A DNA stretch of 51,085 nt from Candidatus Rehaiarchaeum fermentans (lineage in GTDB: Archaea > Nanobdellota > Nanobdellia > Parvarchaeales > Parvarchaeaceae). Shown one piece after another: positions 1 through 51,085 of the stretch. The DNA lies in contig JAPDLT010000004.1 of NCBI GenBank assembly GCA_025920435.1, positions 1 to 51,085 on the forward strand, written 5' to 3'. The notes under the pieces are model-generated. The model was given only the letters and a program-made list of their open reading frames with translations. It had not been told where the DNA came from and ran no database searches. The position numbers and the translations under genes are program-made. The stretch's first letter is position 1. Each line of letters opens with the position of its first letter.

Positions 1-2491
1 TTGGAGTTTCATTACCAGTTAGTGCTAGGGCTGCCATTGGATTAATAGCTGGACCTCCTACTATTATAACTGGAATTGAAGCTGAACTTGGATTGTATTC
101 ATTTGATAGTGCCATTATGTTAGCAGGCGATGTACCAGATGCATATAGATTTGTTGCATTGATTTTAGATGAAACTCCACTTATTGACTTTATTATTCCT
201 GTTGTAGTTATTGCACTGCCTACAGTGTAATTTTGCACTCCTACTAATACTTTGCTCCCACCAATTCCTAATGTGTAGTTTTCAGTAGGTATTTTGATTG
301 TAGCCATATCTTTTTGTACGGTTAAATTAGCTCCCCACATCGTTGTTTGGTTTTGAGGAGAAACAAAGTAAGTAGTGAAGTTATTTGCATGCTCTGCTAT
401 CTTTAGTCCTAATGTTTCTTTATCTGGTAATGTAATTGATAATACTGATCCATTGTAAGTAAGTTGGGAATTGTATCCGCTATTCAATGATGGTTCCATT
501 AATCCATTTGAAAATACACCGGCATATCCTGGTAATACTTGTCCTGTTGCACTTCCTGTTATCGATACACTTGGTCCTGTAATTGTTAATGATCTAACAT
601 AAAGAGCGTATGTTTTCACATTAGGGGTTTCACCACTTAAAGATGGTACGCTAGCGTTAATTTTGTACGCGCCAATAGTGAAATCATAACCAGCATATGA
701 TTGTGTCGTATTTAAGATGGTAGATGCGTTTATTATTTCTGGTGAGGACGTGGTAGAAGAATTGTAAAGTAATAATTCACTTACATTCCACACTCCTGCG
801 TATAAGTAGTCATTGATGGTGCCATTTGCCTCCTGATATGTCGCTGCTTCCTTATATCCACCCTTGTACTGAATACCAATGTAATTACCATTAGGAAGCC
901 TTACTAGCAATCTCTCAATGCTCCCAGCAGGATTCGTGGATGGAAATACTACCAAATTTGAACCTTTAGTAACATTTAGAGTTACTCCTGAATAGGGTAA
1001 GGAAGTAGTCCAGTTATAAACGGATTTGCCATAGAAATAATTCTGACCACCAGTTGGCAACTTCGAACTGGCATTAGTATTAGGAGCAAGTGGATAGATG
1101 TAACCTGACTGAGCATATGAATATTCTCCAGAAGAGATGTTGTATATTGACTGATTTGGTAGTATTAGCAATGAAGGTACAGATCCTACACCAGAAGATG
1201 TTAAAGTTCCTCTGAAACTTTGTCCTAGAGCTACTCCAGGTAAGCTGCCAGCGTAAGAAAATACAACTAGTTTAGTTAGGCTACTATCTAGTGCGGAAGG
1301 AACCGTCTGAGTAGTAGTAGTTTCATTTGCGTATACGGGTTCTATCGTTAATGTTGCTGGAGATCCTACATTCACATATATAGTTTTTACAGTTGCGTAA
1401 GGAGATGGAGTAAGCTTAAATAATGTTAAATTAGTTAGTCCGAATCCAGTTAAAATTCCTGAATTTGAAGTAAATGAATAAGGTAATACTACTGGATTTG
1501 CATATGTGAAAGTTAATGCATTCTTAGAAACTTCTACGTTATATGCTGGCTCTCCAAACATTGATCCGTTATAAAGTTGACTTACATTCATCACGAAGCT
1601 TGAATACGATAGGGAAATCGAGTTTAAGTATAATCCGGAAGAATTTTGAATAAGTGAAGAAGGTGAAATTGTTATCTTCCCTATCGTTTTACTTGTTCCT
1701 AATGTTACTTCAGTAACAGGCCCTCCATTTACTGATACTTGAAGTTCATAAGTAGCGCTATTGCTTGTATATTCGGTAACAAGCCCCTCCAAACTTACAG
1801 TATTGTTTCCAATAGTTACTGAAGTTGGTATCTTTAAGTTACTGTAAGTCTTGCTAACTCCAAATGTAAGGTTAGCAAGAGTTTTATTACTATATAAAGC
1901 GTAATCTATCACGGTATAAGGAGTCTTATCAACGTAGAACATTTCTCCAACAAATGGAGAATTAACTTGCGAACCGTTGTTAGGGTAGTATATGGCAGAT
2001 TTTACGGATATCCCACCAACCGGTATCTGAACATTAAGAGTAGTAGTATTAATTGCTGCACCGCTTATTGTTAAAGATTCTTGTGCTGTATAGTTAGCAT
2101 TATTAACGGTATAGTTAGCAGAATATATTGGAGTGGGTGCTACTGATAATGTGGAATTAGATCTATAGTAAGTAGATGTCGACGAAAGTGCACTGATTTT
2201 ATAGTTTGCTACTTGAACTACTCCTTGAGTTACAGATGAAGTAGATTGAGCTGCAGCTGCAGCAGTAAGTGCAGATGCTATCGATATTGCTCCTGCAACA
2301 TCAGTTGGTGCTGCATTTGCACCTATTACTATTACTGAATTTACCTTTCCATTCATTACGAATGGAGAAGGTAAACTACCAAAATTAACAGGATTTGCAG
2401 CAAATACAGATGCTGCGCCCATTATAGAGCCCAAAAACATGGCTCCAGTTGCCAAACCGGCTATTTTCCTCAAAATTTTTCCTTTATTCAT
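1..2491 (-). CDS. S-layer protein (Methanococcus-type S_layer_N/S_layer_C), 3'-partial at window edge
   Basis: Not in the ORF track. Manual translation from ATG 2491 gives MNKGKILRKIAGLATGAMFLGSIMGAASVFA (signal peptide) then LPSPFVMNGKVNSVIVIGANAAPTDVAGAISIA (S-layer N motif). Near the left edge it reads PVIIVGGPAINP (S-layer C motif). Ser/Thr/Asn/Tyr-rich. Confidence 0.88.
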   Translation of the reverse strand, partial: MNKGKILRKIAGLATGAMFLGSIMGAASVFAANPVNFGSLPSPFVMNGKVNSVIVIGANAAPTDVAGAISIASALTAAAAAQSTSSVTQGVVQVANYKISALSSTSTYYRSNSTLSVAPTPIYSANYTVNNANYTAQESLTISGAAINTTTLNVQIPVGGISVKSAIYYPNNGSQVNSPFVGEMFYVDKTPYTVIDYALYSNKTLANLTFGVSKTYSNLKIPTSVTIGNNTVSLEGLVTEYTSNSATYELQVSVNGGPVTEVTLGTSKTIGKITISPSSLIQNSSGLYLNSISLSYSSFVMNVSQLYNGSMFGEPAYNVEVSKNALTFTYANPVVLPYSFTSNSGILTGFGLTNLTLFKLTPSPYATVKTIYVNVGSPATLTIEPVYANETTTTQTVPSALDSSLTKLVVFSYAGSLPGVALGQSFRGTLTSSGVGSVPSLLILPNQSIYNISSGEYSYAQSGYIYPLAPNTNASSKLPTGGQNYFYGKSVYNWTTSLPYSGVTLNVTKGSNLVVFPSTNPAGSIERLLVRLPNGNYIGIQYKGGYKEAATYQEANGTINDYLYAGVWNVSELLLYNSSTTSSPEIINASTILNTTQSYAGYDFTIGAYKINASVPSLSGETPNVKTYALYVRSLTITGPSVSITGSATGQVLPGYAGVFSNGLMEPSLNSGYNSQLTYNGSVLSITLPDKETLGLKIAEHANNFTTYFVSPQNQTTMWGANLTVQKDMATIKIPTENYTLGIGGSKVLVGVQNYTVGSAITTTGIIKSISGVSSKINATNLYASGTSPANIMALSNEYNPSSASIPVIIVGGPAINPMAALALTGNETP

Positions 2492-2547
2492 ATTCTTATT
2501 TTTAAGCCACTAGTCTTCGAATTTCTATGATTTATTTAATTATTAAC

Positions 2548-2564
2548 TATTTAAAAAGCTTTCG
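2548..2564 (-). promoter_or_regulatory. BRE-TATA promoter of S-layer gene
   Basis: Minus strand reads CGAAAG-C-TTTTTAAATA about 57 nt upstream of the ATG. Confidence 0.6.
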
Positions 2565-2718
2565 TTTTCGTATTTTTAGAGAAAATTATTTAAAAGCAAG
2601 CATAAATTGTACTTAAGGATCTTTTGTTTTTCTTCTATTTAAAGATTTTTTAATTAAATCTTTGCTAAATGTAAAAATTTTGATGATAAAGATATAAAAA
2701 ATGATTTTTTAAGATTTT

Positions 2719-4455
2719 ATGGATTATTTTTTAATCGAAGTTTCTTACGAAATTGGTAATAAAGTAGGAGGAATTTGGACAGTAATAACATCTAAAGCTC
2801 CTTACATAGATAGCAACAATTATTTAGGAATAGGATATTTCAATCCGAATGAATCTCCTGTAGAATTTATAGAGGAAGAGCCTCCTCAAGAAATAAGTAA
2901 TGCAATCGCAGATATTGATGTTGATGGAATTAAATTTAGATATGGCACTTGGATAAATGCAAATAAAAAGGTAATTTTAATCGATTCACAAGCATTTAAA
3001 CAAAAATACGTGAATAAAATAAAAGGAGATTTTTGGAATTTATATAAGATAGATTCATTAGGCGCTGGAGACGATTATAATGATCCATTGGCATGGTCTT
3101 ATGCTGCCGGAATTCTTATTGAAAAATTAGCAAAACATATAAAGAAGAAAATTGTGGTACAAGTCCACGAATGGCTTTCTGGAGGAGCAATTCTATATTT
3201 AAAATCAATAAATTCTAAAATACCTACTGTATTTACAACACACGCTACAGTATTGGGAAGAGCTTATTCCTATGCTGGAAACGATATTTATAAAATACTG
3301 AATGAGGAAGTAAATGATTTAGAATTAGCTTATAAGTATGGGGTGCCTGCAAAGCATCTTACTGAAAAAGCTACTGCGTGGAATGCTTCCGTATTTACTT
3401 GTGTAAGTGATGCAGTAAGTAGGGAAGCTAAAGCACTACTTAAAAAATCTCCTGATATAGTTACAGTAAATGGAATAAATATAGATTATGCTCCCGATTT
3501 TGATGAAATAGAAAAAATGAGAGCAAAAGCGCGAGAAAAATTCAAAGAGTTTTTATCTGCTTATTTCTTACCTTACTATAAAATAAATCCAAATGCACCA
3601 TTGATTTTAACAAGCGGAAGATATGAATTCTTAGATAAAGGATACGATATTTTCATTGATGCATTAAGCGAGCTTGATAAAAAATTACCTTCTAATTTTG
3701 ATGTAATTGCATTTATAGCAGTGCCATCAGGAACCTATGGTCTGAAAAATGATTTTGTAGCAAATTATCTTTCTTATAAAAATTTGAGATCTTCAATAGA
3801 AGAAAAAGTAAAGGAAATAGGAGAAGAATTAGAAACAGAACTAAGTTATGGAATAGAAAGTTCGCAAGCAATATATAACAAAATTGTAAATGACATAAGA
3901 TTATTTAGCAAAAAGCTAAATAAAGAAAGAAATCCTCCTCTTTGCCCATTCTTACTTTCATATCCTGAAGAAAATGATAGAATATTATCATATGCAAAAT
4001 ATAGAGGATTATTAAATTCTGAAAATAATAGAGTTAAATTGATATTTTATCCTAAATATCTTACTTTCGAAGATGAATTGTTAGGACTATCTTATTATCA
4101 ATTACTTTCGTTAGCAAGAGTGGGAGTTTTCCTTTCAAGATATGAACCTTTTGGATATACTCCTTTAGAAGCAATGGAATATGGTACACCTGCAATAACT
4201 ACAAGCAATGCTGGAATTTCTTATTATCTCATTGAGAAAGGATTAAATGGATATGGAGTGTATATTCAAAATTTATATGATGATAGAGAAACTTTGTTAA
4301 ATAATATTTCAAATAATTTACTTAGAATAGTGACAATGGATGATGAACACTTCGAAGAATTAAGATTGCAAGCAAGGGCTTCGGCAGAGGCATTTAGCTG
4401 GAAAGACCTAATTAATAATTACTTTAAAGCTTACGAACTTGCACTTTCTAAGTAA
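2719..4455 (+). CDS. GT3-family glycogen synthase
   Basis: EVSYEIGNKVGGIWTVITSKA, HEWLSG, FTTHATVLGR, GRYEFLDKGYD and SRYEPFGYTPLEA motifs of GT3 glycogen synthases. Confidence 0.9.
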   Translation: MDYFLIEVSYEIGNKVGGIWTVITSKAPYIDSNNYLGIGYFNPNESPVEFIEEEPPQEISNAIADIDVDGIKFRYGTWINANKKVILIDSQAFKQKYVNKIKGDFWNLYKIDSLGAGDDYNDPLAWSYAAGILIEKLAKHIKKKIVVQVHEWLSGGAILYLKSINSKIPTVFTTHATVLGRAYSYAGNDIYKILNEEVNDLELAYKYGVPAKHLTEKATAWNASVFTCVSDAVSREAKALLKKSPDIVTVNGINIDYAPDFDEIEKMRAKAREKFKEFLSAYFLPYYKINPNAPLILTSGRYEFLDKGYDIFIDALSELDKKLPSNFDVIAFIAVPSGTYGLKNDFVANYLSYKNLRSSIEEKVKEIGEELETELSYGIESSQAIYNKIVNDIRLFSKKLNKERNPPLCPFLLSYPEENDRILSYAKYRGLLNSENNRVKLIFYPKYLTFEDELLGLSYYQLLSLARVGVFLSRYEPFGYTPLEAMEYGTPAITTSNAGISYYLIEKGLNGYGVYIQNLYDDRETLLNNISNNLLRIVTMDDEHFEELRLQARASAEAFSWKDLINNYFKAYELALSK

Positions 4456-5597
4456 TTAATTTTCAGCAAATTTAAGATATTCATATAATTAATATAAGCA
4501 GAATAAGGAGAATCGTAAGCATTGAAATACTTATGTATGTCACCTTCAGCAAACCACTTTGTGCAAATATAATAAAAGTTATCTGAAGTACCTAAATTTC
4601 TCCAAAGTTTTAACACCTCACCATCTTTTGCTTTTACATCTTTTTCTAAACTCTTTAGAAATTCAAAAGCTGCATTTTGCATTTTATTGCCTAACCATGC
4701 AGATAAGTCTCTATCTACATCTGCCCAAGAAATTATATTATCAGAAGTAAATATTCCTACAGGCTTCAATTCAGTAAGCTCACTTATTTTAAAGAATCCA
4801 ACTCCTCGAGCAATTAATTCTTTTGGTAGTCTTTCAAGGAAATCAAATATTCCAGTTTCCTTCCATTGGTGCTCTCCAAAAGTTTCATAGTCTAAAAATA
4901 ATCCTACGTATTGACCTTCTGATAAAGCTACCCAAGAGGCGTACTTTTCTGCAGTAAGAGGAAATTCATTCCACTGATGCCAAGAAAATCTAAAACCTAT
5001 ATCATCACTCAATTTATAATTTCTTAAAATAACTTTTATGTTCATATTTTTATTTGTATAAACATAGTTTGGAGATCTCCATTCTAAGACTTTATCCCAG
5101 CCTTCTGCAATTATTCCTTTGTATCCTAGTTTACCTACAAATGTAGCTATATCTTCAGAAAACATTGCTTCAGTATTTCTAAATACAATAGGTTTATAAT
5201 TGAAATATTTTCTCATTAATTCTTTGTGCATTTCTATTTGTTCCTTAAATTCTTCTTTAGAAATAAGATATGCTAAAGAATGATAATATGTTTCTTCAAG
5301 TAAGTCCATTTGGCCTGTATCCCATAGCTCCTGAAAAACATTTATTACTTCCGGATAAAATCTTTCTGCTTGTTCAAAGAATGTACCTGTAAAAGAAAAT
5401 GAAACCTTAAATTCAGGATACTTTTTAGCTAATTTTATTAATAATTTTGTAGCAGGAATATAACATTTATTTGCTACTCTTGTAAAAATTTCCTTATTTT
5501 TTTCTATATCAAATATTTCAGGATCACTATCAAAAATATACTTTCTCTTTAGTCTCCACGGTTGATGAACTTGAAAATAAAACGCCACCTTTGCCAT
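4431..5597 (-). CDS. GH57 alpha-amylase-type glycoside hydrolase
   Basis: FQVHQPWRL, ETYYHSL, FRNTE (nucleophile), LRNYKLSDDIGFRF, DYETFGEHQW, SWAD and TSDNFYY motifs. Confidence 0.92.
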   Translation of the reverse strand: MAKVAFYFQVHQPWRLKRKYIFDSDPEIFDIEKNKEIFTRVANKCYIPATKLLIKLAKKYPEFKVSFSFTGTFFEQAERFYPEVINVFQELWDTGQMDLLEETYYHSLAYLISKEEFKEQIEMHKELMRKYFNYKPIVFRNTEAMFSEDIATFVGKLGYKGIIAEGWDKVLEWRSPNYVYTNKNMNIKVILRNYKLSDDIGFRFSWHQWNEFPLTAEKYASWVALSEGQYVGLFLDYETFGEHQWKETGIFDFLERLPKELIARGVGFFKISELTELKPVGIFTSDNIISWADVDRDLSAWLGNKMQNAAFEFLKSLEKDVKAKDGEVLKLWRNLGTSDNFYYICTKWFAEGDIHKYFNAYDSPYSAYINYMNILNLLKINYLESASS

Positions 5598-5615
5598 TTT
5601 CGTATATTAAAAGAC

Positions 5616-5627
5616 TTTAAATTTAAA
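5616..5627. promoter_or_regulatory. Palindromic shared TATA element of divergent GH57 / wHTH-GDE genes
   Basis: TTTAAATTTAAA is a perfect palindrome centred in a 46-bp intergenic gap, about 22-24 nt from a TTTAAA half to each ATG. Confidence 0.55.
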
Positions 5628-5643
5628 AATTTTATTTGATTAA

Positions 5644-5910
5644 ATGGAAGAAGGAAAAATTTCTAAGTTCTTATTTAAGAGAAAGCCATTCCTAGTTTTA
5701 AAACACTTAAGTGTAGAAGATAACATATATGCAGCACAAATGGCTAAAAAAATAAATTGCAGCTATGCATACATTATAAGATTACTGAAAGAAATGGAAA
5801 AATTAGGGCTAATATATATAGAAAAAAACAGAAGCACACGTATAATAAAATTAACTAAAAAAGGAAGAAATATTTGTGAAAAAATAAGTGAAATTGAAAG
5901 ACTAGGATAA
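5644..5910 (+). CDS. MarR-like winged-helix DNA-binding protein
   Basis: YAAQMAKKINCSYAYIIRLLKEMEKLGLI HTH and RIIKLTKKG wing. Confidence 0.8.
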   Translation: MEEGKISKFLFKRKPFLVLKHLSVEDNIYAAQMAKKINCSYAYIIRLLKEMEKLGLIYIEKNRSTRIIKLTKKGRNICEKISEIERLG

Positions 5911-5919
5911 TAAGAACTT

Positions 5920-7563
5920 ATGGGAATAGTTCATACGTTAGCAAGAAACGGCACTTTCATTTTTAGATTTAATGATGGAGAATTTGGATCTAAATGGTGT
6001 GGAATATGGAAAGAAAAAACTAAGTATTTCGATTATTTTGCATTTAAATTTAATGATGAATGGTTAAGCTCTAAAAATTTAGGAAAATTCTATTACAATA
6101 ACTCGATGAATGCTGAATTTGAATATAATTTAAATGATATAAAAATAAAAGAAAGCGTATATGCTTTGACTAATGGTATATTAGTAAGAATAATTTCAAA
6201 TAAACCTGGATATCTATCCTTAGAATATGGAGTGAATATAAGAGATAGAAGTGAAAATTATCAAGAATCTAAAAGATATGAAACAAAAATAGGTGAAAGC
6301 ACGGTTTCTTCAACAATTAATAATCGAAGTGCAATTGTATTTTTCCCAAAGAATTCGGAAATCCAAAGAATAGAAAATTATGATGTGCATATTCCAGGAT
6401 TGTATGCAAAAGAAAAAGGCTTTAGTCACTATTTTGATGATCTTAGTGTTCAAAACAAATACGTTCCTGTAAACATAAAAACAAAAATAAACCCCGAAAA
6501 TGCAGTAGAATTTTATTTTGGATTTAATCCTTCATTGAAACCAGACATAAATGAATATAATAATTATCTTGAAGAATTAGCAAGATACAAAGAATTGGCT
6601 AAGCTGGAGGATGCTATTTCTATGTATGCAAACTACAATGAAGGAAAGATATATGCAGGATTTCCTTATTTCAATGAATTTTGGTTAAGAGATGCACTAG
6701 TTTCAATACCTGCATTTCTTTCACTAAATAAATTCGAATTTGTAAAGAAAGTACTTGGAAGAATAAGTGAAATGGAAAAAGACGGAAAACTACCCAATGT
6801 AGAAGGTGGAAATATATATCCTGCAGACGTACCTGCATTATATTTAATAATGATGCATTCATACTTTGAAGAAACAAATGATAGATCTTTTATACAAAGA
6901 TACTTTTCAAGAATTAAATCAATTGCAGAGTACTGGAGAAATGTTGCAATTAATAATAATTGGATAATAAATGACAAAGGTAGAGAAACGTGGATGGATT
7001 CAATAGATAGAGAAAATTCATTAGAAATACAAGCGCTTTGGAGTATTGCTTTCAAAAAGGCTTCTGAACTTTACTGGCAAGTAGGAGAAAGAAACTCTTT
7101 AGTATTGAAGGCAGGAATTGCAATGGAAGATTCTTTATATAGATATGAGAAAAATGAATACTTTACAGATCAGCTCGAAAAAGATATAAATTCTATAAAC
7201 CAAGTTATTCTTTTCTTTACTGATATATCAAAAGATAAAAAGGAAAAAATTGCAAGAAATTTGTTGATGAACTTTTCAACAAATTATGGTCTTACTTCTC
7301 TTTCTAAAAATGATGAATTATTTGATTTCAATGGATATCACACAGGGGCAATATGGCCATTAATGACTTTATTAGCTGGAATAGGAATGATTAAGAATAA
7401 TATATTTAATGAAGAGGGCAAAAAATTAATTAAAATGGTTCAATCTAAAATAGGTTTACAAGCAGAAAACTCTATAAATGAAATAATAAGACCAGATGGA
7501 AAACCAGAAGGTTGCCCCTCCCAGCTTTGGTCAATTGCTCCTTTACTTTTTAAATTAAAGTAA
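5920..7563 (+). CDS. Glycogen debranching enzyme (amylo-alpha-1,6-glucosidase, GDE_C type)
   Basis: AGFPYFNEFWLRDALVS, TWMDS, EIQALW, YHTGAIWP and GCPSQLWS motifs. Confidence 0.85.
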   Translation: MGIVHTLARNGTFIFRFNDGEFGSKWCGIWKEKTKYFDYFAFKFNDEWLSSKNLGKFYYNNSMNAEFEYNLNDIKIKESVYALTNGILVRIISNKPGYLSLEYGVNIRDRSENYQESKRYETKIGESTVSSTINNRSAIVFFPKNSEIQRIENYDVHIPGLYAKEKGFSHYFDDLSVQNKYVPVNIKTKINPENAVEFYFGFNPSLKPDINEYNNYLEELARYKELAKLEDAISMYANYNEGKIYAGFPYFNEFWLRDALVSIPAFLSLNKFEFVKKVLGRISEMEKDGKLPNVEGGNIYPADVPALYLIMMHSYFEETNDRSFIQRYFSRIKSIAEYWRNVAINNNWIINDKGRETWMDSIDRENSLEIQALWSIAFKKASELYWQVGERNSLVLKAGIAMEDSLYRYEKNEYFTDQLEKDINSINQVILFFTDISKDKKEKIARNLLMNFSTNYGLTSLSKNDELFDFNGYHTGAIWPLMTLLAGIGMIKNNIFNEEGKKLIKMVQSKIGLQAENSINEIIRPDGKPEGCPSQLWSIAPLLFKLK

Positions 7564-8077
7564 GCAAATATCTTGGGTAACCTATATAAGGTATTACAAT
7601 TCTTACAACCCCAATAACTCTCTTTTCAGAAATATTATATTCTATAGGATAGATTGGAGCTGGATTAGCGTCTCCCTTTGTAGTAAAATAATAACCGCTC
7701 TGATTTCTGTAAATAAATATTACTCTATGAATTATATCCCCTATAGGGGATTTGTATATTATGATATCCCCTACTTTTATATCTGATGGGTTTGTCTTAA
7801 AAGCTATAACCAAATCTCCAACGTTTAATCCATTAATAAATGGCCAACTCTCAATTTCCGATTTAGTAAAATTATGAGAATACAAGTAACCATAAAAATT
7901 TTGAGTAAAAGAAGTACTATTAGTATGTGTCATACTAGAAGAAACAACTACAGCAATATCAGAAATTGGAGTAAATGCGTAAACTACTTGCTCTCCTAAT
8001 AAGAATAAACCGACTATTAAAGCAATTAAAATTAAATCACCCTTAATTCCAGAAAATAAATTACTCAACAACTTCAT
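7550..8077 (-). CDS. sec11: Signal peptidase I, archaeal/Sec11 type (S26B)
   Basis: N-terminal TM, VVVSSSM catalytic Ser, VGDIIIY, IIHRV, TKGDAN, IPYIGYP. Confidence 0.9.
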   Translation of the reverse strand: MKLLSNLFSGIKGDLILIALIVGLFLLGEQVVYAFTPISDIAVVVSSSMTHTNSTSFTQNFYGYLYSHNFTKSEIESWPFINGLNVGDLVIAFKTNPSDIKVGDIIIYKSPIGDIIHRVIFIYRNQSGYYFTTKGDANPAPIYPIEYNISEKRVIGVVRIVIPYIGYPRYLLTLI

Positions 8078-8333
8078 CTAAAGCGTTTTTAGCTTCTTTT
8101 AATGTATTTAATGCATTGTTTATAAGTTTTTCTAGCGCTTCTGATGCATCTCCCTTTTCCGTTTTAACTATTAAAATTTGGGCATTTTTTAATGGATGAT
8201 CAAGTATTTGCCCTACAAATACACCTTCCACTTTCTTTGCTTCATTTATTAATAAAGGTATTATTGACTGCGTCCCGCCTTGAATTCTTACTTTCACAGT
8301 GTCCTTTGTCTTTTCAATTACCTCTATCTCCAT
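8061..8333 (-). CDS. rpoL: RNA polymerase subunit L (Rpo11)
   Basis: 90 aa, MEIEVIEK start and DHPL motif; divergent. Confidence 0.75.
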   Translation of the reverse strand: MEIEVIEKTKDTVKVRIQGGTQSIIPLLINEAKKVEGVFVGQILDHPLKNAQILIVKTEKGDASEALEKLINNALNTLKEAKNALDEVVE

Positions 8334-8434
8334 AAATAAGCACGCGTAAAATATTTATATATTTTTGCTTTAGACATTCCGATAATAAAAAGCAAGTTTT
8401 GAAGGAAAATTTATGTTATAAAATAAAATAATTT

Positions 8435-8989
8435 ATGAAATCCACCTTACAGAACTATAAAAATATATTTTCAATAATTAAAAACAAAAAATACCTGACT
8501 TTATTTATAATTACCTTAATTTTTACAGCTTTATCTTATTATTATATTTTATCAAGCTCCGCAGAAGGCATACTAGATTTTGGAAAATACTATATTTACT
8601 TTGATATTGTTTCTTCTATAATAATTTCGTTTTTAATCAGCTTATTAGTAACTTTAACTGTTTATTCTTATAAAATAAAAGTAAAGAACAACAATAAATT
8701 TGCTGTTGCTTCAATAATAACTACAATTCTACCGGGTAGCTTATGCTGTACAAGCGTAATACCTTCTATCCTTGCATTAATAGGATTTTCAACCTCATTT
8801 TTAGTTGGAAATACTGGTAAGATACAGTCAATATTTTCAGTATATGGTCCTTTATTTATAGTGGTTGGAGCAGTAATTGGTTGGATAGGATTAACACAAA
8901 TAACTAAAGACATTAGTGCAGGTTGCAATATCGTTAAAAATGCAGTTAATGACGAGTGCTGTGAATCAAATTATGAAAACAAAAATTAA
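8435..8989 (+). CDS. Four-TM membrane protein with two Cys-Cys pairs (MerT/MerF-like)
   Basis: Four hydrophobic segments; GSLCCTSVIPSILALIG in a TM; C-terminal GC...ECCES. Confidence 0.55.
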   Translation: MKSTLQNYKNIFSIIKNKKYLTLFIITLIFTALSYYYILSSSAEGILDFGKYYIYFDIVSSIIISFLISLLVTLTVYSYKIKVKNNNKFAVASIITTILPGSLCCTSVIPSILALIGFSTSFLVGNTGKIQSIFSVYGPLFIVVGAVIGWIGLTQITKDISAGCNIVKNAVNDECCESNYENKN

Positions 8990-9527
8990 GTTTATTTTAT
9001 ATGCAATTATTGCAATATTTGCAATTTTTATAATTGTAAAATTATTTCTAATAGAAAATGCTAAAAACGCAAAATATCTTTCTGTTGGAGAAATAGCCCC
9101 AAATTATGCATTTCAATTATCAAATGGAACAATAACTAGTATTTACAATTATAGAGGAAAAACAACTTTACTCTGGTTTGTTGTTACGTGGTGCAGTAGC
9201 TGTGCTGAAGGAAATAGCGTACTTGCAAACAACATTGCATTCTTTGAAAAGCACAACATAAAAATAATAGAGTTAGAGCAATACGATGATTTAGGACAAA
9301 ATGGCATGCCCATATCAAAATTTGTTTCTATATATGGAAATAATAACACCTATGTGCAAACAGGAATAGCAAGCTACAATATGACAATTGCTTATAATAC
9401 TCCTCCGAACTTTCAGTTAGATATATATTATCTTATAAATCCAAGCGGTAAAATTTTATACATTGGAGAAGGTTTAGCTGAAGGAATTAGCACATTAGAA
9501 AATATAATAACTAAAAACAAACTATAA
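8973..9527 (+). CDS. Membrane-anchored TlpA/ResA-like thioredoxin-fold protein
   Basis: Start moved to ATG 8973 (MKTKIKF). N-terminal TM, VGEIAPNY, WFVVTWCSSC, YYLINPSGKI. Confidence 0.8.
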   Translation: MKTKIKFILYAIIAIFAIFIIVKLFLIENAKNAKYLSVGEIAPNYAFQLSNGTITSIYNYRGKTTLLWFVVTWCSSCAEGNSVLANNIAFFEKHNIKIIELEQYDDLGQNGMPISKFVSIYGNNNTYVQTGIASYNMTIAYNTPPNFQLDIYYLINPSGKILYIGEGLAEGISTLENIITKNKL

Positions 9528-9601
9528 CTTAGTAAAATTTTAAATCCATTTGAAATTTAATCAATTCTAAAAAATGTTACTAAATTTTAAAGAAAAGAAA
9601 T

Positions 9602-10402
9602 CTAATTCAAAATATCCGGATTTTTTGCAATAAGCCATGCCCCCACGATTCCGTTTTCTTTTATTTTTGCATCCACAAACTTTGGAAATCTATTAACAGT
9701 ATAATTTTTAGAAAGAATTATTGCTTTTTTGAAAAAACCTTTATTATTTAAGTAAACGCTTCCTCCCAATATAACTAACTCTGGATCATATAAATTTATC
9801 AAATTAGCAAATAAACTTGCGTATATGTTTAAAAGATCATATTTTTTAACAATATTTTCATTTTTCAATAATTTTTCAATTTTTAAACCTTCTCGTTCTG
9901 CAATCTCTTCTAATTTTTTACCGCCTACATAAGCTTCTACATGATTTTCTTTCCCACATGTACATTTTTCATTTCCATCGAAATTAATTACTGAATGTCC
10001 TATTTCTCCAAAATTACCGTCTTTCCCAAACATAATTTTACCGTTAATCTTTGCAGAGCAACCTATACCAGTACTTATAGTCAAATAAACGATATTTTGC
10101 TCTTTTCTCTTATAAGATTCGGCAATAAGACTAGATGTAGTGTCTCTAACGAGTATTAAGTTATTAATTTTAAGTGAAAAGTTTTTAACCTTATTATTAG
10201 GACCAAAAAGTATTTTATTATTTATTCTATCTATTTGACCTGCAAACGAAATAACAACTCTATCTTCATTGCCTTTTATTCTATTTTTTATTTGAGAAAT
10301 AACATCATTAACATTTTCTTTAATTATTTTACCGATCTTTCTTGAATCTGAATATGAATATCTAATATATGTTCCTCCTACATCAAATAGTGAAAATTTC
10401 AT
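9602..10402 (-). CDS. ROK-family sugar kinase (glucokinase-like)
   Basis: DVGGTYIR, TISTGIG, GEIGH, CTCGKENHVEAY, DPELVILGGSV. Confidence 0.88.
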   Translation of the reverse strand: MKFSLFDVGGTYIRYSYSDSRKIGKIIKENVNDVISQIKNRIKGNEDRVVISFAGQIDRINNKILFGPNNKVKNFSLKINNLILVRDTTSSLIAESYKRKEQNIVYLTISTGIGCSAKINGKIMFGKDGNFGEIGHSVINFDGNEKCTCGKENHVEAYVGGKKLEEIAEREGLKIEKLLKNENIVKKYDLLNIYASLFANLINLYDPELVILGGSVYLNNKGFFKKAIILSKNYTVNRFPKFVDAKIKENGIVGAWLIAKNPDILN

Positions 10403-10569
10403 AATTTTTCTATTAAATAAACTTTAGCCTTTGATGTTTTAGCAATATCAGGATGCTCTTTATTAAAATATTCAACTAGTTTGTCTAAATATATTTCATC
10501 CATTTCTATTGTTTCTGAAATTAATTTATTTCCTGGTTGTAATTCAAAAGTTACTTTGTATTTTGTCAT
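10399..10569 (-). CDS. Small hypothetical protein (56 aa)
   Basis: Below the track cutoff: MTKYKVTFELQPGNKLISETIEMDEIYLDKLVEYFNKEHPDIAKTSKAKVYLIEKL. Its stop overlaps the ROK start (ATGA). Confidence 0.7.
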   Translation of the reverse strand: MTKYKVTFELQPGNKLISETIEMDEIYLDKLVEYFNKEHPDIAKTSKAKVYLIEKL

Positions 10570-10654
10570 AATTATTTAATCAATTCATTAAAAAATGCTA
10601 AACGAACTTATAATAAAATTAATAAGTGTTAATTTGAAGAACTAAACATAAACA

Positions 10655-10738
10655 GCAGAGGTAGCGAAGTGGACAAACGCACCAGGTTCAGGACCTGGTC
10701 CCATTAGGGGTTCGAGGGTTCGAATCCCTCCCTCTGCA
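10655..10738 (+). tRNA. tRNA-Leu(CAG)
   Basis: Acceptor stem GCAGAGG/CCTCTGC, anticodon arm CCAGG-TTCAGGA-CCTGG, long variable arm, GGTTCGAATCC T-arm; no intron, CCA not encoded. Confidence 0.95.
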
Positions 10739-10765
10739 ATCGCAAGATTTTATTAGTAAAAGCCC

Positions 10766-11845
10766 TTAATAGTTTTTTAAACTCTCTTCTGTTAACTTTT
10801 TTAAATTACTAAAACCAACTCCTATTCTTCTTATCTTTTTATTATCAAGTTTATTTACCAATTGTTTAGCAACTTCAAATAATTTCTTGTAGTCATTAGT
10901 ATAAAAATTTAAAGATAAGGAAACACTTTGATTATCAAAATCTTCATATACTGCTCTAACTGTAACAGTTTTACTAACTAAATTATTTGTTTGTAACTCG
11001 GAAGATAACTCGTAAACCATGGAAAAAACAATTTCTAGAATTTCTTCTTTATCAAGGTCTTTTTCTAAAGTGTTTATAGTGCTAATGCTTTTAGGTATTT
11101 CTTCTTTATTGTATTTATAAGGATCCTCTCCTTTTGCAAGTAAAAATAAGTATGAAGAGGCTTTATCCCCTAATTTAGATCTCAATAAAGAAGGATCTAT
11201 ACTGAATAAATCCTTTACCTTATAAACTCCTAAAGAATTAAGTATTTTTGTAGTTTTTTCTCCCACTCCATACAATTTTGATACTTCTACATCTTTAAGA
11301 AATTCTTGAGCTTCACTCCTTCTTATCACAAATATTCCATTTGGTTTGGCAAATTCACAAGCTAGCTTTGCCATTACTCTATTATAACTTATTCCAATAC
11401 TGCACGGAAGATCGAACTTTTCCTTAATATTTTGCTTTATAGATTCAGCAAGTTCATAAGCCTTTTCATAATTTCCTTTAATTAAAATAAATCCTTCATC
11501 TACGCTAACCTGTTCTAATTCTCCAAATCCTTTTAAGAAGGAAAATATTTCATTTGAAGTCTTAAGATAATAGTCCATGTCCGCATTTATAAAAATAACT
11601 CCTGGAACAGACCTTGCTTTAGATAATGACATTCCGCTTTTAATCCCCATTTTTCTAGCTTCGTAGTTAGAAGTAAGTATTGCACCTCTTTCTCCTACTG
11701 CATGAAAAACAGCAACTGGTTTGCCTTCCAATGATTTGTTTCTTCTAATTTCGCAAGCAACATAAAAATAATCCATATCTACTAAAAGGAAAAGATTGTA
11801 ATTTTCTTTAACATTATAATCTGCTCCACTTACAAATTCATTCAT
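10766..11845 (-). CDS. dinB: Y-family DNA polymerase IV (Dbh/Dpo4)
   Basis: VDMDYFYVACE, SNYEARKMGIKSGM, SVDEGF, SIGISYNRVMAKLA, GVGEKT, IRRIGV. Confidence 0.93.
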   Translation of the reverse strand: MNEFVSGADYNVKENYNLFLLVDMDYFYVACEIRRNKSLEGKPVAVFHAVGERGAILTSNYEARKMGIKSGMSLSKARSVPGVIFINADMDYYLKTSNEIFSFLKGFGELEQVSVDEGFILIKGNYEKAYELAESIKQNIKEKFDLPCSIGISYNRVMAKLACEFAKPNGIFVIRRSEAQEFLKDVEVSKLYGVGEKTTKILNSLGVYKVKDLFSIDPSLLRSKLGDKASSYLFLLAKGEDPYKYNKEEIPKSISTINTLEKDLDKEEILEIVFSMVYELSSELQTNNLVSKTVTVRAVYEDFDNQSVSLSLNFYTNDYKKLFEVAKQLVNKLDNKKIRRIGVGFSNLKKLTEESLKNY

Positions 11846-12524
11846 GGAATAAATAATCGTTTAGATCCTCTGCATTCACAATAGGTTTATTTAATTTTTC
11901 TTTATCATCAATTGCTATCCTTTGACATGCAGTGTTTATAATAGCATCTCCCTCTAACTCATTAAGATAGTTGAAATTTATTTCATCAAATATAACATCA
12001 TAATATTCTTTTCCGTTTTTAGTTAGCCATTCTTTTATTTTTCCAACTGGAGCAGTTTGACCTGCTTTTATTGTTTGAACAATCAATATAAGTTTTCCTT
12101 TAATAACAGCATCAATTGCTAGCATATTTTTGATTTGCATTTTACGTGCGATTTCTTCATTGTAAAATGTTATTTCAAAGGATTCTGGATCAATATTTAT
12201 AACTGGTTTACCGTATTTTTCTAATATACCATAAACATGAAAATGCCCTTGAGTTAAACTTAATGTAATATCACAATCATTACAATCTGCAGCATATACA
12301 TCACATCCCAATATTTGCCCTGGATAAAAAGCTCTGTATTTAGAACTTTTTATGATGAATTCTTTATCTTTAATCTCATTGACTATTTGTGCAAGATTAT
12401 TTAGATATTGAACAGATGCAACAATATTTATTCTTTTATAGTTTTTCAGTAAATCTTTTATTTTTTCTATTTGTTCAGGAGTAAATAGTTTTTTATATCT
12501 ACTTTCTACGTACATTATTTCCAT
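11838..12524 (-). CDS. dph2: Diphthamide biosynthesis Dph2-family protein (short form)
   Basis: GQILGCD, TIKAGQ and NTACQRIAIDD...KPIVN motifs; only 228 aa. Confidence 0.8.
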   Translation of the reverse strand: MEIMYVESRYKKLFTPEQIEKIKDLLKNYKRINIVASVQYLNNLAQIVNEIKDKEFIIKSSKYRAFYPGQILGCDVYAADCNDCDITLSLTQGHFHVYGILEKYGKPVINIDPESFEITFYNEEIARKMQIKNMLAIDAVIKGKLILIVQTIKAGQTAPVGKIKEWLTKNGKEYYDVIFDEINFNYLNELEGDAIINTACQRIAIDDKEKLNKPIVNAEDLNDYLFHE

Positions 12525-12558
12525 TTCCTTTATTTTGGATAAGATAATATAAATAATT

Positions 12559-13605
12559 ATGCAAACAGGAATAGTAAATTTGCCTTTACATGATGGAAAA
12601 GCTCCAAAATGGCTTTATAAAAGAATGGTTTCATTACTAATTCCTTTTTCTAAGTTACTTTATGAAGAAGTAGGTGAAGAAGGATTTTTAAATAAGTTAG
12701 CTGACCCCTTTTGGTTTCAATCTTTAGGATGCTTAGTTGGTTATGATTGGCATTCTTCTGGATTAACAACAGTTTTAACTTCAGCATTAAAAGATGCACT
12801 TGCAAAAACAGATGTTCCTATAAAGATTGCTGGAGGAAAGGGAAAAACTGCAATAAACACGCCTAACGAAATAAATCAAGTTAAATGGGATGTGGACAAA
12901 GAAAAATTGATTTACGTAAGTAGAATGATTGCAAAGGTAGATACTGCTCTTGTTCAAACAAATTATCAACTTTATCACCATACTATTGCATTTTCAAAAG
13001 ACGGAAAATGGGCAATAATTCAACAAGGAATGAACACCCAAAACAAATATGCGAGAAGGACTCATTTTATATATTCTAAAAATTTAACGCTTGAACCATA
13101 TGCAGGTTTAGAAGGCATTCCAGAAGAAAATGTATTAAATATGACTAGCAAAGACAGTCTTAATGCACAAAAGATTTTTGTTGAAATTTTTAACAATAAG
13201 AATCAATTAAAACATGATATAGCTCAATTAAGCTTTCCTAGACACCATTTAATTACTATAAATGACATAAAAAATGAAAGTTTAAGAGAATTATTAGAAA
13301 TAAATGAAACTGTTTCTAACTTTGAAGAACTTGCAGCTTTAAGAGGAATAGGAAGAAAAGCAATAAGAGCACTCGCATTGATTTCAGAGCTTATTTATGG
13401 CGAAAGACCTAGCTACGAAGATCCAGTAAAGTTTTCTTTTGCTCATGGAGGAAAAGATGGAACTCCTTATAAAATAAATAAAAAAGATTATGATGAAGAC
13501 ATTTCTCTTCTTAACAAAATAGCTGATAAGTCATTAGGAGAAGAAAAAATAAGGGCGTTTAGAAGATTATCTTATTTTCTTAGTCATGTAAAAACTATTG
13601 AATAA
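12559..13605 (+). CDS. DUF763-family protein
   Basis: LPLHDGKAPKWL, DPFWFQSLG, DWHSSGLTT, YQLYHH, QQGMN, GIGRKAIRAL, FSFAHGGKDGTPY. Confidence 0.88.
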   Translation: MQTGIVNLPLHDGKAPKWLYKRMVSLLIPFSKLLYEEVGEEGFLNKLADPFWFQSLGCLVGYDWHSSGLTTVLTSALKDALAKTDVPIKIAGGKGKTAINTPNEINQVKWDVDKEKLIYVSRMIAKVDTALVQTNYQLYHHTIAFSKDGKWAIIQQGMNTQNKYARRTHFIYSKNLTLEPYAGLEGIPEENVLNMTSKDSLNAQKIFVEIFNNKNQLKHDIAQLSFPRHHLITINDIKNESLRELLEINETVSNFEELAALRGIGRKAIRALALISELIYGERPSYEDPVKFSFAHGGKDGTPYKINKKDYDEDISLLNKIADKSLGEEKIRAFRRLSYFLSHVKTIE

Positions 13606-13607
13606 AA

Positions 13608-14228
13608 TTATACTAACAATAGATTAAATGTACTCCTTTTACCAATTGCTAAAGGATAGCTTACATTTATGTTTCTTCTACTTAACTCAAACAAAAAATT
13701 GCTATAAAGATTTAGAAATTGAGATAAATTAGAAAATAAAAATAAAACTCCATATTCATTTTCTTTTAGATCCCCGCTCCTAGTTATATAATATTTAAAG
13801 TATGAATTTAGTTCGTGTAAAAATTTACTTTTCAAAGAGTTTTCTATTTCTATTTCTAATCTATTGGAGGAAAGGTAATCTTGTACTTTAAATGCTGAAA
13901 AAGCCCCATAAGAAGGAACATTTTCTTCTTTAGAAAAATTAGTTATTCCAAAGAAAGTGTGAGAAAGCAAGAAATAACCTTCTAACATTTTATCTATCTT
14001 AAATTTAAGATAAATTGGTGCATCATCCTGAGAAGACAATAATAAAATACCTATATCTTCCTTATTACTTAAAAGCAAGAATTTATCGACTAATCCTATG
14101 TTTTTAGAAGATCTCATATTTTCTAATTCTTTATCTAAAGAAGCTAACAAAGCTTCTCTTTGCTCTACACTTAACTTCCACCATTCGTGCGAAATTTTAT
14201 AGAAATATAGGCTTAGTGTACCTTCCAT
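13608..14228 (-). CDS. Degenerate chlorite dismutase/coproheme decarboxylase-fold protein
   Basis: FYKISHEWWKLSVEQREA and SGDLKENEYGVLF resemble the two Cld repeats. Confidence 0.45.
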   Translation of the reverse strand: MEGTLSLYFYKISHEWWKLSVEQREALLASLDKELENMRSSKNIGLVDKFLLLSNKEDIGILLLSSQDDAPIYLKFKIDKMLEGYFLLSHTFFGITNFSKEENVPSYGAFSAFKVQDYLSSNRLEIEIENSLKSKFLHELNSYFKYYITRSGDLKENEYGVLFLFSNLSQFLNLYSNFLFELSRRNINVSYPLAIGKRSTFNLLLV

Positions 14229-14288
14229 AAATTTATAGATAACTTAAATAAAAAGAAAGTTTTAAGCATAGGAAAAGTTTATACTAAT

Positions 14289-14669
14289 ATGTTGGTGAAG
14301 GCAAAATCGGTAAGAGCAATATTAAATCAACTGTCTTTAACTGGGTATTTTGTTATAAAGACTGGAAACGGAAAATTCGTTACAGAAACAATACCCTATG
14401 ATCTAGTAAAGGCAATAATAATGGGTAAGTCTGAAAAAAATGGAAACATATTTACTTTATTACCCTACTTTTCTGAAGAATTGAAAAAAATGAGTAAAAA
14501 GGTAAGCAAAATTATTATTAAAAAAGCAGATAAGAGTTGTGTAGGAAATATAATTATAAAAACAGGAAAAAATGAAAGGAAAGCAACTATAAATGCTTCC
14601 CATGCAATCTATATTTCACTACTTTTACACAAGGAAATATATTTAGATAGTTCTTTATTGCATGAATAA
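14289..14669 (+). CDS. DUF151 (bifunctional nuclease)-like protein, degenerate
   Basis: C-terminal INASHAIYISLLLHKEIYLDSSLL parallels the DUF151 IDARPSDAIALAL..PIYV..L pattern. Confidence 0.45.
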   Translation: MLVKAKSVRAILNQLSLTGYFVIKTGNGKFVTETIPYDLVKAIIMGKSEKNGNIFTLLPYFSEELKKMSKKVSKIIIKKADKSCVGNIIIKTGKNERKATINASHAIYISLLLHKEIYLDSSLLHE

Positions 14670-15072
14670 AAAAATCCAAGCAATCATTTGTTTAAAAAAT
14701 TCTAATCTTTTTCTATTACTAAAAAGAAGAAAAGACGGAAAGTGGTCAAATTTAACGGGAAATGTAAAAACTAATGAAACTATAAAGCATGCTTTGTATA
14801 GAGAAATAAAAGAAGAAACTCAAATAAGCAAAAAAGATATAATTTCGATATTTCCTCTTTTTTGTTTTAAGTATAAAAAGAAGAATGAAACCTTTGAAGA
14901 AACAGTTTTTCTAGTTAGAGTAAAAACTACTAGAATAGATATATCAAAAAATCCTGACAAAGAACACTTAGGTTTTGCTTGGTTAGAAACTAAAGATGCA
15001 ATAAAATTACTAAATCATAAACAAATGAAATTAGGAATAGAAATTTCTTCTCTAATTAATAAAAAACAATAA
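14662..15072 (+). CDS. Nudix hydrolase
   Basis: Nudix box GNVKTNETIKHALYREIKEETQI; EHLGFAW. Confidence 0.88.
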   Translation: MNKKIQAIICLKNSNLFLLLKRRKDGKWSNLTGNVKTNETIKHALYREIKEETQISKKDIISIFPLFCFKYKKKNETFEETVFLVRVKTTRIDISKNPDKEHLGFAWLETKDAIKLLNHKQMKLGIEISSLINKKQ

Positions 15073-15074
15073 AA
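15061..15074 (-). terminator. U-tract terminator of pre-16S transcript
   Basis: TTTTATTGTTTTTT on the minus strand directly after the processing stem. Confidence 0.5.
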
Positions 15075-15097
15075 GGCAAAAATTGTGCCTTAATTCC
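15073..15097 (-). repeat. 3' arm of pre-16S processing stem
   Basis: Inverted repeat of 16597-16621 (24/25 match). Confidence 0.85.
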
Positions 15098-15114
15098 TTC
15101 CTCTTTTCATAATT

Positions 15115-16601
15115 AAGAGGTGATCCAGCCGCACGTTCCCGTACGGCTACCTTGTGGCGACTTCGCCCTTCTCATCGAGATTTGATTCGATGCTTTGAGC
15201 ACCTCATCAAATCCCGACTTGACTGGCGTGACGGGCAGTGTGTGCAGGGGGCAGGGAAGTATTCACCGCGAATCGCTATTTCGCGGTTACTACGGATTCC
15301 GCATTCATGAGGCCGAGTTGCAGGCCTCAATCCTAACCAGGCTAGCGATTAGAGGATTGGCTTCTCCTTTCGGAGTTGCATCCCATTGCCGCTAGCAATG
15401 CGATACGCGTGTAGCCCAGGGCATTCGGGCCATACTGACCTGCCGTCGCCCTCACCTTCCTCCCCCTTTCGAGGGCAGTCTCTCTATTTTGCTCGCTCCC
15501 ACGAGGGCGTTAGCAAATAGAGATGAGGGTCTTGCTAGTTACCCGACTTAACGGGACGTTTCACAATACTAGCTGACGACGGCCATGCAGCACCTCTCAG
15601 CGCGTTAGCTAAGATCTTTAGTCTGAGCTTCATCCTGCTGTCGGCCCTGGTAAGGTTCCCGGAGTTGACTCCAATTGAACCGCATATCTCACCCGTTTTT
15701 GTGCCCCCCCGCCAATTTCTTTAAGTTTCGGCCTTGCGGCTGTACTCCCCAGGTGGCTCACTTAACGCCTTCGCTTAAGCACTGCAATTCCACGAGGGAA
15801 TTGCAACACTTAGTGAGCAGCGTTTACTGCTGGGGCTACCCGGGTATCTAATCCGGTTCGTTCTCCCAGCCTTCGTCCCTCACTGTCGGGTTCGTTCTAG
15901 GGAAGCGCCTTCGCCACTGCCGGTCTTCCATGGCTCGGTAGATTTGGCTCTTACCCATGGAGTACCCTTCCCTCCTCCCGACCCCTAGCTAAAGAATATA
16001 CGCACCAGCTGCTTGGTTGAGCCAAGCAATTTAAGTGCGTATGTCTTTAGCCAGCTACGGACGCTTTAGACCCAGTAAATGTGATGACCACTCGGGCTAC
16101 GGGTATTACCGCGGGTGCTGGCACCCGTTTACCCAGCCCTTATTCTCCATGCTATTTCATCGCATGGCAAAAGTAGCATTTCTAAAGAGAAATGCTACAC
16201 GAGGAGTTGCCCTGTCACGCTTACGCGCATTGCAGAGAATTCGGGACTGCTGCACGCCGAAGCGCTGGCGCCCTTGTCTCAGTGCGCCTCTGGGGGATAT
16301 AGCGCCAACTACCCCTACCCGTCTTAGGCTTGGTGGGCCGTTACCCCGCCAACTACCTGATGGGGCACAGACCAATCCTGTGGCGAACATAACGGCAACA
16401 GTTATGCTCTTTCGCAGTTAAATCATTCCAGAAATAACTGCTATCTTGGTTTACCCTCAGTTTCCCGAGGATATCCAAGACCACAGGGTATGTTATCTGT
16501 GTTTTACCTCAGCCGTCCGCCATCTGCCTTGCCGGCAGATAAAACTTGCATGTCTCAGCCCAACTCCTCTAGTGGTCATCTCCAGCAGAATCAACTGGAA
16601 T
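15115..16601 (-). rRNA. rrs: 16S rRNA, stand-alone, intron-free
   Basis: GC-rich block. Minus strand runs from ATTCCAGTTGATTCTGCTGGA to GGCTGGATCACCTCTT with recognisable 530, 790, 915, 1400 and h45 regions; ends approximate. Confidence 0.97.
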
Positions 16602-16621
16602 TAGGGCACAATTTTTGCCTT
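16597..16621 (-). repeat. 5' arm of pre-16S processing stem
   Basis: Inverted repeat of 15073-15097 (24/25 match); includes the first nucleotides of the predicted mature 16S. Confidence 0.85.
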
Positions 16622-16752
16622 CATGCATACTTTGTATGCACTCATTTCTCTCATAGCAAAGCTAAAAGCTTTGCTTTTAAACTGCAATTGGAGAGCTTTC
16701 TTCATTGCTGCAATTTATATTGCTAAGCTCAGATGCACTCCGCTATTGCAGA
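16622..16752 (-). ncRNA. Structured 5' external transcribed spacer of pre-16S with kink-turn
   Basis: Hairpins at 16624-16640 (7 bp), 16655-16675 (9 bp) and 16682-16751 (long stem containing a k-turn). Confidence 0.65.
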
Positions 16753-16774
16753 TTTTATAAATTAGAATAACTAA

Positions 16775-16787
16775 TATAAAAACTTTT
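16775..16787 (-). promoter_or_regulatory. BRE-TATA promoter of 16S gene
   Basis: AAAAG-TTTTTATA; predicted TSS near 16752 coincides with the 5' base of the first leader hairpin. Confidence 0.65.
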
Positions 16788-16793
16788 AATATT

Positions 16794-17387
16794 CTATTTT
16801 AAAAGAATTTCAATTACATTTTCTATACTATAATTTTTGGCTTCGTAGAGTGATTTTAGCTCTTTAAATATTCCGTAATCTAAATTAAGTTTATTTAAGT
16901 TTCTAGGATCGAAGAGTGAAAGAAATAAAGCTACAAACTGAGAACTTCTTGAATCGCATAATAAATCAAAATTAAGAGTTTTATCTTTATAATAAAGTTG
17001 TAGATAAGTTATACCCCTGTTCTTTCCTTCGATATAAACTTCAAAATAATTTATTTTTCCACTTTTAAGATCTATGAGATTATTATTAGTAAAGTCTCTT
17101 ACTTTTAACCTATTTATATAAGAAATACTCAAAAGAGACAATATTTCCTTTATCTTATTGGCAACATTATTTACATATTTATTTATTTCTTCGTAATCGT
17201 CTACTGAATATAAACGTAAATAACTGACATCTACGTTGATATAGTAACGATCATTAGTCTTATAAACTGTATAAAACGACGAACAATTATTATTTATAAA
17301 ACATTCTTCATCGTTGTCATTTAATTTTGACAAATCTATTATTCCTTCCAATTTCTTCTCTTCGCTCACATATTTAGAAGAAAACAA
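16794..17387 (-). pseudogene. Hypothetical protein, probably 5'-disrupted
   Basis: 197-codon frame with only a TTG start just after an in-frame TAA. An adjacent frame upstream reads KKEDLFTYSLKDDLKASISFYTLGENKNWYINITLNYS, suggesting a frameshift. Confidence 0.45.
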
Positions 17388-17735
17388 GAATAATTTAAAG
17401 TTATATTAATATACCAGTTCTTATTTTCTCCAAGTGTGTAAAAAGAAATTGATGCTTTAAGGTCATCTTTAAGTGAATAAGTAAATAAATCTTCTTTCTT
17501 AAAGGCTTTAATAAATAAAAGGTTAATTTAGTCTTGAGAAAGCCTGAAAAAGAATTAAATGATAAAGATACAAAGCCGAGCGATTATCTTTTAAATATCA
17601 GACAGAAAACACGATTTTTCTTAAAAATAAAAAATTACTGCAACATATATTCATCTCTAGAAAGGAATTATTTACAAATGCAAAAATGTTTAAAGAAAAA
17701 GGTGATTAAATAATAACTTAATTCTTCGCTATTTG

Positions 17736-18425
17736 TTAGTATATATGGTAAAAATCAAAAAGTTTATTTCTCATTTCTATCATATACGTACAACCTTCTT
17801 CTAGCACTTCATCTGCTTCTCCTTTTGTTATTCCGAACTTAACTTTCATCCAGTTTTCTTCCTTTTGCTGCTCTTCAGGTTTTAATTCATAGAGCTCTTT
17901 AACATATTCGTCGTATTTGTTTAAGAAGTGCGCGACAAAATTACCCTTTTCTACTATTTTATGAATTTTTTGAATCTGACTTTCATCAAAACCAATATAC
18001 TTTAAGCCTTTTCTTAACTTTTTCCAAGTATATTTTTTGCGACGGCCTTTCGACGAGTACTTTAAATTACACGCTTCGCTTAGCCATCCTTGCGCGCGTA
18101 TCGGTCTTCTAGTGGTTATTTTATAAGCTGCGCTTTCTAAAGCAGATCTTACTAAAATAACAGCTGCTTCTAAGTAACCTTCCCTATAGCATTCTACCGC
18201 TTCTAAAAATAGCTGATTTGCTTCCCAAAAGAAATCTATTTTTTGGCGCTCTGGAACCTTATTACTTTCTTGTATCTTATCATATCCTTTAAAATATCTA
18301 TCCAGTATTTTGTCTGCAAATTCTTCGCGCTCGTGCTTAAAAGGCTCTTTAGTTAGCCATCTCCATATCCTCAACTCCTCACTCTTACTATATGGTATAG
18401 ATTCTTTAGACTCATATGTTTCCAT
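17736..18425 (-). CDS. HEPN-superfamily (DUF4145-like) protein
   Basis: LFLEAVECYREGYLEAAVILVRSALE helix and KGNFVAH motif. Confidence 0.65.
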   Translation of the reverse strand: METYESKESIPYSKSEELRIWRWLTKEPFKHEREEFADKILDRYFKGYDKIQESNKVPERQKIDFFWEANQLFLEAVECYREGYLEAAVILVRSALESAAYKITTRRPIRAQGWLSEACNLKYSSKGRRKKYTWKKLRKGLKYIGFDESQIQKIHKIVEKGNFVAHFLNKYDEYVKELYELKPEEQQKEENWMKVKFGITKGEADEVLEEGCTYMIEMRNKLFDFYHIY

Positions 18426-18859
18426 GGATTAATGGACCCATATAAAATTATAAAAATAAGAACGGTAAGAGCATAACTTTTCCTTAATAAAAAGAAGTAA
18501 AAATTCTGAATTTTGTAAATAAGTTAGGAAATGAAATAAAAAGTGTTATTTTGCATTCAGAGTTATTTGAATTAAGCAAAATAAGTAGCTTTCCACATCT
18601 GAGTTAGTTTTCAGAATGTTGATTAATAAATCCGCAAAATATGAACTTAGAACGTTCAAGTTACTACATTAGCATCGTTAATTTATTATTAGTAAAATTA
18701 TTAAGTTATGATGGTTTAAAACAAGATTAATATAATGTTTAAGAGAAATGATTATGAAATAATTTTTTATAGGGCTTTTTAATTAATAAAAATTTAAATT
18801 AACCACACAAAGTATATTTGATATAAGCGGTATCATAAATAAATACTATAAAAGAATAC

Positions 18860-18882
18860 AAAAGGAGTAAATTACTCCTTTT
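18860..18882. terminator. Perfect 11-bp inverted repeat (terminator or operator)
   Basis: AAAAGGAGTAA-A-TTACTCCTTTT, about 100 bp downstream of the 18985..19782 gene. Confidence 0.45.
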
Positions 18883-18984
18883 TATATCAGCAGAAATAGA
18901 CAATTTCACGAGAAAATGTTTTTCCTTACCTGGAGCAGAATTTATTTATAAAATCTAAAAATAAAATTTAGACTTTCGAGCAAA

Positions 18985-19782
18985 TTAAATATAGCCTTTT
19001 TGCTGCGCGTTATAAATTTTTTCAAATTCTGTACCTGGATAATAACGCGCTAAATTACCTGCTGCTTGAGGGTCTATAGATGCAACCAGCAACGCTGCAA
19101 TATAAGGCGCTTCGTTACCATTTACTTCTATAACAATTTTATCTCCTCCGAATAGTGTGCTTAGAGCTTTTACATCTCCTTTCAATAATTTCTTCACGGA
19201 TAAATTACCATAGTATGATACCTTTATTTTATTACCATCTATTTCTCCGCTAACATAAATTCCATCAGTCTTCCCTAAATCATCAATTAATTTACCTCTG
19301 GAAGCTACGATAGATTGTGCAATTACAAGAATGTTATACAAAGATCTGAAATCAATATTCTTTCTTTCTAGAGCATTAGTTTTAAACCAATTTTCTATAG
19401 TATTTAGAGCTTGACCCTTAGCCGGCTCTCCTGCTTGAATCGTTATAGTAACCTTATTCCTTCTTGAATTTAAATTTACATAATATACCATACGGGGCAA
19501 TCCTGGAATACCGACAGGACGTTCATTAAGAATTTGATAAATAGGAGTTTCAGTTTTGTCGTTATTTTTGTTCATTACTAAGGACGAGTAAATTTTATCA
19601 TAAGGATTAGTGTCCTTAACTTGAGATTGATTCGAATTATTACTTCCCCCTAAACTATTACTACTACCTAAAATTTTATCCAAATTTGATATGTAATCTG
19701 GAGGCAAAAATGCATATGAATTAAGCTTATTAGCTAGCTGGGAAGAGTCATTCTTGCTTTGAGATTGAGTTGGAGTTACCAT
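18985..19782 (-). CDS. Hypothetical protein with S/N/Q-rich N-terminus
   Basis: 265-aa ORF with a TATA-like CTTAAATA about 25 nt upstream of the ATG. Confidence 0.8.
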   Translation of the reverse strand: MVTPTQSQSKNDSSQLANKLNSYAFLPPDYISNLDKILGSSNSLGGSNNSNQSQVKDTNPYDKIYSSLVMNKNNDKTETPIYQILNERPVGIPGLPRMVYYVNLNSRRNKVTITIQAGEPAKGQALNTIENWFKTNALERKNIDFRSLYNILVIAQSIVASRGKLIDDLGKTDGIYVSGEIDGNKIKVSYYGNLSVKKLLKGDVKALSTLFGGDKIVIEVNGNEAPYIAALLVASIDPQAAGNLARYYPGTEFEKIYNAQQKGYI

Positions 19783-19965
19783 ACAATTTAGTGAACAGAC
19801 ATTATATTTAAGCTTTACTACTTTAAAGTGAATACTTGTAATAATTTAGCTTAAAAGGATTATTTAAAAGCAAAATAATGAATAATTCTAAATTTTAAGG
19901 CTTTAATAGGAAATTTCTTATAAAAAAGTTAAACTTTACTAAAAAGCACGGATTTAAAAATTAAT

Positions 19966-20529
19966 ATGAAATTTATAATACTTTTAAGAAAAGGTTATAC
20001 TAAGCCATTTTCAACAAACTTAAGAAATGCTGGAAGATTAGATGTTTTACATCAAGTAGCTATTTCAACATTTTTCATTTCTAAAGGAATAAGAAGAAAT
20101 AACAGTTTAGATGCGTTTTTGTATGGCCCAGGAGATCCTCCATTGCACATGCAAATAGATGGTAAAAGTTTATATGATGTAAGAACTGACGAAGAAACTT
20201 GGAAAGATATAATAAATAATATTCTAAGCGGAAAAACTCATCCTGGAATCTCAATTAAAAAAGAAGGCATAGAGTCTTATTTAAAAAATTTAAAAGAAAG
20301 GATATTTGTATTAAGAGAAGATGGAGAAAATATTCAGAATTATGAAATCAAGGAAAATGATATATTTTTATTAGGTGATCACATCGGATTACCTATCAAA
20401 TTAGAAAATTATGCAATAAAAAGAGGAGCAATAAAGTTATCAATTGGGAAAGTACCTTATTTAGCTTATCAAGTAGTAACTATAATTAACTATATATTTG
20501 ATAAAAATGGAGCCAGTAGAAATAGTTAG
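19966..20529 (+). CDS. trmY: tRNA (pseudouridine54-N1)-methyltransferase, SPOUT
   Basis: AGRLDVL, SKGIRRN, LYGPGDPP, RTDE, HPGISI, FLLGDHIG, KLSIG. Confidence 0.88.
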   Translation: MKFIILLRKGYTKPFSTNLRNAGRLDVLHQVAISTFFISKGIRRNNSLDAFLYGPGDPPLHMQIDGKSLYDVRTDEETWKDIINNILSGKTHPGISIKKEGIESYLKNLKERIFVLREDGENIQNYEIKENDIFLLGDHIGLPIKLENYAIKRGAIKLSIGKVPYLAYQVVTIINYIFDKNGASRNS

Positions 20530-21892
20530 ATACTATTTAAATGATGAAATTGCAAACAAAATAGTCGGACATTTAGATAGAGAAGTAGTAGCTAAATATG
20601 GAGAAAGCTTTGGTAAAAGGCCAAATAATTTTATTAATAAAGAAGAACTGGAAAGAGCAGTAAGAGCCGGAGCTACTAGTTTTCATTTTAGTGAAGAAAG
20701 ATGGAAAGATTTTAGAAGCTTAAGCACTAGTCTAACAAAAGAACAATTAAATGAATTAAGAATAGGCTGGGATTTGGTTATAGACATAGACTCAAAAAAT
20801 TGGGAAATATCGAAAGAATTTGCAAAAATGATAATTAATAAAATAGAAAGTGAAGGCGTTAAGAATTATAGCATAAAGTTTTCTGGAGGAAGTGGTTTTC
20901 ATATATTAGTACCTTTTGAAGCGTTTCCGTCTAAAGTAGGAGGAAAAGAAACTAAGGATATGTTTCCACAAATCCCAATGATAATATCAAATTATTTAAA
21001 AATAGTATTAAAAGAAAAATTAAAAGATAAACTCAAAGAATTTGGATTTACGGGAGAAGATCCATTCGAAGTTGTAGACATAGATAGTGTCCTGATAACT
21101 GAAAGACATCTCGTTAGAATGCAATACTCTTTGAATGAAAAGAAATGGCTTGTTTCTGTTCCTTTAGATAAAAGCAAGCTAGATAAGTTTATTCCAGAAG
21201 ATGCTACCCCCGGCTCAATAGACACTAAATTAGACTTTTTTGATGTTAAACCAAATAGGAACGAAGCGTCAATTTTGCTTAATAATGCTTACGGGATTGC
21301 TGAAAACAACTTAAATGAAATTTTACTAAAGTTAGATTTATTAAACATAAAGGAAGATCTAATTAGACTAGGAATATATTCTTTAGAAGAACTTGCGGCT
21401 TTTGATCAAGAATCCATAATTAATGCACTAGGAGAAGAAGTTAGCAAAAATAAAATAGCCAAGTTGTTTGAAAGCATACCTAAAGATAACAAACCTAGAA
21501 TTGTAAAAGTAGAAAAAATAATACCAAGAAAAATAAATCCTGCATCATTTCCTCCTTGTATAAAAAACATATTGAATGGAGTTAGTGATGGAAGAAAAAG
21601 ATCACTATTTATCTTAATTAATTTTTTCAGATCATTAGGAATGAGTGAAGTAGAAGTAGAAAAATTAATAAAAGAGTGGAATCAAAAGAATAAACCTCCA
21701 TTAAAAGAAGGATACATAAATTCTCAGATAAACTACATGAAAAAAGGAAAAGTATATGTTATTCCAAATTGTGATTCTCCTGGGTATTACAAGTACTTTG
21801 GAGTTTGTACACCAGATGAAACTTGTAAACTAATAAAAAATCCGTTAAGTTATTACAATAAAAAACTTAAAGAAAATAAAGAATCTAAATAG
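20507..21892 (+). CDS. Fused DNA primase (PriS catalytic + PriL Fe-S C-terminal domain)
   Basis: GWDLVIDID, KFSGGSGFH, RHLVRMQYSLNEK (PriS); FPPCI, DGRKR, PNC, CTPDETC..NPLSYY (PriL-CTD). Start taken at ATG 20507. Confidence 0.9.
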   Translation: MEPVEIVRYYLNDEIANKIVGHLDREVVAKYGESFGKRPNNFINKEELERAVRAGATSFHFSEERWKDFRSLSTSLTKEQLNELRIGWDLVIDIDSKNWEISKEFAKMIINKIESEGVKNYSIKFSGGSGFHILVPFEAFPSKVGGKETKDMFPQIPMIISNYLKIVLKEKLKDKLKEFGFTGEDPFEVVDIDSVLITERHLVRMQYSLNEKKWLVSVPLDKSKLDKFIPEDATPGSIDTKLDFFDVKPNRNEASILLNNAYGIAENNLNEILLKLDLLNIKEDLIRLGIYSLEELAAFDQESIINALGEEVSKNKIAKLFESIPKDNKPRIVKVEKIIPRKINPASFPPCIKNILNGVSDGRKRSLFILINFFRSLGMSEVEVEKLIKEWNQKNKPPLKEGYINSQINYMKKGKVYVIPNCDSPGYYKYFGVCTPDETCKLIKNPLSYYNKKLKENKESK

Positions 21893-22364
21893 CACTTTCT
21901 AATAGAATTTTGCTCCCGAAAAAGAAAACATTCAATATTAATCCTAAAATAAACCCCAACACAAATCCGAACAAAACCTCATTTATTCTATGCATTCTGA
22001 GATAAACCCTTGAAAAAGCAACAAAAACTGCCCAAATTACGAAAATAAGAAATAAAGGCTTGAAAAATAAAAAGGAGGAAGCTAAGTAAGAAGTCAAAGC
22101 AGAATGAAGTGAAGGAAAGCTTTCTCCTAAGATTTTATCTTTATATTTAATAAACGAATTTTTTGGTCTATTAACATTTGTTATTATTTTAAGTAAAACA
22201 GTTATAGCCAATGTAAAAGCTAAACCTACTAAGAAAAATACTAAAAAATGATGACTTAATTTTAATGCTATAAAGATAATTTCTTCTAACAATATTTGTG
22301 AAATTAAAATTTGTGGGGCGTAAATCTCTAAATAAATTGATAATTTTCTAATAAAGTATTTCAT
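21885..22364 (-). CDS. PAP2-family membrane phosphatase
   Basis: KIITNVNRP, SFPSLHS, SRVYLRMHRINEV; multiple TMs. Confidence 0.88.
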   Translation of the reverse strand: MKYFIRKLSIYLEIYAPQILISQILLEEIIFIALKLSHHFLVFFLVGLAFTLAITVLLKIITNVNRPKNSFIKYKDKILGESFPSLHSALTSYLASSFLFFKPLFLIFVIWAVFVAFSRVYLRMHRINEVLFGFVLGFILGLILNVFFFGSKILLESAI

Positions 22365-23074
22365 TTATTTTTTAGTTTTTTCATTTGATTAAACATTGTA
22401 TCTGCTCCAACTATTTCTGGCATTATTATTGATTCTACCCCAAAAGCCTTAAATTTAGGCACGTTCGAAGGTGAATTGCATCTAGAAATAACTGGAACAT
22501 CTTTATTTATTTCTTTAACATTTATTGCTGCAACTAAATTAGAAACATCTTCTCCAAAACAGCAAAAAACTCCCTTTGCTTTTCCTACATTTACCATCTT
22601 AAGGACTTTTTCAGTAGTTCCATCTCCTATAAAAACTTTAAATTTCATTTGCTTTAATTCAGTAGCGCGATTTTCGTCTTTTTCAACAATTATACATTTT
22701 TGACCTGCATTAGATAAATCCTCAGCAATTCTCTTACCTATTCTTCCTCCACCTAAAATAACGTAATGATCTTTAGTATTTACAAATTGTCTCATATAAA
22801 TAGCTCCTCCTACTCCTTTTCTTAATATAGTAATAGTAAATTCCAAAATATAAGTTGCTAATCCTCCTAAAAACAAGGAGAAAAACAAGACTAATGGGCC
22901 ATAAGATGATCTAAAATTAAAAGTTTCAAGTGAGTCAATTACATCTGAAAATGCTGACAAGATGTCTGTTTTTAATTCTATTGCAACAAGTATTACTAAT
23001 AGTAGAAAAATGATAACTAAGGTAGTAAAAGTCAATAATACTTTTATAAGATTTTCTTTTATTTCTTGCTCCAT
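22361..23074 (-). CDS. Two-TM channel-like protein with TrkA_N/RCK domain
   Basis: Two TM segments then KDHYVILGGGRIG, IIVEKD, IGDGT, SIIMPEIVGA. Confidence 0.82.
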   Translation of the reverse strand: MEQEIKENLIKVLLTFTTLVIIFLLLVILVAIELKTDILSAFSDVIDSLETFNFRSSYGPLVLFFSLFLGGLATYILEFTITILRKGVGGAIYMRQFVNTKDHYVILGGGRIGKRIAEDLSNAGQKCIIVEKDENRATELKQMKFKVFIGDGTTEKVLKMVNVGKAKGVFCCFGEDVSNLVAAINVKEINKDVPVISRCNSPSNVPKFKAFGVESIIMPEIVGADTMFNQMKKLKNK

Positions 23075-23098
23075 TATAAGTTTGATACTTATGGGAAT

Positions 23099-23407
23099 TT
23101 ATTCTATTTGTTGCATTTCTATATTCACATCAGAAGGTATTTGAGCAGACATAATTGCTTTAAGTGCTCTAGGATCTGCTTGTATATCAATAATTCTTTT
23201 ATGTAATCTTAGCTCAAAGTGGTCATATGATTCTCTTCCTCCTCCATTAGGAGCTCTTCTCGTAGTTACTATAATTCTAGAAGTAGGCAATGGAATTGGG
23301 CCACTCTTTGCTAACTTTAATTTTTCCGCTATTTCTTTAATTTTGTTTGTTACCTCGTTAATATGCTCTAAATTATTGGATACTAACTTTATTCTAATGG
23401 TCTGCAT
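23099..23407 (-). CDS. rps10: 30S ribosomal protein S10 (uS10)
   Basis: IRIKLVS, SGPIPLPT, TRRAPNGGG, LHKRIIDI. Confidence 0.95.
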   Translation of the reverse strand: MQTIRIKLVSNNLEHINEVTNKIKEIAEKLKLAKSGPIPLPTSRIIVTTRRAPNGGGRESYDHFELRLHKRIIDIQADPRALKAIMSAQIPSDVNIEMQQIE

Positions 23408-23470
23408 TTCTTATATGATAAAGATAAAGTATTTAAAATTTAATAAAATTAGGCTAAAGCTTTAATAAAC

Positions 23471-23543
23471 TGCCCCGGCCGGGATTTGAACCCGGGTCTC
23501 CGGCTCGAAAGGCCGACGTCCTTGACCTCTAGACTACCAGGGC
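23471..23543 (-). tRNA. tRNA-Glu(UUC)
   Basis: GCCCTGG...CCGGGGCA acceptor, TCGGC-CTTTCGA-GCCGG anticodon arm, GGTTCAAATCC T-arm; no CCA encoded. Confidence 0.93.
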
Positions 23544-23572
23544 TATTAATTCCGATAAATAAACAAATATTC

Positions 23573-25318
23573 CTACTTTTTATACTTATTTAAATCTTCT
23601 ATTTCGAATGGCTCAAAAATCCTTCCATTCCCTTCATAAAACTTAGAAAGTGTTTCTACATAAAGAAGACGAGCACTTTGAATACCTGGCTCAAAAGAAA
23701 TAAGCAAAATATTAAATATTTGAGCCAGAATTAAAACCAATATAGAAACAAGAAATCCTGAAATAGAATGAGAATGAAGTATTCCTAAATCGGCAACATA
23801 AGCAATTACTACAGAAGAAAGAAGTATTCCTGCAATTCTAAGAAAAGAAAGTGTATGACTTACTACACTTATTAGGTCTATTAGATTTGATTTTTTCTCG
23901 AGAAAGATCAGGAAAATTAATGAAGTTATAAGGAGAAAGTAAGAAAAGTAAGCCAATGAACTGTAAAAACTAAGTTTGTTAAATAAATTATATCCTATAA
24001 TGCCTACACTGAGAGTAAGTAAAGCCCAGAATATTTTAGTTATTCCTTCTCTAAAATTACTGTTATAAAAAGAATTATAAGATCCTAAAAGAAAACCGAC
24101 AATTACTACAATTATTCCGATAAATCCACTAATTTCTAAAAGCAAGAAAATTTGCTTAAAAGGATTAATTAAAGGAGAATAAGGCAACTGAAAGCCAAAA
24201 TATTCATTAAAAAATATTCCAAATATTATAGCTATTAAGGAAGTGATAATCATTATTTTTGATAAATTATAAAGTGTTTCTCTCTTCATAAAAGTGTAGA
24301 AAAAAGACTTAATAAAGGAAGGTACCTTGAAATTCCATTTTCTAGAAATTTTTAGATAAATTAATAAGAATAATAAGAAAAATAAAGATCCATATCCAAC
24401 ATCCCCAATCATCATTCCTGCCATGAAAGGAAAGAGCACAATAAATAGAAAAGAAGGATCTATATCTCTATAATTAGGTATGGAGTAAAAGTTTACCAAG
24501 GTTTCTACGGGTTTAATCAATTTATGATCTATTAAAGAAGGAGGTTCCTCTTTAGTCTCAGAAATCTGTAAGTAAAACTTTATATTATTTTTATGAAGTA
24601 AATCTTCCAAATAAGTTAACTTTTCAGTAGGAATCCAAAAGCTTAATTTTACAAAGTTTTCAGATTTATCTGAAGAAATAAAGACATCAATTTTCTTTAT
24701 TTCATTTCTTAGTTTTGCAGAAAAGTATGAAACATATGGTGAAATTTGCTTTATCAATTTACTTTCTTCCTTCTTTCTATAAATAATCAATTTTTCAAGT
24801 TTTTCCTTTTCTTTTTTAAGTATTATTCTTTCGTTTTTTACGCTCGATATATTTGGAATTATTCTTATATTTTTGAGTTTATTTATTTCTTCTGGCCTTA
24901 CAAATTGCAATGATTTTCCATTTTCATCAATTACTAAAACAGGTATAAAATTTATGTCATATATTGCTGAAAAATTGATTTCAGAATTTAACAAATTTAA
25001 TGTTTCTAATTCATTATTAATTTCTCTATATCTTGAATTTAGCTTATCTATTTCTTTTCTTAATTTATCCAAAGACTCTAATTTTCTTTGAATGTAATTA
25101 AGTGAAGCTTTTTTATTGCCATTTGCTTTGATTTTAGAAATTTCGGTTAACAACCTTTCATATTTTTCTTTTTCTGAAATTATTCCTACATCACTGCCTT
25201 TTCCTTTAACTATCTGAACAATACCTTCTTTACCTATTACTTCAAGTACTTTATTTAAAGAAGATCTAAGCAAGAAAAGATCAACAAAATAAAGTCTTTT
25301 AGGTCTTATCATTTTCAA
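23573..25318 (-). CDS. atpI: A/V-type ATPase subunit I (a)
   Basis: PNYRDIDPS, GMMIGDVGYG, SHTLSFLRI (essential Arg), QSARLLYVE..KFYEGNGR.F.PF. Confidence 0.92.
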   Translation of the reverse strand: MKMIRPKRLYFVDLFLLRSSLNKVLEVIGKEGIVQIVKGKGSDVGIISEKEKYERLLTEISKIKANGNKKASLNYIQRKLESLDKLRKEIDKLNSRYREINNELETLNLLNSEINFSAIYDINFIPVLVIDENGKSLQFVRPEEINKLKNIRIIPNISSVKNERIILKKEKEKLEKLIIYRKKEESKLIKQISPYVSYFSAKLRNEIKKIDVFISSDKSENFVKLSFWIPTEKLTYLEDLLHKNNIKFYLQISETKEEPPSLIDHKLIKPVETLVNFYSIPNYRDIDPSFLFIVLFPFMAGMMIGDVGYGSLFFLLFLLIYLKISRKWNFKVPSFIKSFFYTFMKRETLYNLSKIMIITSLIAIIFGIFFNEYFGFQLPYSPLINPFKQIFLLLEISGFIGIIVVIVGFLLGSYNSFYNSNFREGITKIFWALLTLSVGIIGYNLFNKLSFYSSLAYFSYFLLITSLIFLIFLEKKSNLIDLISVVSHTLSFLRIAGILLSSVVIAYVADLGILHSHSISGFLVSILVLILAQIFNILLISFEPGIQSARLLYVETLSKFYEGNGRIFEPFEIEDLNKYKK

Positions 25319-25607
25319 ATAAGTATTTTTCCACTATTCTTCTAATTTCTTCTTTATCTAAAACTTTAATTTTATTGGCTAAATCAATATATTTCTTCGC
25401 TTCCTTCTTTCCTTCTTCTTCTCCTTTCTTTCTACTTTCTTCAATTAATCTATCTTTTAAAAGATTCGCTTCATTTTCCGTTTCGGTAATAATTTCTTTA
25501 GCTTTAGCCTTTGCTTCTTCTATTTCTTTTTCACTCCTTTGTTTTTCTTTTTCCAACAATTCTTTAAGCTTTTCTTCTTCTTTAGATAATTCTTCAATAC
25601 TAACCAT
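25299..25607 (-). CDS. atpH: A/V-type ATPase subunit H (G)
   Basis: Charged coiled coil EEAKAKAKEII located directly before atpI. Confidence 0.8.
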   Translation of the reverse strand: MVSIEELSKEEEKLKELLEKEKQRSEKEIEEAKAKAKEIITETENEANLLKDRLIEESRKKGEEEGKKEAKKYIDLANKIKVLDKEEIRRIVEKYLFENDKT

Positions 25608-26190
25608 ACTTATACTTAATTAATCTAGATTTTTCTTCTAGTTCTAAATTGTCTAAAGTTTCGATAATTTCCTTAATTTTTCTTTGACGTTCAGGAATTA
25701 TGATTCTTTCAATTGCATTTATTTTTCTATTTATATCAAATATTTCTAAAAGAAGTTTCTTCAAATTAATTTCTCGTTGTGCTAACTCAATTATTTCTTT
25801 AGCTAGCTTATAAAATTTTTCGTAAGCCAACTTAACTTCATTAGGAAGATTTTGATCTAGAATTTGATTTATTTGAGGAATTACATTAAATAAAGGTATT
25901 CCTAATACGCTATCTTTTTCAACTTGAAAATTCGCATGCTGTATTTCTACAGAATATCTATTAAATGCAACTTTACCATTAAGGGCAATTGCTAAAACTA
26001 AAGCATCTTTAGCTTCTTTAATTAAATTTGCATTGTATTCTTTTATATTCTTGCTTTCTTGTAGTAGTTCTATAAATTTTTTTATTAGTCTACTCCTACT
26101 TGACTTTAGAAGCTCAGCACTATCTTTTATAAACTTTAAATCTTCTTTTTCTTTTATTAAAGCTCCTCTACTCTTTGTTCCACTTTCCAT
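25600..26190 (-). CDS. atpD: A/V-type ATPase subunit D
   Basis: [13 protein letters not shown] and LELEEKSRL motifs; follows atpB. Confidence 0.9.
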
Positions 26191-27538
26191 ATTTGTTAAT
26201 AAATTCTTGCTTTAATCTTGTTAGTCTTTCTGGCTTAATTTCGCTTAAAACTTCCCAACCTTTATTAAGAGTGTTTTCTATTCCTCTTCTTTCATTAAAT
26301 CCTTGATTTATAAATTCCTTTTCAAATTTTCTACCAAATCTTATTAATGATAAATCATCTTCACTTAATGCACCTTCTCCAACCAATTCCATTAATCTAC
26401 TAACTTCTATATATTCTGAATAACTTGCAAATAATTGACTAGAAAGAGAACTGTGATCCTCTCTTGTTTTTCCTTTTCCTATTGCATTATTCATCATTCT
26501 AGAAATAGAAGAAAGAATATCTATAGGAGGGTAAATACCTAACTTATGTAGTCTTCTGCTCAGTGTTATTTGGCCTTCAGTTACATAACCTGTTAAATCA
26601 GGAATTGGATGAGTTATATCATCTTGTGGCATAGTTAAAATAGGTATTTGAGTAATAGATCCTTTCTTTCCCTTTAAAACTCCGCTCCTCTCGAATATAC
26701 TTGCCAAATCCGTATACATATATCCTGGGTATCCTCTTCTTCCTGGTATTTCCTTTTTTGCAGAGGAAATTTCTCTCAAAGTTTCACAGTAATTTGTAAT
26801 ATCTGTAAGTATAACAATTACATCATATCCTTTTTCGTAAGCAAGATATTCAGCAGTAGTTAAAGCAATTCTAGGTAATAGTATTCTCTCAATAGAAGGA
26901 TCTGAAGCTAAATTTATAAAGGAAACTGTTTTCCTTAATAAACCTCTTTCTCTGAATTCATTTATTAAAAATCTTGCTTCATCGCTATTCACTCCCATTG
27001 CACCAAAGACTATTAAAGTATTATCAGATACTTTAGCCTGAGAAGATATTTGAACAGCAATTTTGTTGTGGGGCAAACCAGAGCCAGAAAATAATGGTAA
27101 TTTTTGACCTTTTGCAAGTGTAATTAAACCATCGATAACTGATATACCCGTTTCAACAAAACTGTTAGGAGTTTCTCTTGCATAAGGATTAATTGGGTAT
27201 CCATTAACATCATATTCTTCTCCTTTGATTATTGATGGTCCGTTATCTATTGGATAAAATCTTCCGTTAAATATTCTTCCTATTAGCTCTTCATTCAACT
27301 TTATTGAATACGGTTTGCCTTTAGGTAGAATTCTTACACTTTTCGGATCTAAACCTAACATATTTCCAAAAACTTGAATAACAGAAATGTTTGAACTTGC
27401 ATCTATTATTTGACCTTCTAAACTACCTAAATTGCTGAAAATTTTTACAACCTCATTATATTTAGGAGCTTCTAACCCTTCTACAAAAATTAAAGAGCTA
27501 TCTACTTGAGTAATATTACTATATTCTTTGTAAATCAT
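26168..27538 (-). CDS. atpB: A/V-type ATPase subunit B
   Basis: [48 protein letters not shown]. Confidence 0.96.
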
Positions 27539-29219
27539 AGCTTAATTTCTCAAATTCTTTTTCTATTTCATCATCCTTCATAATTTTCATTTTCAAAATA
27601 GTTTGTACAAAATCATTATCCTTTATTTCATCAAATTTCTGACCTTTCAATATCTTATCCATTTCTTTATCGTACAACAATTTTATAGCTTTAACAATAA
27701 TATATTGTTTCTTTAATGAAGAATATGCATCATTTTCATCAAATGCACTTTGTATTAAAAATCCTTCCTTTATCAATCTTGCAATTTTGAGTGTTTCTTT
27801 TTCTTGATCTGGTAAAGCATTAAATCCAACTAGGTTTGCAATTTGTTGTATTTCGTCACTCTTATTTAATGTATTTAAAATCCACTCTCTTAAAAACTTG
27901 TAATCATTTCCTACACTTTTTTTAAACCACTCTTCTAAGTCATCAATGTAAAGCGAATAACTTATTCCCCAATTAATTGCTGGATAATGTCTTGAATATG
28001 CAAGTTTTGCATCGAGCCCCCAAAAGCACCTTACTAAACGCAAGGTATTTTGAGAAACAGGATCGGATAAATCCCCTCCCGGAGGAGAAACAGCTCCAAT
28101 AACAGTTACGCTTCCTTCCTTTCCAGACAATGTTTTTACTTTTCCTGCTCTTTCATAAAATTCTGCAAGCCTACTCCCTAGATAAGAAGGATATCCTTCT
28201 TCTCCAGGCATCTCTTCCAATCTTCCTGAAATCTCTCTCAATGCTTCTGCCCATCTAGATGTACTATCTGCCATAACAGAAACTTTATATCCTAAATCTC
28301 TAAAATACTCTGCAATTGTTATTCCTACATATATACTTGCCTCTCTCGCAGCTACAGGCATGTTAGAAGTATTTGCTATGAGTACAGTTCTTTGTAACAA
28401 AGGATTTCCATTACTATCTACTAAATTAGAAAAGCTTTCCAAAAGATCTGCCATTTCATTACCTCTCTCCCCACAACCTACATATACAACAATATCACTA
28501 CTAGCCCATTTAGCCAATTGATGCTGCAAAACTGTTTTACCAGAACCAAATGGCCCAGGAATTGCTGCTTTCCCTCCTTCTCCAATAGGAAACAAAAAAT
28601 CTATAACGCGTTGACCTGTTACTAAAGGAGATTTTATATCTAACTTTGATAAATACGGTCTTGGCTTTCTTATAGGCCATCTTTGATATAGAAAAACTTC
28701 TTTATTTTCGATAGTACAAATAGGGTCTTTTACTGTAAAAGAACCTTCTTTAATTGAGTTAACCTCTCCATGAAAACCCAAAGGGACAAGTATAAAATGA
28801 TCAATATTTCCCTCTCTTACTTTTCCAATTATTTGTCCTTCTCTTACTTTATCCCCTTTTTTAACGAGCGGATAAAAATCCCATTTTTTATTCGTATCTA
28901 AAGGAAAATAATCTTCTTTTCCATGAATAAATATGCCTTCTTTACTAAGCATAGAATCTAAAGCTCTTTGCAATCCATCATAAATTTTACCTAACATCCC
29001 TGGCCCCAAAACTACTGACAAAGGAAAGTGAGTCTCTTCAACTTCTTCTCCTACTCCTAAAGAAGAAGTGTCTTCATAAGCTTCTATAAAAAATTCCTTT
29101 CCCCTTATTCTTATTACTTCTCCAATTATTCTTTTTTTCCCTAGTCTTACTACTTCTCCAATTCCTGAACTCAATCCTTCAGCAACAACTAATGGACCAG
29201 AAATTCTCTTTATTGCCAT
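27519..29219 (-). CDS. atpA: A/V-type ATPase subunit A
   Basis: [36 protein letters not shown]; no intein. Confidence 0.97.
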
Positions 29220-29497
29220 AAATTATTTGGATCTATGCCTAATATTTTTTTAGTAAGATTTAGAACGTCTTCCTTTTCTCTTAGCAAAATAAAAATAGGT
29301 TTAGTAATACTTATTAATTTTGCTTCTAAATCTTCTGGAATGCCTTCTGCTATTTCTTTATCTACTATAACAATATCATAGTCCAAAAATTTGTTGTAAG
29401 ATTTTACAAATTCTTCTTTATTGATTATTTCACCATCTAAACCAACCATTCTCATTCCAATAACAAACTCTTCATCCCCTAAACAAATAACTTTCAT
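29210..29497 (-). CDS. atpF: A/V-type ATPase subunit F
   Basis: MKVICLGDEEFVIGMRMVG ... KKILGID; start placed at 29497. Confidence 0.88.
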   Translation of the reverse strand: MKVICLGDEEFVIGMRMVGLDGEIINKEEFVKSYNKFLDYDIVIVDKEIAEGIPEDLEAKLISITKPIFILLREKEDVLNLTKKILGIDPNNLWQ

Positions 29498-30191
29498 ATA
29501 ATTTATCAATTAATTCTACTTTATTTTTCAATTTTAAATAAATTATCCCTCTGATCAAGTTTATTTGATTTTCTAAAAGAATTAAATAATATAAGGCAAC
29601 CCTTACATCGTTATAGTAAGAAAGATATATTACGTTTTCTTTTGAAAGATACTTGGAAATTGAAAAACCAGCTTTTGTTATAGTATTGTCAAGATTCTTG
29701 ATATAAAAATCTTCTAATAAATTGAAAAGTTTTGGATAATCTTGAGTATATAAGGACGGAGAAAATCTTTCTGCTAAGAAATTAACTATTTCATTGATAT
29801 TTGAATTTATTAAAGAAATATAATCTAACTTATTTATAGTTGTCATACCAACAAATCTGTTAATTACTTCAATTTTTCTATCTGAAATCTTTATTTCTTC
29901 CTTGAGTAACTTCGCAGATATTATTGCTTTTATGTTTTCTAAATCAAATTTTAATAAATAAGAGGAAAGAACTTTTCTATCTAAAGGGTCTGCGAGAAGG
30001 TAAAGATCTTGTGCTTCTTTAAAAAAATAATTTAAAGAGTTGGCTTCAAATTCTTCTATATTATCTGAAACATAATTTATTTCATCTTTTATTTGAGAAA
30101 TGCTCTTCTCTTTTAGTGAAAGTAATTTTTCTTTGCTCATTAAATTGCTGATTTTAGCTCTGCTTGCTCCCACTAAGCTCATATATTTCAT
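29472..30191 (-). CDS. atpC: A/V-type ATPase subunit C (short)
   Basis: RAKISNLM, FDLENIKAII, ENQINLIRGII; lies between atpE and atpF. Confidence 0.8.
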   Translation of the reverse strand: MKYMSLVGASRAKISNLMSKEKLLSLKEKSISQIKDEINYVSDNIEEFEANSLNYFFKEAQDLYLLADPLDRKVLSSYLLKFDLENIKAIISAKLLKEEIKISDRKIEVINRFVGMTTINKLDYISLINSNINEIVNFLAERFSPSLYTQDYPKLFNLLEDFYIKNLDNTITKAGFSISKYLSKENVIYLSYYNDVRVALYYLILLENQINLIRGIIYLKLKNKVELIDKLYESYLFRG

Positions 30192-30690
30192 TTAAAATTT
30201 TATCAATTTTTTCGGAAAGTATAGTATCAAAACTAAAATCTAATATTTGAGTTCCTTTTTTTGCAATAATTCCTCCTATAATGCTTATTTCTTTTGCCCC
30301 TTTTATAAAGGAAATATCTCTTTTATTTACGTAAATTTCGTAGTCAGAAAATTTACTAGCTAAATTTTTCATAAAATTCTTATATTTTTCTGTTTGAGTG
30401 ATTTCTTCTGCAATGGAATAAATTTGATTAACATATTCCTTTTCTACCTCTCCGGCTTTTGAAAGATAATAATCAATACCTTCCTGCACTTTCATTTCTT
30501 TAGACTTAATATATTCTTGATCAGCTAAGATTTTAGCACTCTCTAAAATATCTTTCTTTATTTTCTCAGCTCTTTCTTTTGCTTCATTTATTATTTTAAT
30601 CTTTTCTTCCTCAGTCCTTTTATTTATCTCTTCTATTTCTTTCTTTTTTTCCTTTATTAACTCTTCTAACAACTCCTTTACATCGCTCAT
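30154..30690 (-). CDS. atpE: A/V-type ATPase subunit E
   Basis: N-terminal coiled coil, IIGGIIA...DFSFDTIL. Confidence 0.88.
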   Translation of the reverse strand: MSDVKELLEELIKEKKKEIEEINKRTEEEKIKIINEAKERAEKIKKDILESAKILADQEYIKSKEMKVQEGIDYYLSKAGEVEKEYVNQIYSIAEEITQTEKYKNFMKNLASKFSDYEIYVNKRDISFIKGAKEISIIGGIIAKKGTQILDFSFDTILSEKIDKILNEIYELSGSKQS

Positions 30691-30912
30691 TTAAAGTATA
30701 TTCAGCAAAATCATTAGCGCTACTACAAATCCTATTATCCAAAGTGTTTCTGGCAATACGAAAAATAGAAGTACTTTACCTAGCATATCCGGTTTCTCTG
30801 CTATAACTCCCATTCCAGAAGATCCAACTCCGCTTTGAGCAATACCTGTACCTATAAGACCTCCCGCCAATGCAATTGCAGCTGCAATTGCTTCACTCCC
30901 ACTAATCACCAT
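30691..30912 (-). CDS. atpK: A/V-type ATPase proteolipid subunit K (c), single hairpin
   Basis: GIAQSGVGSSGMGVIAEKP...VLPETLWIIGF with the ion-carrying Glu. Confidence 0.93.
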   Translation of the reverse strand: MVISGSEAIAAAIALAGGLIGTGIAQSGVGSSGMGVIAEKPDMLGKVLLFFVLPETLWIIGFVVALMILLNIL

Positions 30913-31180
30913 TTTAAAGCTTCTAATTAAAGAAATATAAGCTTTATTAACTTCTTTGTTAACTTTTAAATTATAGGGTCTTAAATTCTTTTTAAGAAAT
31001 CTATTATGTAAGGGGAGAGCTTAACCTTTATTATTTTGGCTAAAAAGATTTTCAAAAAAGATTGTTTAAGTAATTAGTAAATATTTTAATTAAATCAAGG
31101 TGAATTAATTAAAAAAAACTAAGTTGAAATTTATAAGTTATAATTAAAAAGCAGAAAAAATAACTAACTCTTAAATAAAT

Positions 31181-31573
31181 TCATCCTATCAAATCTTTCT
31201 TAAGAGTTTTGAAGTAAGACACTAAATCAGTCCTAGTCTTGTCGAAATAAGATTTTAAGTCTACCTTTAATGTATTGAAGTAAGGTTTAAAGTATGTCTT
31301 TATTTCAGTAGGCAATTTACGTAAGTCTTCTATTACGGTTTTATAAGATGATTTTAAATCATTTTTTATTTGAGCAGGAATTTGCCCTAAATCCTTCTTA
31401 AGTGTATTGTATGCATTCAAAAAGTCGGATTTTAATGTATTATATATTTGACGAAAGTAAGATCCTATTTGACGAAAGTAAGATCCTCCCAAAGAGTTGC
31501 TTTGCTCTCCTCCACTTGCTTTTAATTTATCTGCCAGAGTTTCATTTTTAGTTGTTGGCTTTTCACTTCCCAT
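31181..31573 (-). CDS. Hypothetical protein with eight 11-residue amphipathic repeats
   Basis: 130-aa ORF with TATAAA about 25 nt upstream of the ATG; repeat consensus [YFP]xx[LI]KxD[LF]xxx. Confidence 0.8.
   Translation of the reverse strand: MGSEKPTTKNETLADKLKASGGEQSNSLGGSYFRQIGSYFRQIYNTLKSDFLNAYNTLKKDLGQIPAQIKNDLKSSYKTVIEDLRKLPTEIKTYFKPYFNTLKVDLKSYFDKTRTDLVSYFKTLKKDLIG
31445..31486. repeat. Perfect 21-bp tandem duplication
   Basis: TATTTGACGAAAGTAAGATCC x2, encoding GSYFRQI twice. Confidence 0.95.
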
Positions 31574-31620
31574 TTGATATTATGAAGTCTAGTAGTATTT
31601 ATATCTTTTAAGTGGTAAAT

Positions 31621-31917
31621 TTAAGATTCACCCTTTAAACTATCCAAATCGTAGCCTAGCTCCTTAAGCTTTTCTATTCCAAGCTTGTTATAAAGATAAA
31701 CTATATCTCCTCTTTCGTCTTCTTTGGGCGAGATTGGCTTAACTATAACGAAATCACCTGCCTTAACCCAAGCATACCTTGTCAAGCTTCCTCTAACTTT
31801 GCAAAATCTTATTTTATTATCAGAGCACTTTACATACATATTTCCATGACCTAGTTGTTGTATTACATATCCTAAAACCTCATCCTTTTCTGGAAGCCTA
31901 AACTCCGTGTTTCTCAT
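31621..31917 (-). CDS. eif1a: Translation initiation factor aIF-1A
   Basis: RLPEKDEVLGYVIQQLG, VKCSDNKIR, WVKAGDFVIV, RGDIVYLY. Confidence 0.93.
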   Translation of the reverse strand: MRNTEFRLPEKDEVLGYVIQQLGHGNMYVKCSDNKIRFCKVRGSLTRYAWVKAGDFVIVKPISPKEDERGDIVYLYNKLGIEKLKELGYDLDSLKGES

Positions 31918-32204
31918 AATATCTTATAAACTTGAGCATGTAACTGCCCACCAAATTCTTTCGCATTTTTAACAATACCTTCTTCAATTAAAAATTTAAC
32001 GATTTCATTACCAAATGCATTTATAATAGAACTTTCCGATATCATACTTAGGATTTCTCCTTTATCAAATATTTTTTCGCCATAAAACTTTGGATCTATA
32101 AAAATTTTAATATCTTTAGAAATAAGTGTTTTACCTAATAAATCTTTATCGCAAATAGCTAATATTTTTTGGCCTTCTCCTTTATGCATTTTTGCGTAAA
32201 ACAT
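31914..32204 (-). CDS. DUF424-family protein
   Basis: ILAICDKDLLGK, FYG, INAFGNEIV, HAQV; start moved to ATG 32204. Confidence 0.85.
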   Translation of the reverse strand: MFYAKMHKGEGQKILAICDKDLLGKTLISKDIKIFIDPKFYGEKIFDKGEILSMISESSIINAFGNEIVKFLIEEGIVKNAKEFGGQLHAQVYKIL

Positions 32205-32205
32205 A

Positions 32206-32616
32206 CTAACGTATTTCTTCTGCAGGATAAGAAGCGCCACAAGCAAGGCACTTTATCATATAAATTTTGTCTTCTTTTATCATTTCTGTATCTGGAGAAG
32301 AGCAAACCTTACAATAAACATATTTTTGTAAATACAATTGTAATTTTTCTTGAACTTGCTTGGGCTGAAATCTTCCTGTCAACATTATTCTTTCTTTTTC
32401 AATACTCCCGGAAGTCAAAAACTCATGTAATAAAAATCTAAATATATGATTAATAGGTCTTTTTATATAGTTTGCAAAATCATTTAAATAGATAAAAGTT
32501 TTCTGAGAAGTAGTTTCAACTCTAACTCCTGGCGGATTAAATCTGCCTTTCTCAATCTTTTTCTTGCTCTCATATATTCTATCCAACAACTTTAAATATT
32601 CTTCGTCTACTTCCAT
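32206..32616 (-). CDS. eif2b: Translation initiation factor aIF-2 beta
   Basis: YLKLLDRIY, RFNPP, YVYCKVCSSPDT...CLACGA zinc ribbon. Confidence 0.93.
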   Translation of the reverse strand: MEVDEEYLKLLDRIYESKKKIEKGRFNPPGVRVETTSQKTFIYLNDFANYIKRPINHIFRFLLHEFLTSGSIEKERIMLTGRFQPKQVQEKLQLYLQKYVYCKVCSSPDTEMIKEDKIYMIKCLACGASYPAEEIR

Positions 32617-32619
32617 AAT

Positions 32620-32988
32620 CTACTTTTTATTATTCCAATACTTATTGTAATAAAATAAACTTTTAATACTATTATACATGAATTGAATTAAATCAATCTT
32701 TTTTATTATTCTTGCATGTAGTATAGGATTTTCATCATAAACTAATTCACCTAATATTTCTACCGCATCCCCTGCTTTTAATTCTAAATTATTTTGAAAA
32801 TACACATATATTTCTCCGGTTCCGTCATTCACTACTAAAGATTTATATCCTTCATTATCATTTATCCTTTCGACTATTCCAAATATGTTTAATCTTGAAA
32901 CTTCTTTATTATTTATTTTAAGTACATTATTTTCTTTAGTTAGTTTTAAAAGAGAAATCAAAGGGAGAAGATAATAAGTATAATCCAT
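32620..32988 (-). CDS. Single OB-fold protein (RPA32-like)
   Basis: VSRLNIFGIV, VNDGTGEI, GDAVEILG; its start overlaps the MCM stop (TAATG). Confidence 0.75.
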   Translation of the reverse strand: MDYTYYLLPLISLLKLTKENNVLKINNKEVSRLNIFGIVERINDNEGYKSLVVNDGTGEIYVYFQNNLELKAGDAVEILGELVYDENPILHARIIKKIDLIQFMYNSIKSLFYYNKYWNNKK

Positions 32989-34994
32989 TATAATGCCTTG
33001 TATACGCCGTATTTTTCTTCGTATATGTCGCCTTGCTTTTTCAACGTTTCTATTGCTTCTTCTATTTTTTCTTTTGGAATATTTAGTTTTTCACCTTCTT
33101 TTATTATATCAGAAACGCTAGCGCCTCCCATATCTGAAAGCTTCTTTATTATTTTCTTAACTTCTAAAATAGAACTTCTTTCAGACGAAGTTATGGTACT
33201 TGTAATTTTATCAATGTCTATTTTTCCTGAACTCATATCAAAACCGAGTTGATTAAGATAAGAAGTGATTAAACTAATTGCTAATTCAGCATCTTGTACT
33301 TCTACTTTGTTAGATAATCTTATTCTAGCAGAGGCTTCTGCAAGTCTTATTATTGATTCCAACTGTCTTGCAGAAATAGGTATTATAACATTATCTCCAT
33401 AAGTGCTCTGTTTTCTTAAAGAAATAAAGAAGTTTTTGATTCTTTCTCCTGCCTCTTCAGAAATAACTGGATTTACATTTTGCCTTGCATAAGCAATGTA
33501 TTTTCTTAGTAAATCTATATTTATTGCAGGAGAGGCTTTAGTTATATCTCTATTAGATTCTATAATACGATTAGCTATAAGTAAATCAGTAACTTGGTTA
33601 GGAACATCTTTCAATGCAAATATTAAATCAAAACGATTTATCAATGTAGGAGGAAGATCTAACTGTGAAGCAACACTCTCTACAAAGTTAAATCTCCCTA
33701 ATTTCGGATTTGCAGCAGCCAATACAGCAGTTTGAGCAATTAAAGTTGCATGAATATTTGCTTTAGAAATTGTAATGGTTTGCTGTTCTAATCCTTCATG
33801 AAGAGCTATTCTATCATTTTTATTCATTTTATCTATTTCGTCAACACACAAAAGTCCCTTGTTAGTTAATGGCATAGCGCCGGCTTCAAGCATGTATCCT
33901 TTCGATATCTCATCTTTTACTACAGTAGCAGTAAGTCCTGCTGCAGAAGATCCCATTCCTGTAACGTATCTTCCTTTAGGAGAAAGCTCTGCAACGTACT
34001 TTAGTATTGAAGATTTAGCAGTACCTGGATCACCTACAAGTAATATATGTATATCTCCTCTAATAGCAACACCATTAGCTACTTTTCTAACTCCTCCAAA
34101 AAGTTGTAGCGCAATTGCCTTCTTAACTTCTTCTAAACCATAAACATGAGGGGCTATTGAAGCTACTAATCTATCTAGAATATCTGGAGAGCTAGCTAAC
34201 TTAATTATTTCATTTTTATCGCTTTCAGTTATTTCTATGTCTTCATATCCTTGTTCTACTGCCTGAATATAAGAAGCCTCTAAAATTAGATCTGAAGTTG
34301 TAGATTGCTTACCATTACCGTAAAATATTGGGCTTTCTTTAATTATTCCACTAATAGTCACTTTGTTTCCAGGAATTATGTTCCTTTCAAATTTAGGATC
34401 AACTAAATCATCTTTAAGTAAAACTTCAATGTGTTCTGGTTGCTCTCCTCCTCTTAGTTCTTCTGGGGCTTCTTCTACTATTAATCTTTGCATATCAGTG
34501 AATTTTTTACTTGCTATTCTGAACTTGCTCTTTCCACAGGAAGGACAAACTAAAGGAGGCTTAATCGTTCTCTCCTTTTGAACTACAGGTATTTGGCGCT
34601 CACAATTTTGACACTCGAAAACAACTACCTCAGTAACTGGTTTAACTGTAGAAGCTGCTCTTATAAGGCCAACTATTTGAATAAGTTTACCTATGTGCTT
34701 ATTTCTTATGTCTTTTATTCTTACTTGATTATTCTTTGGAATGTTGTAAAATCTTATGTTAACATCTTTAAATACATCATCTATTTCCTCTAAAACAACT
34801 TTAAAGGAAGAAATAGCTTCTGTAGGATTAGACAGTATATAATTTCCTAACTCTGGTGAAAACTTATCTATCAAATCAAAATCTATAACTACTGATCTAC
34901 TTCCTTGTGTAAATTTTTTCTTGTAAAGATTAATAACAAATTCTTCACTGAACTCTTTTATTTCGTTAAGCATTTCATCAGTCTTTTCGTTCAT
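32988..34994 (-). CDS. mcm: Replicative helicase MCM
   Basis: CQNC..CPSC zinc finger, GDPGTAKS, CVDEIDKM, AAANP, NRFDL, SARQLE, C-terminal wHTH; no intein. Confidence 0.96.
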   Translation of the reverse strand: MNEKTDEMLNEIKEFSEEFVINLYKKKFTQGSRSVVIDFDLIDKFSPELGNYILSNPTEAISSFKVVLEEIDDVFKDVNIRFYNIPKNNQVRIKDIRNKHIGKLIQIVGLIRAASTVKPVTEVVVFECQNCERQIPVVQKERTIKPPLVCPSCGKSKFRIASKKFTDMQRLIVEEAPEELRGGEQPEHIEVLLKDDLVDPKFERNIIPGNKVTISGIIKESPIFYGNGKQSTTSDLILEASYIQAVEQGYEDIEITESDKNEIIKLASSPDILDRLVASIAPHVYGLEEVKKAIALQLFGGVRKVANGVAIRGDIHILLVGDPGTAKSSILKYVAELSPKGRYVTGMGSSAAGLTATVVKDEISKGYMLEAGAMPLTNKGLLCVDEIDKMNKNDRIALHEGLEQQTITISKANIHATLIAQTAVLAAANPKLGRFNFVESVASQLDLPPTLINRFDLIFALKDVPNQVTDLLIANRIIESNRDITKASPAINIDLLRKYIAYARQNVNPVISEEAGERIKNFFISLRKQSTYGDNVIIPISARQLESIIRLAEASARIRLSNKVEVQDAELAISLITSYLNQLGFDMSSGKIDIDKITSTITSSERSSILEVKKIIKKLSDMGGASVSDIIKEGEKLNIPKEKIEEAIETLKKQGDIYEEKYGVYKAL

Positions 34995-35015
34995 ACTATT
35001 TAAGTATACTAATGA

Positions 35016-35651
35016 TCATTCTTTAAACATTTCGTAATTTTTTTTAAAGTAATTTAATAAGTCTTTATAACTTTTAAAATAAGGATGAAGATCTTTATTA
35101 AAAACTCCAATAAATTTAATTCCTGCTCTTTTTGCAGCCATTTCATCTACAGGCGCATCCCCTATGTAAACAGATTTATTTTTTGAAGCTTTTAAAAGAC
35201 TAAGGGTCTTTATAAGAAAATAAGGATCTGGTTTCTCTCTTTTCATGGTAGAAGAAACTATTACATCAAATTTATTTAAAAATTTTACCTTTCGTTTATA
35301 TAATTCTACTTCTTTTTTACTTGCAGACGTAAATATACCAATTTTAACTTGCTTAGACTTTAGAAAATCAATGGTTTTTTCCGCACCTTTAAATGCAGTT
35401 ACTTTATTCAAATTTTCTTCCATATGTTCTAACTTGTAAATGTGCACTTTTTCTATGTCTTTATTGGTTATTTTAATGTTAGTTTTTTCATAGATGAGTT
35501 TAGCAATAGTTGTATATGGAAACTTTACTATTTGCTTTACGAAATTAGTACTCAATTTTATGCCTAATTTTTCATATCCTTCTTTTATTAGTTTTACGTT
35601 TAGAGAAGTAGTATTTATTAAAGTCCCATCCAGATCAAATATTACTGCCAT
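35016..35651 (-). CDS. HAD-family phosphatase
   Basis: FDLDGTL, FTS, KPDP, YIGDAPVD. Confidence 0.9.
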   Translation of the reverse strand: MAVIFDLDGTLINTTSLNVKLIKEGYEKLGIKLSTNFVKQIVKFPYTTIAKLIYEKTNIKITNKDIEKVHIYKLEHMEENLNKVTAFKGAEKTIDFLKSKQVKIGIFTSASKKEVELYKRKVKFLNKFDVIVSSTMKREKPDPYFLIKTLSLLKASKNKSVYIGDAPVDEMAAKRAGIKFIGVFNKDLHPYFKSYKDLLNYFKKNYEMFKE

Positions 35652-35663
35652 GTAACACCTTTT

Positions 35664-36515
35664 TTACTTATAGATTATATCAAAAAGAAAAGAATCTAAT
35701 ATAATTTTTTCTGCGCTTTCTTTACTTAATCCTCTTGCAAGCAAATAGTTTATCCAATTTTCACTTATCTTTCTTATAGAAAGTGAATGATTTCCTGAAG
35801 AAGAATTAGAATTAATTGTAAGCTCAGGTATTCCATAAGATTGGCCTTTAACAGTTATTATTTGTATAATAAGGTTTGAATAAGAATTATCTAAAAGTAT
35901 TGGATTTCCTCTTAATATAAGCTTTCCACCTAAATTAACCCCTTTCATTTCTATTGATGAATTTGAATTTATATGCTTAGTTTCTACATTAAAGTCAGCA
36001 TGCTCTCTAGCTAGAGTACGCGAAATAATATTTAAATTAGAATTATTTGCAATCCCTCTTATATATACAACACTTTTATCAGAGAAAAAAGAATTTATTC
36101 TTATTTTAACCTCTCCTAAAAATTGAGTATCTATACATAAATAATTAAATTTACCTTTTAGATTGATTGTTAGAGATGAAGATTCAATAGAACCTGTAAA
36201 AACTAGCGAAGAAAACTCACTATCTATATCTACATTTAAGTTAGAATTTTTCTTATTAAAAACTAATTCTGCAATGTAATTACCTTTTAAAGAAATTTTA
36301 TCTTGAGAAACTAGATATGATCCTGTTTTATAATTATAGTTTAAATAATCCATTTCATTTAAAGGAGAAAAATTAGAACTGCACTTTTCAAATTGTAACT
36401 CTTGAGGAATTACATCTCCATAATCAAAAGATAAAAAGTCAGTATATTTGGAAACTGTTGGAGAATCCTTTACCTTTGAGTTATAATAATTTTTTAGTAT
36501 TTCTTTTATGTTCAT
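35664..36515 (-). CDS. SufB/SufD-family protein (divergent, SufD-like)
   Basis: Beta-helix-like composition; IPELTIN..SGNHS...YLLARGLSKESAEKIILDSF. Confidence 0.72.
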   Translation of the reverse strand: MNIKEILKNYYNSKVKDSPTVSKYTDFLSFDYGDVIPQELQFEKCSSNFSPLNEMDYLNYNYKTGSYLVSQDKISLKGNYIAELVFNKKNSNLNVDIDSEFSSLVFTGSIESSSLTINLKGKFNYLCIDTQFLGEVKIRINSFFSDKSVVYIRGIANNSNLNIISRTLAREHADFNVETKHINSNSSIEMKGVNLGGKLILRGNPILLDNSYSNLIIQIITVKGQSYGIPELTINSNSSSGNHSLSIRKISENWINYLLARGLSKESAEKIILDSFLFDIIYK

Positions 36516-37834
36516 ATTACAAAAGCTATTGAGAATATGAGTACAAATGTAAGTATTGCATTAATTGCGTAAGTTATTCTCATTGCATTTTTTTCGTTTT
36601 TAAGTAAACTTTTAAGAATTGAAAATAGTGCATTACTACCATCAGTTATAAAAAATATTGGCAACATATTTATAACCCCTACACCTATCCCAAATATAAA
36701 TATCCATAAGAGCAAACCTTCTAGCCAGAAAAGTATTTGCGAAACAGTAGAAGAAGTTGGAAAAGCATTTGCAGAAATAATTGGAATTAATGTAAATGGT
36801 TGTTGCTTACTAAAATATGTAATAAATTTAACTCCATAATGAATTATTGTTTTATTAACTGTGAAGTTAGAAGGAACAACATAATAAGATTTATTAAAAG
36901 ACTGAAAAATTTGTGAAGAGTTGCCTTTTTCCAACAAAGAATAAACTTGTAATAAAGAAATTGAAGAGCTATTAAATTTAGAGTAGGAAGATAAAGGTCC
37001 TAAACTATAAACATATTGATTATTCTTAATTTGAGGGATTACAAAACCAAAAAGAGGCAATTCTATTGCGTTAAATGAAATAGATTTATTATCTAACTTA
37101 ACAATTTGAATTGTATGATTATAAGGTATGCCTGCTTGATAAGCAGGAGAGTTCTTTATTGAAGATAAATTTAAATAAACGTTTGAAAATGAAACTAAAT
37201 TATTACTTACTAAAAAGAACGCTATAATTATGTAAAAAAACAATGCTAAAGCACCAATAATTATGTTTGAAAAAGAACCTGCAGAAAGAACTGAAAGCTG
37301 AGTACTCAACTTAGATTTATACATTTTCTTTTCGTCCAATTCTACAAATGCTAAAGGTATAAAAGCAAATGCAAAACCAAAACCAGTACTCTTTATTTTA
37401 AGTTTGTGTGCTCTAGCTACTATTCCATGAGAAAATTCATGCGGCAACACTGTAACTAATATTGCTATTATCCAATAAATAATTGGAACACCTATAGAAA
37501 CTCCTGGTATGTAAAAAGGTAATGCTAACTCTACTGCAGATACATGTAAACTTTTGAACAATGAAATATTGTAGTAATAAATTAATATATTATAAAGCCC
37601 AAAAATAGCTGCTAAAATCCCTACGATTATTCCAATATATCCAAAAATTTTTACAAATTTTGTATGTGAACCTATCTTATTTATGAGATTAATACCTATC
37701 TTGGTCCTATAAATAAAGGCTGGACCTTCTCGCTTAAAATTCTTTCTAAACGCTATTACTAGTAGTATAATTGCTAATATAAAGATAGCCCCTGCTATAT
37801 TATTGTACTCTGAATTAAAAAAGATATAGCTCAT
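36512..37834 (-). CDS. Site-2 protease (M50 metalloprotease)
   Basis: HEFSHG, AFVE, AGSFSN, NMLPIFFITDG. Confidence 0.92.
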   Translation of the reverse strand: MSYIFFNSEYNNIAGAIFILAIILLVIAFRKNFKREGPAFIYRTKIGINLINKIGSHTKFVKIFGYIGIIVGILAAIFGLYNILIYYYNISLFKSLHVSAVELALPFYIPGVSIGVPIIYWIIAILVTVLPHEFSHGIVARAHKLKIKSTGFGFAFAFIPLAFVELDEKKMYKSKLSTQLSVLSAGSFSNIIIGALALFFYIIIAFFLVSNNLVSFSNVYLNLSSIKNSPAYQAGIPYNHTIQIVKLDNKSISFNAIELPLFGFVIPQIKNNQYVYSLGPLSSYSKFNSSSISLLQVYSLLEKGNSSQIFQSFNKSYYVVPSNFTVNKTIIHYGVKFITYFSKQQPFTLIPIISANAFPTSSTVSQILFWLEGLLLWIFIFGIGVGVINMLPIFFITDGSNALFSILKSLLKNEKNAMRITYAINAILTFVLIFSIAFVI

Positions 37835-38049
37835 TTAGATTTGTTTGCAGGAGCAGAAGTTGTAGTTGCAGCCTTCGTTTCTCTTATTTCCTTACTCTTT
37901 GGTCTAAAAGCAATTCTATGACATTTTCTGCATCTTACTTTTCCTTCCTTTATTAAATTCGGATTGCCTATGCGCATTTTAGACTTGCAATACCTGCAGA
38001 CGTACACATTATCGAAAACTCTTGCATTTACGATGGTTTCAGTATCCAT
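37831..38049 (-). CDS. rpl40e: 50S ribosomal protein L40e
   Basis: VCRYCKSK...CRKC...FRPKSKE. Confidence 0.85.
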   Translation of the reverse strand: MDTETIVNARVFDNVYVCRYCKSKMRIGNPNLIKEGKVRCRKCHRIAFRPKSKEIRETKAATTTSAPANKSK

Positions 38050-38093
38050 TATTTAATTGTAAAATATACTATTTTAATCTTCTATTTATTAGA

Positions 38094-38576
38094 ATGGAGT
38101 TGCCGGATATAGTAAATATAGATAAGAAATACTATGATTTTTTAAGAAAAATAGGAATAGGAGAAATATATATTCTTGAAGGAAACTTTCTAAAAAGAGC
38201 AGATAAAGAGAGCTTTCCTTTTAAAGTAGCTACTTTTGACTTCGAAAAAACAATAAGAAAAAACAGAGCAAATGCAATAGCTTTTTGGGAAAAGTACAAT
38301 TTTAAACTAGATAAAGGATTAGCAGAAAAAATGAAAGAAAACGATATATTTATAATATTTGATCTACGCAATATCAAAAATAATGAATTTCTACCACTTC
38401 TTATTAATAATGCATACATTGCAAACGATTATGGAGTAAATGCAATATTTGCAACTTTTTGTGAGAAAGAGGATGAAATTTTGTCTGCATATCAAATAAT
38501 GAGTATAGCTGAAACCTTAGGTTATAGGTATAATAACTTACGAAGATCTTATAAAAGATTATTAGAAATAAGCTGA
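38094..38576 (+). CDS. RNase P protein Rpp30-like (short, divergent)
   Basis: LDKGLAEKMKENDIFIIFDL and IFATFCEKEDEILS..IMSIAETLG patterns; start moved to ATG 38094. Confidence 0.55.
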   Translation: MELPDIVNIDKKYYDFLRKIGIGEIYILEGNFLKRADKESFPFKVATFDFEKTIRKNRANAIAFWEKYNFKLDKGLAEKMKENDIFIIFDLRNIKNNEFLPLLINNAYIANDYGVNAIFATFCEKEDEILSAYQIMSIAETLGYRYNNLRRSYKRLLEIS

Positions 38577-38603
38577 TAAATAATAATAACAACAATATAA
38601 TTA

Positions 38604-39629
38604 ATGAAACTAGCCAAGTATATATCAAAGGAATTTCTTCAATTAGAAGAAGACACAGAATTAAGTTTAGCGATTAAAAAACTGAGAGAAAACAGGGCCT
38701 TCGATTGTATAGTTACTAAAAATGGTAAATATGCAGGAATGTTTTCGCTTATAAAAATTTTAGATAAAAAATTAGTTAAAGGAATGAAAATAAAAGATCT
38801 AATTATAAAACCTACAACACTCTCAAGTTCTTCTGATGAGCAAGATGCAATAAATGCAATGTTAGATGAAGTATCTTCAATACCACTTTTAGATAGGGAT
38901 GTTGCAGTAGCAGTAGTTCCTTATTCTTCGCTTTTAAGATTATTGTACAGTCAAAAAGTTTTTGATAATATATATGTAGAAAATGTAATTGAAAAGAATA
39001 ATCCTAATCTTTACTTATCTGAAAGTGTAGAAGATGCATTAGAAGTGGCTAAAAAAATAAAACACTTTACATATCCTGTAGTTGATTTGCATGGAAAACT
39101 ATTTTCTGCAGTAAAAATATACGAAATTGTTGATTATGCAATATTAAGACCGACTGGTTTAGCAGTTTCAAATATAACTACTAACGATTTTATTAGTTTT
39201 TCTGAATCTTCTTCGTTAAAAGTAATTGTAGAAAAATTAATAAATAATCTGGATGACGTAATAATTGTAAATTCTGAGCATGCACCTATTGGTACGTTAA
39301 ATATTTTTGAGCTATTTAAGAAAGCAATATCGAATGAATCTCAAGGGGCGATAAAAATAATTTTCTCTGGAGAAAAGGACTATTCATTCTACATGTATTT
39401 CAATAGCGAAATAAAACGCAAAGAGCACTTCTTAATTAAGGTAGGAAAGATAAAAGAAATAAGAGTTAATATTAAAAAACTTCATAACGAAAAGTATGAA
39501 ATAGATTTAAACTTGATAAGAGAAAACAATGAAATATTAAGTATAAAGGGAGAAGGATTTAGAAAAGATAGCGTAATGAACGATATCTTAGAAAAATTAG
39601 AGAATATCATAGTTAAAGAAAAAGAATAA
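38604..39629 (+). CDS. Four-CBS-domain protein with C-terminal HPF/RaiA-like domain
   Basis: CBS repeats (IVTKNGKYAGM, YPVVDLHGKL, IVNSEHAPIGTL); last ~90 aa show a beta-alpha-beta-beta-beta-alpha pattern. Confidence 0.7.
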   Translation: MKLAKYISKEFLQLEEDTELSLAIKKLRENRAFDCIVTKNGKYAGMFSLIKILDKKLVKGMKIKDLIIKPTTLSSSSDEQDAINAMLDEVSSIPLLDRDVAVAVVPYSSLLRLLYSQKVFDNIYVENVIEKNNPNLYLSESVEDALEVAKKIKHFTYPVVDLHGKLFSAVKIYEIVDYAILRPTGLAVSNITTNDFISFSESSSLKVIVEKLINNLDDVIIVNSEHAPIGTLNIFELFKKAISNESQGAIKIIFSGEKDYSFYMYFNSEIKRKEHFLIKVGKIKEIRVNIKKLHNEKYEIDLNLIRENNEILSIKGEGFRKDSVMNDILEKLENIIVKEKE

Positions 39630-39692
39630 ATTAATCGCAATACTATTAATATTAAAAAATAGGTATTTATTAATAAAATAATTAAGAAACTT

Positions 39693-40754
39693 ATGAAAGC
39701 CGAAGAAAGTCCTTCATTGAAACCTGCTAGCAATTTTAATGATTATGCAAAAAATATAGAAAACTTTAACAAGTCATTAAACAGTGCATTTTTAAACGTA
39801 TATAAAAAAATAAACGAAATCGAAAATTCAGTAGATAACATAAAAAAGTTGACAGACAAAATAAATGAAATAGAAAACTCTATAAAAACTCTAAAGACTC
39901 TATCTAGCAAAGATATAGATTCTATAGTTAATGAATTATATTCTCAACTGCAAAATAAAGTAATTAATACTCAAATAAATAAGGAAGAAATAATTAACAT
40001 AATAAAAGCGCAATATGATCAAAGAATTAATCAATATGAACAAAAAATAAATCAAATTTATGATTATGTAAGCAAAGTGGGACAAGCTGTTAATTCCATA
40101 GTTGAAAAAGTAAATCAAAACACTGATTCTATAAACAAATTAAATGATGCTTTGAATTCAAAGAATGCAGAGCTTTCTAAATCTGTATCAGAAATAGAAA
40201 AAGAAGTAAGAGATCTTAATGATGAAGTCAAGAAACAAATTAATAATTTAAATGAAAATCATCAAAAGGAAAATGAAGAAATACAAAATAAACTAAATGA
40301 ATTAGAAGGAAAAACTGCAAAGATGAGCGAAGATTTATATAAAGGCATACCTCAATTAAATGACCTGGCTCAAAGAACAACAACAATTGAACAAAAGTTA
40401 TCTTCCATAGAAGCAACAATAGAGAGATTGACTTCGGTTTTAAATTCAGACACATTAGACATATCTACATTTAAAACACGAATAGACACAATGGCATCTC
40501 AAATGAACGCTCTTAATGATGTAATAAATAAAGCACAACAAGATATATTAGAATTTGTCAAAGATTCTACTTCACTCGTTGGAATATTATCCAGGATCAA
40601 TCCGGATGCAATTCAGACTTCTATAAAAACATTAGAAAATGAGCTTAGTTCAACTCAACAGCAAGTTAATAAATTAGTTGATCTAATAAATACAATGCAA
40701 AAAGAATTAGCAGAGCTTAAAGCAAAATCAATTACAAACTTACCTAAGCAATAG
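39693..40754 (+). CDS. Long coiled-coil protein
   Basis: Continuous heptads, no TM or signal peptide; internal repeat KINEIENS x2. Confidence 0.8.
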   Translation: MKAEESPSLKPASNFNDYAKNIENFNKSLNSAFLNVYKKINEIENSVDNIKKLTDKINEIENSIKTLKTLSSKDIDSIVNELYSQLQNKVINTQINKEEIINIIKAQYDQRINQYEQKINQIYDYVSKVGQAVNSIVEKVNQNTDSINKLNDALNSKNAELSKSVSEIEKEVRDLNDEVKKQINNLNENHQKENEEIQNKLNELEGKTAKMSEDLYKGIPQLNDLAQRTTTIEQKLSSIEATIERLTSVLNSDTLDISTFKTRIDTMASQMNALNDVINKAQQDILEFVKDSTSLVGILSRINPDAIQTSIKTLENELSSTQQQVNKLVDLINTMQKELAELKAKSITNLPKQ

Positions 40755-40757
40755 ATT

Positions 40758-41198
40758 ATGGAAGGAGATAAGCCATTATTTTCGATCGAATTGAATGAAT
40801 TTGAAAAACCAACTGGAGATTATAAAGTAGATCTTAGAAGGCTTGCAATATCTCTAGGATTATTAAGACCGGGAGATAAAAGAACAGCTATAGTAGAAAT
40901 ACTCGATATATTATTGCAAGAAAGGAAAAATAAGCCTGAAGGATTAAATAGTGTAGAAATAACTTCAAAAATATACGAAAGAGGAATAAGCATAGTTTAT
41001 GCAAATATACTCAGAGATCTAAGAAAATTGATAAATTTAGGAATAGTTGAAAACATAAACAAAAGATATAGAATAAAGGAAAACCTCTCCCTCCAAGAAA
41101 TTTTAGATAAATACGTTAAACCATATGTTATTGACAGAATATACTCTAAAATAAAAGAATACGCAACTGCAGTAGAACTGGAGAATCCTAAAAAGTAA
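40758..41198 (+). CDS. Winged-helix DNA-binding protein
   Basis: SLGLLRPGD, GLNSVEI...YANILRDLRKLINLGIVE...YRI. Confidence 0.75.
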   Translation: MEGDKPLFSIELNEFEKPTGDYKVDLRRLAISLGLLRPGDKRTAIVEILDILLQERKNKPEGLNSVEITSKIYERGISIVYANILRDLRKLINLGIVENINKRYRIKENLSLQEILDKYVKPYVIDRIYSKIKEYATAVELENPKK

Positions 41199-42897
41199 TC
41201 CAAGCTCTTTTTACATCTTCATAAAATTTTCGAAGTGTATCTTTAGAAATAAACCTGGCTGTATCAATTATTTCTTGAGGACCATATTTTTTAATTAATT
41301 TTTCATTAATTTTATCCGGATCTAATTTTGATTGCTGACTAGGAACTAAAAAATTACTTAAATCTTCTACTGCGCCATAAATACTCAAAAAATCATTTTT
41401 GAAGGTTTCATAAAAATCATGTTTAAAAGAATTGTAAATATCTAAAAACATAGAAGATTGCTTCTTTTGCTCTTTCTTTTCTTCCTTCTGCTCTTTTTTA
41501 TCAAATTCAGCAATCAAATTTTGCATATCTTTATCAATTGCTTCCAAAGAACTCTTAAGACCGTACTGTTCAAATACTGTTTTTTGAAGCTTTAATGCAA
41601 TTGCTTTATTTAATAAATTCCATTCGGAAGGAAGAAATGCAAAAGAATAAAAGTTAAGCGAAACTCCTCCTTGATATATTTCTGGAAATGATTGAGGAAT
41701 TGTATATGGTCTAGATGAGTAATTTGGAATAGAAGAAAAATTAAATTCTACATCTAACTTTAATGCAGTTATAAATTTAGGACCTATCTTTGCTAATCTT
41801 CTAGCTTCATATGTAGCATCATCTTCATTTGGCAATTTACTAAACGAAGGAACAGGTTTAGGAGAAACCGCTACAATTTTTTCTACCCCTCTTTCACCAA
41901 ATACCTTTCTCTTAATTATTCTAAGTGCTCTATAATAACTTTCTGAAAAACCGAGAAAAGAAAAAGAAAGTTTAAATTTATCAAAAAATGTATCTCCCAC
42001 TCCTTGCATAAAGTCCTTTTCACTACCTACTGTCCTTATCTGCATTCTATTCCTCAAATTTATATATTCTGCTGCTTGAGCTACATACATTTTATAGGAA
42101 GCATATTCCATTTTTAGTTGGTTTACAGTTATCTGAAATCTTGTCCTTAATTCTTGTTCTGCATATTTTTTCCAGATCAAATATTCTTGAAATCTAGGCA
42201 ATACGATTCCCTTTATTTTATTGTTATAATCTAATTTGTCCTTTGCACTTGCATCATTTACACCCGGCTTAGGCAAGAGTCTGTCTATGTCCTTTTCTCC
42301 ATTTGCAGCATAGAAAAGAGAAAGTACCGGCATGTTTGCTCGTTGAGATATTTGCAACAGCGAATCTGGCCCTCTCCTTGCATCAACATTATCGATCCAA
42401 ATTTGCTTTAAAGTACGCTCTGCAGCTTCTGCCTCACTACCTCCCTTCTTTAATTTATCAAAGAGCTCGATTCTTTCTTTTAGAGTTCTAGCTTCATAAA
42501 AAAGACGCTCTATTAATTTAGTCAAATTGTAAATAGTGCTAAGTATATTACTAATTCTATCATCTAAAATAGATCGTCTTGTTAAAAGAGTAACTAAATA
42601 ATTAGAAAAAGCAGAAGGTTCTATGCCTTCATACATTTTCAATTGCTTAAATCTGTATTTTCCATAAATTTTCCCAACAAAGTCTATTAGTTTTGAGGCA
42701 GTATTAAGCGAATCAATATCAAATTTTAAAGATACTTCTGGAGAAGGACTTCCTTTTATCTTTCGTTTTCTGGCTTGTGGATTCTGCCCGATAAACATTA
42801 AATTATTTATCAAATCATCCAATTCTGAAATGGAAAACTTGTTTAAATCGTCAGTAGTAAGCTCCTCTATCTTTTTTTTAGAAGTACCTTTTTCCAT
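41188..42897 (-). CDS. Large alpha-helical hypothetical protein
   Basis: 569-aa ORF with coiled-coil segments and an LKQIWIDNVDARRG block; no enzymatic motif recognised. Confidence 0.8.
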   Translation of the reverse strand: MEKGTSKKKIEELTTDDLNKFSISELDDLINNLMFIGQNPQARKRKIKGSPSPEVSLKFDIDSLNTASKLIDFVGKIYGKYRFKQLKMYEGIEPSAFSNYLVTLLTRRSILDDRISNILSTIYNLTKLIERLFYEARTLKERIELFDKLKKGGSEAEAAERTLKQIWIDNVDARRGPDSLLQISQRANMPVLSLFYAANGEKDIDRLLPKPGVNDASAKDKLDYNNKIKGIVLPRFQEYLIWKKYAEQELRTRFQITVNQLKMEYASYKMYVAQAAEYINLRNRMQIRTVGSEKDFMQGVGDTFFDKFKLSFSFLGFSESYYRALRIIKRKVFGERGVEKIVAVSPKPVPSFSKLPNEDDATYEARRLAKIGPKFITALKLDVEFNFSSIPNYSSRPYTIPQSFPEIYQGGVSLNFYSFAFLPSEWNLLNKAIALKLQKTVFEQYGLKSSLEAIDKDMQNLIAEFDKKEQKEEKKEQKKQSSMFLDIYNSFKHDFYETFKNDFLSIYGAVEDLSNFLVPSQQSKLDPDKINEKLIKKYGPQEIIDTARFISKDTLRKFYEDVKRAWITF

Positions 42898-43036
42898 AAA
42901 TAATTGAGAGAAACAAATTATTAAAATGAAACATTTTACTTTTTAAAGCCTGTATCTAAAATGTTCTTATAAAGTCATTTTAACACTCCTTTCAATTTAT
43001 TTGCAGAATTAAATACTTTGACCGATTAATATAGCA

Positions 43037-44107
43037 ATGGAAGACCCATTAAAAAATTTACTTGATTCAATAAACAAGCTATTTTCTACCACAGAACTTG
43101 TGTCTGCAAAAGTAGAAGAATTGAACAAGAGAATTGATTATTTAGCTTCTTTTATAGGCTTAGAAGAAGGAGAAAATGAGAAAAGCCCAGAACCTCCCGG
43201 TCAACTTGCAGGTTTATCATTAAGTATTTTAGATAAAACTTTACCTCCTCAAAAAGCAAATACGGTAAAAGCCTATATATTAAGAACTTTGGCTGTTTTT
43301 AGGCACTATATCAAATCTATAGTGCTCTTTGGAAGTGCTAAAAGGAAAGAAGATTATGGCCCTAATTCTGATATAGATATTGCATTTATAGTAGATCCAT
43401 CTGATGTAAGCACTATTCCGCCTGATGAATTGAATTCAAGACTTTTTGGAAAACTTAGTGAAATTGCTGCAGCGTATTCGGATAAAATACACCCCCAAGG
43501 ATGGACAATAGTCGATTTATGGAGAGGAATAGTAAAACCAGATCCTGTTATGCTTACATTACTTAGGGATGGAATTGCTATTTATGATACTGGATTCTTC
43601 TATTCATTACAAAAATTATACAAAGAAGGTTTAATTGTTCCTACAATATCTTCCATTGATTCATTAATTTCGCAAGGAGAATTTATGCTAAATTGGGCGC
43701 AGGATACTCTCACTAGAAGACTAGCAAATGATTTATTTTTAGCAGTTACAAGCTCTTCACAGGCAATGTTAATGGAATATGGATATATGCCTCCAGTTCC
43801 AAAAGAAGTTCCAAAGGCTTTATATGAAGTATTTGTTACAAAAGAAAAACTTCTTGACGCTGCTGATGTAAGAGGAGCAGAAGAAGTCATAACATGGTGG
43901 AAAAAGATAGAAAAAGGGGAAATAGCTCAAATAAACGGTAAAGATTACGAAGAAAAATTCAACATAGCAAAATCGTTTGTAGAAAAGGCAATGCAAATAA
44001 TAATAAATCATAGAAAAGCAAAGGGATTACCAAGCCCCGCGATTGTAGACTTTGCTGCCACTGAAAGTGAGAATACAAATATAAATCCTAAAACTAGCTA
44101 TAAATAA
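43037..44107 (+). CDS. Minimal nucleotidyltransferase fused to HEPN-like helical domain
   Basis: SIVLFGS...SDIDIAFIVD, IHPQ, LLRDGIAIYDTGFF; C-terminal DLFLAVTSSSQAMLM..G..PP.PKE. Confidence 0.8.
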   Translation: MEDPLKNLLDSINKLFSTTELVSAKVEELNKRIDYLASFIGLEEGENEKSPEPPGQLAGLSLSILDKTLPPQKANTVKAYILRTLAVFRHYIKSIVLFGSAKRKEDYGPNSDIDIAFIVDPSDVSTIPPDELNSRLFGKLSEIAAAYSDKIHPQGWTIVDLWRGIVKPDPVMLTLLRDGIAIYDTGFFYSLQKLYKEGLIVPTISSIDSLISQGEFMLNWAQDTLTRRLANDLFLAVTSSSQAMLMEYGYMPPVPKEVPKALYEVFVTKEKLLDAADVRGAEEVITWWKKIEKGEIAQINGKDYEEKFNIAKSFVEKAMQIIINHRKAKGLPSPAIVDFAATESENTNINPKTSYK

Positions 44108-44110
44108 ACC

Positions 44111-44368
44111 ATGAAGGCAGTCATAGTATCTTATAGAAGGGGAAGACATACTCAAAAATTAAGACAGGCTATAGTAAAAATAGAAGGAATAAAAAATAGA
44201 GAAGAAGCTAAAAAATTGATTGGAAAGGAGGTAGAAATATCATTTTCAAAAGCAAGTATAAAAGGCAAAATAACAAGAGCTCATGGAAATAATGGTAAAG
44301 TAGTTGTTCTTTTTGAAAGAGGAATGCCCGGTCAAGCTATAGGAAAAGAAATAAAAATAAATGGATGA
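44111..44368 (+). CDS. rpl35ae: 50S ribosomal protein L35Ae
   Basis: SYRRGRHTQ, GKITRAHGNNG, FERGMPGQAIG. Confidence 0.95.
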   Translation: MKAVIVSYRRGRHTQKLRQAIVKIEGIKNREEAKKLIGKEVEISFSKASIKGKITRAHGNNGKVVVLFERGMPGQAIGKEIKING

Positions 44369-46004
44369 TGAAAAGATAAGAAGAATAGTAATTGAAAACG
44401 CGTTAAAATACGGAAAAAGTGATACTAAATTCGTAATTAACAAAATAATAGGAGAAAATAAAGATTTAGTAAAGAATATAAAAGAGTTAGTACAAAAAGT
44501 AAATCAAATAGTAAATGAGGTAAATTCTTTAAGTAGAGATAAATTAGAAGAAGAAGCATCTATACGAGGAATAACATTAAAGAAGGAAGAAAAAGAGTTT
44601 GATCTTAAACCCCTGCCGAATGTAAATGGAGAAGTAATTCTAAGAATTCCTCCAGAACCTTCTGGCTATATGCATTTAGGACATGCAATTTCCTTTATGA
44701 TAAATTACTTGTATAAATTAAAATACAATGGAAAATTAGTTCTAAGATTTGAAGACACAAATCCGGAAAAAGTTAAAAAAGAATACATTGACTACTTCAA
44801 AAAGTACATCAGCTGGTTAGGGATAAATTGGGATGTAGAAAAAATAGCTAGTAATGACATGGAAATAATTTACAGTTATGGTGAAAAATTAATAAAGGAA
44901 GGGAAAGCCTACGTTTGCACTTGTTCTAAAGAACAAATAAAAGAAAACAGATTAAAAGGAATAGCATGTTCATGTAGATCAAGAAGTGTTGAAGAGAATT
45001 TAGAGCTATGGGAACTTGCGAAAACTGGTAGGATAGAAGAAGGAAAAGCAACAGTTAGACTTATAGGAGATATGAAAAGTGAGGATATGTCACTTAGAGA
45101 CCCTAATATATTCAGGATCAAATTCACTAAATATAAAAATTACACTTTATGGCCTTTATATGACTTTGAAAATACGGTAGAAGATTATCTTGATAAAGTA
45201 ACCCACATAATAAGGAGTAATGAGTTTAAAAATTCTGTCCAAAATTTAATTAGAGAATACTTAAACTTTACTAAACCTACGATAATACAGTATGCAAGAT
45301 TTAACTTTGAAGGAACTCCATTTTCAAAGCGAAAAATAAGAGAATTAATTTCGCAAGGAAAGATATCAAGTTGGGAAGATTTAAGGCTTCCTACAATGAG
45401 TTCCATAGAAAGAAGAGGAATATTACCACAAGCAATAAAAGAATTTGTTATAAGAAATGGTTATTCAGAATCTTCTCATACTTATGAGTGGGAAGCTCTT
45501 CTGACACTTAACAGAAAAATATTAGATCCTATTAGCAAAAGATTGTTCTTTGTAATTGATCCAGTAAAAATAAATATAAATTATGATGGAGAAATAGAAA
45601 TACCATATCATCCAACTCAAAACCTCGGAAAGAGAAAAATTAAAGTAAATGGATTTGTATACATTTCTAAAAACGATTTAGAATATGATAAGTTATTAAG
45701 ATTAAAAGACTTTGTATCTGTAAGAATTAACAAGGACAACACTGCAGTTATAGTTAGCAAAGAAAAAATAGGGAATGAAAAAATAATTCAATGGGTTGGG
45801 AATGATTTTTTAAACGCTAAATTAGTAAAGATAAATGAACTTTTGAAGGGAGAAGATATAAACCCAGAAAGCTTAAAGGAATACGATGGTTTTTTAGAAT
45901 CTAATGGCTCTCTATTAAGTGAGGGAGAAATCGTTCAGTTCGAAAGAATAGGGTTTGCCAGATTAGATAACAAAGAAAAGAACGTTTTTATATATAGTTG
46001 TTAA
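44361..46004 (+). CDS. gltX: Glutamyl-tRNA synthetase
   Basis: PPEPSGYMHLGH, LRFEDTNP, WPLYDF, THIIRSNE, FSKRK, QFERIGF. Confidence 0.95.
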   Translation: MDDEKIRRIVIENALKYGKSDTKFVINKIIGENKDLVKNIKELVQKVNQIVNEVNSLSRDKLEEEASIRGITLKKEEKEFDLKPLPNVNGEVILRIPPEPSGYMHLGHAISFMINYLYKLKYNGKLVLRFEDTNPEKVKKEYIDYFKKYISWLGINWDVEKIASNDMEIIYSYGEKLIKEGKAYVCTCSKEQIKENRLKGIACSCRSRSVEENLELWELAKTGRIEEGKATVRLIGDMKSEDMSLRDPNIFRIKFTKYKNYTLWPLYDFENTVEDYLDKVTHIIRSNEFKNSVQNLIREYLNFTKPTIIQYARFNFEGTPFSKRKIRELISQGKISSWEDLRLPTMSSIERRGILPQAIKEFVIRNGYSESSHTYEWEALLTLNRKILDPISKRLFFVIDPVKININYDGEIEIPYHPTQNLGKRKIKVNGFVYISKNDLEYDKLLRLKDFVSVRINKDNTAVIVSKEKIGNEKIIQWVGNDFLNAKLVKINELLKGEDINPESLKEYDGFLESNGSLLSEGEIVQFERIGFARLDNKEKNVFIYSC

Positions 46005-46046
46005 AACAAATTAAAAATTAAAAGAAAATTCTTTATTTAAATTAAC

Positions 46047-48326
46047 TTATTCACACTTAGTATATCCGCAATTCTTGCAGATGAAACAGCCGGCTTCAAA
46101 AACTAAAGTCTGCTGTCCACATACAGGACAAACTTTTGCACCTTTTATTTCTCCTTCTATTACTCCATGAAGTGAATTTGAAGAGGCTGTAAGTAAATTT
46201 ACAGTATTGGTGCCTTTTAAGGAAATTTCTATTGCTTTAGCAACGGCATCTGGAACTGAAAACAATTGTATTCCATTGAACCACTTTGATCTTGATCCTT
46301 TTATGCCTTTAAGCTTTTTAATTACATCCTCAACATCACCTCCCTTTTGAAGATACATACTGATCAGTTTTCCTATTGCTTCAGTATATGCTCTTTCGTC
46401 TTCTCCCACTTTGCCTAACGTTACAAATACTTCTTTAACTTTATTTGTGTTATCTTTATTCACAGTTACGTACAAAGATCCTTCTTCTAATGGAAGTTTT
46501 ACAGTATTTCCTTCTAAAATTAAAGGCCTTTCATAGTCTTCAGTTTTTTCTTGTGTTTTATTCTTATTATTATCTTCATTTTCTATTGGCTTAAGTATAT
46601 CTTCCTTAGATCCTTCTCTATAAACTGTTATTGATTTACACCCTAATTCCCACGCATAAAGATAAATTTTATTTACATCCTCTAAAGTTGCAGTGCTTGG
46701 TAAATTTACAGTTGAAGAAATACTAGCATCAATGTGCTTTTGAATTGTAGCTTGTAATTTAACTCTAAAGTAAGGATCTATTTTATGTGCAGTTACAAAT
46801 ATAGGAGGTAGGTCTTTTTCATCCTTTATTCCAAACTTTTGCATGTATTCTTCAACTATTGGAACAAATACCTTAAATTCTCCCTTAGAAAGGGACTCAG
46901 ATCTTCTTATAAAACTAAGTGCAAATATAGGTTCTATTCCATTGCTTACTCCTGCCATTGATGAAATACTTCCAGTAGGCGCTATAGATAAAAGTGCTAC
47001 ATTTCTCAATCCTTGTTTCCTTATTTTTTCTCTAATTTTTTCAGGAAGCCTCTTAGCAAAGGGTCTTTCAAGATATTTTTCTGCATCAAAACCTGGGAAA
47101 GAACCCTTTTCCTTGGCTATCTCAGAACTCTCATCATAAGCTATTTCTTTTATAAACTTGAATAACTTATCTGAAAATTCTATAGCTTCTTCGCTATCAT
47201 ATTTAATTCCTAGCCTTATGAACATATCAGCTAGGCCCATTACTCCTAAACCTATTCTCCTGGAGTAAACGCTTTCTTCAGCTTGCTCCTTTAATGGATG
47301 TCTAGGATAGTTATAATCTAAAACGTCATCCAAAAATCTAACTCCTATTCTTACCAACTTTTCTAGAGTTTCCCAGTCTAATTCTGCCTTGTCAGTAAAT
47401 GAGTTCTTCACTAACTTTGAAAGATTTATACTACCAAGATCACAAACACCATAATCTTCTAAAGGTTCTTCTGCACAAGGATTTGTTCCGTGTAATTCCA
47501 TTCTTTTATCATAATCAGAAGGAGACTCTTCTTTTACTCTATCCCAAAATATGATGCCTGGATCTCCAGTTTCTAATGCAGTCTTTATCATTTTGTACCA
47601 GAGATCTCTTGCTCTTATCTTTTTCCTTACTTCAACTTTATCATTTTTGAAATAAAGTTCAAATTCTTTATCGTTCTTAACTGCCTCCATGAATTCCTTG
47701 TTAACTTTTACGCTGATGTTAGCATATCTTACTTTAGTTTTATCTGCCTTGATGGTAACAAAGTCTTCTACATCTGGATGACTTACATCGATTGTTATCA
47801 TCAATGCTCCTCTCCTTCCTGACTGACCAATTAAACCAGTTGTTAAAGAGTAAAGCTCCATGAAGGAAACAGCACCAGTAGAAGTTATAGCTGCGTTATT
47901 TACAGGAGAGTCCTTGGGTCTTAAAATAGAAATGTCAATACCTACTCCTCCTCCATAACTATAAGTCCTTGCCATTTCTTTAGCACAATCATATATTCCT
48001 TCAATACTGTCTTCTTTAATAGGAATAAAATAACAGTTTATTAACGTAGACTTAACCTTTGATCCTGCGCCAAATAAGATCCTTCCTCCAGGTACAAATT
48101 TAAAGTCTTCAAGTAGCCAATAAAATTTCTCACTCCACGTTTCTTTATCTTTTTCTACGCTAGCTATTTCTGAAGCTGTTCTTTTCCATGTTTCAACAGG
48201 AGTCTTTTCTAAATAAGATCCGTCTTTGTCCCTTAAAGCATATTTTTCATAAAATACTCTTGCCCTAAATTCATCTCCGTTAAAGAATTCTAGTGTTTCC
48301 TTTGGTAGTTCAACATTCTTTGCCAT
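46047..48326 (-). CDS. nrdJ: Class II (adenosylcobalamin-dependent) ribonucleotide reductase
   Basis: PGGRIL, NCY, GGGVG, RRGALM, TNPCAEEPL, CDLGSINL, IAPTGSIS, SISSTVN, KSITVYR; C-terminal TSCPD-like domain and zinc ribbon. Confidence 0.92.
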   Translation of the reverse strand: MAKNVELPKETLEFFNGDEFRARVFYEKYALRDKDGSYLEKTPVETWKRTASEIASVEKDKETWSEKFYWLLEDFKFVPGGRILFGAGSKVKSTLINCYFIPIKEDSIEGIYDCAKEMARTYSYGGGVGIDISILRPKDSPVNNAAITSTGAVSFMELYSLTTGLIGQSGRRGALMITIDVSHPDVEDFVTIKADKTKVRYANISVKVNKEFMEAVKNDKEFELYFKNDKVEVRKKIRARDLWYKMIKTALETGDPGIIFWDRVKEESPSDYDKRMELHGTNPCAEEPLEDYGVCDLGSINLSKLVKNSFTDKAELDWETLEKLVRIGVRFLDDVLDYNYPRHPLKEQAEESVYSRRIGLGVMGLADMFIRLGIKYDSEEAIEFSDKLFKFIKEIAYDESSEIAKEKGSFPGFDAEKYLERPFAKRLPEKIREKIRKQGLRNVALLSIAPTGSISSMAGVSNGIEPIFALSFIRRSESLSKGEFKVFVPIVEEYMQKFGIKDEKDLPPIFVTAHKIDPYFRVKLQATIQKHIDASISSTVNLPSTATLEDVNKIYLYAWELGCKSITVYREGSKEDILKPIENEDNNKNKTQEKTEDYERPLILEGNTVKLPLEEGSLYVTVNKDNTNKVKEVFVTLGKVGEDERAYTEAIGKLISMYLQKGGDVEDVIKKLKGIKGSRSKWFNGIQLFSVPDAVAKAIEISLKGTNTVNLLTASSNSLHGVIEGEIKGAKVCPVCGQQTLVFEAGCFICKNCGYTKCE

Positions 48327-48446
48327 CTTAAAACGATTTAGTTACACTTTAAAAGCTTTAAAGTAAAAATTTTAATATTTCTACTCTTTTTAAAGTTTAA
48401 AAGCATAAAAAATTTAAAATTATATAAAATCAAGTAGAATAGCAAT

Positions 48447-48821
48447 ATGGAAGTACACATCGTAATAGGAGATCCAAAATCTAAAAAGACGTATCAGAAG
48501 GATGTTGAAGAAAATCCATTTATAGGCAAAGAAATAGGAGAAAAAGTAAGTCTTGATGCAATAGGTTTAGAAGGATATGAAGGAATAATAACGGGAGGAA
48601 GTTATGAAACTGGCCATCCTATGAAGCCCGGATTAAAAACTCAAGGATTAGTTTCACAACTCTTCGAACCTTATTCATTTAATAATTGGTTCGAAAACAG
48701 AAGAAGGAAAAAGGTAGCTGGAGCAATAATAAGCAATAAGACTTCACAAATAAACATAAAAATCATAAAAGAAGGAAATAAACCTATTTCTGAAATAATT
48801 CCACCTAGAAATAAAAAATAA
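48447..48821 (+). CDS. rps6e: 30S ribosomal protein S6e
   Basis: IVIGDPK, FIGKEIGE, ITGGS..G.PM, RRRKKVAG, QINIKI. Confidence 0.92.
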   Translation: MEVHIVIGDPKSKKTYQKDVEENPFIGKEIGEKVSLDAIGLEGYEGIITGGSYETGHPMKPGLKTQGLVSQLFEPYSFNNWFENRRRKKVAGAIISNKTSQINIKIIKEGNKPISEIIPPRNKK

Positions 48822-48851
48822 ATTTATATTTGAATAAGAACAAATCGAAAA

Positions 48852-49967
48852 ATGAAAAACATTGTTATAGATGTAATAGGAAGCTTTTCTGATGGAAAAA
48901 CTACATTAGTCAAGGCACTTACTAATGAAACTACGTTGAGACATAGTGAAGAAGCTAAATATGGAATGACTATAAGACTTGGATATGCTCATTTCACGAT
49001 ATATAAAAATAAATCATCATTTTCTTTAAAAGAAGGAGAGCCGTACATGAATGTTTCCGTTATAGATTCTCCGGGCCACCAACAACTTTTATCTATAATG
49101 ATAAGTGGAGCTTCTATTGTTGATGGCGCAATATTAGTTGTTGCAGCTAATAAAAACATTCAAATGCAAGCAATAGAACACTTACAAACTATTAAAAAAA
49201 TAGGAATAAAAAATTTGGTAGTAGCGCAAAGCAAAATAGATATTGTGAGCAAGGAAAGAGCTATAGAAAGCTATAAAGAAATAAGAGATCTCTTAGATAA
49301 GGAAGGATACAATAATGCAAGAATAATTCCAGTATTTGCAGCACAAAATATAAATATAGAGGAGCTTTTATCAGAAATTGCAAAATTTGAGAAACCTGAA
49401 GAAGAAGGTAGCTTAATCATGCCTATAGTAAGATCATTTGATGTAAATAGGCCTGGTACAAAAATATCTAAGATAAAAGGCGCAGTAATAGGAGGAGGTG
49501 TAAAAAGAGGAAAGTTAAAAGTAGGAGACAAAATAAAAATATTGCCTGCTATAAATTTTGAAGGAAAAGAAATAGAATTGCATTCAGAAGTAGAAGAAAT
49601 ACAAAGTGAATTTGGAGAAGAAAAAGAAGTAGAAAGAGGAAAAACTATAGGAGTTCTTACGAAGCTAGATCCATCATTATCGAGAAATGATGAATTAGCA
49701 GGAAGAGTTTTAGTAAGTGAAAATGAGGAAATCGAATATACAAATAAAATATCTTTGGAAGGAGAAGTAAAAGACTTAGAAAAGGATGAAACAGTATTAT
49801 TACACATATTGTCAATGAGGTTTGGAGGAAGAATAATAAATAAAAAAGAAAATTTAGTAGAAATCGCATTAGATAGGAAAATTCCTTACTTTAAAGGAGA
49901 AACTGCTTTAGTTTCTAAAAGAATAAACAATACGTGGGTTTTAGTAACTGGATTAAAATGCGAATAA
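48852..49967 (+). CDS. eif2g: Translation initiation factor aIF-2 gamma (divergent)
   Basis: GKTTLVKALT, HSEE..GMTIRLGYA, DSPGH, RSFDVNRPG; rps6e-eif2g-PIN context. Confidence 0.9.
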   Translation: MKNIVIDVIGSFSDGKTTLVKALTNETTLRHSEEAKYGMTIRLGYAHFTIYKNKSSFSLKEGEPYMNVSVIDSPGHQQLLSIMISGASIVDGAILVVAANKNIQMQAIEHLQTIKKIGIKNLVVAQSKIDIVSKERAIESYKEIRDLLDKEGYNNARIIPVFAAQNINIEELLSEIAKFEKPEEEGSLIMPIVRSFDVNRPGTKISKIKGAVIGGGVKRGKLKVGDKIKILPAINFEGKEIELHSEVEEIQSEFGEEKEVERGKTIGVLTKLDPSLSRNDELAGRVLVSENEEIEYTNKISLEGEVKDLEKDETVLLHILSMRFGGRIINKKENLVEIALDRKIPYFKGETALVSKRINNTWVLVTGLKCE

Positions 49968-50296
49968 ACGGGATAATAATAGATACTAATGAAATAGTTT
50001 ATGCAATAAAAAATAAAATCGATATTTACCAATTATTTTTAAGCTCAGACTTTCCACTTAAATTCTTTACAACATCAGAAAATATAAAAGAATTAAAAAA
50101 ATTTGGAATAGATATAAATCCATTAAAAGTAAAAATAATACCTGCTAAGGGCAAAACGGATGAAGAAATAATACGAATAGCAAAAGAAAAAAATTTATTA
50201 ATATTTACAGAAGACAAGGAACTTGCCCTTAAAGCTAAAAAACTAGGATTAAAGGCAGTTAAACTTAAAAATAAGAAATCAATCGAGTTTTATTGA
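49958..50296 (+). CDS. PIN-domain protein (Fcf1/Utp24-like)
   Basis: IIIDTN, ELKK, TDEEI, FTEDKEL; start moved to ATG 49958; conserved position after eif2g. Confidence 0.82.
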   Translation: MRINGIIIDTNEIVYAIKNKIDIYQLFLSSDFPLKFFTTSENIKELKKFGIDINPLKVKIIPAKGKTDEEIIRIAKEKNLLIFTEDKELALKAKKLGLKAVKLKNKKSIEFY

Positions 50297-50697
50297 GGAA
50301 TTTCTGGATTAGAAGGGGGATTTGAAGTGGGCAATGCTCCTTTTTCTATCTTTACAAATGATGGTGCAACCACAAATAATGTTTCGTCAATACCTACTAT
50401 CTGTGCCCCAACTGCATCTGCAGTTTTCTTTATCTTAGCTAAAAATCTTGTGAACTCATCATTATCTTTATTCTTTAATTCGCTACTTTTAATTATCACT
50501 ATAGAACTTCCTCCTCTTATTTCTTCTACTATCGTATCTGAATCTTCATATTTAGAAACGGAGTAAACTTTAACGTAAAGCTTAGGTACCGGTTCTGTTT
50601 CCTTTTCAATCTGAAGCTCTACATATTCGTTTTTATCTACATTCTCTTGTACTTTAACTGTTTTTTTGAATAAGTTCAATGGATTTATAGAGACCAT
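50290..50697 (-). CDS. sepF: Cell division protein SepF
   Basis: EYVEL, VKVYSVSKYED..I.EEIRGG, IKKTADAVGAQIVGI...VVAPSFVKI. Confidence 0.85.
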   Translation of the reverse strand: MVSINPLNLFKKTVKVQENVDKNEYVELQIEKETEPVPKLYVKVYSVSKYEDSDTIVEEIRGGSSIVIIKSSELKNKDNDEFTRFLAKIKKTADAVGAQIVGIDETLFVVAPSFVKIEKGALPTSNPPSNPEIPQ

Positions 50698-50906
50698 ATT
50701 TATTTTATATATACCTCTTTTTAAGGCTTTAAAAATATCAATATTAAAAACAAAATTTATGTTTAAGGGTTTTAATTAAAGTTAGATTAAAATTAAACTT
50801 TTTGAATATTCAGATGATCTTAAATCAAAAGAATTAGAAATCCGTTTACTTCATCTCTGCTCTACAGACACAAATCTAAAATAATGAAATTCTTTATCAA
50901 TTTATT

Positions 50907-51085
50907 TTATCCTATACTCACACTAGGCATAACTCCATTAGGAGGATATGCACGAACACGAAGCCAATACAAATATATGTAAGAATATGCTCCACCTGTT
51001 GAAGCTCCTATATAAAAGATATTACCTGGATTTACTGGTGTTCCATAATACTTCACTACGTTACTTAATCCACTATAAACAGGAG
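50907..51085 (-). CDS. C-terminus of probable surface protein (DUF2341-associated tail), 5'-partial
   Basis: Manual translation: ...NIFYIGASTGGAYSYIYLYWLRVRAYPPNGVMPSVSIG*. Confidence 0.6.
   Translation of the reverse strand, partial: PVYSGLSNVVKYYGTPVNPGNIFYIGASTGGAYSYIYLYWLRVRAYPPNGVMPSVSIG

Follow-up and report, generated by a model that had tools for sequence, protein, structure and literature searches.

An archaeal protein of eight 11-residue amphipathic repeats encoded beside an A-type ATP synthase operon in Candidatus Rehaiarchaeum fermentans

The window analyzed here is a 51,085-nucleotide stretch of Candidatus Rehaiarchaeum fermentans DNA (contig JAPDLT010000004.1). It contains a complete ORF with an ATG start (31181..31573, minus strand) that encodes a protein of 130 amino acids (14.9 kDa, pI 9.6, net charge +9). 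This ORF lies between aIF-1A and the A-type ATP synthase operon, 268 nt upstream of atpK-E-C-F-A-B-D-H-I, and has no viral neighbors. A 47-nt spacer follows aIF-1A (31574..31620, minus strand) and carries a TATA-like motif, WTATAWAW, whose start is at −31 from the ATG. Genome-wide, the motif occurs 1.3 times per strand-kb and is enriched at −40 to −12 upstream of 416 long ORFs, in line with an earlier suggestion that the gene has its own TATA box. The AT-rich spacer before atpK (30913..31180, minus strand) has oligo-T runs directly past the stop codon, which look terminator-like. Rfam families at gathering score were absent from both flanking spacers. It is plausible that the gene is separately transcribed from its own promoter.

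The protein starts with a polar tail (residues 1–28; 31490..31573, minus strand) that is predicted to be disordered, AF2 pLDDT being <50 for residues 1–30. Next comes a perfect 21-bp tandem duplication (31445..31487; Tandem Repeats Finder: period 21, 2.0 copies, 100% matches), which yields two copies of GSYFRQI at residues 30–43. Residues 44–130 (31184..31444, minus strand) form eight gapless 11-residue units, the last of 10 residues: YNTLKSDFLNA, YNTLKKDLGQI, PAQIKNDLKSS, YKTVIEDLRKL, PTEIKTYFKPY, FNTLKVDLKSY, FDKTRTDLVSY and FKTLKKDLIG. Read by column, position 1 is YYPYPFFF, position 4 LLIVILTL, position 5 KKKIKKRK, position 7 DDDDYDDD, position 8 FLLLFLLL and position 11 AISLYYY. Proline is the first residue in only two of the eight units (P66 and P88, spaced by 22 residues), and an additional proline, P97, lies within the repeats. 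The mean Kyte-Doolittle value over the first 30 residues is −1.07, the top 19-residue window of the whole protein reaches −0.13, and GRAVY is −0.71; there is no TM-like stretch and no apparent signal peptide. Of these features, a sequence-only reading of the locus had proposed exact-period 11-mers, hydrophobic positions 1, 4, 8 and often 11, Lys at 5, Asp at 7, prolines 22 residues apart and a polar N-terminus lacking TM segment and signal peptide, and the letters and column read-out bear that description out; the GSYFRQI duplication is new to it.

The periodicity is far from what shuffled versions of the protein produce. The shift-11 BLOSUM self-score is 86, compared to a mean of −39 and a maximum of 5 for the best scores of shuffles over shifts 2–40, and none of 2000 shuffles reached the observed value. 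Within residues 44–130, 22 of 76 pairs at shift 11 are identical. The hydrophobic moment of this region peaks at 98.0 degrees (3 turns per 11 residues), where it is 0.38, versus 0.08 at the heptad angle, and 0/5000 shuffles matched it; the helical-wheel check called for in the sequence-only reading gives the periodicity of a 3-11 helix. Among the genome's 905 ORFs of at least 60 aa, this one has the highest 11/3 moment. Amphipathicity begins at about residue 29, i.e. before the first 11-residue unit. The hydrophobic stripe is made up of unit positions 8, 11, 1 and 4, corresponding to the a-d-e-h pattern of hydrophobic positions by which hendecads are defined in the accessible text of PMC6131620. 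On an 11/3 wheel, Lys at position 5 lies at about +82 degrees and Asp at position 7 at about −82 degrees from the stripe center, and the center of the polar face is a mixture of N, S, K and T. Tyrosine, 1.8-fold enriched in the protein, is placed on the stripe.

The ORF is very probably a real gene. Its codon log-likelihood is 0.29 in frame, compared to 0.35 ± 0.10 for 246 long ORFs, and ranges from −0.75 to −1.49 in the other five frames. DNA identity among the eight units is 30–67%. Likeness between units is smallest at third codon positions (0.39, versus 0.54 and 0.55 at first and second positions), and equal residues in different units are spelled by different codons. These data suggest that the unit pattern has been kept by selection rather than generated by recent copying.

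To compare strains, we used sequencing run X2, which contains a strain ∼95% identical; a second run, X9, had no coverage of the ORF. Between strains, the flanking spacer has diverged more than the ORF: the compared ORF pieces show 6 differences in 223 nt, whereas 30 differences and 1 gap are seen in 548 nt of the same contig (30658–31205), and the 268-nt spacer has at least 20 substitutions and 1 insertion. The main contig of the X2 strain lacks, in frame, 33 nt equivalent to one unit (31206..31238, codons 112–123), which a minor contig from that run retains. This one-unit indel keeps both the reading frame and the repeat register and, with the 21-bp duplication, represents continuing repeat turnover. 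The non-synonymous changes listed (T115S, D83E, A67V and L52S) spare positions 1, 4, 8 and 11, and all of them leave an acidic residue at position 7. Among the differences listed, the non-synonymous share is 4/7 for the repeat gene versus 0/9 for atpK and 0/2 for aIF-1A, which points to weak constraint.

By the homology searches, the protein is an orphan, with no related family among the databases searched. A word-indexed search of 5.8 billion proteins, at near lengths, gave 17 candidates, none at E ≤0.01, and phmmer against 1.84 billion representative proteins gave 31 matches at E ≤1e-3, with no full-length relative. No relative was found in the genome-contig collection or among viral contigs. 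In a PDB sequence search, the repeat protein 6h9l_A, itself uncharacterized, came first (E 0.036), followed by apoA-I chains at nonsignificant E-values of 0.14–1.2. Weak matches were also seen to PHROG tape-measure families (E 0.003–0.005). Foldseek gave no PDB match at E ≤0.001, and in the ESM Atlas the best feature score was 0.76, with unrelated structural rows. Only generic helical bundles were recovered with VIA-align (best Z 10.0, the advised threshold for helical bundles being Z 13). The titles and abstracts of the papers retrieved in literature searches revealed no archaeal protein of such an 11-mer amphipathic or apolipoprotein-like kind.

Two apparent relatives were rejected. The best phmmer match (P0002; E 2e-10, 12 stretches) has a pairwise BLASTP E of only 0.001, and the likeness is between a ∼25-residue motif of its 38-residue repeat and the N-terminal tail of our protein; we judge its library E-value to be inflated by repeats. 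Metagenome locus L026 was a false positive, namely a high-GC ORF of >1000 aa with only HSDFLNAYNT in common.

The nearest look-alikes (phage tape measures, 'ELKSDI' repeat proteins and apoA-I) are 11-mer repeats that fall below family thresholds. The 'ELKSDI'-type 11-mer proteins, P0020 and P0021, have [T/E]-L-K-S-D-[I/F/L/M] in common with the repeat protein as the core of an 11-residue unit; these weak matches (E about 2e-4 against the 1.84 billion proteins) are probably driven by the repeats. Sub-threshold CCDC90-like matches (PF07798) belong to them; the DUF1640/CCDC90-like family did not match the repeat protein at E up to 10. P0020 also differs in having a hydrophobic, TM-like C-terminal tail, as read from its sequence. 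When the strongest 15 of the 31 phmmer matches were scanned with Pfam, PhageMin_Tail was above cut-off in 3, and most had sub-threshold repeat-region matches. Phage tape measures, as described in the accessible part of PMC3271669, likewise have 11-mers with a fixed-position aromatic marker and gain or lose 33-bp units. They are, however, ∼1000 aa long rather than 130 aa, and their marker is Trp or Phe instead of Tyr, Phe or Pro (same source); the repeat protein has no PhageMin_Tail domain (PF10145) and no tail-gene neighbors.

The gene is equally isolated within its own family. A profile of the 22-residue unit detected no relative in the 39 other family genomes, leaving the source genome (G000) alone of 40, and protein searches of the 40 relatives' genomes gave nothing better than E 0.01. 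atpK was found in 11 of the 15 family genomes searched; none of the 10 relatives' atpK loci examined has a similar gene upstream. In a genome of the same genus (G001), the MCM-to-aIF-1A cluster is on one contig and the ATPase operon on another, and no comparable gene is present downstream of aIF-1A. Matches to aIF-1A in the genome contigs were confined to Nitrosopumilus and Nitrosopelagicus loci (39–46% identical), which were uninformative for synteny.

AF2 modeled the single chain as helices 29–62, 67–94 and 99–129, with breaks at 63–66 and 95–98 (mean pLDDT 62, pTM 0.41). Helix interrupters within the repeats are Gly63/Pro66, Pro88 and Pro97. A HeliQuest-type discriminant, applied with its usual formula and bands, ranged from 0.36 to 1.61 over 29 windows; most of these fall in the 'possible lipid-binding' band, and the value exceeds 1.34 in 3.

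Our best guess, held tentatively, is that the protein is a conditionally folded amphipathic helix that binds a membrane or another hydrophobic surface. On this model, a disordered polar head of ∼28 residues would be followed by ∼100 residues of 3-11 (11/3) amphipathic helix, divided by Gly and Pro into three segments of ∼30 residues each. The defining trait would be a straight, aromatic-rich stripe (8, 11, 1, 4) with Lys along one edge and Asp along the opposite edge. Alone, the protein would be only marginally folded, as a loose or weak three-helix bundle; the stripe would then be buried against a hydrophobic surface, for which the likeliest candidate is the host-derived membrane of the cell itself, on its cytoplasmic face. 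The oppositely charged flanks might then align neighboring helices laterally to form a coat, an arrangement that has been proposed for perilipin 4. The 98-degree moment, sustained over ∼100 residues and near zero at the heptad angle, supports this model, as do the Gly/Pro interruptions, the low AF2 confidence, a helix propensity close to the proteome average, the tyrosines on the stripe and the HeliQuest-type scores. The 11-mer repeats of apolipoproteins and α-synuclein fold on lipid into 3-11 helices, and for perilipin 4 an asymmetric charge layout is the proposed basis of inter-helical contacts on the lipid surface (both from the accessible portion of PMC5889406).

Several observations run against surface binding. 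An Asp flank is not ideal beside anionic lipid, and Pfam showed no homology to lipid-binding families. The a-d-e-h pattern also defines right-handed coiled coils, according to the available text of PMC6131620, and a soluble bundle would account for the pattern without a membrane.

The likeness to known lipid-coating proteins is, on present comparisons, one of design and not of ancestry. Like perilipin 4, as portrayed in the accessible sections of PMC5889406, the protein has tandem 11-mers fit for a 3-11 helix, is Thr-rich, lacks a TM segment and carries its charges asymmetrically, the lysines lying to one side; its repeat region, however, spans ∼100 residues versus 29 tandem 33-mers in Plin4 (same sections). 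It also differs in its strong, aromatic (Leu/Ile/Phe/Tyr), proline-interrupted stripe and in coming from an archaeon, and neither the Perilipin nor the Synuclein family (Pfam) was matched at E up to 10. The hydrophobic face of Plin4 is much weaker than the stripe of the archaeal protein. We know of no lipid droplets in the source archaeon. With exchangeable apolipoproteins (apoA-I/A-IV/E) the protein shares 11/22-mer periodicity, proline at some 22-mer starts and a helix-bundle-like predicted monomer. Those proteins are secreted with a signal peptide, and their families score well short of threshold here: Apolipoprotein (PF01442) 12.3 bits versus a cut-off of 90, ApoA-II (PF04711) 15.3 versus 27, and ApoLp-III (PF07464) no match at E up to 10. 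Class A helices, in Segrest's scheme, reportedly carry basic residues at both polar/non-polar boundaries and acidic residues at the center of the polar face; the charge layout here, with Lys and Asp on opposite flanks, is not of that class. The label 'apolipoprotein-like' given in the sequence-only reading therefore holds for the partly proline-punctuated 11-mer amphipathic design, and fails for homology and for class A charge.

Host-dependent ultrasmall archaea must take membrane lipids from their host, and the tiny source archaeon is probably one of them. Four archaeal lipid-synthesis families (PF01884, PF01040, PF01864 and PF00348) had no match in the source genome, which is 78% complete. 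According to the abstract of a 2024 study (Nat Commun 2024;15:3405), which lipids are acquired, and by what means, had remained unclear; the passages searched in that study name no lipid-transfer protein. In this setting, a cytoplasmic protein of lipid-coating-helix design, from a genome that showed none of these families, is an inexpensive candidate in which to test the host-lipid handling proposed earlier. Given that no export signal was found, however, the protein is probably cytoplasmic, and direct contact with host lipids is consequently not obvious. The proposed comparison of distribution with lipid-gene loss came out negative: GGGP synthase is found in 0/40 family genomes and UbiA in 3/40, whereas the repeat protein is present in 1/40. 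Loss of lipid genes being nearly family-wide, these counts argue against a general lipid role, and a gene that only one of the searched genomes carries cannot explain group-wide lipid scavenging. The 39 family genomes that lack the gene are equally without GGGP synthase, which also counts against surface binding. More speculatively, and with low probability, a lipid-auxotrophic DPANN-like archaeon could have evolved an exchangeable lipid-coating protein of its own de novo, through expansion of a 33-bp repeat, as an analogue of perilipins and apolipoproteins for host-derived isoprenoid lipids. Such a protein may act at the cytoplasmic membrane face or at the host-symbiont contact, where it may bind, stabilize or shuttle lipids. 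If this is true, Archaea would have invented the 3-11 lipid-binding helix independently and recently.

Ranked close behind the surface-binding helix, and nearly as likely, is a soluble assembly of helices, formed as a three-helix bundle within one chain or as a parallel hendecad coiled coil, with a structural or adaptor function and no membrane role; it too is doubtful. The a-d-e-h pattern and the missing heptad signal are shared with hendecad right-handed coiled coils such as the A/V-ATPase E-G/H stalk and tetrabrachion (accessible text of PMC6131620), and the opposite Lys/Asp flanks would suit salt bridges between parallel helices. The three-helix arrangement predicted by AF2, which among known structures most resembles three-helix bundles (Z 8–10), is consistent with this explanation, as are the repeat-protein identity of the top PDB sequence hit, 6h9l_A, and the 11-mer repeats and CCDC90-like match of P0020. 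Three prolines and a glycine within the repeats argue against it, two of the three prolines being at a core position, and no long uninterrupted helix is predicted. Bulky aromatics occupy both of the adjacent d/e core positions, in contrast to Ala/Leu-rich cores, and confidence in the AF2 model is low. Helix propensity is average (0.545, 49th percentile of the proteome, on the Pace and Scholtz scale); AtpE and AtpH, both true hendecad coiled coils of the same genome, have a markedly higher propensity (0.39 and 0.37 on that scale).

An unlikely alternative is that the gene is young, taxonomically restricted and almost or wholly without a specific function, having arisen by repeat expansion at a rearrangement junction; it would be tolerated and possibly poorly expressed. 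The failure of every search to find a relative, the location of the flanking clusters on different contigs in G001, the turnover of repeats and the non-synonymous share among listed strain differences would all fit. Moreover, a per-interval chance of 2.4e-5 implies that ∼2 ORFs of such length would arise by chance in a genome as large as this one, as a rough estimate. However, the units hold their residue pattern through synonymous codons despite their low DNA identity, codon use is genome-typical, the ORF has diverged less than the adjoining spacer, and the indel respects frame and register. Whatever its function, the gene offers a clean natural case of a taxonomically restricted gene made of 11-residue units; with a residue pattern kept by selection and a unit number that varies between strains, it could serve as a model for the birth and tuning of amphipathic repeat proteins.

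Less probable is a stress protectant resembling LEA group 3 proteins or hydrophilins, which would fold on drying or heating and shield membranes or proteins. LEA 11-mers with opposite-charge flanks are reportedly a feature of Dure's 1993 model, and the 11-mers here have such flanks; the disordered head, low-confidence fold and negative GRAVY also fit. On the other hand, LEA 11-mers are far less hydrophobic and aromatic than the stripe described above, Pfam LEA_4 (LEA group 3, PF02987) gave no match at E up to 10, and the gene occurs in no relative searched.

In many archaea, atpH and atpI lie upstream of atpK. A role as an accessory subunit, or as an additional one of peripheral-stalk type, in the adjoining A-type ATP synthase is nevertheless the least probable of these explanations: the gene does lie upstream of the operon, and the stalk subunits of ATPases form hendecad coiled coils (available text of PMC6131620), but an ORF of 102 aa (25299–25607), which matches V-ATPase_G_2 weakly, is already present between atpD and atpI and gave no BLASTP alignment with the repeat protein, which has no V-ATPase_G match (subunit H/G, PF16999), its own TATA-like motif and oligo-T runs, a residue composition unlike that of AtpE and AtpH, and no counterpart at the 10 atpK loci of relatives that were read. 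We also scanned G001 for 11/3-periodic proteins (42 contigs, 414,570 bases including overlaps) and found none with an aromatic stripe among 819 ORFs. The top 11/3 scorer there was a Lys/Glu-rich ORF of 92 aa, on a contig with ATPase genes, that is probably AtpH.

The ORF at 31181–31573 (minus strand) has an ATG start and 130 codons. Residues 44–130 of its product form eight gapless 11-residue units (10 residues in the last), and our translation is letter for letter that of the sequence-only reading, which had recognized the array. Within the unit, position 1 holds Tyr, Phe or Pro, position 4 has an aliphatic residue (Leu, Ile or Val) or Thr, Leu or Phe fills position 8, and position 11 is aromatic toward the later units; position 5 is Lys or Arg, and position 7 Asp, each in seven of eight units. 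This column composition, together with the 22-residue spacing from P66 to P88, bears out the hydrophobic positions (1, 4, 8 and often 11), the placement of Lys and Asp, and the proline periodicity claimed earlier. Self-similarity at a shift of 11 residues is 86, compared to never more than 5 in shuffled sequences (n = 2000, best over shifts 2 to 40). The hydrophobic moment, proposed as a check, peaks at 0.38 for residues 44–130, at 98.0° (three turns per 11 residues); 0 of 5000 shuffles reached this value, and at the heptad angle the moment is just 0.08. Among all 905 ORFs of at least 60 aa in the 547-kb genome, this one has the highest 11/3 moment. The top shift-11 self-similarity score belongs to a 63-aa ORF on another contig (C31, 46911–47102, minus strand), which is built nearly exclusively from Glu, Asp, Lys and Asn, its acidic tail having E/D runs in which Trp, Tyr and Phe are spaced; we read that score as a low-complexity effect. 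The amphipathic region of the repeat protein begins near residue 29, ahead of the array, and a perfect 21-bp tandem repeat within the ORF (31445–31487) exactly duplicates GSYFRQI at residues 30–43. By design, this is a tandem 11-residue (3-11) amphipathic repeat protein, an already-known kind, which we view as recurrent. On the membership criteria tested, it falls outside every named family.

No relative was found by a word-indexed protein search, by searching 40 related genomes with the protein (nothing at E below 0.01), or by a 22-residue unit profile run against the other 39 genomes of the family Parvarchaeaceae; contig scans, covering genomes, viruses and metagenomes, likewise yielded no genuine relative. 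An exhaustive search of 1.84 billion representative proteins gave 31 weak matches (best E-value 2e-10, others 1e-6 or weaker), none a small full-length relative. Fifteen of these 31 were run against Pfam: three, each of ∼1000 aa, carry the tape-measure domain PhageMin_Tail, two (P0020 and P0021) are short proteins made of ‘ELKSDI’-type 11-mers, and in most of them the repeat regions match Baculo_PEP_C, ApoLp-III or Apolipoprotein below threshold. Pfam returned sub-threshold noise alone for the query itself (Prominin 20.7 bits, ApoA-II 15.3, Apolipoprotein 12.3), and in a PDB sequence search the best match, 6h9l_A (E 0.036), is a repeat protein that is uncharacterized, and apoA-I chains come next (E 0.14–1.2). 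Because these look-alikes share with the query periodicity and a few motif letters, we read them as convergence among 11-mer repeat proteins, not common descent. The top library match, P0002, an unannotated protein of 1290 aa, was rejected as a relative, its common part being limited to a ∼25-residue motif in the N-terminal tail. The motif, KPTxNxTLxDKL[KR]AxxG, occurs at residues 5–27 (31505–31561) and in the 38-residue repeats of P0002; a 29-residue stretch is 45% identical (pairwise E 0.001), and the resemblance may be due to chance.

AlphaFold2, run without an alignment, predicts a disordered head (1–30) and helices at 29–62, 67–94 and 99–129, with breaks at G63/P66 and P97 (mean pLDDT 62, pTM 0.41). 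Foldseek found no match to this model at E 0.001 or better, and an exhaustive structural aligner returned generic three-helix bundles with Z of at most 10.0, under the level advised for helical bundles. On an 11/3 wheel, positions 11, 4, 8 and 1 form a greasy stripe, corresponding to the hydrophobic a-d-e-h positions of the hendecad as given in PMC6131620. The stripe is flanked by Lys (position 5) along one edge and by Asp (position 7) along the opposite edge. The class A layout is the apolipoprotein type, and these flanks differ from it. The 11-mer amphipathic design behind the apolipoprotein-type reading proposed earlier stands; the charge layout is not class A, and the Apolipoprotein match is sub-threshold. 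In repeat dynamics, tape-measure repeats are nearest; in charge layout, perilipin 4 is closest. Copic et al. (PMC5889406) describe the perilipin 4 helix as 11-mer-based, with lysines on one side, report loss of lipid-droplet binding in a charge-swap mutant, and propose inter-helical contacts on the lipid surface.

As claimed earlier, the protein has no TM-like stretch. It is basic (pI 9.6, net +9), enriched 1.8-fold in Tyr, and favors Asp over Glu, opposite to the genome's trend; its helix propensity is proteome-average, clearly under that of the genome's hendecad coiled coils, AtpE and AtpH. From the straight aromatic stripe over three proline-separated helices of ∼30 residues, the oppositely charged flanks, the disordered head, the lack of an export signal and the weakly helix-forming composition, we tentatively infer a protein that would fold conditionally and bury its stripe on a hydrophobic surface, most probably the cell membrane on its inner side, where adjoining helices might pair via Lys-Asp contacts. 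Almost as likely, though itself doubtful, is a soluble three-helix bundle or parallel hendecad oligomer, which accounts for the same pattern without lipid.

In this genome, of 30% G+C, a stop-to-stop interval has a chance of 2.4e-5 of yielding an open frame this long. By our estimate about two such frames are expected genome-wide, and so length alone is not decisive. Five other lines, three given here and two from the strain comparison below, settle the question in favor of a real gene. The in-frame codon-use score is 0.29, compared to 0.35 ± 0.10 for 246 long ORFs and −0.75 to −1.49 for the other five frames. DNA identity among the units is just 30–67%, agreement between them is lower at third codon positions (0.39) than at first (0.54) or second (0.55), and the conserved Asp, Lys, Leu, Tyr and Thr are encoded by differing codons from unit to unit, indicating that the repeats are old and the residue pattern is held by selection. 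The gene is also present on contigs from public sequencing runs of other studies, with pieces from two of them (X3, 31465–31619; X4, 31159–31407) identical to the window. The TATA box noted earlier was recovered as a TATA-like motif starting 31 nt 5′ of the ATG; such motifs occur at 1.3 per strand-kb, with enrichment ahead of long ORFs in this genome, from −40 to −12. Oligo-T runs lie 3′ of the stop codon.

A ∼95% identical strain in a further run, X2, shows six differences across 223 nt of the ORF, while piece 30658–31205 of the same contig has 30 differences and one gap in 548 nt, 20 of the listed differences falling in the 268-nt spacer downstream. Among the differences listed, four of seven in the repeat gene change residues (T115S, D83E, A67V, L52S), compared to 0/9 in atpK and 0/2 in the aIF-1A gene; these counts are small, and the stretch has 20 more differences beyond those listed. 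All four changes lie outside positions 1, 4, 8 and 11, and position 7 remains acidic. The main X2 contig lacks exactly 33 nt (31206–31238), one unit (codons 112–123), with frame and register kept; a minor contig retains it. Constraint on this gene is weak. A young gene of little function is an unlikely reading, and an LEA-like protectant is more improbable still. No listed X2 piece spans 31462–31491 (record 2 stops at 31461, and records 4 and 5 begin at 31492–31495), and this gap over the 21-bp duplication might stem from problems in assembly or from copy-number variation. Between strains, the spacer has diverged more than any other part of the stretch, and a minor X2 contig skips 63 nt of it (31091–31155).

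The earlier reading took as background that many DPANN lack lipid synthesis, and this holds for the source genome (78% complete): GGGP synthase, UbiA prenyltransferase, CDP-archaeol synthase and polyprenyl synthase were not found, while control searches detected all four families in reference archaea. GGGP synthase (PF01884) was found in 0 of the 40 family genomes and UbiA (PF01040) in three, with two of these scoring above the cut-off; an inability to make archaeal lipids appears to extend to the family as a whole. The suggested comparison of distributions went against a general role: the loss is nearly family-wide, whereas the repeat protein was found in 1 of 40 genomes. Since its distribution does not track lipid-gene loss, it cannot be the group's general lipid device. 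It could still be a local invention; the reading that this lipid-auxotrophic archaeon has newly evolved a lipid-coating protein seems improbable.

The gene has a housekeeping block on either side. The upstream one comprises MCM, an OB-fold protein, aIF-2 beta, DUF424 and aIF-1A; the downstream one, past the spacer, is an operon for an A-type ATP synthase (23573–30912, minus strand) in the order K-E-C-F-A-B-D, a 102-aa H/G-like ORF, and I (581 aa). Its subunit C is short (239 aa, covering positions 5–189 of a 339-position profile). Genes for subunits H and I usually precede K. The repeat gene adjoins this operon, but the 102-aa ORF weakly matches V-ATPase_G_2 and so already fills the place of subunit H, and BLASTP gives no alignment between that ORF and the repeat protein; an ATPase accessory subunit is thus very improbable. 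The genus includes one other genome, G001 (82% complete). Its MCM-to-aIF-1A block (L031, contig C3) is conserved and followed by a convergent 241-aa ORF, presumably RNA polymerase subunit D-like. The ATPase operon there is on a different contig (L010, C6), preceded by a 76-aa ORF that we take to be Sm-like. These separate contigs and other neighbors place the repeat gene at a rearrangement junction specific to the source genome. A scan of all of G001 for an analogous 11/3-periodic protein found just one probable AtpH. Elsewhere in the window are a complete archaeal 16S rRNA gene (15115–16601, minus strand) and two tRNA genes (10655–10738, plus; 23471–23543, minus); 23S rRNA gave no match at gathering score across the whole window. 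A 353-aa ORF (39693–40754, plus strand), with N/Q/K/E-rich helices and a strong heptad-type moment of 0.49 at the 7/2 angle, is predicted to be a classical coiled-coil protein.
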